Source: Heptranchias perlo (Eukaryota). Taken from it: DNA of 64,000 nt. Position numbers and translations under genes: made by a program. Under the pieces are notes generated by a model. That model did not search any database, was not told the DNA's origin, and saw only the letters and a program-made list of their open reading frames with translations. Location: positions 3,410,001 through 3,474,000 of the forward strand of contig NC_090361.1 of the NCBI RefSeq assembly GCF_035084215.1. Direction: 5' to 3'. Below are positions 1-64,000 of the stretch, one piece after another; position 1 is the first letter of the stretch, and every line of letters begins with the position of its first letter.

Positions 1-177
1 CCGAGATCTCTGCGCTCCTCCAATTCTGGCCTCCTGTCTGCCCCTCCTACCCCCCGGTCAAGGGGGAAGGACGCGACAGTCACATCCCAGTCCCAGGATG
101 TGTTAATCTTCTGTAAAACACTGGAGACTTTGCGTTATCTGATTAATAACGAACCTCTGAACCACCCGAGCACTTAC

Positions 178-279
178 TGTCTGTTCGATGACGATGGGGA
201 TTAACGGGTGGCGACAGCCTGAAGTCTGATGGATCTTCCTGCATCCCGTCACCAGCTGCCCAGAAAACTGCACAAACGT
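178..279 (-). CDS. CLPP: CLPP coding exon 2 (mitochondrial Clp protease proteolytic subunit; remaining exons lie left of the window)
   Basis: tttag|ACG...ACA|gtaagt, 102 nt, TFVQFSGQLVTGCRKIHQTSGCRHPLIPIVIEQT. LIPIVIEQT matches the ClpP N-terminal LIPIVVEQT motif. Confidence 0.9.
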
Positions 280-539
280 CTAAACAGAAGATTGATAAAT
301 ACATACAAGAAGTGGTGAGATATATTAAAATTAATTTAAGAAGGCGTTAAAGCTCCAACAAGAGGATTTACTGACTCAGCACTCCCGCCCTTTCCCCCTC
401 GTACTCCTTCCCTCCTCTGCCACATGGTCACCTGTAGCCTCCAATACCTCACCCTATCAGCAAACTCACCATGAATCGAACTGGGATCTTCCCAGTTTGT
501 ATGGATCAGTGGTTAAATGATACTATCCTGTGCTTGAAT

Positions 540-660
540 ATTTAGCATTTCCTACATTACAACAGTGGCTACACTACAAAAGTAATTCATTGGCTGTAAA
601 GCTCTTTGGGGTGTCCTGAGGTCAGGAAAGGCGCTATATAAATGCAGGTCTTTCTTTGTA
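540..660 (+). mobile_element. DeuSINE (SacSINE1-like) 3' fragment; a similar fragment is at 2630-2720
   Basis: cctacattacaacagtg...aaaggcgctatataaatgc tail shared with full SINE copies and L2 3' ends. Confidence 0.75.
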
Positions 661-662
661 CT

Positions 663-975
663 GGGGAATTGGATAGCAGTGAGTTAGACACTGGCTTTTT
701 GCCTCTGAGAATCAGGAACTGGAATCAAATCCAGTCCAGATTGAAGGATGAAGGACTCCCCTGTCTGGATCCTCCGCAAAGTGAATTTGTGCAGTTTCAA
801 TCCAGTTCCTGGTGGTTTCGGTCCGCAGCACACAACTCTGACTAATTTGGCACAAACTGGCATTCTGATTCAGAAAGGCCATCGGCTGGAGTGAGAAATG
901 GAAACTGAGTAAAAGGAGCTTAACTCTGTATTGGGCTGTGCTAATCTGACCTGCGAGTGCTTGGTGGGGACACCG
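663..975 (+). mobile_element. tRNA-derived SINE resembling LF-SINE
   Basis: ggggaattggatagc head, caaatccagtccag B-box region, tccagttcctggtgg and aatttggcacaaactggca blocks; related copies at 22265-22400 and 29575-29880. Confidence 0.55.
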
Positions 976-1289
976 GGCTTTTGAAGTACTAACATTTCAT
1001 ATGCAATAAATGTTTTTAAAATGTGTGTGTGTTAAAAAAATATAATGCAGGAAATTCTCTACAGAAAACGAGTGAAGCTCCAAACATTTTCTTACAATGT
1101 GATCACACTCTCGGTATAATATTGGGATCAAACGCACTCCCTCCTGCTCTCCACATCCTTTGCCCCCTCCACTCTTCTTACCCCCTCCCTTCTTGCTCCC
1201 CTCTCCCTCACCTCCTGCCTCCCTCTTCTGCCCTCTCACCTTTTAACCCCTCCTCCCCCCTCACCTCACCTTTGCCTCCTCCTTTTCTT

Positions 1290-2120
1290 ACCTCCTGCCC
1301 CCCTCACTCACCCCCCTCACTCACCCTCGCCTCCTGCCCCCCTCACTCACCCTCGCCTCCTGCCCCCCTCACTCACCCTCGCCTCCTGCCCCCCTCACTC
1401 ACCCTCGCCTCCTGCCCCCCTCACTCACCCTCGCCTCCTGCCTCCCTCACTCACCCTCGCCTCCTGCCCCCCCCTCACTCACCCTCGCCTCCTGCCCCCC
1501 CTCACTCACCCTCGCCTCCTGCCCCCCCTCACTCACCCTCGCCTCCTGCCCCCCCTCACTCACCCTCGCCTCCTGCCCCCCCTCACTCACCCTCGCCTCC
1601 TGCCCCCCCTCACTCACCCTCGCCTCCTGCCCCCCCTCACTCACCCTCGCCTCCTGCCCCCCCTCACTCACCCTCGCCTCCTGCCCCCCCTCACTCACCC
1701 TCGCCTCCTGCCCCCCCTCACTCACCCTCGCCTCCTGCCCCCCTCACTCACCCTCGCCTCCTGCCCCCCTCACTCACCCTCGCCTCCTGCCCCCCTCACT
1801 CACCCTCACCTCCTGCCCCCCTCACTCACCCTCGCCTCCCTCACTCTCCCTCCACTCCCTCACTCACCCTCACCTCCTGCCCCCCTCACTCTCCCTCTCC
1901 CTCCACACCCTCGCCTCCTGCCCCCCTCACTCACCCTCGCCTCCTGCCCCCCTCACTCTCCCTCTCCCTCCACACCCTCGCCTCCTGCCCCCCTCACTCA
2001 CCCTCGCCTCCTGCCCCCCTCACTCACCCTCGCCTCCTGCCCCCCTCACTCACCCTCACCTCCTGCCCCCCTCACTCACCCTCGCCTCCCTCACTCACCC
2101 TCCACCCCCTCACTCACCCT
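1290..2120. repeat. C-rich/G-rich minisatellite, 26-27 bp unit (cctcactcaccctcgcctcctgccccc), about 30 copies, in CLPP intron 1
   Basis: Directly visible tandem array. Confidence 0.97.
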
Positions 2121-2144
2121 CAGTCTCAGTCTCTGAAGCACCAT
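2118..2144 (-). CDS. CLPP: CLPP coding exon 1 (start of mitochondrial transit peptide)
   Basis: aacaacATG GTG CTT CAG AGA CTG AGA CTG AGG|gtgagt = MVLQRLRLR, phase 0, in frame with exon 2; Arg/Leu-rich; adjacent to a CpG-rich promoter. Confidence 0.75.
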
Positions 2145-2159
2145 GTTGTTTCCTTTTTA

Positions 2160-2350
2160 CCTTCGACCCGGACATTCTCAGTGAGTTCCCCCCCCCCGGG
2201 GTGTCCAACCGATGACGTAAGCCGGAAGGAGGCTCAGCCTTTCACCATGGTAACGGGGCCTATCGCGAAGCTTCAGTAACACCAGCTCCTTAAAGGTGAA
2301 AAGCGGCTGCTGGAAACTCGCGAACCTTCACCCTCCGCGGGCGGGAGATT
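2160..2350 (-). promoter_or_regulatory. CpG-rich CLPP promoter
   Basis: CRE-like TGACGTAA 2213-2220, ETS CCGGAAG 2222-2228, RFX-like CCATGGTAAC 2245-2254, TCGCGA motifs near 2263 and 2318. Confidence 0.6.
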
Positions 2351-2779
2351 TTTATTGTTTCATAAAACTGGAAACAGCGGAATATCTTCAATTGCTGTTT
2401 TCTCATCTGTAGAGTCGGGAGAGTTTGGCCAACCATAAAGTAGCGCAGAGTTTGTTTGAGTGAGTTCCAAGATTCAGATCCAGTGAGAGTCGGATAAACT
2501 CAACTCATGCCCAGAGTGCTTCTGGTTTCATGTTTTCCTTAATGAATAATTAAATTTATCCTTTCAAATTAAATTATCAATGGCCTAATAACAGTAGATG
2601 TAAAAAAAAAATCCTGCAAATGCAATTTCCCTACAACAATAACTACACTTCATTGGCTGTAAAACGATTTGGGATGTCCTGAGGTTGTGAAAGGCGCTAT
2701 ATAAATGCAAGTCTTTCTTTACTGGACTTCTGTAATTAGAAAATTATGGAAATACACAGCAGATCAAAGACAACTTAAT

Positions 2780-2925
2780 CAAAAACAAAATACTGCGGAT
2801 GCTGGAAATCTGAAAATAAAAACAGAAAATGCTGGAAACATGAGTTCAGGCGATCCTGAGCTCTGTTTTTCTCTCTCCCCACAGATGCTCCCTGACCTGC
2901 TGAGTGTTTCCAGCATTTTCTGTTT
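2780..2925. mobile_element. Penelope-like terminal-repeat fragments in inverted arrangement
   Basis: aaacagaaaatgctggaaaca (~2820-2840) and its reverse complement (~2905-2925); same family as 10125-10240. Confidence 0.6.
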
Positions 2926-3189
2926 AGACAACTTGATGTTTGGGATAGAGGTGCTTCGAACTGGAAACCTGACCTTCTCCACCCACGTCCGATAAACGTC
3001 CTCCTCCTGAAACACTAGTCTGTCTTTTCTTGCTGAGTATTGTCAATGGTAACTAGTGCTCCCAATGACCCATTAAGGCGGGAACGTTGCCCCCCTCAAA
3101 ACAAATCAAATCAGTTTTTCACCACTTTACCTTTTTTGATGGATGAATTAAAATGGTCAACATGGCTTTCCTCATCCATATGTTTTTCT

Positions 3190-3480
3190 TTATTTATTCT
3201 CGGGATGTGGGCATCACTGGCAAAGTTGGTATTTATTGCCCATCCCTAATTGCCCTTGAGAAGGTGGTGGTGAGCCGCCTTCTTGAACCGCTGCAGTCCG
3301 TGTGGTGACGGTTCTCCCACAGTGCTGTTAGGAACGGAGTTCCAGGATTTTGACCCAGTGATGATGAAGGAACGGCGATATATTTCCAAGTCGGGATGGT
3401 GTGTGACTTGGAGGGGAACTTGGAGGTGACGGTGTTCCCACGCACTGCTGCCCTCGTCCTTCCAGGTGGTGAAGCTGGTG
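3190..3480 (-). mobile_element. LINE 3' fragment, family uncertain; further copies at 53690-53820 (-) and 61350-61705 (+)
   Basis: Shared end gggcaattagggatgggcaataaa; near-identical translations in ORFs 3233-3571 and 61277-61663. Confidence 0.7.
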
Positions 3481-4009
3481 GAGTATCTCGTGATGTGAAA
3501 CGCCACTGATGATTGTGGACAGTAATTCTTATTTGTTTTTGGAATGTGGCCAAAGCCTGGTAAAGCAACATTTATTGTCCATGTGTTTTTCTGAGGATAT
3601 TAGGAATCAACCCTGTCGCATGGGACAGGAGTGTTGTGTAGACTCAGAATGGGAGAGGACGGCAGGTTCCCTTCCCTGAAGGACATTAGTGAACCAGTTG
3701 GGTTTTTGCAACAATCTGGCTGCTCTCATGGTCATTTTCTGGTGCCAGCCCTTAAATTACGAGTTTTATTGAATTCAGTTTCATAATTTGCTACAGTGGG
3801 ATTTGAACTCACAACTTCTGGGTTGTGAATCTAATACCAGGACCAGTAAATTACCATAAACTTGTCCAATCACACAATGGACATTTAATCCCCAGGCTGA
3901 GAGCAGGTGCGATCTGACCCATTTCACACATGTGTACAGCTGTTTCCTTTTGATTGCCCCGCACCATTCTAGTTTTATATGATATACCTGTATGGTCTCA
4001 CGCAAAGAA

Positions 4010-4290
4010 AAAGACTTGCATTTATATAGCGCCTTTCCCATCCCAAAGTGCTTTGCAGCCAATGAAGTGTAGTCAATGTTGTAACGCGGCAGCCAATTTG
4101 CGCACAGCAAGCTCCCACAAACAGCAATGACCAGACCATTTGTTTCAGTGATGTTGGTAGAGGGATAAACATTAGCTGGGGACACCGGGGAGATCTCCGC
4201 CCCGCTCCTCCTCCAAATAGCGGCTGCGGGATCTTTTACACCCGGCCCGACGGGGACCTCGGTTCAACGTCTCATCCGAAAGACGGCAGT
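4010..4290 (-). mobile_element. DeuSINE (SacSINE1-like), partial
   Basis: Deu-domain motifs ccaatttgcgcacagcaag, gggatcttttaca and gtctcatccgaaagacggca. Confidence 0.8.
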
Positions 4291-4614
4291 GCGGCTCTCC
4301 GAGAGAAACGTACAAGTTCAGTCGGACGATAAATCGTGGCCCTGTTTTCTTTTTTTTTTGCAAAAACTTTTATTTTTAAAAAATGGAATCATCCAATAAT
4401 TTGAACGAAGCAACAATACAGTGCCGACAAACTGGAATGGTCCAGAGAGGCTCTTGTCTGTATTGTCTTGCCCCTCCCCCCCCCTCCCAGTAGTAAACCA
4501 TGGGGCGAGTTACTGTCGGCCACCCGCCGATGTCTGGGTGTGGAAATTGTTACTTTGTTAACTTTTTGTTGCGGGGGGCGGGAAATTGTTGCCTTTTTTT
4601 TGCTACATTGAAAC

Positions 4615-4701
4615 ATGTCGGCGAGTAACAGCGGCAGCGTCCTCCTGATGCGGAAACTGGTGCAGCAACTGCGCCTGGAGGCCAGTGTGGAGCGGGTTAA
4701 G
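4615..4701 (+). CDS. G protein gamma subunit (GNG5/GNG10-like), coding exon 1
   Basis: ATG...AAG|gtgagg, MSASNSGSVLLMRKLVQQLRLEASVERVK; canonical G-gamma intron position (RVK/VSQ). Confidence 0.95.
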
Positions 4702-5179
4702 GTGAGGAGGGTGAGGGAGGAGAGAGTGAGTGAGTGAGTGAGGAGGAGGAGGGGGGTTTAAACCACCCTCAGAGGGGCTTTAATCCAGGGCGTGGCGGCT
4801 CTTTAACACACAGGGCCCCGGGGAGTCAGACACACTCCTCCTCCCTCCACTGACTTTAAAGCTTAGTCGGTTGGATATCTTCCAAAATAATAATAATAAT
4901 AATGTTTTGCTTCTTCAAAGCTGACATCTTCCACGATTAGGGGCTGCTGGCATTATTTTTTTTTAAAAAGAATAAGGAATTGCAACCCTCCCTCGCCTTT
5001 ATACTTAACTTTGGGAAACGCCCCAAGACTTAAAACAGCCGGAACCAGACACAAAAAAAGTGACACCGAGCCACACAAGGAGACATCAGGACAGATGACC
5101 AAAAGCTTGGTCAAAGTGGAGGGTTTTAAGGAGTTTTTTTCTATATATATATATATATATAAAAAAAAAGAAAAATCAT

Positions 5180-5525
5180 TGTAGGGGTGTGGACATTGCT
5201 GGCTAGGCCGGTATTTATTGCCCATCTCTAGATACCCCTTGAGCAGCTTTTCAGAGGGCAGTTAACAGTCAACCACCTTGGTGTAGGTCTGGAGTCACAT
5301 GTAGACCCAGACTGGGTAAGGACGGTCAGGTTTCCTGCCCTACAGGATGGCAGTGAACCAGTTGGGGTTTGTACGACAATCCGACCCCTCCGTGGTCACT
5401 TTTACTGAGACCAGCTTTTTATTTCCAGATTTTAAAAAAAATTGAATTTAAATTCTCAAAGTGCCACGGTGGGATTTGGACTCGGGATTGTTAATCCAGT
5501 AACATAACCACGACACTACTGTACC
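5180..5525 (-). mobile_element. tRNA-derived SINE sharing its 3' tail with the LINE at 3190; second copy ~3640-3860
   Basis: gtgaaccagttggg core present in both copies; tail gggcaataaata. Confidence 0.6.
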
Positions 5526-5829
5526 TCTTAGAACAGAGGGAGAGGTTTTCCTTCTTGCTTAAAACAAAAAGGAATGTAAAAATGTCACCTGCAATCCTAG
5601 TTTTTAAATCTCACCAATTTTGATATTTTCACACTCAAATAAAGTAAACTCGAACTTCCTGAGCCTCGATTTTTCAGCCCCACTTCAGGCAGATGTGGGT
5701 ACAGATAACGGCCATCCCGCTGGATTCCAGTCAATGGCCCTCGTTTCTGGGATTTACCTCCAGAGCTGACAGTGTGGTCATTGAACGCGGGCGAGAGCAT
5801 TCAGACAACAGGGTGATGGCGGGCTGATA

Positions 5830-6620
5830 ACTTGCATTTATATAGAGGCGTAATCAGGACAAAAACATGGACACTGAAGGAGATATTAGGAGGGGTGATT
5901 TAAAAGCTTCGGCAAAGAGGTGGGTTTTAAGGGGGCCTTGAAGGCGGAGAGGTTTAGGGAGTGAATTCCATGGCGTAGGGCCTAAACGGCTGAAGGCACG
6001 GCCGCCAATGGTGGGGGATATATAAACGGCCAGAGTCAGAGGAAAAGAGAGTTTTCAGGGGGTGTTGTAGGGCTGGAGGAGTTTACAGAGATAGTGAAGG
6101 GCGAGGCCATGAAAGGAGTTAAACACGTGAATTTTAAATTGGAGGCGTTGGGGGACCTGGAGCCAATGTAGGTCAGCAAGGTCAGGGGTGATGGGTGAAC
6201 GGGACTTGGTGCGAGTTAGAATAGGGGCAGCAGAGTCTTGGATAAGCTGAATTTCATGGAAGATGGGAGGCCGGCCAGGAGAGCATTGGATCAAGTCTGG
6301 AGTTGACAAAGGATGGTATCAGGGTTTCAGCAGGAGGTGGGCGATGCTGTGGAGGTGGAAGGAGGCGGTCTTGGCGATGGGGACGATATGGGTTCGGATT
6401 CTCAGCTGTGGGTCTGATGGGAGCCCGGGGTTGGGAACAGTCTGGTTCAGCCTGAGACAATGGCCAGGGAGAGGGATGGAATCGGTGGCTCGGGAATGGA
6501 TTTTGTGACAGGGGTCGAAGACAACTGCTTCAGGTCTTCCCACTGTTTAATGGAGGAAATTGCAGCTCATCCAGGACAGGATATCGGACCAGCTGTCTGA
6601 CAACGTAAAGGCAGTGGAGG
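5830..6620 (-). mobile_element. L2-type LINE 3' fragment, degenerate
   Basis: Translation QLIQDSAAPILTRTKSRSPITP matches the RT C-terminal region at 56040-57475. Confidence 0.85.
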
Positions 6621-7189
6621 AATTGAGAGAGTTGGTGAAATATTTACAAATATCGGGGGGGGGGGAATTGTCTGATCTTAACTGTGGGGAAATGTTATTT
6701 TTAAATATTTCAGACAGTTTAATAGCAAGATGAATGTCACCGCACTGTGACCAGGGCTTACTGCAGACTGTACTGTGAAACAAAGCAGCCCAGTGTCTGC
6801 CCTTCTGCTTAAGGTCATGTGTGTAGCATAAAATAGGGCAAATGATTCATCATCACTCGGGTCCATTCTAACAACGAAACATTCTGGAACTGCAGCAGGA
6901 CGTGAACTGTGTTCACTTTTCATCGACCCGTCACCAACTCGTGTCCTGGGCTCGCGCCCGGCCACTTTCTCCAACTCCTCCTTACTGCTTTTAATTATCT
7001 TTAGAGCGGGAAAAAAGTATCCCACCCGTTATTTATTCCTCCCCTTCCTCTCCCGAAGGCACAGACCCATCGGTAGCCCCCAACCCCCATGCCCAATCTT
7101 CACGTATGGGGCAAGACGGCAAGTGTCACCAGACTATTTTACCATGGAGGGCATCACATTTCAACATAACCTGTCCGACTCGCACATTC

Positions 7190-7730
7190 GAACAGGACGA
7201 GGCCATTCAGCCCCTCGAGCCTGTTCCGCCATTCAATTAGATCACGGCTGATCTGTATCTTAACTCCATTTACCCGCCTCGGTTCCGTAACCCTTAATAC
7301 CCTTTGCCTAACAAAAATTTATTAATCTCAGTTTTGAAATTTTCAATTGACCCCCAGCCTCAACAGCTTTTTGGGGGAGAGAGTTCCAGATTCCCACTCC
7401 CCTTTGTGTGAAGAAGTGCTTCCTGACATCACCCCTGAACGGCCTAGCTCTGATTTTAAGATTATGCCCCCTTGTAATGTATTACACTTTGCAGCACAAT
7501 CACAGGTGGTAATTGTAGAATCATAGTGATACAGCACAGAAAGAGGCCATTCGGCCCATCGTGCCTGTGCTGGCTCTTAGAAAGAGTTATCCAATTAGTC
7601 CCTCTCCCCTGCTCTTTCCTCATGGCCCTGCAAATTTTTTCCCTTCAAGTATTTATCCAATTCCCTTTTGAAAGTTACTATTGAATCTGCTTCCACCGCC
7701 CTTTCAGGCAGCGCATTCCAGATCAGAACA
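7190..7730 (-). mobile_element. Two CR1 LINE 3' fragments
   Basis: aggccattcagcccctcgag and aagaagtgcttcctgacatc CR1 3'-end motifs. Confidence 0.8.
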
Positions 7731-8073
7731 AGATTGGGATTGGAATCAAAGATCAGGATCTCTGGCCAATTTTTCCCTCTCCTTAGCCCCTGGGAACGCT
7801 GAGGCCAAACTTACAGTTTCTACTCTGACCTCAGCTGAAAGGTCCCTGTGACAAAAAATGAAGTATTACACCTTAGGGTGTCTAAAATCCAGCTGCAGTG
7901 ATACAGATGTTGCGAGGACAGGCCAGTCTAACTGAGAGGCCGCAGGGAGGAGCCAAGTCACGTTCAAACAAACATGTACTGTGGGATTTGCTGAGTTATG
8001 TTAATGACAGCAATTTACTTTCGAATTTCACTCAGATCCAGGAAACCCAAGCAACTGTTTTCAGAGGTACTTA

Positions 8074-8580
8074 GCTTGGTCAAAGAGGTAGGTTTTAAGG
8101 AGGAGAGAGAGGCGGAGAGGTTTAGGGAGGGAATTCTAGAGCTTAGGGCCTAGGCAGCTGAATGCACGGCCGCCAATGGTGGAGCGATTAAAATCGGGGA
8201 TGTGCAAGAGGTCAGAATTGGAGGAGTGCAGAGATCTCGGGGAGTAGTCGGGCTGGAGGAGGTTACAGAGATAGGGAGGGGCGAGGGCCATGGAGGGATT
8301 TGAAAACAAGGATGAGAATTTTAAAACCGAGGCGTTCCCGGACCGGGAGCCAATGTAGGTCAGCGAGCACAGGGGGTGATGGGTGAACGGGACTTGGTGC
8401 GAGTTAGGATACGGGCAGCAAAGTTTTGGATGAGCTCAAATTTATGAAGGGTGGAAGATGGGAGACCGGCCAGGAGAGCATTGGAATAGTCCAGTCTGGA
8501 GGTAACAAAGGCACGGATGAGGGTTTCAGCAGCAGATGAGCTGAGGCGGGGCGGAGACGGGCGGTTTTGGTGATGGAGAC
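8074..8580 (-). mobile_element. L2-type LINE 3' fragment
   Basis: Reverse complement of 56850-57360. Confidence 0.85.
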
Positions 8581-8954
8581 ACTATAGGGGTAAAAATCTG
8601 CTGTAAATATGTATTATATTGCAATTATATATTTGCTTGCTCATCATTTTTTTTCAATAATTTCACTTAGTATCTAAAATTATATCTGCTGTTGTCATGC
8701 TTTGCTGTTTTTTGAAGATGGAGGCACAGGAATGGATCCAGGAACTGGAGTCATTCAGAGGGAGGTTGATTGTTGGTTATTCTGGGCTTGAAATCTGAAA
8801 GTTACCTTGATATCAGAGCCAGTGACCACACTCCAGACTGAAGGGAGTTAACACTCATCTAATCTAAAAATACACAGCAAAGGATCTGGAGTAAGAAAGG
8901 CAGAAAAAACCCAATGCAGAAGGAGCAAAAAAGAATGAGATTAGAGCTGAGAGG

Positions 8955-9395
8955 TTTATAACGATCAGGGAAGGCTGAACAGGCTGCGGCTCTATTCACT
9001 AGAAAAGAGAAGGCTGAGGGGTGACCTGATAGAAGTGTTTAAAATTATGAAGGGGTTTGCTAGGGGAGATGTTTCCACTTGTGGGGGAGACCAAAACTAG
9101 AGGACATAAATATAAGATAATCACTAATAAATCCAATAGGGAATTCAGGAGAAACTTCTTTACCCAGAGAGTGGTGAGAATGTGGAACTCGCTACCACAA
9201 GGAGTAGTTGAGGTGAACAGTATAGATACATTTAAGGGGAAGCTAGATAAACACACGAGGGAGAAAGGAATAGAAGGATATGCTGATAGGGTGAGATGAA
9301 GTAGTGAGGAGACTCGTGTGGAGCATAAACACCGGCATAGACCAGTTGGGCCGAATGGCCTGTCTCTGTGCTGTAAATTCCATTTAATTCTATGT
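8955..9395 (+). mobile_element. CR1 LINE 3' fragment
   Basis: TRGHKYK...RRNFFTQRVVRMWNSLP, the CR1 ORF2 C-terminus. Confidence 0.9.
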
Positions 9396-9680
9396 AGAGT
9401 CACAGAATCTACCCCAGTTAATGGCTTCAGGAACAGCAGGGGAGAAAAATGGTTGGGAACAGAAAGCAAAATACATCTTTATAAATCTTTGCTCCCAGCT
9501 ATATTGTAGTTTAGTTGAGATGAAACCTTTTGGTGAGTTTCAGTTACAACCTCAGTCATTGTCTCTTTATAAATTGTAAAGCCCAAGTTATAGTTACGTT
9601 CCGCTCCCCAGTACTGATGAGCATAAAAACAATTATGTTGCACGTCCCATTGCACCATCTTCCACAGCCGTGTACTGTAG

Positions 9681-9872
<192 letters not shown>

Positions 9873-10201
9873 TCTCAACAGGCATCGTACGGCTGTCCAG
9901 TAAATGGTAACAGAAGTTTAATACTTTAGTCTATATATTTCCTTTTATATTCCTGGGACCGAGAGCACGGCTGTTTATAAACTCCTTGCTCCTTCTGTCT
10001 GCTGTATAATTATCCACTTGCGCTACAGGTTTACTTGATCAGATTCCCTGTGTGACTGATGGTGTTCTGGGAGACTGTGAGTAGACGCACAGAGCTGAGG
10101 AAGGTGGCGTTTGAAAAGCGCACAATAAAACTTGAGCTAAAAACGGAAAATACTGGAAACCCTCAGCAGGTCCGGTGGGATCCGCAGAGCGAGAGAGACG
10201 G

Positions 10202-10238
10202 AGTTAACGTTTCAGGTCGATGACCTTTCATCAGAACT
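10202..10238 (-). ncRNA. Minimal type-I hammerhead ribozyme motif in a Penelope-like repeat fragment (10125-10240)
   Basis: AGUU CUGAUGA A AGGUC-AUC-GACCU GAAA CG UU AACU: catalytic core plus paired stems I and II. Confidence 0.7.
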
Positions 10239-12364
10239 GAATAAAGTTGAGCTGTTGGATTTTGTGCTCCCTCAACCATAAGAAATGGGAGCAGGAGTGG
10301 GCCATTCGGCCCCTCGAGCCTCCTCCGCCATTCAATAAAATCATGGCTGGTCTTCAACCTCAACTCCACTTTCCTGCCCGATCCCCATGTCCCTTGATCC
10401 AACATCACTCGAACAGATTATCCGGTCGTTATCACATTGCTGTTTGTGGGATCTTGCTGTGCGCAAATTGGCTGCCCCGTTCCCTACATTACAACAGTGA
10501 CTACACTTCAAAAGTATTTCGATGGCTGTAAGGCGTCTTGGGACGTCCTGAGGTTGTGAAAAGCGGGATACAAACAGCAAGTTCGTTCTTGTGGTCTCAT
10601 CGAATGTCAGTGTCTGGGGCAGGGGGGGGGAATGCTTTTGCCAGTTTTGCTACCCGCCAGCACCGCCCCCCCCAGGCCACCAACTGCAGACTAAATCTCC
10701 CTGTACTCTGCCCTAAGGGTACGTTAGATCATTGCGCTGGACTCCAACGTGCTGTGTCACAGAGCGATAGGAGGCTGATTTGCATCTGTGAGGGGGGCAG
10801 GTTCTGTTTTTAGTTGTGGGAAAACGCTTGGCAGGGGACAGGGGCAGAATAGCGAAGTCAGGTGGAGGGTCCCCTCGTGATGTTGGGCACCGTCTCGTGA
10901 CGGATTAACACAGCAGCATCAACAAAAGGCCACCAGACAGCTTTCTCTGCTGAGCGATGTGTTCACACACTCAGTCGCTCCTTCCAGTTTCGTTCACTAA
11001 GGTCCGGATACGGTAGACTATAATTGAGGAATGGAACCCGACAGGGGCCAATCCCCAGTCTCTGCTGAGTAAGATCATCTCAGCTGAGGCGGTGGCAGGG
11101 CTCCAGAGACGTGACTCGTGCTCCATCTGTTCTCTAGTGACCCCTGCTAGAAAGTGCGGCCATTGAGAGTGCGGTCATTGAGTAACCAAAAGGATCAGGT
11201 TTGGCACTGATGCCTCTCAGGTCCAAACACCCACCTCCTCGCTGTCTAGGCTCACATTTAAATGGGCACTCGGGGTGGGATACTGGACTGGCACTCGTGT
11301 AACTGTCCCCTAGCGCCTGGCAATACCTTCAGGGGAAAATCAGCAAAGCAAAGAATAAAATCCTAAAGTTGTCTCTGTTTCCTTTCAGGTCCAGTGATTA
11401 ATTTAATCGGGGTGTTGTTTAATCTCTGGATAATGGTACATTTCTGAACAACGCACCAGGCTGAAACATGATCACTAACGCACCAATACTGACACCTGCA
11501 AGAACAGAACAGAAACCCTTGCATCTGTAACAGGGACTGCTCTGGCAAGAATATATCCAGCTATTTGGAGATGGGGGGGTGGGGTGAAAACAAGGGTTTA
11601 CATAAACTGATTGAAGGATGGTTCATTCCACTGTTTTTTAGTGTTTAATACAAGATACTGAATACAGGAAAAAGACAGTTGAAAATTACTAAAAACGAAA
11701 CCAGGCAACTGGTTTTGAGGCCGACGTACACAGATCTACCACTCAGTACTAAACTGCAGTAGTTCAGCGCTGCCACTGGAGGCTGCTACTGAGCCGTACC
11801 AATTTTGTAGCAGCGTCCAGCGGTTGGACTCAGTGACCTTGCAGCATTTAAAAGGGTGCTCCACCTAAAAGCAGCTCCTAGTCCTACGACTCCTGAGTAC
11901 GAGGACAGGGATTATTTCACCAAATAACGAACGGACAAAAACCCGTTCGAGGTGCTCCCTGAAAACCGGGATACTGATCCGCAGTTCTGAAAGTCAGTCT
12001 GCCAATTTCGGGATCGTGTAGAAAAATAACACGCCCAAAGTGTAAACTACGGGATCACGCGATCCACTCTAGATTGGTAGAAAAGAGCGACACGCTCAGT
12101 TCATCGGTCGGGCTGAGTGTTTTCCTTGGGGAGCAGTTTTCGAAGTCCCCCAAAGTTGGGAGATGAGGAGAGGGCCAGTGAATTTCATGGAAATTTTAGG
12201 AAACTTGTGTGAAATTCATTGGGTCACTTCCTTCTCAGCTTCATGGAATTTCAGGAACCCCGTGTAAAAAAAAAAACTGAATCCGTGGAAAGTGCATGTC
12301 CCTACTCATTGCTGGTAGTATCTTAAGTATATACTTGATTGTACTGGTACCAAAGGTAATTTTC

Positions 12365-12690
12365 ATAGAATCATACAGCACAGAGGGAGGCCATTCAACC
12401 CATCGTGCCTGTACTGGCTCTTTGGAAGAGCTATCCAATTAGTCCCACTCCCCCTGCTCTTTCCCCGTAGCCCTGCAAATTTTGCCTTTGAGTATTTATC
12501 CAAATTCCATTTGAAAGTTATTATTGAATCTGCTTCCACCGCCCTTTCAGGCAGCGTATTCCAGATCAGAACAACTCGCTGCGTAAAAAAATTTCTTCTC
12601 ATCATCCCCCCCCCACTCCGGTTCTTTTGCCAATTATCTTAAATCTGTGTCCTCTGGTCACCGACCCTCCTGCCAGTGGAAACAGTTTTT
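12365..12690 (-). mobile_element. CR1 LINE 3' fragment
   Basis: RRNFFTQRVVLIWNTLP translation. Confidence 0.85.
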
Positions 12691-14018
12691 GCTGAATTTA
12701 AGATGTGTCTGAGTTATCCACTTACTGAATAAACCGAATGTGACCAGTGATCACAGGCATTTCTTCAGACACTGAATTGCCTTCAGAACTCATTCACCCT
12801 ACACACTGTGCATTTATAGATCCTTTTCAGTCTTGCAAAAACCTTTCTCTCCCTGTCACCATTGAAAGCCTCTAGTTACAGCTTCCTGTTTATCTCTTGT
12901 TGGGTACTTGTAAGAATTACATAGAATTTACAGCACAGACACAGGCCATTCGGCCCAACAGGTCTGTGCTGGTATTTATGCTCCACTCGAGCCCCCTCCC
13001 ACCCTATGTCATCTAATCCTATCAGCAGGATTTGTGTTATTCCCTATTTTTCCAGTTTTCTCCTCTCCGGACACTGGCGGACCCCCGGGGAGACTGGCAT
13101 CCTCCGGGGCCTCGCCCAAGTCACATTCTTCCCCTGAATGCCAGCAGAGTTTTGAACAGTGGTTGAGAGTGATCATTGCCGAGCTTGATCCCAGCCTCGC
13201 CTGCTGCTCACATACTGAATGTTGGGCTGCACACACACCATCCATTAATACCCTGGTCCTGTTTAAAGAAACATGATTCTTAACAGTATTTATTTCCTTC
13301 TCTTAATGCCCACCTGGAGTATTTGAAAAAGTCACAAAATACAAATGTACTGTTAGTATTTACTGAATGGGCTGTTTATATAAAGTCTTGTGATACATGT
13401 AGGTTTTTTTTAAATGAAATATAATTTTTTTTTTTACCAACCTGAATAGATGGGAGTTTGAATCTGTACAAGCGATGACTTTGAGACTTATCAATGGCAA
13501 AGTGAGTCCCAATTAAGCAGGAGCACTGGCTGCTCCCCCCGAGATGCAGGTCGTAAATCTCAAAGACCTGCAAAAATTAACACCCTTGCAAAAAAAAAAC
13601 AAGGGGGCGTATGAGGTCTGTCATTGGCTAGCCTGTTATTTAGCAATCTAGCGATGCCGCCAGTGGCCTGTGCTGGAGAGAGTCCTCAAAGTGTTGACAG
13701 CACATTAACTGGATTCCCTCGAGCACTGAGACCACACTGTCTCAACACTGAGAACTCCCTCCAACTCACATTTATAAACCTACACAATGTAGGAGTAAGA
13801 AATCTACAAGGACATACTTTGGGAGTAAAACTTGTGTGTTTCTGTTTTTGTGCAGTGCGGAGGAACAGCACACCTCTGCCCATAGCACACCAGGCATTTT
13901 TCTTTTTGGAGTGAAAAGACCCAGCACAGCTTCCATATCTACAGGAATATACCAGGGCCCACTGACTGAATCCAACCCATAGATGTAGACTGGCGTTATC
14001 GTCACTGGGTCTTTCATA

Positions 14019-14259
14019 TAGAGTTGCCAACTCTGGTTGGGCCTATTGCTGGAGGTTTCATCATATGACCTCCCCCCCTGGTCAAACAGCATTTTATTCC
14101 CAGCTCCGCTATTCTTATAACTAATAAAAGTGTTGGATAAAATGGGGGAAAAAAACACTTTTTTTGAATGCCCCTTTGATTTTTCTCCCGGCTTGCTCGC
14201 AGCAGTGCCCTTTAATTCCTGGAGACTCCAGGACAATCCCGAAAGGGTTGGCAACCCTA
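14019..14259. mobile_element. Non-autonomous DNA transposon (hAT-Blackjack-like MITE)
   Basis: TIRs TAGAGTTGCCAAC / GTTGGCAACCCTA; second copy at 61787-62160; TSD not preserved. Confidence 0.7.
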
Positions 14260-17200
14260 CATTGGTGTACTGTGACGCACGTTCAGTTGCCTGACCCTGA
14301 CCTGCCACAGGTGGGATGTGAAGTATTTGTTCTCCGACTGAACACAATGCACTGTGGTTACCTGCGTAGTGATCTCTTCCAAGAGTATTGCATAAAAAAA
14401 ATAGGTTGAAAATACTGTTTAGTACAAAAATCTCCATGTTCAGTGCACGGGTTCTTGTAATGTACCAATATTATATTGAATACACAGAATTACAGCTGGC
14501 CTGTGTGAATTGGACATGTCTGCAACCCTGAGTTAGTTTTGGGAAATCTACTCATGTACGTACAGGCATGAAACCTGCAAGGGATTCCATTTGTCTTAAA
14601 GTAATCGCTGACCCGGTCAATTATCATTTCATCACTTTCTTTCCTATGTCTCTGATGTTCACTTTATAACTCCCAGTTATTATTTTTGCTCTGTGCACCA
14701 TCTGCAATCACAATTTGACCAATGCTATTCTGAAACCAGGCACCAGAGCACCTGTAAGTGGGGGTGGGGGGGACTCTTCCCCACAGGGTCCCCTCTGAGC
14801 AGCAGCTCAGCCGAGATCAGGAACTCTGCATCTGGTGACTTACATCCCACCCTTCCAACATGCTACTTCAGGAAGAGGCCATTCTGCCCCTCGAGTCTGT
14901 TCCGCCATTCAGTTAGACCATGGCTGATCTGTATCATAACTCCATCTACCCACCTTGGTTCCGTAACCCTTAATACCCTTGCCTAAGAATCTATTAATCT
15001 CAGTTTTGAAATTATCAATTGACCCCCCAGCCTCAACAGCTTTTTGGGGGAAGAGAGTTCCAGATTTCCACCACCCACTGTTCCCTCGGTTTCCACTTAG
15101 GAGCAGAAGCCAAGGACAGTCTCCAAACAGAGAGACCATTGGCGCTGGAAGACACCAGGCCTCGTGCTGTCACAAGTGCAACAGCTCACGGTAATAGCAG
15201 CCCTGGAAAAATACAGGAAAGTAATTCTGACGCAGATTACAAGGACATGATTTCAGAAAATGCAGATGGATAAAGCACTTTGTATGGATTGTGTATAACT
15301 TCATAAATATCAGTCACAGAGCTGGTGAATACATCAGAACTCTCAGATCTAATCTGTAATCTTCAGCTTGCTAATTTAAAAAAAAAATTGTAGATAACAT
15401 TTACTAGGTAGATTATTAATTAAAAATTTCTCTTCTGCTTCCCATTATTCAACTGGCACACAAAGCATGTTTGAAGTGGCACCTGGCATCGTGCAGTTTT
15501 CTGACAGGGCTCCTCCACCATTTAGACAGCAGCATTAGCACATCACTGCAGCGTCTCAAAGCGCTTTACACAATCAATTACTTATTTTTTGGAGGTCAGT
15601 GACTTATGTAGGCAAATACATGGTTAAACTATTCAGTATTATATTTTTTATTTTTATATATATATATATGTGTATTTTACAACTCCCTCTGAACATAATT
15701 ATTCATTAGGAGAGTCTTTGTAACTCTCTCGTTGCACTCTTGCTGGTCCCAGCAATCTCCACCACACATGCAGGGACAGGAACTTTATTTTACTTACGTT
15801 TACGTTCAATCTATAAACTGAATAGAAACATTTATTTATCATCAATATATGTAAAACTATCCTCTACAATATTAACATGGGTTTGGTCCATGCAGCATGT
15901 AGCTGGCACCTTCCCACTGGTAGAATGGGTCTTGATCACTGGCAGGAGTTTGCTGACTAATGACGCACATTTTACACACCTCACAAGACTGGTATGTTAT
16001 TTCTTTTAAAGTTGTTTTAACCGAGAGAAGGCGGGCAAGACCAGCGCCCGAACCTGTTCTCAACGCTCCGCCAATGCGAGGTGTGCCAGGGGATGATTAA
16101 TGCCAAGGTCTCCCCTCCTCCCAGCCTCTGTGGGGAAGCACTTGGGCTTCCTCCGTGTTCTGTGCCAGAGTACACTGTGGCATTCCAACGCACTGTGCTG
16201 CCTTTAGCTGCAATTTATGCAGGACGGAAGAGAAAGTGTAATATCAGTATGTGCCTTTACTATTGTTTCTTGTATCACCAACTGTAAAATGTACGTTAAT
16301 TATTAAAGGTTAAGCAATATGTCAATAATTATGTGGTTTGTTACTGTATTAATATAATCAAATAAAGTCTCTCTAATACAGTTCCGGTTTTCCTAGGTAT
16401 ATTTCTAAATAACTTTTTTATTCCAGATTGGAAAAGGGTGGGAATGTCACCTTACTCCAGGACTTCTTCAGTGCTGCTTTTTAACTTGGTGTGAACAGCT
16501 CATAATGGTGCATAGAACCCTGTCCTGAAAGGGAATGGGACTGGAAATAGACTAAGTGATTGGGCTTCAGAGACAACTAGCTGCTGCTGATGCCCTACAC
16601 CGGCAACTGGTAGAAGCAGGTGAATGGTGTGTGTCCATGCTCTGATCACACATATTGTGTTGCACCGCTCACCATGCGGCTTGTGAGACACTCCTAGTAT
16701 CTGCCATCCAGCTAGCGAAGGCTCAAATCCAAGCTTATCAGTTGTCCAAGGAGCAATTAGGAGGTAGGACGAGGCTCTTTGGGGTTAGAGTGGTCCTGAA
16801 AAGACACGCCTGACCATAGAAGTTCAGAAACAAGTCAACCCTCCATGGCAGATTTGGACATCCGATATCAGTCAATAGGTCCAAGATACTTGGCTCACTG
16901 ATGGAAACTGGAGGGGTAGAACTGTCACTGGGGGTGGCTGGGTTTCCTACTGACAGTTCCAGTTAATGCTGCAGTCAAATAACTCCACTGCTAGGGCAGT
17001 CCTAGATAGACAAGCAGCAAGGTTACCAGCGATCCACTCTGGCAACCTGTGTAGTTTCTGTTGAATTCTATCAGTAACCGGCACACACTTGGTGTGGGTG
17101 TGGGAGTCACTAACCAAGTCTCTACCAACCTGCACCTAAACTCTCTTGACCTAGTTAAGTGGGATGTGTGCTGCCCTTATTGAGCAAACAAAACCTACAG

Positions 17201-17629
17201 GCAGCTGTAGTTTCTCAGTAGCCCAGGTTTGGAGACTCAAACATGCTCTTGGGCTCCACTCACGTCTGACACCCAGCTGCCAGAAAAAAAAAAGAAATTT
17301 TTATCTTGTGCGGTCGGTCTTGCTTTCAGACTTCCACCGTGCACAGAGCTCCCCAGACATCACAAAACCTGCTTAGGTTAAAATCCAGTGTCAGGAAATT
17401 TATAAATATACTTGCGGCCAGCGTTTAGTTCATACAGTAGCTCATTCAAGTGGCCGTTTGCTAAACAGTCAGGTTCATCCAAATGAAATGGGTCAAACTT
17501 GAGCAACAGAGAGTCACAGAAGTGTGAATGAGTCTTGAGATTCTTGGTTGGGGGCTTATCTCCCCAGACACTATTCCAGAAATGTTAAAATTCAACCACA
17601 ATCACAGAAATTTTTAGGGTTTCTTTAAG

Positions 17630-18030
17630 TTTCTCGAGAAAAGAGAAGGTTGAGGGGTGACCTAACAGAGCTCTTCAAGATTATGAAAGGGTTTGATAGG
17701 GTAGACATAGAGAAGACGTTTCCACTTGTGGGGGAGACCAAAATTAGGGGTATGAAGATAGACGCTAATAAATCCAATAGGGAATTCAGGAGAAACTTCT
17801 TTACCCAGAGAGTGGCTAGAATGTGGAACTCGCTCCCACATGGAGTGGTTGAGGCGAATAGAATAGATGCATTTAAGGGGAAGCTCGATAAGTGCATGAG
17901 GGAGAAAGGAATAGAAGGGTATGCTGATAGGGTTAGATGGAATGGGGAGGGAGGGGGCTCATGTGGAGCATAATGCCGGTACAAATGAGTTGGGCTGAAT
18001 GGCCTGTTTCTGTGCTGTAAATTCTATGTA
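17630..18030 (+). mobile_element. CR1 LINE 3' fragment
   Basis: LRGDLTELFKIMKG...RNFFTQRVARMWNSLP. Confidence 0.9.
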
Positions 18031-18952
18031 ACACCAAACGTTAGCACATGGTTCTTTCAGTCAGGCTGCCCCGTGGGCCATTCTTCGCAGATGAGCCAGT
18101 GTTGAAGTTTCCTGTTATACCTCCAACAGACCATGATTCACACCAAGCTTCTCTGTATATTTTATTGAAATTCACAAAGAGGAACACATTCATACTCAGC
18201 AATAGCTTAACATGGAATACAGTTACATCAGTCACTACCTGCGATTCTGTAACCAGCAAACCTGTCCAACCCAAGAATTCTGTAGGGGGCCGTTATGGTG
18301 GACGAGAACGGTCAGCTCGCTACGCAGAGTCTACCTAGCATCCATGTCCAGTGACCAATACTGTTCTTGGGTCAGAAAGAAATAAACTGGGAGGATTCAA
18401 GGAAGGAATGTAACCAGCTCTTTGCACTTTCAAACTAGATCCTAAATAGTGTTAAAAATACATAAACTACTTAAAAAAAGAGATGAACACTCTTCAGCTA
18501 AGTGGCCTGGAGTCGCCCAAAGACATTGACATAACACAAACCAAACAAAGTCCTAAATTAGTTGCTGAGGTAATGCAGCCGCCAAAGACACATTAAACTT
18601 CAGTGAGGGGGTGGGGGGGTTGGGGGAAATACCAGTACTTGCGAGATATGTACCACCCCTCAGAGAAAAACAAACATATTCGATATCCTGCACACGCTTG
18701 GAAGGTTTTAACTTTTACAAAGTTCTTTTTAAAACCTCCAAGGGCCTGGCTTTATTTTAGGCCTGAGAAGGAATGATTGAAAAAAACTGAATGAAGAAGA
18801 GGTAGCTTCTTAAAAAATAAAAACTTTTTAAATCATCAATGCTATTGCAGCTCACTTTGTTCTCGACACCCAGGCTCTTCTCTTTCATTGTTCCCTTTAA
18901 AAACTGTTGGTAAAATGAACGAAGGCGAGAGGGGAGGGGTGGGGGGTCATCG

Positions 18953-19008
18953 CTACAGAACAATCCACATGCTGCGTCCACTGTCCGCCAGACGCTTCAG
19001 AGAACGAC
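18953..19008 (-). CDS. DCAF15: DCAF15 exon 13 (last)
   Basis: ctag|GT..TAG, (G)RSLKRLADSGRSMWIVL*; human ends SLKVLADSERYTWIVL; candidate polyA signals at 18751 and 18161. Confidence 0.93.
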
Positions 19009-19900
19009 CTAGACAAAAGCCAACATTCACATTAAATGACCACGTTGCTATCTTGTTCTTTGCAGTTCTGGGGCCTGGATTGCAATACAGCTCCAAGGAA
19101 AGCATCGGCCTGTCAATCAAATCTGAAAAAACGAGGCCAGACACGTGCACATCAGCAGCCAGTGAGAGTGAAAAGCAACATGAACAGAGCGGCCATGTGA
19201 TTAATAATAGCTGCTGAAATGGTTTAAAAGGCTCACTGACATGTTAACGGGTCACGCGATTATCTGTTCCACTGGACTTTGGAGATGTAACGCATCGCAT
19301 CACTGCACAAGCCCGCCACACAGACTCACAGGTAGAGTGGGGCTACACAAACTGTAAAATTGGGTTGCTCACCATTGTTGAGGGCCACAAACTGAAGCAA
19401 CCTTATCGGGTGGGGTGGGGGGCGGGTGTGTGTGTCGGGGTGGGGGGGGGGCACGCTGAGGAACATTGCAATAGACTGCAGCACAGAGTGACAGGACATG
19501 GGTCTGCATCCCAGATTCCCCACACAGGGCTCCCGATTTTAATGAGGCCACTATCGGCAGTTGCAAGTGAAGACTGGGCACTTCCCCAAAGGGAGAGCAA
19601 AATGAAAACCATTTGCCCAGTGGGTCTATTTTAATGGGGCTCCTTCATTGCTAATAGCACTCCCTCAACCTTCATCGGCTGGAGGACCAGAAAGAGAGTG
19701 AGAAACAGCACTGAATCCCAGCTCGGTCAACAACCCGACAGTCAGGAAAGCCACGAACGGAGACACTTGGAGCTGCTGTATGGCACTGGGGAAGGGAAGG
19801 CAGGCTGCAAATAGCCCCAGGTTCGACCATGCACACCACTGTACTGTAATAAGTTTACACGCGATTTCGGGCCGCTCTCACCCTCGGGACTAAAGCACAC

Positions 19901-20016
19901 CTTTATGCAGGGCTTCATTTGTCATTCTGTTGACGTTGCGAAAGGTACTTTCGGGAACCAGCCATCTCATTGCTACATCGACACAGCTTTTACGGAAGGT
20001 GCTCCAAACACTGCCA
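19901..20016 (-). CDS. DCAF15: DCAF15 exon 12
   Basis: [38 protein letters not shown]; AG/GT flanks. Confidence 0.95.
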
Positions 20017-20109
20017 CTGTGTAAAAGGGTTGGAAAGAGAAGGGAACGTTAGCCTAAATTTCCATTCCTCGTGCAAGATGGTATTAGGACAATGCATCAT
20101 TTAATTTAC

Positions 20110-20214
20110 CTGGTTTGCCCCTGCACAGCAGTTAAGTCTCCAACTCCAACAGTTGCAAAGATGCCAGTGTTTAGGTTCCACGCGCCTTTCAAACAAGTAT
20201 GATACGTCTTGGGT
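20110..20214 (-). CDS. DCAF15: DCAF15 exon 11
   Basis: [34 protein letters not shown]; AG/GT flanks. Confidence 0.95.
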
Positions 20215-20715
20215 CTGAAAAATCAGTAATAGAATTTGATAGTATTTCACAGCTACACACACAGGATTGGTTATTGGGAGAAGCATACACTCAGATAACC
20301 AAATAGTCAGTAGGACACAATAGTTCTTGTGCTGGTAAGGGTGGGGGGACACACTGCCAGAGGGCGGCAGTTCGCCAGAGTTGAATATTTCAGATTCGAG
20401 ATTCTGGAATGTGCTGCCTGAAAGGACGGTGGAGGCAGATTCAATCGTGGCTTTCAAAAGGGAGTTGGATAAATACTTAAAGGGAAAAAAATTGCAGGGT
20501 TATGGGGAAAGAGCAGTCAAATGGGACTAACTGGATTGCTCTTACAAACAGCCGGCCATGGACTCGATGGGCCAAATGGTCTCCTTCTGTGCTGTAACCA
20601 TCTATGATTCTATGACTTTAAAAAAAATTGCAGCACCTCCATTTATTCTTGTTCACAGGAATACCAGCAACTTTGTGCAGAAGGTGGGATTTTCACATCC
20701 AGACTAAACGTGCAG

Positions 20716-21055
20716 CCTCCCTATCTCTGTAACCTCCTTCAGCCCTACAACCCCCCGAGATCTCTGCGCTCCACCAATTCTGGCCTCTTGCATAGCGCCG
20801 ATTTTCATCGCTCCACCATTGGCGGCTGTGCCTTCAGCTGCCTAGACCCTAAAGCTCTGGAATTCCTTCTCTAAACGTCTCCGCCTCGCTCTTTCTCTCT
20901 CCTTTAAACCTACCTCTTTGACCAAGCTTTTGGTCACCTGTCCTAATATCTCCTTACGTGGCTCGGTGTCAAATTTTGTTTGATTACGCTCCTGTGAAGG
21001 GCCTTGGGATGTTTTACTACGTTAAAGGCGCTATATAAATGCAAGTTGTTGTTAC
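20716..21055 (+). mobile_element. L2-type LINE 3' end
   Basis: Ends aaggcgctatataaatgcaagttgttgtt. Confidence 0.85.
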
Positions 21056-22527
21056 TCCATGTTAACAGCATACTGGTATCCTCAATAAGTGAAGCCAGTC
21101 TATTGTGGACAGAGTGAACCATTTATAATGTGTTCTTATGGTAAACATGTCTAAACTTGAACCATTCCCAATGCCACAGCTCCCTAAAATTTCAACCCCA
21201 AAGGTTTCCCTGTCTCAGTTTGTCTTGTATTGGACCGATGTAGGCAGCACACAGCGACTGTGAGTGAGCAACAGCAGATGTACACACACACACAGTCTTG
21301 ATATCATAGAAACATAGAAAATAGGAGCAAGAGTAGGCCATTCGGCCCTGCTCCGCCATTCAAAATGGCTGATCGTCTAACTCAGTACCCTGTTCCCGCT
21401 TTTTCCCCATATCCCTTGATCCCTTTAGCATTAAGAAATATATCTATCTCCTTCTTGAATACATCTAATGACTTGGCCACCACTGCCTTCTGTGGTAGAG
21501 AATTCCATAGGTTCACCACCCTCTGAGTGAAGACAGTCACTCCTTATAGTTTCATTTCAGGTCCAAAGAGGAAGACATAAGGCTCTGTAGAAGTACTGGC
21601 CACCGCTCCTCCTGAGCTGTGAAGCAGTCATCCTGCGCACTTTTCCTCCTTGTTGCATCCTCACTGTGGTTAAAATCGGGACACACCATCCGGTCTCATC
21701 TTTTTAAAGAGTTTGTAACTTTCATGTTTATTTCTCAATAAAACTAAAATATCATGCAACCACCCTGATAGCCACTCCCCTGACACAAACTGTATAATTC
21801 AAGAGGGAGAAACACACACAGAAACACGAGCTCCAGGTTCACGTTTACATCGATCCACAACTCCACTTATACACATGAGGGAATGGCCGATACACAAGAC
21901 AGGGACATGAAGTGTTTTAAACCCTGGATACACTAAAAAGGACTCTCAGCGAGAGGGGAACATTTGTGCTCATCAAGTTGAAGGATTGTCGTGCCGGGGA
22001 AGGGAACAATTCCCCAACTCAAGCATCCAGTGACAGTGTCAAGGATTCTTAGGCCAAGTGCAACACAGGCAGCCGTAGAACAAAGCGGTTTCAATTCACT
22101 CCCAATAATGTGCCTCAAGTCCAAATTCCGAAGAGCAGCCCCTACAGAACCTGTGCAACGTTCCCATTTCAGACCACAGCCAGCCTTGTGGTTGCTCCGA
22201 GTCTGAATGTCAAGTTAACGTCAATCGATATCAAAACGAGGTCAGTTTTATGCTGCAGGCAAGGGCCTCCATGAACTGGGCCGAGACTCCCCAAACTCAT
22301 TTCACATCGCACCCCTAAAGGCCACAGAGTGAGGAAATTTACGTCTCATCTGTCTGGGCTGAGTCCAGATCCTAGAGGTGAAAGGTCAGTGTGCGAACCC
22401 AACCCTGAATGGAACAAACTTCAGGTTTCATATGAAAGTAAAATGTAAGGCAAGTGCAACTTCAGATCCATCAGCTCAACAGTTTCATAACTGAACCACA
22501 CATGTTTTGACGTAACTTTTCCCTTAC

Positions 22528-22610
22528 CTTATTTGTCCTTCTTCATCTGAAGGGTATGCTAAGAGCAGCAGTCCTATGTTAATGATGACATGGTTGGTTA
22601 TGGGACAAAC
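22528..22610 (-). CDS. DCAF15: DCAF15 exon 10
   Basis: VCPITNHVIINIGLLLLAYPSDEEGQI; AG/GT flanks. Confidence 0.95.
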
Positions 22611-24948
22611 CTTGAAATAAAAACAGATCACTATTGTACGAGTGTTAATAACAGTCCCAAAAGCCAAGGAAGCAAGAATTAACTGCACTGAAAGTACAAT
22701 CTATAACAAGTTGGTTTCTGCCCACGATTCTCCACACACTAAGAACTTAAGAAATAGGAGCAGGAGTAGGTCATACAGCCCCTCGAACCTGCTCCGTCAT
22801 TCAATAAGATCTTGGCTGATCTTCAACAGCACCACAGAAGACTCTTGAGGCAGACAGTATAAAGGTGCCCAAAGGACAATTAGATGTGTTTATATAGAGA
22901 GAGAGGAGGGATTGAGGGATATGTTAAGAGGGTGATGATGATCTGTAGAAAACAGCTGGGCTTGTTAGGCCTCAAGATCTTTGTTTATTCCTAAAAATTC
23001 TTGCATTCTTTTATTGAGCTCCTGATGTCCACAGGGATATATCAGCAGAAACCGGCCACTCCCTCCCCCAATCCAGGGGAAAGCTGGAGGCCCAGTCACT
23101 CTAAACCACACTACCTTTATGGGTAGTTTGAAAGTGGGACTGGCAGTGACAGCAGGTCCCCTGCCCGGTCACAAATGGTGTGTGGTGCGGGGAAGACATT
23201 GCTGTTTAAAACAAAATAGATGAAACACCCTCAGTTAATCGTTCCAACAGTCAACAGATTTGAACTGGGTTTTTGGTTGTACATGGTGCACGTCACTTCA
23301 CAACTGAGGACAGCCTTAAAGAACTCGTTATTGCAGCCACCAAATGTGAAACGAGTACAACAATCGCCGTATTACACACGTTCACACACACGCACACTTT
23401 CAGTAATATCAATGTCCCGTGATGCTGCACATGGGCAATCAAGAATAAGTGTAGTCAGTCTTCAGGTGAAGCAGGGTTAGAGGTCAGGGAGATAACTGGA
23501 CCAGGGCGCACAGGTGTAATTCAGTCCCTACTTTGAAGTCGTACATTCTGCCCCTATATATTTTTTTCCATTATAAATTCCTATGTCCACATTTATAATG
23601 AAAACTGCCTATGTAAACTTGTCACACTGTGATTACAGCCTCCCCCCAGTGGTGACACTTGTATTTATATACTGCCTTTCACAAACTCAGAACATGCCAA
23701 AACACCTCGCAGCCAATGAATTTTTTGTGAAATGTGGTCTCTCTTATTACGTAGGCAAATGCAGCACTGTGACCAGTTCATCTATTTAGGAGGCGTTTGG
23801 TTGAGAGATAAATGTTGGCCAGGACACTGGGAGAAACTCCCCATCTCTTCTGGGGATGTTTTACACCCACCTGAACAGGTAAACGGGGCCACAGGTTAAC
23901 GCCTCATCAGAAGATGGCACTTCCGACAATGCAGCACTTCCTCAACACCTCACTGAAGTGTCAGTCTGGATTAGATGCTCTAGTCTTGGAGTGGGGCTAG
24001 AACCCACGACCTTCTGACCCAGATGCAAGAGTGCTACCAACTGAGCCAAGCTGGCAGCGGTGAAACAGAAAACAAATCAGTGCACTTTGCAAAACAAGAG
24101 TGATGAATCCTTCACTGCAGCATACTAAGTCGAGCATTTTGATTGTATAAGTATTGCCCCCTTCCAAACACCAGTCCCTGGTGATGGGATGTGCTGCTCC
24201 CTGGGTGCTGACCATGTCACTCTGTAATTGGACTGCACACTTGCTGGCAATCAGAGTCACTGCATCCCAACGTTCCCTTCCCTTGGGGGGCAGTGCCTGT
24301 CCTGCACTGAGTATCGGACTGGTTTAGTCCTGGAAATAATTAGAACTTCAGCTTTAGTCTCGTCTCTGGACCCGAGTTCAAGTCTCATTATATATACAGC
24401 CTCCTGGAAAAATGTAGTCAAAGTTTTTGGAACCAAATTTTGGACATATTTTAGTTTTAGTCTTGGAAAAGATTTTAGTCAAATGTTTAATTTTTGCTCT
24501 CATGTTTTCAGGAAATTTTCTACCAAAATATATGTTGCAAAAAAATGTCCCATTTGTAGTTTCACTTCTCACGGAAATCTTGAGAAATAATAAACGGGGA
24601 CTTGAACAAAAACTTTGTTTCAATTTCCAACATCTGTTCAAAAAATTGTGGCTACTGACCACATATAATCCAAGGGATAATTTTAATCTCATCTATCCAT
24701 CTCGAATTTATCGTACTTCCGATCTATAGTCTCCAGAAGAAATCAGTTCTAATTTACTTTACTGACAATAATCTTAATCAGCTTCTATTGTCCTCCTCAC
24801 TTTGGTCAACTAATGCGATACAGAGCGAGTGCCACCATGACTGGGCCAATGTAAGGACTTGCCATATGAAGAATCACAGTGTGAAGTCACATCCTGTCAC
24901 CCACACCACTGCCTGAAATACTCCTTTGTTCAGTCTAAATCCACTTAC

Positions 24949-25077
24949 CTCTAGGATTACAATATCATAGTCACTGAAGGAACAGTAGCGTTTTGACCAG
25001 GACGCATCGTTCCTTATAACCTCATTAATGACGTATTCGAAGTCGAGTGTCAGCTGTTCCACGGTGAGGTACTTGCC
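24949..25077 (-). CDS. DCAF15: DCAF15 exon 9
   Basis: [43 protein letters not shown]. Confidence 0.97.
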
Positions 25078-25299
25078 CTGGAAATTGACAAAATGCAGGA
25101 GATGAATTACAGTGGGACACAGAAAAACCAGACACAAAGAGGTTACATATCTCAAGTTAAATGATGTGTCCTATTAGACGTTTTCTCATGGAAATGTAAA
25201 ACAGTGAAAGGGTTTCAACAGCCTTTAAACCCATCCTCTCAATCTACCGCAGCCTTGATTGTGCAGTTGTTAAGGACAACATGTATCACAGCACATACC

Positions 25300-25560
25300 A
25301 GAAGGTCCCAGTATGGAGTCCCACTGTGTACTGAGTTAGCCGATCTAAGATGGGGCAGTAAATGCACTCCTACAATTGGCATCAATGCTGCCCATGGGCC
25401 AGGGAGAGGAGAAAGCAGCCAGAGTTCGGAATCCAGTGACCCTCTGCTGCAAAGTGCATGTCAGGACAGGACTTGGCTATGATTCTCTTCACTGCCTGTC
25501 GACGTTCACTGATAGACTCACACAAGAACAATGGCTGTGGGCTGAGGTACGGGGAGGCTG
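25300..25560 (+). mobile_element. tRNA-derived SINE, AmnSINE2-like; related copies near 11040, 31390, 35000 and 47800
   Basis: ctgagttagccgatct...ctacaattggc...gggccagggagagg...ccagtgaccc shared among copies. Confidence 0.5.
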
Positions 25561-26129
25561 CCACACAACAGCGTCCCACTTGGGACAGAGAAATGGGAGA
25601 AATTTTTTTAAAAATCTACCCCAATAATGGGAGAAGCAATGACAGCAGCGGTACATCGTGTCACCTGTATGTAGAGTTTTGGGAATTTCATGAATGAAAC
25701 CTAATCGAGAACTGTATTGAGAGAAAACAAACCAGATTCCAGCGGTGCCCTTAGAACCAATTTGTAATCAGCACATCAAAGTAAATATTTTTTAGAATTC
25801 CATATATTCCCACATAATTCTCATCATTCTATTTACTCACCTAATGTGCAATACAAACTTTGCCCTTAAGTTATCAGTTCACCCTGGTCGGTTATAAATT
25901 TTAACCCACAGATTTTGTTTTTCCAATTTTCTTCCCCCCCCTTTCGAAGGTGCTGGCTTACAGTTCCAAGGGGATCGGCAGCTCTCTGGCACTCTTGGCA
26001 CCAACTGGCCCATTCTTCATGCAAAAGCCATACAGGTTATTTGACCATGTAGCGCATCGCAGCCAAGCCCGATTCGGTTTCCACCCAAAGCCCAAACATG
26101 CGCGCTCCGAAGGGGAAAATTAAAAAAGC

Positions 26130-26535
26130 AAGACTTGCATTTATATAGTATCTTTCACAATCCCAGGACATCCCAAAGCGCTTTGCAGCCAATGAAGTAC
26201 TTTTGGAGCGTAGTCACTGTTGTAATGTAGGAAATGCGGCAGCCAATTTGCGCACAGCAAGGTCCCACAAACAGCAATGTGATGATGACCAGATAATCTG
26301 TTTTAGTGATGTTGGTTGAGGAATAAATATTGGCCCAGGACACCGGGGAGAACTCCCCTGCTCTTCTTCGAAATAGTGCTCGAGAGGGCAGATGGGGCCT
26401 CAGTTTAACGTCTGATCTGAAAGACGGCACCTCTGACAGTGCAGCACTCCCTCAGTAATGCACTGGGAGTGTCAGCCTAGATTTTGTACTCAAGTCTCTG
26501 GAGCGGGTCTCTAACCCTGACCTTCTGACTCAGAA
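26130..26535 (-). mobile_element. DeuSINE (SacSINE1-like), near full length
   Basis: tRNA-like head at right, Deu domain, L2-like tail. Confidence 0.85.
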
Positions 26536-27314
26536 TGGGAGCTGTAGAGCTCAGTGCCTTACCCCAAGGACCACTGAGGCTTCCCAATCAGCTCCGTGAA
26601 TCCTATATATACATATTCTATACCACAATACGGTTACTTACACAATCCTTTATGATTCTTAATTACTGCAAACTACACACAATCTGCACATCATTATAAG
26701 AATGAACAGGTTTCCCCGCTAAATGTTACACTCCCGGGATTCCAGTGTAATATTGTACCACTGACCTTGCATATTTACCAGTTCTCATCACAAACCCAAC
26801 TCATCCCAATATGCGGCCAGCTATTTTTCCACAAAGAGAGGAAAATAACCCAGAGCTCTAACACTTATGAGCCAGAAATAGCCAGTAACCAGGGGGTCGA
26901 GTTGCTAGAGCTCTGTATCTTACAATGCAATGTCGTTGCTGGGCATATTTAGAGTGTTGGTACTTGAGAGCTTTAAAAAAAAGAAATGCACCGAAGCCAA
27001 AACACCTTCAGTGTCCTGCAATACTTCAAGTCCAATTATTCCCACCAGCACCACTGACAGAGCTGTAACTACCAGTACTTTACAATAGGGGTCAAGAAAC
27101 TGTCTCCAGACGTAACTCAAATGTGAAAGAATGAAATCTATAACACTGTACAGCTGGTCTCTTCACAGTTCAATATTCCACACCCCAACCGTACAATCAA
27201 AGTGACAACATGGCAGGTTGCTACACATTACAGTCAGTGAATCCACGTGGCTGTCAGGGTGCCCTGGTAGCTGGTTTTCACCATTCTGAGTGGGAAACGA
27301 TGCACTGTGGTTAC

Positions 27315-27406
27315 CTGATACGAAGCACTTTCTTTAAAAGGTTTCAGATTCCTTCCCCTCAAGTCAGTCACTACAAAAGGCAGCGAGATCTTATCATCAT
27401 CATATC
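27315..27406 (-). CDS. DCAF15: DCAF15 exon 8
   Basis: [30 protein letters not shown]. Confidence 0.96.
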
Positions 27407-28594
27407 CTGTTAGAAACAAGATCGGTTTTAGTCTCCCATCAGCAAGCTCCTCTCTTAGCCAACAGTTATAAGATTAAACAAATCCTTTGAGATCTTCAGT
27501 CATACTATGAGGTAAACTATTTTTTTAAAAAAAGGAGCTATGCTTCCAAAACTCAATCCTTAGGTTTAACACTACAATTCTACCACTATTGAGTACACAA
27601 TAATGCGAATGAACAAAGTTGTGTCTGAGGCGCTACTTGGAAGCTGAGCCAACACTGGCTGGGCAGGGCACCCAATCCCACGCCTCTGCTGCACCACCAG
27701 GGGAGTGAGTGCATTTTCAGCACCTGACCCCGGGAGCAACACAGAGACCAATGGGATGGGTCATTTGAGAATGTGGTGCCCACCCAGTTTGGTGTTAAAG
27801 TGTTAATCTATCTGTAGATAATGGACAGCAGGCCTGCATGAAGTTTACCCCTTCATTGATTTACAAAGTAGAACTCCCTAGCATCGAAGCAGCATCAACA
27901 TTTTTAAGAATAAACAGGAAATTCAGGCAGAATTATTTCCTACAAAATGTAGCTGAATAAGTTGTCAGGGAAAGTTATCATTAAAACACATGACATTAAC
28001 GGGATCAGGAAGGGACTATTTGTTTCATTTCTGGAGAAAGATGGGATTTGGGGATGTGGTGGGGAAAGTGGGGTTGAGATCAACCAAAAAAGGGACAGAC
28101 TTGTTGGGCCAAATGGCCTTTTCATGTTCCAAAAAGTTCCCATGTTCCTCACATAGGAACAAGCAGTCAATACAACTGTTGAAACTGCCAAGACCATTTT
28201 TAAAGCAACTGGGGCTCTCTATGGGGGCTCTTATAAAATAACATAAAACTGGAACTCCCAGGGTCCCTCTCAATGATTAACAAATACACATAAACATATG
28301 ATTAGGTACAGCTCAATAACTTACCGATTGCTTTGATAAACAGTCGGAAATGACATATCAACTTGCAGCAAAGGACCAAGTTCACCCCAAAGCAAACTAT
28401 ACCACTTCACCGTCACAGTAAACTTTTTAACAGGCTTTGTAAAAAGGTTTGAAAAGTGTTACTCTACCCTACTCTTATTGCATTTTCAAGCAGAATGCTG
28501 TACCCTAAATAAAACATATTCTCGCTGTATAAAACAATAGTCTTGGAGGTGCAGAGTGCTACATTCTGAATTGCACACATGAATTAACTCCTAC

Positions 28595-29125
28595 TATTCC
28601 AATGCTCTCCTGGCCGGCCTCCCATCTTCCACTCTCCATAAACTTGAGCTCATCCGAAACTCTGCTGCCCTTATCCTAACTCGCACCAAGTCCCGTTCAC
28701 CCATCACCCACTGTGCTCGCTGGCCTACGTTGGTTCCTGGTCTGGCAACGCCCCAATTTTAAAATTCTCATCCTTGTTTTCAAATCCTTCCATGGCCTCA
28801 CCCCCCTCCCTATCTCCTCCAGCCCTACAACTCTCCAAGATCTCTGCATTCCTCCAATTCTGGCCTCTTGCACATCCCCGATTTCCATCACCCCACCACT
28901 GGCCACCACGCCTTCAACTGCCTAGGCCCTAAGTGTTGGAATTCCCTCCCTAAACCTCTCTGCCGCTCTCTCCTCCTTTACGATGCTCCTGAAAACCTAC
29001 CCCTTTGACCAAGTTTCCTGTCCTAATATCTCCTTATGTGACTCGGTGTCAAATTCTGTTTGCTATTCGCTCCTGTGAAGGGTCTTGGGACGTTTCAAGG
29101 AGCTAAATAAATGCAAGTTGTGGTT
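28595..29125 (+). mobile_element. L2-type LINE 3' end
   Basis: Matches 56920-57475. Confidence 0.85.
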
Positions 29126-30204
29126 GTACTTCTGGTTTGAACGAAAAGTTTTGTGCAGGAATTTCCAAAAGGCCAATCCACAGCAGTGTGTTGGCATCCC
29201 ACTAGCAAGTGTCGGTGCCAAGTGACAAGCCAGTTTCCGAGAGGGACCATCCACGTGCTTCAAAGTCAGAGCTTCAGCCTCAAACTGCACAAGTTTCTCT
29301 GCACAATATGCTAATTACAATGAGGCAGGCCACAAAGAGCGAAGGGGCATCCATTCAATCCCCCCCATCTCAGCTTTGGTGGAAAGGAACTCTGAGCAAA
29401 GGCCTAAAAGACCTTCCCAAAGCTGGGGGAAGAGAGCGAGAGGGGGAAATCGAACTATCGCATGCAGAATCACGTCACTCTTAGACACCTTCAGCTATTG
29501 GATCGAGGCCTGGTTTGGGCAATGGTTGGGGGGGGGGGGGGGAAAGAGAAAGAGGAGTAAAACTGTGGGTGAGATACTGGCCATTAACCTTCAGACCTGG
29601 GTTCAAATTCAGCACAGTCCAACAGGATGAATGTCTCTTCTCTTTGTTGGCTGTAAAGGTCCAATGTTAAATAGGTTTAGCCCATCTCAACTGTTTCTGA
29701 TGGACACAAAACTGTTGTTAACTCAACGTTAAATCGATCTCACGAAAAAACATAACTTGCGCAGTAGGAATGTTCTTTTAATGCTGGTGCTGAATCATAA
29801 TGCTGGTCAAAGCACATGGAGCTTTGCTCTGCTTCCAACGTGTTATATCTGACCTGGGAGTGATGATGCTGACACTGGGAAGAAGTGTTCCAATCTCCAG
29901 CACCTTGATCAGCACTAAATCCAACAGAAGTTCAAAAGAAATAGTAAGAAGAAGAAATCAAACTGCAAATGCTGAAAATCTAAAAATAAAAACAAAGAAT
30001 TGGAGCAGGATCCCTGCCTACCCTTTATTCTGAGGAATTGTACATGTTGCAGGGGAAGAATTTAGCGAAGGGCCTTCTGATACTGGAAGTCTAAGAGCTG
30101 AGCCCAGTGGGACATCATAGGGTTGTTGCAAATTAAGCAAAAACAGCATACTGACAACCAAAATGGAGGTTTAACAGATTTGTTGGCACTGCTGCTTAAC
30201 TCAC

Positions 30205-31032
30205 CATCATCATCTACAACCATGCCAGAAGGTTCCAGAACATAGTGCAGCTTTATGTAGTTCACGTAACCAGGGTCTGTTTGTGCAGTTTCTTGATGTT
30301 GGCTGGCAGTATTGTCCATTGTGCCCGATTCGCTCTGCACCAACCCGTTTGTCACTTCAGACCTCGGTCTAGCAGCAGACAATACTCCGTTGTCCAAAGC
30401 AGCTTTCCCCGTTGTACAAGTGCAGCTCAACACAAGCGAGTGTGAACATTTGGGGCTCAAAGCAGAACCACAGCTTTCTGCAACACAACTAGAACACTGC
30501 GTCCCTAACTTTGCTTCTGAAGAGGAGGAGGGCGTGAATTCAGAAGCCTCGCTTCTCTGTGTACTGAGGACCTTGGGGCAGTCTTCAATGGGTTTCCCTA
30601 GTAGGGCACCTTCCTTTTGTTTGGATACAGCTTCATCTAAACTACATGGCCCTTCAGTGGTGCTTGTGGCAGCTCTTGCTCGTCTGAAAATATCAGCTGC
30701 AAATTCCTTGGCTTTGCCTGCTGCAGAGGACTGGTCAGAGAGGGCAGGGTTACACTCCGCCGATACAGCGTGCTTAAAGCTTTTAAGTTCCCAGCTCAAC
30801 ATTTCCTCCGAGCAGCTTTCAGTGCGCGAGCAGCAGCTGTTGGTGGCGGCTTTGTGTAAGATGCAGCCCGACATTCCATGACTGGATAAAGGACGATTCA
30901 TGCCTTCATGTTGCTGATAACTGGACACAGCACTGTCCATTACTGGTGAAACAAGACTAGGATTCACCTCACTGTGTCGTGGAGGTTCATTATTTTCACT
31001 GCTCTTACTGTACAAAATCTGCCCTTTCTCAC
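30205..31032 (-). CDS. DCAF15: DCAF15 exon 7 (large, Ser/Cys-rich linker)
   Basis: 828 nt open, QILY...KAKEFAADIFRRA...PGYVNYIKLHYVLE; ttccag| and |gtgagt flanks. Confidence 0.93.
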
Positions 31033-31719
31033 CTGGAACGCACAAGAGTACAAAAAAAGTTGTTAAACAAATCTGAATGGAAAGAACAGTTGGTTAAGGC
31101 AGTGCCTAGCAGTGCCATACAAACGTACAGAGTCAATGTGATATCCTGGACAGTTTCGAAGAGGAATTTTCCAGAGTCTTTTCCCCCTTATTGGCCATAG
31201 GCTTTTTGTCTGTTTTTTGCCTCTCCCAGGAGATTACATGGCTGCAGGGCGAGGGGGGGATGGGGGCGGGGGCAGGGAGGAAATGTCTAGTCACGATGTT
31301 CCGACCATCATGATGTGTGGGGCAGGCTTGATGGACCAGCTGGTCCTTTCCTGCCCGTCAACTTCGTATCTTCGTAAACTAGAAAGGCCTCTGGCTGAAC
31401 TTCCCCATCTGTGTCGAGTTAGTTGATGTCGGCTGGAGGTGGCAGTTATAGTGTTACAATTGACTGAAATGACCCTGGGTTAGAGAGGGGGAATCCAGTG
31501 ACCCCAATGGAAGTACGCATGTGTGGGCATGGAGTGAGGACATGATTGGGCTTGGTTGCAATGCCCAATAAGGAGAGATGGCATTTACACCCGAGTGCTG
31601 AGAGTGACCAGGGGGAAGATTTGCAAAGCAGTGATGATCATTATGAGGGAGTCAGAGTACAGTGGAGAGGTGTCAGTACATTGAAAACAAGCAACTGTGG
31701 TGCGCATACACAAAATGAA

Positions 31720-32176
31720 AGAGAGCTTGCATTTTAAAATGCCTTTCACAATCTCAGGACGTCCCAAAGCGCTTTACATCCAATTAAGTACTTCTGAATT
31801 GTAGTCGCTGTTGTAATGTAGGAAACACAGCAGCCAATTTGTACACAGCAAGATCCCACAAACAACAATGAGATAATGACCAGATTATTTTTTTTTAATG
31901 TTGTTGGTTGAGGGATAAATATCAGCCTGGCCATTGGGGAGAACTCCCCTGCTCTTCTTCGAATAATGCCGTGAGATCTTTTACACCCATTGTAGGGGGA
32001 AGATGGGGGCCTTGGTTTAACTTCTCATCGAAAGACGGCACCTCCAAACAGTGCGGCACTCCCTCAGTACTGCACTGGAAGTGTCAGCCTAGATTTGGAG
32101 CTCAAGTCTCTGGAGTGGGACTTGAACCTTCTGACTCGGAGGCGAGAGTGCTACCCACTGAGCCACGGCTGACACT
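31720..32176 (-). mobile_element. DeuSINE (SacSINE1-like), full length
   Basis: A box tggctcagtgg, B box gttcaagtccc, Deu domain and tail; other copies at 23680-24055, 33075-33350, 38830-39180, 42170-42590, 44280-44585, 49155-49590, 58795-59250 and 63600-63840. Confidence 0.88.
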
Positions 32177-32365
32177 TCAATATGCATCCAGATACAGTAG
32201 TGGAGGTGAGAACCAACTGGATGCTCCAGTGAAAGGGACGTTGAGGCTATCTCTGTCTGGATTAAATAATTTGGACTGAAAGTCCTCCCTCGCCTGTAAT
32301 TATCTTGTGAATAACCCACCCACACATACTATCTAGGCTCCCACATATTGACCACTTGGACATAC

Positions 32366-32533
32366 CTGTCGTTACAGATATAGCACATGCTACCAGTGAG
32401 TAGCTGGTGTTGAGTAACACCACTCCATCTTTCTTGAGCTGGAAGGCAGGCTGAAAGGTGGGGAAGGGATACACCACCTGGTATTTTGTGTGAAGCATGA
32501 AGCCATGCTGTAGACAGTGGGCATTCTGCTCAT
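32366..32533 (-). CDS. DCAF15: DCAF15 exon 6
   Basis: [55 protein letters not shown]. Confidence 0.97.
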
Positions 32534-32629
32534 CTGTAAAAACACACAACAGAAAGTTAGGTCTCTGCAACGTGAAGTATTACAGCTTTAACACACACAT
32601 ACACAATAAAATAAAAACATTTTTCGTAC

Positions 32630-32766
32630 CTGTGCTGAGCAAAGCCATGTCCTTGCAGTCAGGACAGAACGCAAACGGAGGTGTAGCAACAGTTGTAATA
32701 TAAATATCTCTGTCATTTTCGTCACTCATCACCATGTTTATCAGCAGATCATTCACTGAGCGAATG
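32630..32766 (-). CDS. DCAF15: DCAF15 exon 5
   Basis: IRSVNDLLINMVMSDENDRDIYITTVATPPFAFCPDCKDMALLST; CxxC zinc ligands. Confidence 0.95.
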
Positions 32767-33486
32767 CTGCATTAAAAAGAAATTGAATTACATTTTCATA
32801 TAATGAGGGAAAAATGTTATTATTTTTAAAAAATAATAAATATAACTTTTTTTAAAAACTTGGCTGGGGAGGAAGAACAAGAAACCCTTCCCCCCCGCCC
32901 CCCCCCTTCAAATAACACTCGTCACAAGCAGAAGCGAGTCACCCACACTCCCTCTAACAGCTGGTCACAGTGAAGGTGGAACAGGTTCTGCGGTACGGGT
33001 CATTTGCCTGCACCTGCTGGGAAAAGATAGATGGAGCTAGAAAGGGGAAAAATTAAACAGTAAAAAGGACACCAGAACAAAAAGATCCCACAAATAGCAA
33101 ATGACGAGTTAATCGGTTTTAGGTGGTGACGTTTAGGGAAGAAATATTGGCCAGGGCACTGGGATAACTCCCTGCTTCAAATAGTGGATGAAGCCTCAGT
33201 TTAATTAAAGTCGCATCTGAAAGCGTCTGACAATGGTTTGCACCACACTGAAGGTTCAGCCTAGATTATGTGCTGTAGCCTCTGGAGTGGGGTTTGAACC
33301 CACAACCTTTGGACTCAAGAGGCAAGAGTGCTACCCACTGAGCCAAACTGACATTCAGCTTCAAATCTTAGCAATTTCTCCTGTGGCAGAGGAGTGGGTT
33401 GAACATTTTCCCAGGAGGATTGAAGCACCAGACTACTTAATTACAATTTCCATTTATAAAGTCAAAGCAAACATTTGAATACTTAC

Positions 33487-33593
33487 TTGAACCCAAACAC
33501 AATGAGTTTTGAGGGGTCACTGGGCCATTCACACACTGTTAGATACAAGTCGCTGTATACTTCCTGATCTTTGAAAAGATGGACTTGTCGCAC
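33487..33593 (-). CDS. DCAF15: DCAF15 exon 4
   Basis: [35 protein letters not shown]. Confidence 0.96.
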
Positions 33594-33914
33594 CTAAAAT
33601 TCAACAAAAAAAACAAAGGATTAAAAAAAATCTTCGTTTTTCTTCCACAGCAGAGCAATTCAGAATGCAACCATTCTACTAAAAATTAGTACGTAGTTAA
33701 GTACAGCCAGTGTGTGTGTGTGGGTTTGAACTGGAAGTCATTCTCTCCCTTAGGACAACAATCCCATGTCAGTTCCTTGGCCAGGATGGTGCCTAGTCTG
33801 CCTAGCACCAGGCCTCTGCTGCTCTCTTATGTGGGAGTTATGAGGTGCACATGAGCAGTCTGGTTGGCTGTGCTCCTCCATAATGCTGGAAATGCAAGGA
33901 ATCACAGGCAAGAA

Positions 33915-34340
33915 CATAAGAAATAGGAGCAGGAGTAGGACATACGGCCCCTCGAGCCTGCTCCGCCATTCAATCAGATCATGGCTGATCTTCAACCTCA
34001 ACTCCACTTTCCCGCCCGATCCCCATATCCCTTGATTCCCAGAGAGTCCAAAAATCTATCGATCTCGGCCTTGAATATACTCAATGACTCAGCATCCACA
34101 GCCCTCTGGGGTAGAGAATTCCAAATATTCACGACCCTCCTGAATGAAGAAATTCCTCCTCATCTCCGTCCTAAATGGTCCTTATCCCGAGACTATGTCC
34201 CCTAGTTCTAGACTCTCCAGCCAGGGGAAACATCCTCTCCGCTTTTACCACGTCAAGCCCTCTTAGAATTTTATATGTTTCAATGAGATCACCTCTCACT
34301 CTTCTAAACTCCAGAGAGTATAGGCCCCATTCTACTCAAT
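33915..34340 (-). mobile_element. CR1 LINE 3' fragment
   Basis: aacataagaaataggagcaggagtagg tail; same family as 21305-21535, 46545-47055 and 54555-54870. Confidence 0.85.
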
Positions 34341-34518
34341 CTTTCCTCTCTCCCATCCCAGCAAGAGCCCGCTTTCTTTCACTCCTTATAGGAGAGAAGC
34401 TAAATCTGATAGAATACAATAACAGGCAGAAAAAAAAATAAGGAGCTGCCCATCCAAGGATTTATTTGAGCTCAAGTGTGGAATTAGGAGTGTTCTCTCT
34501 TCACACTTTATTACTCAC

Positions 34519-34663
34519 CTTTTTCAATTTGTCATGAATGTTGAACTTCCACCAATATAGGTAATACACGTAATACGGTAACTCGTCAAACTCCTGCTCT
34601 GGCACATCCCTGGTGTAGGACAGCACATACCTGCCGCATTTTGTAAATCCAAGGAATATATGT
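34519..34663 (-). CDS. DCAF15: DCAF15 exon 3
   Basis: [48 protein letters not shown]. Confidence 0.96.
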
Positions 34664-36402
34664 CTGTGAGGGGTGGGGGGGGCGGGGCGGGGGAGAGAAG
34701 GGGAAGTAAAAAGAAATGAAACTACAGGAAGTAAAAATGAAAATAACAGCCTCTGGTTATCCCAGAAGAGGTTTTCAGAACTGCAAAATTCAACAAAATA
34801 TTCAAATACAGCAGCCTAAATCCACCCATTAAATTCTAGCACTGTAGTTTTTTGGGGGCAGTCTCTAGTTTTTTTCTCCTCCTCTCCTTAAGGCATTGGC
34901 TCGTTGTCTTTGGTGCTTTGCCCAGGGGATCACAGGCAAGACCCCACTTACTTGCACTCATTCTTTCTTGTGATCCTTGATGAGTCTCATTGGGTTGTCA
35001 CTGGGGGAAATCACAGGTGAACCTGATCTTATCCTCATCCAGTGTAAAACTCGTGTACACCTTTCAGCAGCACTCGCTGCAGTGATCAGGAAAGGGAACT
35101 CTGGATAATTTTCCTCTCCTGAACCTAGGGGGGAACTGAACCCAACTGCAGCTCCTGTACTGCCGCCCGATGGAGATCAGCTAACTCATGGGAACGGGAG
35201 GAGGCCATTCAGCCCCTTGATCCTGTTCCGCCATTCAATGTGATCATGGCTGATCTGTACCTAACTCCATTTACCTGCCTTGGTTCCATATCCCTTAATA
35301 CCCTTGGCTAGCAAAAAACCAGCGATCTCAGATTTAAAATTATTAATTGAGCATCAACAGCTTTCTGTAGGAGAGAGTTCCACACTTCCACCACCCTTTG
35401 TGTGAGGAAGTGTTTCCTAACCTCTCTCCTGAATGGCCTGGCTCTGATTTTAAGATTATGCCCCCTTGTCCTCGCCTCCCTAACTCAGCTCAGACCAGAC
35501 CCTGAACTGGAACCTTCCTGATCTGCATGGTTCACTTGGTCAGATCACCATGATCTAACTGAATGGCGGAACAGACTCGAGGAACTGAATGACCTACTCC
35601 TGTCCATGTGTTATTCATTGGCTAACCTCTCTGAGCCACTAGGAAGCAGCTCAGCTCTGCACTTCAAACAAATATCTTTAAAAAAAACGCATCAAGAGTA
35701 GCCGAGTTGAATTAAAGAGACGGGTGTCCTGAGTCAGAATTCAATGGTCCATCCCGGACCCTGAAAATATGCAAAAGACCACAACCAGGTTTCAGTAGTT
35801 TAAAGGATTGTACAAGCTATAGAGTACCAGGCTGTTGCTAGTCAACCATGCAGAGTGCTGCTTTGGAGAGCTCAGCAGCAACTTTTTCCCATTAACTGGT
35901 AAAATCCAGAGGAAAACTAGAAATGGCAACATTGCATATTATCTTTTTAAAACAGTTCTGCTATTTCAATGGGCCCACTCCGTAAGTGGAAAACATTCAG
36001 TTCAGAAGCTTTTATACCATGTAGGTAGAATAAAAATTAATTTGATGTTAAGAGTTAAATACTGGCGAGTTCAGTATGTTAAATACAAGTTATCTCGGCC
36101 CATGCATTATGCTGTGGGATTCTAGGGTATAAACACTGCGTTTGTCTGAAACATCCTCTCTCCACTATTTCAGCACTGGCATGAGCCTGTTTAAAATTAA
36201 GGGTTAATGCCTCTTTAGAATAGTGCACAGCAGGCTATTGCAGACAAATACACTTGTATCCCACAGAATAACGGCAAGGGCTTGGGGTGCCTAACATTCT
36301 CAAGTTAAATCAATGAATAAACCGAACTCTTCTCAATCTTACATGAAAGGTTGGAATAGTTGTCATTGAAATGCTTCTTGACTCAGGAAATGGTTTACGT
36401 AC

Positions 36403-36500
36403 CCAGCCAGTAAAAAATCATCATCCACAATGTTTTTCAGAGGGACACAAAGAATGGGAGGCAAATTTTGGAACATTCGGTGTGAGAACTGGCCAGTTAT
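36403..36500 (-). CDS. DCAF15: DCAF15 exon 2
   Basis: [32 protein letters not shown]. Confidence 0.95.
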
Positions 36501-37229
36501 CTACGAGAAAGAAAACGTGACATTAATTTGTAGCCATAAAAAAAAAGAAACACATAACAATGGGTAATCATCTGGACAAAAACTGGGTTGAAATGGTTTG
36601 ATACCTTACAATGCCCTTCACCTGACCAACTGTGTAATGACAAACAGCGGAAAGAGCTGCTATAATCAGAAATTTGGCTCACCATTCAGCCGAGAGCTGG
36701 AGTTGGGGAATAGGATCCTATTATCCACCACTCCTCATTGCAACACCCTCCTGTTCATGAACAAGCATGAGAAAATAGCAAGGCCCCGAAAGATCCCGAC
36801 AGGCTGGACTAAACAAAGATAACTTTTAAGCTCGGCTTTTAAGTAATGAATTTAATTAGTGGGGGTAAGGGCCCCTGGAGTATTCCTTTAATGTCAAGAG
36901 CGATTCCCTGATGCAAAGTTGGTGTCATAATACACAATTCCCGGTTGTAAAACAAGTTCCTTCTTAATTTGCTGCGCCCATTAAAACCTAAATTGAGAAT
37001 CACTATAAGCCCGTGACAAATTTAGAAGAATATGAGAAGCTAGGAGTGGGCTGCCTCCCAATCCATGAATGTTACGTCAATCATCGACATCTCACTCTGA
37101 AATATGTCTAGAAAGGTTTGCTAAATTTTTACCAATTCGTTTATCGAAGAGCTAAAATTCTACACATATTAAAGGCTGAAAACTTAAACTTAGAGAGAAT
37201 TGGGAGCAGGTTACATACCCAGCCAAAAC

Positions 37230-37815
37230 AGGAATAACTTCCATTTCTACAGCATCTTTCATGATCTCAGGACGTCCCAAAGCATTTTACATCGAGTCTA
37301 CAATGTAGAAACAGGCCATTCGGCCCAACTTGCCTATATCAGCGTTCATGCTCCACATGAGCCTCCTCCCACCCACTTCATCTAACTCTATCAGAATGAC
37401 CTTCTATTCCTTTCTCCCTCATGTGCTTATCTAGCTTCCCCTTAAATACATCTATGCTATTTGCCTCAACTACTCCTTGTGGTAGCAAGTTCCATATTCT
37501 CACCACTCTTTGGGTAAAGAAGTTTCTCCTGAATTCCCTATTGGATTTATTAGTGACTATCTTATATTTATGACCTCTAGTTTTAAACTCCCCCACAAGT
37601 GGAAACATCTTCTCTACGTCTACCCTATCAAACCCTTTACAGCCAATGAAGTACTTTTGAAGTGTAGTCACTGTTGTAATGTAGGAATCGCGGCAGCCAA
37701 TTTGCGCACAGCAAGATCCCACAAACAGCAATGTGATAGACCAGGTAATCTGTTTTAGTGATGTTGGCTGAAAGATAAATATTGGCCACGACACCAGGGA
37801 GAACTCCCCTACTCT
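37230..37815 (-). mobile_element. DeuSINE interrupted by a CR1 3' fragment (37292-37635)
   Basis: TSD TTTACA at 37286-37291 and 37636-37641. Confidence 0.85.
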
Positions 37816-40422
37816 TAAAAATAACTCAAAAAGAGGGCGTGCTTGAAGCACAGCACCCCATTCTGCACAGGAGAGAAAGCTAAACTCGGAGCAATTCTCC
37901 ATTGGGCAACTTCTAGCAGACTAGCTGAGAGTGGCCTGGGAGTAGGGGTGCTCGCTCCATCCTCAGATGTAGGAGGTGCAGCGTGATAGGGGGAGAGGGT
38001 ACTTGGCCTCACAGAAGCGCCATTTATATTGTGGGATGAATTTCGGCAATGCCAGAACAATTACGCACACATTGTCAGTGCAAAGTTGCATTTGTAATGT
38101 TACCAATTCTGGCTGCAGATCTTTCCCAATGTCAGAAGAAGCTTTATACATGTGAGCTAGGAGATTAGCGTACTCCACCCGAGCCAGAATAAAATGGCAG
38201 TCGCTGGCAAGGAACTAAACCAACTTACGTTGTGCATCAAAGTGGATTACATACTTCGATTAACCCACATTGCAATTAATTCATTGTATATACTACGACT
38301 CACCCCTTTTCCATAGCAGTGGTTTACATGTTGGATTGGTTGGCCACTTTCATACTAGAATTAGCTCATTTGCACATGTTGTAATTAATCTATATTGTAC
38401 ATACTTGAATCCAAGTTGCATAGGAGAACTTTACATATTGCAGTTAGTTGGTATTATGAAGCCACTACATCATACATTTGGATTATATTTGCAGATTTCT
38501 CTCTACTCTGCCCAACAATTTGCTGCAGCCCAACCTCAAATAAGCCTCCCCCCGAATGCACTACCATGGCACCCTTTCCATTTTCTACACCGATGCATAT
38601 CCCAGTGATACTGCCAGTTAGTGCCAAATTAGGGGCAATTTTGTGATAGTAGTTCCACGTCCACTAGGAACTGCACTGAAACTACCCAAGCTCATTTTAC
38701 ACAGCAGCTTTACAGAAGAGACTTTCACTTATTTAAATCCAGGATGAACTGCTGATATCTGACCCACCGCACCATTCAGTTCCCAATAATTGCATTGTTG
38801 TAGCACGTTATCACTCAAAGAAAGTCGCACAATGAATCACTTTTTGAAGTGTACAGTGACTGTTGTTATAAAAGGCAAACACGGCAGCCATTCTGCATCA
38901 GCAACATCCCACAAACAGCAACAACATGAATAACCAAGTTAAACTAAGTATTGGTAGTACTGGTTAAGGGAGGAATGCTGATCAGGGCATCTTGCTCTTT
39001 TTCTTTAACATCCGCCTGAACCAGCAGGGTTCAACGTCTCACGCAAAAGACGGCACCTCCGGCAACGTAGCACTCCATTGGTACTGCAATGGAATGTTAG
39101 CCGACCCAAGTCCGGTGACTTGATCCCATAAGTTTTCTGATCCAGGAGTGAGAGTGCTACCAACTGAGCCAAGCTGACAAGGATGTAGCAATTCAGATGA
39201 ATACTTAAATGTTACTGAACAACAATCTTTACTGGTGTCCTGCCTTTCTTTATGGTTTGAAACAGCTGCTTACAGGCAGAACTTGAATTTCTATAGCGCC
39301 TTTCACGTCCCAAAGCGCTTTTCAGCCAATGAAGTACTTTTGAAGTGTAGTCACTGTTGTAGTGCAGTAAATATTTGAGGCAAAATTTCTAGTAGTGACA
39401 CTTAATTGTCAACTGTCATTTTTCTTTGGCACAATCCCAATTTCACAAAGCTTTATCCTTCTGTGAGCAACATTACATAGAATTTACAACTCAAAAACAG
39501 ACCATTCGGCCCAACAGTCTATGCCAGTGTTTATCCTCCCTACTTCATCTAACCGTAACCTTCTATTCCTTTCTCCCTCATGTACTTAACTAGCTTCCCC
39601 TTAAAGGCATCTATGCTATTCACCTCGACTACTCCTTGTGGTAGCGAGTTCCATACCTTGCAGGAATAACACTCTGCCACTTAACAGGCAATTGGTCTCC
39701 CTCTTGATAATTTTGGATGATCAACCATGCCAATGTTGTGGAGAGAGAAGGAAATGGCTGCTCCCTAGACCACACACTATCCCAGATGTCACTACAGGCA
39801 AGACTTTAAAAAAAATCACACTGCGCAACATTAAAAATCAATGCTATCACATGAAAATTCCTCTGTCCCTTATTGGGCATGACTCCTTTTAAGATGAAAG
39901 GGGGGAAACGCCAATGTTAAACTAGCAGACAAAGGAATTTCATGCAAACACATTAGTAGTCATTGATATTACAGTGTAATTTCAAACCAGACCTCCAGCC
40001 CCAGACAGTATCTGAGCCGGTTTAAAACAAACACACATTAAAGAGAATGCTGAAAGCAACCAGCAAGTGTCATAAATAATCTTCCTTTTACAGCATTTTT
40101 AAGATTGATATGAAATGAATTGCACCATCCTTTTTAAAATATATATATATGATGTGCTATTATTCCATGGTAACCTTGAGTCATTAACTCATGGTTGCTT
40201 TAGGAGATGGGACGTTTATTACATTAACCTGGACTGGTTAATGGAAAGTGTTTGATTTTTTTTTGCAATCTTTAAACATGTTGCTGTGAAAAGGAGGGAA
40301 TTTAGTGGAGTTACTTGTCCCATCAATCACCGGGAACTTGACCCATGTCCAGGTTACACCTGTGGTTTGGATTTTCACCCTGTTAAATGTACATTTAGTG
40401 TTAGACGCCGTCCATTCAGTAC

Positions 40423-40497
40423 CTTCAGCCGGTATAGGCTCCTCAGCACATTGTTTTTCTTCCTCCCAGTCGGGCGCTTATTCCAGCTCGGCGCCAT
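40423..40497 (-). CDS. DCAF15: DCAF15 exon 1 (DDB1- and CUL4-associated factor 15; total CDS 2139 nt, 712 aa)
   Basis: aaaATGGCG (YY1-type start), MAPSWNKRPTGRKKNNVLRSLYRLK|gtactg; all 13 exon phases are compatible. Confidence 0.9.
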
Positions 40498-40499
40498 TT

Positions 40500-40780
40500 T
40501 CTCCTCAAACCTCCCTCCTCTGGCGCCGCGCAACCAAACTTGATCGGCCGCTGCTCCCGCCCCCCCACCTCAGGCTCGGGTAAAAACATCGCTCTCCCAT
40601 TGGTTACTCCGTGTCCCGGCGCGGCTCGTCAATGGTCAGTCCCCCACGTCAATCACGGTCGCTTCCGGGGCTAGCGAGTTAGGTTGAGCCGTCACCCCCC
40701 CCCCTCCTCGTTGCTAGGGTAGCGCCCCGTAGAGGGAAGGCAGGGCAACAACAACCGGCCTCCATGAGCCCGATTCGACC
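40500..40780 (-). promoter_or_regulatory. CpG-island promoter of DCAF15
   Basis: GC box ccgccc, CCAAT (attgg ~40599), TGACGTGG on minus at 40644-40651, ETS cttccgg ~40662. Confidence 0.65.
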
Positions 40781-40959
40781 TCCAGAAAGTGTGCAAGAGG
40801 CACATTTACCAAAGGTGTGGACCAGTCGCCCTACAGGTTCTGGGTTCAAAGCCCATCGTGGCAAGTTGTGAAATTAAATTGACTCTTCATACCCTCAGAG
40901 CAACAAAGGATGCATAATGTTCTCCTCATCCCAAGAACAACTGGAAGAAAAATACCAAT

Positions 40960-41676
40960 GGGCCAGATTTTGCTGTAGCAGGGTATCTAACGGCATCTGC
41001 CGTTACTTGGATTTGCCCCTGTACCCTTCAGCTCAAAAAATACCCACAAAGTTGCTGAAAGTGCGAGCTGATAAACGACGCAGCGAAGGAAACAGGGCAG
41101 CTGGGACCTGAGTGAACAGGGCAACCAACAGGCCATCTCCTTAATGAGATTCAAGGATTGGGAAATAAACAGCGGAAGGACTGAGGAGGGTGAATTCAAT
41201 GTCAAATCTGGTACAGAAAGAGAAATAGAGAGAAAGAAAGATTGGATTAAGAGAGACGAAAGGAAAAGAAAGAAAAAACATCTCCACATTTAAAACAAAA
41301 TTTTTAAAATCTCCAAAAAATTCAAAACCTGAAGGCATGAGACTCCACACTTGTAATAGTTCATTTTCAGGACCAGAGAAGTTGATTGGCAGTGATTAAC
41401 AATTATCACATCGTTAAAAGGGTACTTACACTAATTACTGGCTCTAAATACCTGCGGTGAGTTTAGTTCGTATCTACTGCCCAAATACAGCAACTTCAAC
41501 AGTGAGATGCTGTTTTCGCGAAGCTAACGGCAGAGCGGTGTAACTCGGACAGCAACTTTTGGATAGTCACATTTAACCGCGCATCTGCTCCTTGCCCGAA
41601 GTTGCTGCACCATTTACGCATAAATAGCAACAAGCACCATTAGTCTCATCGTTATTTTGACAGCAAATTCTGGCCC
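40960..41676. mobile_element. Non-autonomous DNA transposon, Harbinger-like TIRs
   Basis: GGGCCAGATTTTGCTGT ... ACAGCAAATTCTGGCCC (16/17 match). Confidence 0.65.
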
Positions 41677-43064
41677 TTTGGCTGTTGCACATCAAATACC
41701 CTTGATGCTGTTACACTTACTGTTCGACTATTGTAAGTAGGGCCCCCAATGGTGTTTTCCAATTGGTATGGAGCAGAGAAGGGTTGTGACAAAGAGGGCA
41801 TTCAATGACAGAACAGGAATTGTTAGCAGTGAGCACATGTGGTGATGGAGACCATGGCCAAAATTGACTAAAACGGAGCTCAATAAGAGGCTCTAACAGT
41901 TTGGATGCTACAATTAGTCTCAGCCGCCTTAGGCTACAGAGCGAGTTTCTGCTCGATTGTAATTTTCACCCCATTACCACCTCATTTTTAAGCATAAACT
42001 GGGTGGTGGGGGGCGGGGGGGTTGTGGGGAAGGGTGACAAGATGAAAATCATTCCCAGAGTTTTTAAATTGACTTTCCTTTATGAATTTGGCCAGTTTCA
42101 ATCTACCTCCCAATGGCCATGGGCTCAAAGCACAACATAATTCAGCACAAATTGCCACTAAATTGGAACAAAAAGAACTTGCACTTATATAGCATCTTTC
42201 ACGTACTCGGGACGTCCCAAAGCATTTCAGAGCCAATGGATTACTTTTGAAGGGCAGTCACTGTAGTTATGTCGACAAACAATTATCACACAGCATGGTC
42301 CCACAAACAACAATGAGATTTGTGGACAGCTAATCTGTTTTTTGGTGATGTTGGTTGAGGGATAAATGTTAGCCAGGACACGGGGAGAACTCCCCTGTTC
42401 TTCTTTGAATAGTATCATGGAATCTTTTACATCCACCTTAACAGTTAGAGGGGGCCTCGGTTAAAGGACTCATCTGGCACCTGTGACAATGCGGCACCCC
42501 CTCCGTGTCTGCCTAGGTTATGGGCCCAAGTCCTGGAGTGGGGCTTGAACCCATGACCTTCTGACTAAAAAGAGTGCTACCAACTGAGAAAAGCCACAGG
42601 ACAGATGGTGTGGGACATGGAAAAAGTTTGATGTGAATGTGGTGCACTGAATAGGAAAGTATTCACTTTCTCAGCATGACCACTTCGAGTACAAAATTCA
42701 CCACAAAGAGTTGATCTTTTTTGAAAAAAAAAATTTCAATGGCTCCACAGGCACATCGCTCTGTCACCTGCACCAAACCCACACCAGTAAACTTGGCCAC
42801 AATTTGCACAACTCAAGCAAGAAAATTAATTTAATCTAAAGTTTATTTTTTCTTCCATGTAGGCACAAAGTGAGGACCAGTGACTTATGGGGAAATAAAC
42901 CACTCGTTGCCACTGATATTTTGTGAAGCGACGTTCTGCCCTTTAAATACACAAGAATTGGGGAAAATCGACTGGCACCACTAGGTTCTACTCGAGCGGG
43001 ATCACATCTCGAAATTTCAGGTACGATGCTTGTTCGATAAAATAGTCCATCCACTAACGAGTTC

Positions 43065-43620
43065 CTGCCCAAGTACTGCGTTCCGTTCTGGGCACCACAT
43101 CTCAGGAAAGGTATATTGGCCTTGGAGGGGTAGCAGCATAAATTTAGCAGAATAATAGCGGGGCGAAAAGGGTTAAATTATGAGGACAGGTTGCATAGAC
43201 CAGACTTGTACTTCCTTGAGCATAGAAGATTAAGGAGTGATCTAACTGAGGTGTTTAAGATGATTAAAGGGTTTGATAGGGTAGAGAGAGAGAGAGAGAG
43301 AGAAACTATTTCCTCTGGTGGGAGAGTCCAGAACAAGGGGGCATAACCTTAAAATTAGAGCTTGGCCGTTCAGGGGTGATGTCAGGAAGCACTTCTTCAC
43401 ACAAAGGGGAGTGGAAATCTGGAACTCTTTTCCCAAAAAAGCTTTTGAGGCTGGGGGTCAATTGAAAAATTCAAAACTGAGATGGTTAGATTTTTGTTAG
43501 GTAAGGGTATTAAGGGTTACGGAACCAAGGCGGGTAGATGGAGTTAAGATACAGATCAGCCATGATCAAATTGAATGGCGGAACAGGCTCAAGGGGCTAA
43601 ATAGCCTACTCCTGTTCCTA
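43065..43620 (+). mobile_element. CR1 LINE 3' fragment
   Basis: SRTRGHNLKIR...RKHFFTQRGVEIWNS; same family as 50185-50640. Confidence 0.9.
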
Positions 43621-44810
43621 TTAACGCTTTAGTACATTTGAAATTTAATTTATAGAAAGTAAAACAAATAAAACCAGACCAAAAACAAGATACCAGGTCA
43701 ATACTGAGGTTACAAACAGGATATATTTTGTTACACAGCACCCAACAGGTTACAATTTAATGATGATTCAGGCAAGAAGATTTAGTACAACAAATTAAAT
43801 GACATATTTGTAGAGGACAGTGTTCAGTAGTATTCAAACCAGTGACCTAGAGCAGAAGTGCACCATGGCCAGATAATCATCTCCAATCTCAGCACACTGC
43901 GGTGGGGAGTAGCACCACAGAAAAGGAAAGGAACTCCAACACTGAGGCACTCGAGTGCCTGGTGCTGACTGACCCGGGACAGGTCTGTTGGGGAGCGCGG
44001 GGAAGAGGGGGTGGGCTGCAACCCCCCAACCTTCTTGGTGGGGGGTAAATACTGTTTGGTAAAACCGGCATTAGTTATAATGACCTTCCTGAAGCAGGCA
44101 GCATGGTAGGGCAGTATAACTGGGATCCAAGGTGTCCCTGGAATCACCAATATGAGGAGCAGACATGCCGCAGTGACAAGAGGCTGTTGGGACCATTCAA
44201 CACGGCCTTTGTGTTTCACCTTAAAGCCCAATAGCAGGGTACGGAGCCAGAGAAAACGAACAGGGATCGGACGGTGATAGAAAGAAAGGATTTGCATTTA
44301 TATAGCGCCTTTCACGACCTCAGGACGTCCCAAAGCGTTTTACAGCTAATGAAGTACTTTTTGAAGTGTAGTAATATAGGAAACACGGCAGCCAATTTGC
44401 GCACAGCAAGATCCCAGAAACAGCACCGACCAGATAATGTTTTTTGTGATGTTGGTTGAGGGATCAATATTGGCCAGGACACTGGGGGAGAATTCGCCTT
44501 CTCTTAGAAATAGTGCCGTGGGATCTTTTACGTCCACCCGAGAGGGCAGACAGGGCCTCGGTTTAACGTCTCATCCGAAAGACAGACCTGAAAGAAAATC
44601 TCATGGCCGTCGTCAATGACAGTCAAGACTGGATACGATCTGGTGCTCGCTGGCTGGGATTCCAGCACTCTACCAGTATTCGGGACACTCTCCGTGTACT
44701 AATATATGAAGCAGCTCGATAAACCCGGACTCACAAAAGCAAAAGGAAAACGAGCCATTGCACATTTATGATTTTCCCCCCATCCCCGACACCATCATCC
44801 AAACCCCAGC

Positions 44811-45184
44811 TCAGACATTCCTCCTTTGCTCCTCACTGCAAGAACACTGGCAAAACTCACAGGATGCAACTAGTCTAGAGAAAGAATCCCAGACAACTGG
44901 GTCATCGGTACAGACAGTTCCTCCCCCTCGGTGCTCCTGTGCTTGATCCCGGTTGATATCCCCGATACAGGTCCACTTAACGTCTCTGTCTGATTGTGTC
45001 ACGCACCATTTGGAGTGATCCACGCGCCTCTTGAAGCTGATCTCGGCGGTGAATTTAATTCTCCTGACGTTGAACACCGCGTAGTTCATGGTGCAGTTGG
45101 ATGGGCTGGTGTGCGCAGAATTCGGCCAGGTCTCAACCAACAGGTCACTCTGGAAAAAGCCCGCCACCCAGCCAGAATACAAAT
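44811..45184 (-). CDS. DNASE2: DNase II last coding exon (second catalytic HSK)
   Basis: LYSGWVA...DHSKWCV...WTCIGDINR...RGGGTVC...*. Confidence 0.95.
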
Positions 45185-45259
45185 CTGTAACGTACAAGAA
45201 GATGGTGATATAGCAGTGACAATGGGAACTCGGCCTGGTTCATCCAAAACTAGGTGCCA

Positions 45260-47055
45260 TTAATATAAGATAGTCACTAATGAATCCAATAGGGAATTCA
45301 GGAGAAACTTCTTTACCCAGAGAGTGGTGAGAATATGGAACTCGCTACCACAAGGAGTAGTTAAGGTGAATAACATAGAGGCATTTAAGGGGAAGCTCGA
45401 TAAACACATGAGGGAGAAAGGAATAGAAGGATATGCTGATAGGGTGAGATGAAGAGGGGAGGGAGGAGGCTCGTGTGGAGCATAAACACCAGCAGAAACC
45501 AGTTGGGCCAAATGGCTATAAATGCTACGTAATTCTATGTAATACTTCCTGTTCCATCCCCTAATGATAGGATTAGACTTTGTGTTAGAACCCCAAAAGT
45601 GTAAAAGGGGGTGGGGAGAGGGGCAGAATTAAAACAGCTAAAGTGACAAAACTGCTGAAGTATTCAACACATAAATTCAGCTACGTGGAGACACTGGAGA
45701 AGCTGGGGTTGTTCTCATTACAGCAGAGAACATCAAGGGGAGATTTAATAGAGGTGTTCACAATCATGTAGGGGTTTTGATCGAGTAAATAAGGAGAAAC
45801 TGTTTCCAGTGGCAGGAGGTTCAGTAACCAGAGGCCACAGATTTAAGGTAATTGGCAAAAGAACAAGAGGGGAGAGTTGACGCAGTGAGTTGTTATGATC
45901 TGGAATGCGCTGCCTGAAAGGGTGATGGAAGCAGAGTCAATAGTAACTTTCAAAAGGGAATTGGATAAATACTTGAAGGGGGAAAATTTGCAGGGCTATG
46001 GGGGAAGTGGGACTAATTGGATTGCTCTTTCAAACAGCTGGCACAGGCACAGTGGGCCGAATGGCCTCCTTTTGTGCTGTATCATTCTGTGATTCTATTC
46101 TACAAGTATTTATCCAATTCCCTTATGAAAGTTACTATTGAATCTGCTTCCACCGCCCTTTCAGGCAGCGCATTCCAGATCATAACAACTCGCTGCATAA
46201 AAAAAATTTACCTCATCTCCCCTCTGGTTCTTTTGCCGATTATCTTAATAAGGATTTCGATGCAGGGACAAAAGAAAAAATGAAGGTACGCTCCACAGAA
46301 CAGTAGAACTCAGGCAAAGAATCTTTTAACAGATGTTTGAAGCAGAATCGAGAGAGGTGTGTGTGGAAATTTAAGCTTCACAGGAGGTACAGGCAAACAA
46401 TTATTTTTCCTTCTAAAACATGAACGGAACACATTTAAACTGAAAGTGGCTGAGACGGTTTGCAAGGGCGATGCTTGAGACTTGGAGAGGGCAGAGTCAG
46501 GAATCAACCTGAGAGAGGGTGAGAAGAGGGCTCTGCAGCGCCAATGTCCTTGCCACGGAGGGTGTGCAACGAAGGTTTACCAGACTGATTCCTGGGATGG
46601 CAGGACTGACGTATGAGGAGAGATTGGGTCGACTAGGCCTATATTCACTAGAGTTTAGAAGAACGAGAGGTGATCTCATCGAAACATATAAAATTCTTAC
46701 AGGACTAGACAGACTAGATGCAGGGAGGATGTTCCCGATGGCTGGGGAGTCCAGAACCAGGGGTCACAGTCTCAGGATACGGGGTATGCCATTTTGAACT
46801 GAGATGAGGAGAAATTTCTTCACTCAGAGGGTGGTGAACCTGTGGAATTCTCCACCACAGAAGGCAGTGGAGGCCAAGTCATTAGATGTATTCAAGAAGG
46901 AGATAGATATATTTCTTAATGCTAAAGGGATCAAGGGATATGGGGAAAAAGCGGGAACAGGGTACTGAATTAGACGATCAGCCATGATCAATTTGAATGG
47001 TGGAGCAGGCCCGAAGGGCTGAATGGCCTACTCCTGCTCCTATTTTCTATGTTTC
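45260..47055. mobile_element. Cluster of CR1 fragments in DNase II intron, including an inverted pair
   Basis: 45260-45540 (+), 45690-46100 (+), 46100-46250 (-), 46545-47055 (+). Confidence 0.85.
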
Positions 47056-47074
47056 TATGCAGAAAATACATTAC

Positions 47075-47272
47075 CGTCTCCAAATTTCCTGTACTTTGCA
47101 AAACTGATGAACTGCTTCCCCGCTGCCGATGAAAGGGTCACCTCGCGCTTCCAGGGAGGAGCCTTCACGTGTTCTCCAACCGCTGCCTTGCTGAGATTCA
47201 CTAGATCTCCAGCAAAGGCGGGCGGTATCGAATGATCGTAGACGTGGGGATTGTTGTACAACAACTGCGTAC
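47075..47272 (-). CDS. DNASE2: DNase II coding exon 5
   Basis: TQLLYNNPHVYDHSIP...VTLSSAAGKQFISFAKYRKFGD. Confidence 0.95.
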
Positions 47273-48036
47273 CTACAGAAAGGCAACGTTCAGGGGGTAA
47301 GTCAGACACCTCAGGAAACTTTCACAACAGCGCAATCCTTTAATGGACAAACACACAAACAAAGTAAAGGCCAATTCAGGGAACGAGAGATGCTCTTTTT
47401 TCTTTGTGTGGGGGGGGGGGGGGGGGGGAATTTTTTCTCCCTCTCCTTTCTTGGGCTCTTTATGTTTCTCCCTCCAGAACGTTGGAGTCTCAAAAGGTGT
47501 CAGGTACCTTACATAGAATTTTACAGCACAGAAACAGGCCATTCGGCCCAACTGGTCTATGCCAGTGTTTATGCTCCACATAAGCCTCCTCCCACCTTAC
47601 TTCATCTCACCTATTAGCATATCCTTCTATTCCTTTCTCCTTCATGTACTAATTTAGCTTCCCCTTAAAGGCATCTATGCTATTTGACTCAACTGCTCCT
47701 TATGGTAGCGAGTTCTACATTCTCACCACTCACCGGGTAAAGAGGTTCACTGATCAGTCTCGACACTGAGGATCAACAGGCTATTCAACCAGAGGGGGCA
47801 TCAGATCAGCTTACGCAGCAGACCTCTCGGACGACAGGTACCCGGCCAATGAATATTGATTGAGATTCTTTTGCCCCCACCCTAGCCCAGGAGTTTGGAG
47901 ACTAATTCTAGCGCTCCACCATCCCAGCTAACTCGTGGATCAGGGATCAAACCTGGCGCCTTCCTGGGCAGTACATTCACCAGCTTTGCACTATTTTAAA
48001 GAAAACGAAACAACACTTGCTGAGCAATCTCCTTAC

Positions 48037-48198
48037 CAATTTCCTTGAACTGGGAATATGGGTACGTAACACAGAGGAACGATTGTCCATTTCGTAATCC
48101 ATTGTGTGGCCAGGAATAGCTCTCGTCAGTTCTTGGTGGAAAGTGCGGAGTGCTGTGAATCAACCAAAAGCCTTGTTTCTGATCCAAAAGTACAACTC
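48037..48198 (-). CDS. DNASE2: DNase II coding exon 4
   Basis: VVLLDQKQGFWLIHSTPHFPP...NGQSFLCVTYPYSQFKEI. Confidence 0.96.
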
Positions 48199-48379
48199 CT
48201 GATTTTAGGAAGAAAATAAACACCGATAAACACACACTGTCTGGGCTGGCAGTTAATAAGTGAAAAAATACCCATAGCTGAAATACTCAAATCTAATGAC
48301 AGAGGCAACATAAAGGATTCACATCCTGTCATAGGTTTGAATTCTGGACTCAATGGGGTATGTGAGGAATATAACAATA

Positions 48380-49120
48380 ATTTGCATTTATATAGCGCCT
48401 TTAACGTAGTAAAAAGTCCCAAGATGCTTCACAGGAACGTTATCAAACAAAATTTGTCTCCAAGCCACATGAGATATTAGGACAAGTGACCAAAAGCTTG
48501 GTAAAGAGGTTGGTTCTAAGGAGCATCTTAAAGGTAGAGAGAGAGGTAGAGAGGTTTAGGGAGGGAATTCCAGACCTTGGGGCCTTGACAGCTGAAGGCA
48601 CGGCCGCCAATGGTGGGCGGAAGGAAAATCGGGGATGAGCAAGAGGCAAGAATTGGAGGAGGGTAGAGATCTCTGAGGGTTGTAGTGCTGGAGGAGGTCA
48701 CAGAGATAGGGAGGGGCGAGGCCATGGAGGGATTTGAAAACAGGATAAGAATTTTAAAAATCAAGGTCCTGCCGGACCTGGAGCCAGTGTAGGTCAGTGA
48801 GCACAGGGGTGATGGGTGAACGGGACTTGGTGCAGGACAGGGTACGGGCAGCAGATTTTTGGATGAGCTGAAGTTTATGGAGGGTGGAAGGTGGGAGGCT
48901 GGTCAGGAGAGCATTGGAATAATCAAGTCTGGAGGTAACTAAAGCATGGATGAGGGTTTTTGCAGCAGATGGGCTGAGGCAGGGCGGAGACAGGTGATAT
49001 TACAGAGGTGGAAGTAGGTGGTCTTAGTGATGGAGGTGATATGGGTTTGGAGGTTCAGCTCAGGGTCAAAAAGGACGCCAAGGTTTCGAACAGTCTGGTT
49101 CAGCCTGAGACAGTGGCCTG
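48380..49120 (-). mobile_element. L2-type LINE 3' fragment
   Basis: Reverse complement of 56740-57475. Confidence 0.85.
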
Positions 49121-49821
49121 AATGCAGTTCCCCAAATCTAAATCACACAGAAAGAAGGAACTTGCATTTGTATAGCACCTATCTCTACCTCAAGACATCC
49201 CAAAGTGCTTTATAGCCAATTAAGTACTTTTGTAATGTTTGAAATATTGCAGCTAATTTGTGCACAGCAAGCTCCCACAAACAGCAATGAGATAATGACC
49301 AGGTAATCTGTTTTTTTTAGTGATGTTGATTTGAGGGATAAATATTGGCTCAGGACACTGGAGAGAACCCCACTGTTCTTCAAATAGTGGCTGTGGGATC
49401 TTACCTCCACCCTAGAGAGCAGGGTTTAACTTCCTCCGAAGGACGGCACTCCGACAGTGCAGCATTCCCTCAGTACTGCACTGGGAGTGTCAGCCTAGAT
49501 TTTGTGCTTAAGTCTCTGGAGTGGGACTTGAACCCACGACTTTCTGACTCAGAGGCAAGCTTGCTAACCAGTGAGCCACAGCTGACACCGAACACAGGAG
49601 GAACACTTTTACAAAATCCATTAATCAATCACATTTATTAAGCACATGTGCAGCAACACAACAGAGACAGAGCGCCAGAAAGCTTGGAAAAAAACAGCCC
49701 TGTATCCCAGCCCATTTTAAACAAGCTCGCTGGCCTATCGAGGATTGTTGGTGTTGCTTGTGGAGAGATCTGCGGCCTGGAGCATGAGAGGAAACATCAC
49801 AACATGGTCTTTGCTCATCAC

Positions 49822-49897
49822 CTTTAGTATGGCCACCGTAAGTAATGGAGTCGACACTGAACTGATCATTGTAGAGTACATATGCCACATCTTTACT
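49822..49897 (-). CDS. DNASE2: DNase II coding exon 3 (first catalytic HTK)
   Basis: SKDVAYVLYNDQFSVDSITYGGHTK(G). Confidence 0.95.
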
Positions 49898-50779
49898 CTG
49901 GAAAAACAGAATACAGGAATGAATGTAGAAATCCTCCCAACTGCTTCTTACTGCCTCTAAGCAACCTATTAACTCCAGGCATCCAGAGTCAAGAGGTGCT
50001 TCCTAACTGCTTTCCAGCCCCTCTGAAAACGTGGCTTCAGTTTGCTGCATGATACAGAGAGTATTCCCAGCCCAGCCATACGGCACCCAAACAAAGTCAC
50101 AGCTCTTTCTCCTGAAACAAGTACGTTATCGTCACAGCTCCCACGTTATCTCAAGCTACACTGTGCCCATCTGTCCAAACAGAGCGATACCGGGGCTAAA
50201 AGGGTTAAATTACGAGGACAGGTTGCATAGACTAGGCTTGTATTCCCTTGAGTAGAGAAGATTAAGGGCTGATCTAATTGAGGTGTTTAAGATGATTAAA
50301 TGATTTGATAGGGTAGATAGAGAGAAACTAATTCCTCTGGTGAGGGAGTCCAGAACAAGGGGGCATAACCTTAAAATTAGACCTAGGCCGTTCAGGGGTG
50401 ATGTCAGGAAGCACTTCTTCACACAAAGGGGAGTGGGAATCTGGAACTCTCTCCCCCAAAAAGCTGTTGAGGTTGGGGGTCAATTGAAAATTTCAAAACT
50501 GAGATTAATAGATTTTTGTAAGGCAAGGGTATTAAGGGTTACAGAACCAAGGCGGGTAAATGGAGTTAAGATACAGATCAGCCATGATCTAATTGAATGG
50601 CGGAACAGGCTCGAGGGGCTGAATGGCCTCCTGTTCCTATGTTCCAAACGTGTGTGTATTTTTTTTTTAAAAAGGACAGATTTGGAAATGATTCAATGGT
50701 GAATATTCTGCTTATTAAGGAGAGGGGATTTCCTCCTGGGAGTTCAACCAAGCCATACAAACCACAACTGGCATTGACT

Positions 50780-51530
50780 CGGGGATTGCTGAGGGAAGTA
50801 AGTGTGGAAATTGTGGAGGTACTGGCCATAATCTTCCAAACATCCTTAGATACGGGGGTGGTGCCAGAGGACTGGAGAATTGCAAATGTTACACCCTTGT
50901 TCAAAAAAAGGGAATAAGGATAAACCCAGAAACTATAAGCCAGTCAGTTTAACCTCAATAGTGGGGAAACTTTTAGAAACGATAATCTGGGACAGAATTA
51001 ACAGTCACTTGGATGAGGGTGGATTGATTAGGGAAAGCCAGCACAGATTTGTTAAAGGCAAATCGTGTTTAACTAACCTGATAGAGTTTTTTGACGATGT
51101 AACAGAGACTGGAGAAGCTGGGGTTGTTCTCCTTGGAACAGAGAAGGTTGAGAGGAGATTTGATAGAGGTATTCAAAATCATGAAGGGTCTAGACAGAGT
51201 AGATGCAGAGAAACTGTGCCCATTGGCGGAAGGGTCAAGAACCAGAGGACATAGATTTAAAGTGATTGGCAAAAGACCCAAAGGTGACATGAGGAAAAAC
51301 ATTTTCACTCAGCGAGTGGTGAGGATCTGGAATGCACTGCCCGAGGGGGTGGTGGAGGCAGATTCAATCATGGTTTTCAAAAGGCAACTGGATAAGTACT
51401 TGAAAGGAAAAAATTTGCAGGGCTACGGAGATAGGGCGGGGGAGTGGGAGTAGCTGGATTGCTCTTGCATAGAGCTGGCACAGAATCGATGGGCCAAATG
51501 GCCTCCTTCCGTTTCTATGATTCTATGACT
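50780..51530 (+). mobile_element. CR1 LINE fragment with RT N-terminal motifs and an internal deletion
   Basis: VPEDWRIANVTPLFKK, NYKPVSLTS, KSCLTNLIEFF followed directly by the 3' end. Confidence 0.9.
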
Positions 51531-52905
51531 CCCCTGGTCTAGGGAGGTGAGGGGAAAGAAACAAATCTAACCAGCAACCTTATGATTGCTGGAAAACCAG
51601 GGTCCTTTCAGCAAAATGTCCAACTGCTGGCTGAGATATCAGCGTAACTTGAAGGAGTTTACAGATTTCTCTCTTTTGCTCATCAGGATTTGGAAGAAAT
51701 CTATCTGGATATTTACCAATCCAAATAAGTATTACAGAGCATGCGGCCTCTGTCAGAGGCCCTTTCCAGCATCTTACAGTCCCCAACTCTTGGAGGAGGT
51801 ACAGCTTCCTCAGGTGCCCACTCCAAATCAGACAAATCCAATGCGCTGAAGGGGTGGGTGGGCGAACCACACAAAACTCTAGTAGCCCCCAGGGTTTGGC
51901 CCCCATAACACCGCTCCCATCGCCCACCTCGCACAAGACCCACCCCAGCGCCCCACCCTCTGCTGACTTCAGCTATTGCGGAATTACCAAATCCTACAGC
52001 ACAGAAAGAGGCCATTTGGCCCATCATGCCTGTGCTGGCTCTTTGAAAGAGCTATCCAATTCGTCCCACTCCCCTGCTCTTATCCCATCAGCCCTAAAGC
52101 TTTTATTTTTAAGAGGTACCACCACATATGAAGAATTTGGATGGGAGGGGGAGAAAGAACAAATGGGGCAATTAGATCATTTTTAGGGCAGCCATAGGGG
52201 GCCACTACGCTACACCAGTCCGGTGTGTTGGAATGTCCATCAGGCGCACACCACATGGCCAATAAATCACCTCAAAATATAACTGTATGTTTCTGCAAAT
52301 CGTGATGTATTCTGGTGGAAACAGCAAGGTACATTGAAAATTCCGATTTTAAAAAATAGAAATCTACTTCCCCCCCACCCCCCCTCCCTCATCCCCCTCC
52401 CCAGGTGTCAGCTCGAGGATCAATTAACAGAAAGCAGAATTCCTGATACACCTAAAACAAGCAGGGGAGTTCTCCCTGTGACCTTGGCCAATATTTAATC
52501 CCTTAACCAACATCTAAAACAGATGATCTGGTCGTTTATCTCATTGCTGATTGTGGGATCTTGCTGTGCGCAAAATGGATGCCAGGTTTCCTACATTACA
52601 ACAGTGACTACACTACAAAAAGTACTTCATTGGCTGCAAAGTTCTCTGGGACGTTCTGAGGTTGTGAAAGGCACTGTATAAAATGCCAGTCTTTCTTTTG
52701 TTTCTTTCTCAAATCCAAGGAGAGGAATATCAGACCGCACTCCGCCACGCTGGTTAACAATCTCCCCGTAGTCTCGATATCGAAAGTGATGACCTTGTGA
52801 TTGTTCTCTGTATGGCCTTACTCGTGAACCCCCCGCCCCGCCCCCACCCCCGCACCCCTCCCCCTCCAATCCTAGCTCAGTGGCATAAACAACCGCTCCA
52901 GTTAC

Positions 52906-53071
52906 CTGACTTGTAGATCTTCCGTAGAGCTGCTGCAAAGTCCTTCCCACAGTTCCATCTGTCTGATTCATTGAGTATTTCCCAGGTTTCCAGCCACCAG
53001 TTGTGGAGTCGATGTACATGTATGTTAAACCACTCCCATCAACGTCTTTAGGCAACTTGTAAATAATAAAC
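52906..53071 (-). CDS. DNASE2: DNase II coding exon 2
   Basis: FIIYKLPKDVDGSGLTYMYIDSTTGGW...VGRTLQQLY. Confidence 0.95.
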
Positions 53072-53521
53072 CTGAATGCAGAGGGGGGGGAAGAACTAAG
53101 TTAACAGCAAAGGGAAAAGGGACGGCTGTCCACATAACTCGATCTTGGGCAGTTTCGATCCACCACTGGCGAGCATGGGCACACATCACAATATCCCCCC
53201 CCCCCCCCCCCCCCCCGGTTCAGCAGCACATTGGCAATCTTATTCCGAGGGGGAAGATTTCATCAGTGCATTTTGCACCAGAATCGTAAGTGTGCTGTTT
53301 ATAAACAGTTACAATGTTCACAAGAGAAAATCTTTCCCCAAAGTGAGGAACAGAAACTCATCTCACCAATGTGGTAGAGTCGCTTTTCTGAGGTTGGGCC
53401 TAAGACATGGCGTTGGGACAGAGTAGGGGTAGTTTTGCTTTGGATCCAGCTGCGCTGTACCTGACCTGTCAAGTCCTTAGCACCAATACAGAGCCCCAGA
53501 AATGAAAGTGGGTGGTGGTTG

Positions 53522-53675
53522 AGTTTGAGCGGTAGTGTAAAACGGGGGAGGGTGAGTCGGCAGTCCGTTTACCTCTCTCCCCATTGTTTTTATTTCCATT
53601 GAAGTCACTCGGGAGAGATGTAAAACAGGCTGCCGATTCGCTATCACCCGTTTTACACTATCACACAGTCAAACT
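53522..53675. mobile_element. Palindromic MITE
   Basis: tagtgtaaaacggg / cccgttttacacta plus inner paired arms. Confidence 0.75.
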
Positions 53676-55369
53676 TTAAAAAATATTATTATTCATTCTC
53701 AGGATGTGGGCGCCGCTGGCAAGGCCGGCATTTATTGCCCATCCCTAATCGCCCTTGAGAAGTTGGTGGTGAGACGCCTTCTTGAACCGCTGCAGTCCGA
53801 TGGTGAAGGTTCTCCCACAAACATCCCCCTTTGGGCGCTAATAGAGACCCACTTTGAGGAGTGTACTGGTCGCTAGGACAGTTCATGCTGTATAACACGC
53901 AGTGCCTGACAGTACATCACATTTTCCAGCAGTAGTTTGTGGGGTTATTCTGAGTTACTGGTACAAGTGCTTTTTGTGAAAAAAATAATAGTTCGTTATG
54001 GGGCAATTGGAGAACGTTTCCTTCCCAAATGATGAAACAAGATTGCGCCAGTGAATTAACGGGTTAAATGATCACGTGGGGTGAACGTGATGCTGGCACT
54101 GCTCAAATCCGCAAACCTCAATGAGAACATGGGAACAGTGGGACATTGTCACTGATCACAGGTCCAAGAAAACCAGCAGTTGCATAATAAGGAAACAGAA
54201 AGATAGGTTTGATGTTTAACTTCTGCTTTTCTCTTAGCTTCATTGTCACTCAGGCGGTTTATTTTTGTAGCTCTTTGTCACTCAGAAAATAATGGCGTTA
54301 TTTCATGGTACCAGTGGATTTCTTCAAAAACGGTGTCTCAGTAAACATCGCACATAATGTACATCCTTGCCTGTTAACACTGCAGAGGAGTGGGGACGGC
54401 AGTTAGGAATACAGGACTTGCTAGATGAGAATAGACCAAGGTCCACCTAGATCGCCTACCACCATCCTGGTAGTCACATGATACAATGATAATGGAGTTA
54501 TTGGCTAATCATAGCAATCAATCTCTATCAATTTGTCTACAACAGACCCAGACACTGGCACTCTAGAACTAGGGGGCATAGTCTCAGGATAAGGGGGTCG
54601 GCCATTTAAGACTGAGATGAGGACAAATTTCTTCACTCAGATGGTGGTGAATCTTTGGAATTCTCTACCCCAATGGGCTGTGAATGCTCAGTCGTTGAGT
54701 ATATTCAAGACTGAGATTAATAGATTTCTGGACTCTAGAGGAATCAAGGGATATGGGGATTGGGCGGGGCAGTGGAGTTGAGGTCGAAGATCGGCCATGA
54801 TCTTATTGAACGGCGGAGCAGGCTCGAGGGGCCGTATGGCCGACTCCTGCTCCTGTTTCTTATGTTCTCTGGGAATCCCCCTGCAAATACACACATGTTC
54901 CTCAGGACCCCCGTGCGTTTCCAGAGACCCCTATCCTAACAGCTGATCAATTGAAAACATTGGTATCGTTATAGAAAATGCATCTTTTTTTATTATTAGT
55001 ATATAGAAAATACAACCCAGTAAGTCAACAAACATCAAATACTACGAGACTCTGACGAGACTGAAAAACAATCAAGAGCTTCAAGCAAGAGTACTTCACT
55101 GCACAGGAAGTGTTTTGCAACATGTTGAGTGCACAAGGCAAATTCTGACTTTTCCTTTGAAGTGGAAACCCATGCTGTCAAAGCACATTGGTCCCTCTCT
55201 TCCCTCCCATCTGATCAGAAAGCTCCTTCCACTACGGTGGGTAATGGAGGTTCCATTTATACGTCACTCTTGCTGATCAGAAAGGTCACTTCTAACACTG
55301 CCCCGATGTTTAGAGCTCAGTCTTTAGTTGAACAAGTTCTAGATGTGGAAAGCAAATGACCTAACTTAC

Positions 55370-55482
55370 CAATCAACAGGCTGCCCACCATCATTGTAGC
55401 AGGAAATGTCAGAGGTCACAGACGACACAAAACAGGCAACAATCAAAGAAGAGAGCATGTACCAGTAACAGTGGCCGGCCAT
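55370..55482 (-). CDS. DNASE2: DNase II first coding exon (signal peptide; total 362 aa)
   Basis: ttttgcag|ATG, MAGHCYWYMLSSLIVACFVSSVTSDISCYNDGGQPVDW|gtaagt; alpha versus beta paralog identity is inferred from synteny. Confidence 0.9.
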
Positions 55483-56039
55483 CTGCAAAACAATGAGATC
55501 ATTGAAGATCAACAGGTTAAAGCTTTCTCTTCCAGTCAGCAATCCTCATATTCCCATCCACGTTTTCAAATCCCTCCGTGGCCTCGCCCCTCTCTATCTC
55601 TGACCTCCTCCAGCCCTACAACCCTCCGAAATCTTTGCGCTCCTCCAATTCTTCCCTCTTACGCATCCCTGATTTTAGTCGCTCCACCATTGGCGGCCGT
55701 GCCTTCAGCTGCCTGGGCCCCAAGCTCTGGAATTCCCTCCCTAAACCTCTCCGCCTCTCTCTCCTCCTTTAACACTCCTTAAAACTTACCTCTTTGACCA
55801 AGCTTTTGGTCACCTGTCCTAATATCTCCTTACGTGGCTCAGTGTCAAATTTCTGTTTCATAACACTCCTGTGAAGGGCCTTGGGACGTTTCGGACTCAG
55901 AGCATTATCACTAATCTAAGGCGGACAAAATATTTTTCCCATGCTTTCTTCAAGTTAATAACAAATAGTAGAAACTGGGTATGTGATTTGAAGCTACACT
56001 GGGAGCAACATACAGGTGTAGCACAGAACTTGTACCTCA

Positions 56040-57475
56040 AAAAACCCACCCTTGACCTTTTCCGTCCTTGCAAACTACCGGCCCATCTCCAACCTCCCTT
56101 TCCTCTCCAAAGTCCTTGAATGTCTTGTCGCCTCCCAAATCCATGCCCATCTTTCCCGCAACTCCATATTCGAATCCCTCCAATCAGGTTTTAGACCCTG
56201 TCACAGTACTGAAACGGCCCTCATCAAAGTCACAAATGACATCCTATGTGACTGTGACCGTGGTAAACTCTCCCTCCTCATCCTTCTCGACCTGTCTGCA
56301 GCCTTTGACATGGTTGACCACACCATCCTCCTGACACCTCTCCTCCGTTGTCCAGCTGGGTGGGACTGCCCTCGCCTGGTTCCATTCCTATCTATCCAGT
56401 CATAGCCAGAGAATCACCTGCAATGGCTTCTCTTCCCACTCCCGCATCGTTACCTCTGGAGTCCTCCAAGGATCTATCCTGGGCCTCCTTCTATTTCTCA
56501 TCCACATGCTGCCCCTCGGCGACATCATCCGAAAACGTCAGATTCCACATGTACGCTGACGACACCCAGCTCTACCTCACAACCACCTCCCGCGACTCCT
56601 CCACTGACTCTCATTTGTCACACTGCTTGTCCGACATGAGCAAAAATTTCCTCCAACTAAACATCGGGAAGACCGAAGCCATTGTCTTTGGTCCCCGCCA
56701 CAAACTCCGTTCCCCAGTCACCGACTCCATCCCTCTCCCTGGCCGCTGTCTGAGGCTGAACCTTGGCATCCTATTTGACCCTGAGATGAGTTTCCGACCC
56801 CATATCTGCTCCATCACCAAGACCGCCTGCTTCCACCTCCGTAACATCGCCCGTCTCCGTCCCTGCCTCAGTTCATCTGCTGCTGAAACCCTCATCCATG
56901 CCTTTGTTACCTCTAGACTGGACTATTCCAATGCTCTGCTGGCCGGCCTCTCATGTTCCACCCTCCATAAACTTAAGCTCATCCAAAACTCTGCTGCCCG
57001 TATCCTAACTCGCACCAAGTCCCATTCTCCCATCACCCCCTGTGCTCGCTGACCTATACTGGCTCCCGGTCCGGGAACACCTCGATTTTAAAATTCTCAT
57101 CCTTGTTTTCAACTCCCTCTGGCCTCGCCCATCCCTATCTCTGTAACCTCCTCCAGCCCTACAACCCTCCGAGATCTCTGCGTTCCTCCAATTCTGGCCT
57201 CTTGCACATCCCAGATTTTAATCACTCCATCATTGGTGGCCGTGCCTTCAGCTCCCTAGGCCCTAAGCTCTGAAATTCCCTTCCTAAACCTCTCTGCTTC
57301 TCCACCTCTCTCTCCTCCTTTAAGACGCTCCTTAAAACCTACCTCTTTGACCAAGCTGCCCTAATATCTCCTTATGTGGCCCGGTGTTAATTTTTTTTTG
57401 ATAATCGCTCCTGTGAAGCACCTTGGTACGTTTTACCATGTTAAAGGCACTATATAAATGCAAGTTGTTGTTGTA
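56040..57475 (+). mobile_element. L2-type LINE with degenerate reverse transcriptase, 5'-truncated
   Basis: [46 protein letters not shown]; frameshifted; intact 3' tail. Confidence 0.95.
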
Positions 57476-58399
57476 CTTCTCTGGCATAATATTTAACTAG
57501 CCTTGTCCATTTCAAAAGTCAGCAAACATCCTTTTAATTAGTTGCGAACTCTCTCACCATAACAGTCCCGAGTCAGTCCAGAGTGTCAACTGTTTAAACA
57601 AGATAAATGGCCAGTGCTACATAGCAAACCCACAAAAAGGACACACAAACACAAGGTACATACCCAGAATCAAACCAAGCTGCCTGTCCTATGCTAATAT
57701 CTCAACAATCAGCACACAACTCACTGCCCCTCGGCAATAGCGATTGGTGACAGAATCCCAATGCATTGCTGAGTACTGTGGCACACAAGTCAATAAAAGC
57801 CCCTCACACCGGATCAGAACTTTACTCAATGCATACAAGTTCACCTTTAACAGGAATAGAGTGAGAAAGAAGGGGAGGCCGAATAAATGGAGAGCAGAAA
57901 CAATTACAATAAAACAATCTCTACAGACAGTTCAGGCTGTATCGTCAACCACGAGAGCAAACTTCAGCAATACTCAACGGAATAAGATTGAGATTTTTAA
58001 AAACCACACCAATCAAGGTTCTCTGGTGCAGCTGTGTTCAGAGTGTGGGAAGGAACAGTCAGTCCTTCACTTTAACACGCAGTTTCACTTCACGTCAACT
58101 CACTGTGTTGCTCTCTTCATCACTTGGTTGCAGTGTCCCCACTCTCAGCCTCTGCCCCACTCTCTCAGCCTCTTCTGCCACAGTTAAATCACCTTCCTGT
58201 TAGAAGTCTGACATCACCTCCAGCCTCACTAGTTCTCGTCCTCCCCCCACACACTTTGCTCAACCCAGTTACCAGTCAGAGGTTAACTTTAAAACATGTT
58301 TGGAAGAGTCCATCTTAAAGATTGGGAGGGGGGAGTGGGGTGAATCCAATGAAACTTGGCAGCATTAACCAAGTCAATAAAATAAATCACATTTCTAGT

Positions 58400-58750
58400 T
58401 TAGGGATTTCCCCAACTTACTGCCTGCATTAAACTACGCACTTCTTTATTTCACTCTCTTCTTGGCTCTGCCTCTTTTTTGAACAGAATCAGAAATACAA
58501 GGTTTACACTTTCTTGTTTCTGTTTTATTTACAGAGGAGATAAAGTTGTGAGAAATTCATTCCAGAAAGAAGTTTAAAGTATAACTTTTTCTCCCGATCT
58601 GTCGGTCTTGGTAGATACGTCTTCACAAAGTGTCAAACTTTCACAAAGAAAACATGTGACAGGAGAAACAAAACTGCCTCAACTTGTTGGGCGGCTTTTG
58701 AAGTTAGTAGAAAGCGCTGGAGTGGGGCTAAACAGGGTTTCACTTCCCGC
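58400..58750 (-). promoter_or_regulatory. Candidate DNase II promoter and non-coding first exon
   Basis: EICE GGAAGTGAAA (minus, 58738-58747), donor gca|gtaagt at 58421/58420, NF-kB GGGATTTCCC at 58403-58412. Confidence 0.45.
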
Positions 58751-59835
58751 TTTTAAAACTCCCATTTGTCAATTATGCTGATGCTGATTAATGAAGAAAG
58801 AACTTGCATTTATATAGCGCCTTTCATGACTTACTTTTGACACGTAGTCACTGTTGTAATGTAGGAAATGCAGTCAATTTGCGCACAGCAAGATCCCATA
58901 GACAGTAATAAGGTAATGACAACGTAATTTGTTTTAGTGATGTTGGTTGAAGGATAAATATTGGCTGGGACCCGGGGAGAACTCCCCCTGCTCTTCTCCA
59001 AAATAGTATCACAGGATCTTTTATATGCACCTGAGAGGGTAGATATGGCCTACAGTTTAACATCTCATCCAAAGGACAGCATCTCCAACAATGTAACTTT
59101 CCCACAGCTATTGCCCCTCTGATAGTGTAGCACTCCCTCAGTACAGCACTAGGTGCATTAAGCCTCAATTACATGCTCAAGTCTCTAGAGTGAAACTTGA
59201 ACCCATAATCTTCCGAGTCATAGGCAAGAACGCTACCCACTGAGCCACAGGAAAGGATATGATAGGTCAATGGCGCACAGGAGGATACAGGATCTGAAGT
59301 TCTCCTAGCAACAGCACCTCTACTCAAGCGATAGACTGTGATTCAGTTCTAGAAACCAGCTCTCCAGGGGTACAATCACTGTGCATTCAGCCAGCAGGCA
59401 GAAACTGCACAGACAGAAACGGGCCTGCCAAGGCAAGTCAGAACATCCCAAATCCCATAATGGCTTATTACCAGCAGTAAAATATTCCATTTAGTCGATC
59501 CAGAGGGAATGTGTCTTGCAAATTATAAGTCAGAATAAGGAGATAGGTGTAATCATATTTTTTAAAATGTAGGAATAACAATAGACAACTGCAATGGGCA
59601 ACACCTCAATTTTAAAATTCTCATCCTTGTTTTAAAATCCCCCCATGGCCTCGCCCCTCCCTATCTCTCTAACCTCCTCCAGCCCTACAACCCTCCAAGA
59701 TCTCTGCACTCTAATTCTGGCCTCTTGCGCATCCCCGATTTTAATTGCTCCACCATTGGTGGCCGTGCCTTCAGCTGCCTAGGCCCTAAGCTCTGGAATT
59801 CCCTCCCTAAACCTCTCCACCTCTCTCTCCTCCTA

Positions 59836-60239
59836 ACAAATGTTATCTGTTTTTAATATAATGGGTCATTTGCTGGCTCTCTCTGCCTTCCGGATGTTTC
59901 TGCCTCTCTCTCTGTTTTTTTTTTCTCCTTTTTTTTCTCTGTTTTTTTCCCTGTTTGTTTTTTTGTTGAATGTGTATTCGGGGGTTCTGCAGATGACACC
60001 TCTCTGTCTGAACACGGTGATTGCCTTGGCAACGGGCAGTTGCAGAGGCAGTCTGTAAACACCATGTATTATTCAATATGTATAAATGCGTAGGCTTCAA
60101 GGAGATCTTGAAACATTTACCTGAGGAAGGAGAAAATCTCCGAAAGCTTGTGAATTTAAAATAAAATTGCTGGACTATAACTTGGTGTTGTAAAATTGTT
60201 TACAATTGTCAACCCCAGTCCATCACCGGCATCTCCACA
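59836..60239 (+). mobile_element. Penelope-like terminal repeat / retrozyme-like insertion
   Basis: TSD TCCTCCTA (59828-59835, 60240-60247), TATAAA at 60081, hammerhead, AATAAA at 60160. Confidence 0.7.
60115..60155 (+). ncRNA. Minimal type-I hammerhead ribozyme motif
   Basis: AUUUAC CUGAGGA A GGAGA-AAA-UCUCC GAAA GC UU GUGAAU. Confidence 0.75.
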
Positions 60240-61786
60240 TCCTCCTATAAGATGCTCTTTAAAACCTACCTCTTTGACCAAGCTTTTGATCACCTGGCCT
60301 AATATCTCCTTTTGTGGCTCGGTGTCAAATTCTGTCTGATAATCGCTCCTGTGAAGTGCCCTGGGGGTGTTTTACTATGTTAAAGGCGCTATATAAATGC
60401 AAGTTGTTTTTGTGACCCCCATCTACCCCCCTCCCCCCACCAATCAGCCACGCGGTCTCCTGGGAGAGGCAAAAACACAGAGAGAAAGAAAAAAAAAATC
60501 TTAGGCCAATTTAGGAAAAACTCGAGGAATTCCTCTCCGACCCCCGAAGATGATCGAAGAAGTTCCCAGAGACATGATGACTGGTAGACACCTCCTCCAA
60601 TACACCACCCACCATCCATACATAGTTATATGGACCACACTCAGCAACTCCTCCAGCTTCCTTTAGAGTGATTACAGACACTGCTTGTGCTGATAACTGG
60701 TTGCTGAGATCAACAACTCTTTATGAAAACAACTACCTCCTGACATCCAACCTAGTTCGATGCTTATGTCATTTATTCTCATGTCCCCTGATCCTCCCGA
60801 ACCTATCTAACTCAAATAACCTAGCCACATGGACTGAATCTGATCCTTTCAATATTTTAGAGACTTCAAACCCAATCTCCTTGAAGCCGACACTTTTCTA
60901 GGCTAACAAGACCCAGCTCTCTAAGCCTATCATGTCAAATAAAGGCCTTTAAATTAGGTATTAATTTTCAGGCCCTCCTTTGAACCTTTTCCAGGGCCTT
61001 TATATTACCCACCACGTGAGGGGAACAAAATTGGACCAAGTATTCTAAATGGCCAATGCTTTATACAAAGTATTTTTTTTGTTTTGTATTTAATGGTCCT
61101 GGCAATACATCCTAACACTCTATTTGCTTTTGCAATAGCCTCACAGCACTGGTCATGAGCCTTCAGAGAGTCATAAATGCAGGCCCATAGTGCTCCCTGT
61201 GCTAAAGGCACTTAGATCCTTCATGCCGCCTGAAATGACCCTTTGTAGCCACTGAGCGAGCAGTGCGGGCAGATAAGTGTGGCTTGGGATCTTCCTGCAG
61301 CAGCTCAAAGAGATGTCTCATTGCCTCTTTGCTGAAGCGCACTCTACTTATCCACAATCCACAGGATGCACTGCAGCAACTCGCCAAGGCTTCTTCGACA
61401 GTACCTCCCCAAACCCACTACCTCTACCACCTAGAAGGACAAGAGCAGCAGGCACATGGGAACAATACCACCTGCACATTCCCCTCCAAGTCACACACCA
61501 TCCCGACTTGGAAATATATCGCCATTCCTTCATCATCGCTGAGTCAAAATCCTGGACTCCCTTCCTAACAGCACTGTGGGAGAACCTTCACCACAAGGAC
61601 TGCAGTGGTTCAAGAAGGCGGCTCACCACCACCTTCTCAAGGGCAATTAGGGATGGGCAATAAATGCTGGCCTTGCCAGCGACACCCACATCCCATGAAC
61701 GAATAAAGAAAAACAACTCCTCAGAAAGGTCCTCACAAGACATGTGCTGCCTGTATATCTTATGGGGGGAGGTGCTACAAGGGCGG

Positions 61787-62160
61787 TAGTGTTGCCAACT
61801 CTGGTTGGACGTATTCTGTGAGGTTTCCTCACATGACCTCCTGTCTCCAACTGTCCTACCCCCACTCACCCGCCATTGGTCATCTGACATGTCCATCCTC
61901 ACAGTGCCCCGCCTTCCCACGGCCAATTGGAAAGCAAACAGATTTTCCGTTACCTGATTGGATGAATCTTGGCTGTCAATCAAACAGACTTTTTCCCATC
62001 TCCAATATTTTTATAAAAGTAGTCAAAGAAAATTAAGAAAAACACAATTTTTCTCTAATGCCCCTATGATTTCTCTCCTGGGTTGTTTGCAGCAGTGTCC
62101 TGGAGATTAATCTTCAATTCCTGGAGACTCCAGGGCAATCCTGGAGGGTTGGCAACCCTA
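61787..62160. mobile_element. hAT-Blackjack-like MITE, longer copy
   Basis: TAGTGTTGCCAAC ... GTTGGCAACCCTA; ends align with 14019-14259. Confidence 0.7.
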
Positions 62161-62502
62161 CTGATGGGCTGCACCCTTCTTAAATGCACCTGACTCCCCT
62201 GAGCTCCATCCTGTCCTCCTCCAGAATAAAGGCATACAGTAGTGTTCCCATGATGAATGCCATACCTGATCCTGAGACGCCCTGACTGTAGCAGGGTGGG
62301 GGTGGGCGGGAGTTGGGTGTTCTCAAAATATGGTGGTGGGCCCACCCTGTGTGAAGCAAGAGCAGGTTATTGTACTCAGAAATCCAAAACCAAACGGCTT
62401 TAAAAAATGTTTCCCAGCTCCAGAAATCAGTGTTTAAACTCTCTAGACTTGTCAGGCTCAAAAACCCCTAATTTCCACCTTGATCAGATAATATTGGCAG
62501 AT

Positions 62503-62846
62503 CCTGTACCCCATGTATCTCAGGCTAACTTACCCCGAGTGTATCAGCAGTGCAAACCCAGGAAACTCACTGCTCCTGTACCCCATGTATCTCAGTCTAA
62601 CTTACCCCGAGTGCATCAGCAGTGCAAACCCCAGGAAACTCACTGCTCCTGTACCCCATGTATCTCAGTCTAACTTACCCCGAGTGCATCAGCAGTGCAA
62701 ACCCCAGGAAACTCACTGCTCCTGTACCCCATGTATCTCAGTCTAACTTACCCCGAGTGCATCAGCAGTGCAAACCCAGGAAACTCACTGCTCCTATACC
62801 CCATGTATCTCAGTCTAGCTTACCCTGAGTGCAAACCCCAGGAAAC
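62503..62846. repeat. Tandem repeat, 72-73 bp unit, about 4.6 near-identical copies
   Basis: Unit starts (cctgtacccc) at 62503, 62575, 62648, 62721 and 62793. Confidence 0.97.
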
Positions 62847-64000
62847 CTGCAGCTGTTTCACCACTGGCCCTCAGTTTGACAATTCGCAAATTAATTTGGA
62901 GCACAGATTACGGGAAGGCTCAAAAAGTGAAGGGGAACTTGGGGGAAGCATTTTAATGGCGTCAAACGGGCGGAAATGGACTTCCACCCAATTCCCATTC
63001 CGAAAGAAATTTCCCGTGCCGTTTATACGCCGCTAATGCACTGGAAAACAGCCAGGAAATTCCCCCCCACCCCTAAATGTGAGGAGGTGCACTGAACTGA
63101 CTTTATTACTCCATCACAGATATACAAGAGCTACAGAGCTTTATTTCAAACAAAAGTGTCACATCGCAAACTGCAAGAGCAAAGCTTCACAAAACTCATC
63201 AGAACGTAAATCAAATTGAGTTGCTGGGTCCTGTAGACAATATTTGGACTTAGCCTTTTGACCTTTTTTATTTGTGTTTTCCGATCGCAGTTAGAATCAT
63301 AGAATCATACGGCACAGAAGGAGGCCATTCAGCCCCTCGTGCCTGTGCCGGCTCTCTGAAAGAGCTATCCAGTTAGCCCCACTCCCCTGCTTTTGCCCCA
63401 AGAAATGTTTCCTTGTTGTGCCTTAGTATTGGTGCAATGCAGGTGAAAGGGTAATAAAGTCAGTGATGGGTAGGACATGAAAGTACTTGACAGCGTGATG
63501 CACACTAGGGTTGAATTTCTGCAGTTGGGCAGGGGGAGGGCAGTTCTCCTGATCGTCTGTCGTGACTTCAGCAGAAAATCTCAGGTGGACGTAAACTATT
63601 TTGAAGAGAAGGGGAGTTCTCCCCGGTGTCCTGGCCAATATTTATCCCTCAAACAACATCACCAAAACAGATTATCTGGTCATTGTCCCATTGCTGTTTG
63701 TGGGATCTTGCTGTGCGCAAATTGGCTGCCGTGTTTCCTACATCACAACAGTAACTACACTTCAAAAGTACTTCATTGGCTGTGAAACGCTTTGGGACGT
63801 CCTGAGGTCATGAAAGGCTCTATATAAATGCAAGTTCTTTCTTTACTGTTAGCTGTGCAGGCAGTTACGAGCACGAAAAGACCTTCAAGAAGGGAGAGAT
63901 TAAAGAAAATACAAATTGGTTCATGCTTCCAGGTTCCAAATGTTGAACAGCCACAAAACACAGAAGCAGACTGTCGCCACGGCAACAAGCTCATTGCTGA

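Follow-up and report, generated by a model that had tools for sequence, protein, structure and literature searches.

A minimal hammerhead motif in the truncated end repeat of a Penelope-like element from the shark Heptranchias perlo

Minimal hammerhead ribozymes (min-HHRs) have been described in the Penelope-like elements (PLEs) of metazoans (Cervera and De la Pena 2014, PMC4209133) and are reported there to be inactive as monomers and weakly active as dimers. They have the core CUGANGA ... GAAA ... UH, one unpaired base after A9 and a G10.1-C11.1 pair (consensus in supplement Fig. S3), no loop 3, a palindromic 15.2-16.2 pair and a U at position 17 (common in the alignment of that study). They are located in the end repeat (pLTR) with an A/U-rich 3′ flank, mostly in solo truncated copies and also in inverted pairs. 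In the Neptune clade of PLEs (Craig et al. 2021, PMC8557442), a reverse transcriptase (RT) domain is followed by a C-terminal GIY-YIG domain, with a CX2-5CxxC linker and a DKG motif, and the copies include partial tandems, an inverted 5′-truncated copy, a 30-40-bp tail and an HHR in the pLTR. In the green anole element Poseidon PAc (Frangieh et al. 2024, PMC11167929), which belongs to another clade, two internal RT start sites define the tail, the HHR lies near the pLTR-ORF junction and requires the element's protein, and the RNA used as substrate is mainly unprocessed. Drosophila Penelope, by comparison, uses a TATA-less internal promoter (PMC2377424). The non-LTR retrozymes (PMC7229834; bioRxiv 10.64898/2026.07.22.740005) also carry type I hammerheads, which derive from PLE pLTRs and in vertebrates are dimer-dependent; they form short tandem arrays with canonical HHRs.

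The motif studied here shares the sequence and location features listed for min-HHRs. It occupies positions 60115-60155 on the forward strand of the window, by which we mean the whole 64,000-nt stretch of H. perlo DNA analysed. Stem I is formed by ATTTAC (60115-60120) and GTGAAT (60150-60155), with one G-U pair, and encloses the core CTGAGGA (60121-60127), an extra, bulged A (60128), stem II (GGAGA at 60129-60133, loop AAA, TCTCC at 60137-60141), the core GAAA (60142-60145), the palindrome AGCT representing stem III (60145-60148) and U17 (60149), directly after which the cut is predicted. G60129-C60141 is the G10.1-C11.1 pair, and A60128 is the unpaired base after A9. Direct reading thus agreed in every part (core, stems I and II, NUH site, AGCU palindrome and extra A) with the preliminary description of this DNA, and the assignment to the minimal type I hammerheads is also consistent with a descriptor scan, with covariation and with the published consensus (PMC4209133). 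Stem II is 4-5 bp long here, shorter than in many of the examples in PMC4209133. As far as its sequence tells, the motif is the already published minimal-hammerhead arrangement of PLEs, to which this family and host add a member. There is no shark among the entries in the part of the PMC4209133 supplement that was searched, the bioRxiv survey (10.64898/2026.07.22.740005) includes one chondrichthyan, and no shark-specific description of a PLE hammerhead was found in the literature searched, to which Repbase/Dfam and subscription journals did not belong.

The motif lies within a 404-bp insertion (59836-60239) whose ends are uncertain by 1-2 bases owing to microhomology. It is flanked by the duplicated 8-base word TCCTCCTA (59828-59835 on the left, 60240-60247 on the right), and the target-site duplication is given as 6-8 bp because the element's own end continues for 2 bases. 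When joined, the flanks aligned gap-free at the insertion site to all five paralogous host repeats tested in the window, with 82-91% identity. It corresponds to the compact insertion named in the preliminary description, and each of the five paralogues provides an empty-site counterpart. The older host repeat that it split was recognised from paralogues in the window, 75-90% identical for the left part (59597-59835), and continues at 60240-60413. A 234-aa ORF with a weak RT match (56348-57052) directly precedes a copy of this host repeat, which suggests a LINE whose 3′ end is the host repeat. Four ORFs of at least 200 aa were found in the window, three without a Pfam match and one with the weak RT match, and a minisatellite of 26-27-bp units at 1229-2174 yields a spurious 418-aa ORF.

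The insertion matches four longer copies (L003, L037, L038 and L040) at 403 of 404 bases, and these run upstream into an ORF. The window copy itself opens with the last six codons and the stop codon of that RT-endonuclease ORF (59836-59856, identical in its letters to the end of a 902-aa ORF at locus L036); apart from these codons it is ORF-less, and it is solo, with no tandem partner. It reads as the 5′-truncated 3′ end, a pLTR with its tail, of a probably Neptune-type PLE, a lone stump and likely an inert by-product. The 3′ ends of 97 copies cluster in two places separated by about 36 nt, with 52 ends lying at 60202-60213 and 45 at 60239-60252. The tail between these clusters (60203-60241) reaches almost to the start codon of the ORF in tandem copies and corresponds to the tails described in PMC8557442 and PMC11167929. 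Within the pLTR, the region 59900-59995 contains a long pyrimidine tract, which varies in length by about 12 nt among subfamilies, followed by a splice-acceptor-like CAG near 59990; no joint in the contigs of four runs of uncertain type agrees with such an acceptor.

At locus L036 the 902-aa ORF stands between two repeats in a pLTR-ORF-pLTR arrangement. It is a single ORF with an RT domain (YIDD; RVT_1, E 3.6e-10) followed by GIY-YIG (E 6e-4; 20.5 bits, slightly below the curated cut-off of 22.6), a DKG motif, and a C-X4-C-X2-C linker at residues 753-761 that fits CX2-5CxxC. Six intact copies of this ORF were found, in 4 of 288 loci. Neighbouring hammerheads in tandem elements are 3,080-3,082 nt apart, the tandem period being the full 3.08 kb, which compares with 3,033 nt between the two HHRs of a coral Neptune element (PMC4209133). 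The family also contains inverted 5′-truncated partners, partial tandems and a 36-nt tail, and the ORF starts about 90 nt past the cut site, whereas in Poseidon PAc it starts inside the HHR (PMC11167929). The closest named protein relatives of the ORF are shark proteins with 80-95% identity, and a PDB sequence search with it gave no match. These features point to a Neptune-type PLE, the clade call being made from the motifs together with the host; the CX2-5CxxC linker is also present in Nematis (PMC8557442). Loci L181 and L183 (G000:C1:4434000-4469900) contain head-to-tail full 3.08-kb elements with intact 902-aa ORFs and are candidate source loci. In an epsin-2 model of 548 aa from a shark, a stretch of about 260 residues is 95% identical to the element ORF and would be an exonised or mis-annotated insertion.

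The exact 41-mer at 60115-60155 occurs 1,112 times in the genome and, together with the 403/404 identity, indicates that the family is young. A wider motif had 79,018 genome matches compared with 1 for the control, and a second pattern, which captures mostly older families, had 12,765 compared with 253. The first number is far above the counts of about 4,000 and about 9,000 that PMC4209133 gives for coelacanth and Xenopus, respectively, but it is no record, since 126,247 motifs are given for axolotl (PMC7229834; bioRxiv 10.64898/2026.07.22.740005). In an own-genome search with the insertion, in which 40 of 804 candidates were scored, at least 42 matches had an identity of 99-100%. Among the other minimal hammerheads, one at 10200-10240 on the minus strand of the window has an ACGU palindrome and a 4-bp stem I and belongs to an older, unrelated-looking family, of a type common among the second-pattern matches. 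Eight near-identical minimal hammerheads of another family (L097-L104, G000:C1:927781-1017683), which would be cut after C and have a 5-bp stem I, lie 8-22 kb apart on one strand, apparently inside a large tandem duplication.

To evaluate covariation, 23 words were picked by hand from 115 distinct ones; the rows are related, and core invariance among them is partly imposed by the search patterns. Base pairs were formed in 91% of 299 cells, compared with 27-49% in slid controls, and two-sided changes were seen at 10 of 13 pairs, including 5 of 6 in stem I and 4 of 5 in stem II, many of them contributed by 4 rows of one older family. The palindrome pair 15.2-16.2 of stem III was G-C in 19 rows and C-G in 4. 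In 33 of 500 runs, shuffles had at least as many pairs with two-sided changes. The alignment thus indicates covariation across subfamilies in stems I and II and in the palindrome of stem III, as expected of selection on the fold, and the stem covariation for which the preliminary description had proposed to look was found.

Whether the motif is a hammerhead at all, and whether its carrier is a truncated PLE, can be weighed from these and further data. A likeness to a hammerhead that arose by chance, or that belongs to a structure binding protein or controlling translation with no catalytic role, would account for the outcome of the Rfam scan that had been recommended, which was run and gave no hammerhead model among five weak matches at E ≤ 10. 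It would also fit the ordinary folding energy (z -0.33, with 67 of 200 shuffles equally good) and the low published activity of min-HHRs, for which other roles are possible (PMC4209133). We consider it very unlikely, however, because the descriptor scan found two hammerhead-like sites in the window, while the strict setting (stem II at least 5, stem I at least 6) gave none in 200 dinucleotide shuffles of the window and the loose setting gave 0.025 sites per shuffle; because the wider motif exceeded its control so greatly; because all three helices covary; and because a PLE hammerhead does cleave, in experiments that included core-mutant controls (PMC11167929). It is harder still to credit that the 404-bp unit spreads by itself as a non-autonomous retrozyme, propagated in tandem and as circular RNA. 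Its size is like that of non-LTR retrozymes (170-400 nt, PMC7229834; 363 bp on average in one chondrichthyan, bioRxiv 10.64898/2026.07.22.740005), but the locus has no short tandem array, the unit begins inside an ORF, none of 97 family copies shares its 5′ end, the 5′ ends being spread continuously, and the tandem period of the family is that of the full element. A retrozyme identity was therefore rejected for this solo copy, the truncated end of an autonomous element. Of the origins that had been put forward for the motif, the minimal type I hammerhead of a shark PLE stands, on pLTR location, shark protein relatives and covariation, and the tandem retrozyme does not.

The motif is, with high probability, the minimal hammerhead of a PLE end repeat in a lone, ORF-less stump, and would cut after 60149 only with a second copy or a protein of the element. 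The earlier suggestion that the window copy is still active is to be read in the same way, as a prediction that would need such a partner or protein. The predicted centroid fold contains stems I and II, and in an RNA of 60111-60242 their predicted probabilities are 0.68-0.85 and 0.74-0.98, respectively; in three longer RNA contexts both stems are predicted to be outcompeted, with a stem I probability of at most 0.06. For the dimer, the energy estimate of the double hammerhead is -15.7 kcal/mol compared with -22.5 for the best alternative dimer. On the same strand, the nearest hammerhead that is compatible belongs to another insertion 6.2 kb downstream, beyond the window, and so the window copy does not strictly lack a potential partner. 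An insertion of a sister subfamily (L287, G000:C40:3474941-3476447) is present 0.9-2.4 kb beyond the window end and consists of a copy of 1.3 kb on the minus strand and a short partner in inverted orientation; of its two hammerheads, one is on the same strand as 60115-60155.

The positions at which copies begin were used to look for the start of the element RNA. A TATA-like box (TATAAAT, 60081-60087), a putative promoter element, precedes the hammerhead, and transcription generally starts about 30 nt from a TATA box. In a sample of 97 of the first 100 exact copies, numbered by the positions of the window copy, 24 begin 6-11 nt before the core, in a putative start zone at 60110-60115, and 10 of them begin at 60111, 30 nt downstream of the first T of TATAAAT. 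In a second sample of 100 copies, selected by an anchor downstream of the ribozyme and including some segmental duplicates, 46 started no more than 19 nt upstream of the core, 9 in the core, 7 past the cut, 15 at 20-199 nt upstream and 23 farther away. The 24 copies of the first sample and these 46 point to uncut RNA as their template. In a mixed sample with 69 short copies, 40 were assignable, and 16 of the 40 fit a start at TATA +28 to +32; in a subfamily with TATA at -39, the starts scatter from +19 to +29. Our tentative reading, which may well prove wrong, is that transcription starts 30 nt past the TATA-like box and 4-5 nt before stem I, that run-off copying of the uncut, capped leader, with priming at internal RT sites, gave rise to the tens of thousands of 130-150-bp stubs, and that the ribozyme acts as a dimer- or protein-gated switch removing read-through RNA from translation (or towards circles) rather than as a template-making step. 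With such a start, the hammerhead would be transcribed first and its cutting would remove the cap.

The same ends could instead arise if the reverse transcriptase stalled at or after the hammerhead structure, so that short copies would end before stem I without RNA starting there. That 19 of 100 ends lie 0-9 nt before the core, across all subfamilies, and that fold-backs with A/T microhomology account for 4 of the 10 ends at 60111 is in keeping with stalling. Nevertheless, the peak moves with the TATA-like box, being at -10 when the box is at -40 and at -14 to -17 (8 of 13 short copies) in the subfamily in which the box is 6 nt farther upstream, at -46, and ends within the stems are rare (9 of 100); we regard stalling as somewhat unlikely. 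If the ribozyme frequently cut the retrotransposing RNA in vivo, a different trace would be expected, namely a footprint of copies starting at 60150. Under one flank filter, exact counts gave 63 copies starting there, compared with 139 in total over 60146-60149, or about 35 at each position (24, 19, 30 and 27 in a hand tally of the first 100), and an initial 100-match sample had 12 of 99 starts at the cut site by hand tally. The step is less than twofold (binomial p 1e-4, rising to 0.026 once 14 fold-backs are left out), and 77 copies start one base downstream, with similar or larger numbers suggested by the sample deeper in the A/T run. Moreover, 14 of the 63 are fold-backs made through complementarity within stem I, inverted pairs include 27 of the 35 arms that were examined (30 loci), and the roughly 110 starts estimated from the sample shrank to 63 in the exact count. 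Corrected for the flank filter (a factor of about 0.39, estimated from base composition), cut-site starts number about 160 of 45,255 copies (about 0.35%). Because they are so rare, there is no clear cleavage footprint, and frequent cutting of this kind appears quite improbable; nearly all templates were thus uncut or re-ligated, in agreement with PMC11167929. Cleavage followed by re-ligation into a circle leaves no footprint, and the rarity is therefore compatible with cutting.

Under the reading that RNA starts just before stem I, the following course may be proposed. Since the repeat is present on both sides of the 902-aa ORF, as shown in the DNA, one RNA would carry two hammerheads 3,080 nt apart. 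These two copies would form stem III via the AGCU palindrome, or the element's protein would chaperone the fold; slow cutting would trim a capped leader of about 39 nt and release unit-length RNA, and the RT would prime internally near the start codon and copy mostly uncut RNA. The window copy extends 275 nt upstream of the putative start, which makes the downstream repeat of a read-through RNA its likely template.

PMC8557442 and PMC11167929 leave open what role the hammerhead has in PLEs. On its own, the window copy contributes no more than one record of an RNA start or RT stop, but the family, in which ORFs are intact and the motif is present about 79,000 times, is a large natural record of both, and it offers an easy construct for assays of dimer or protein-assisted cleavage.
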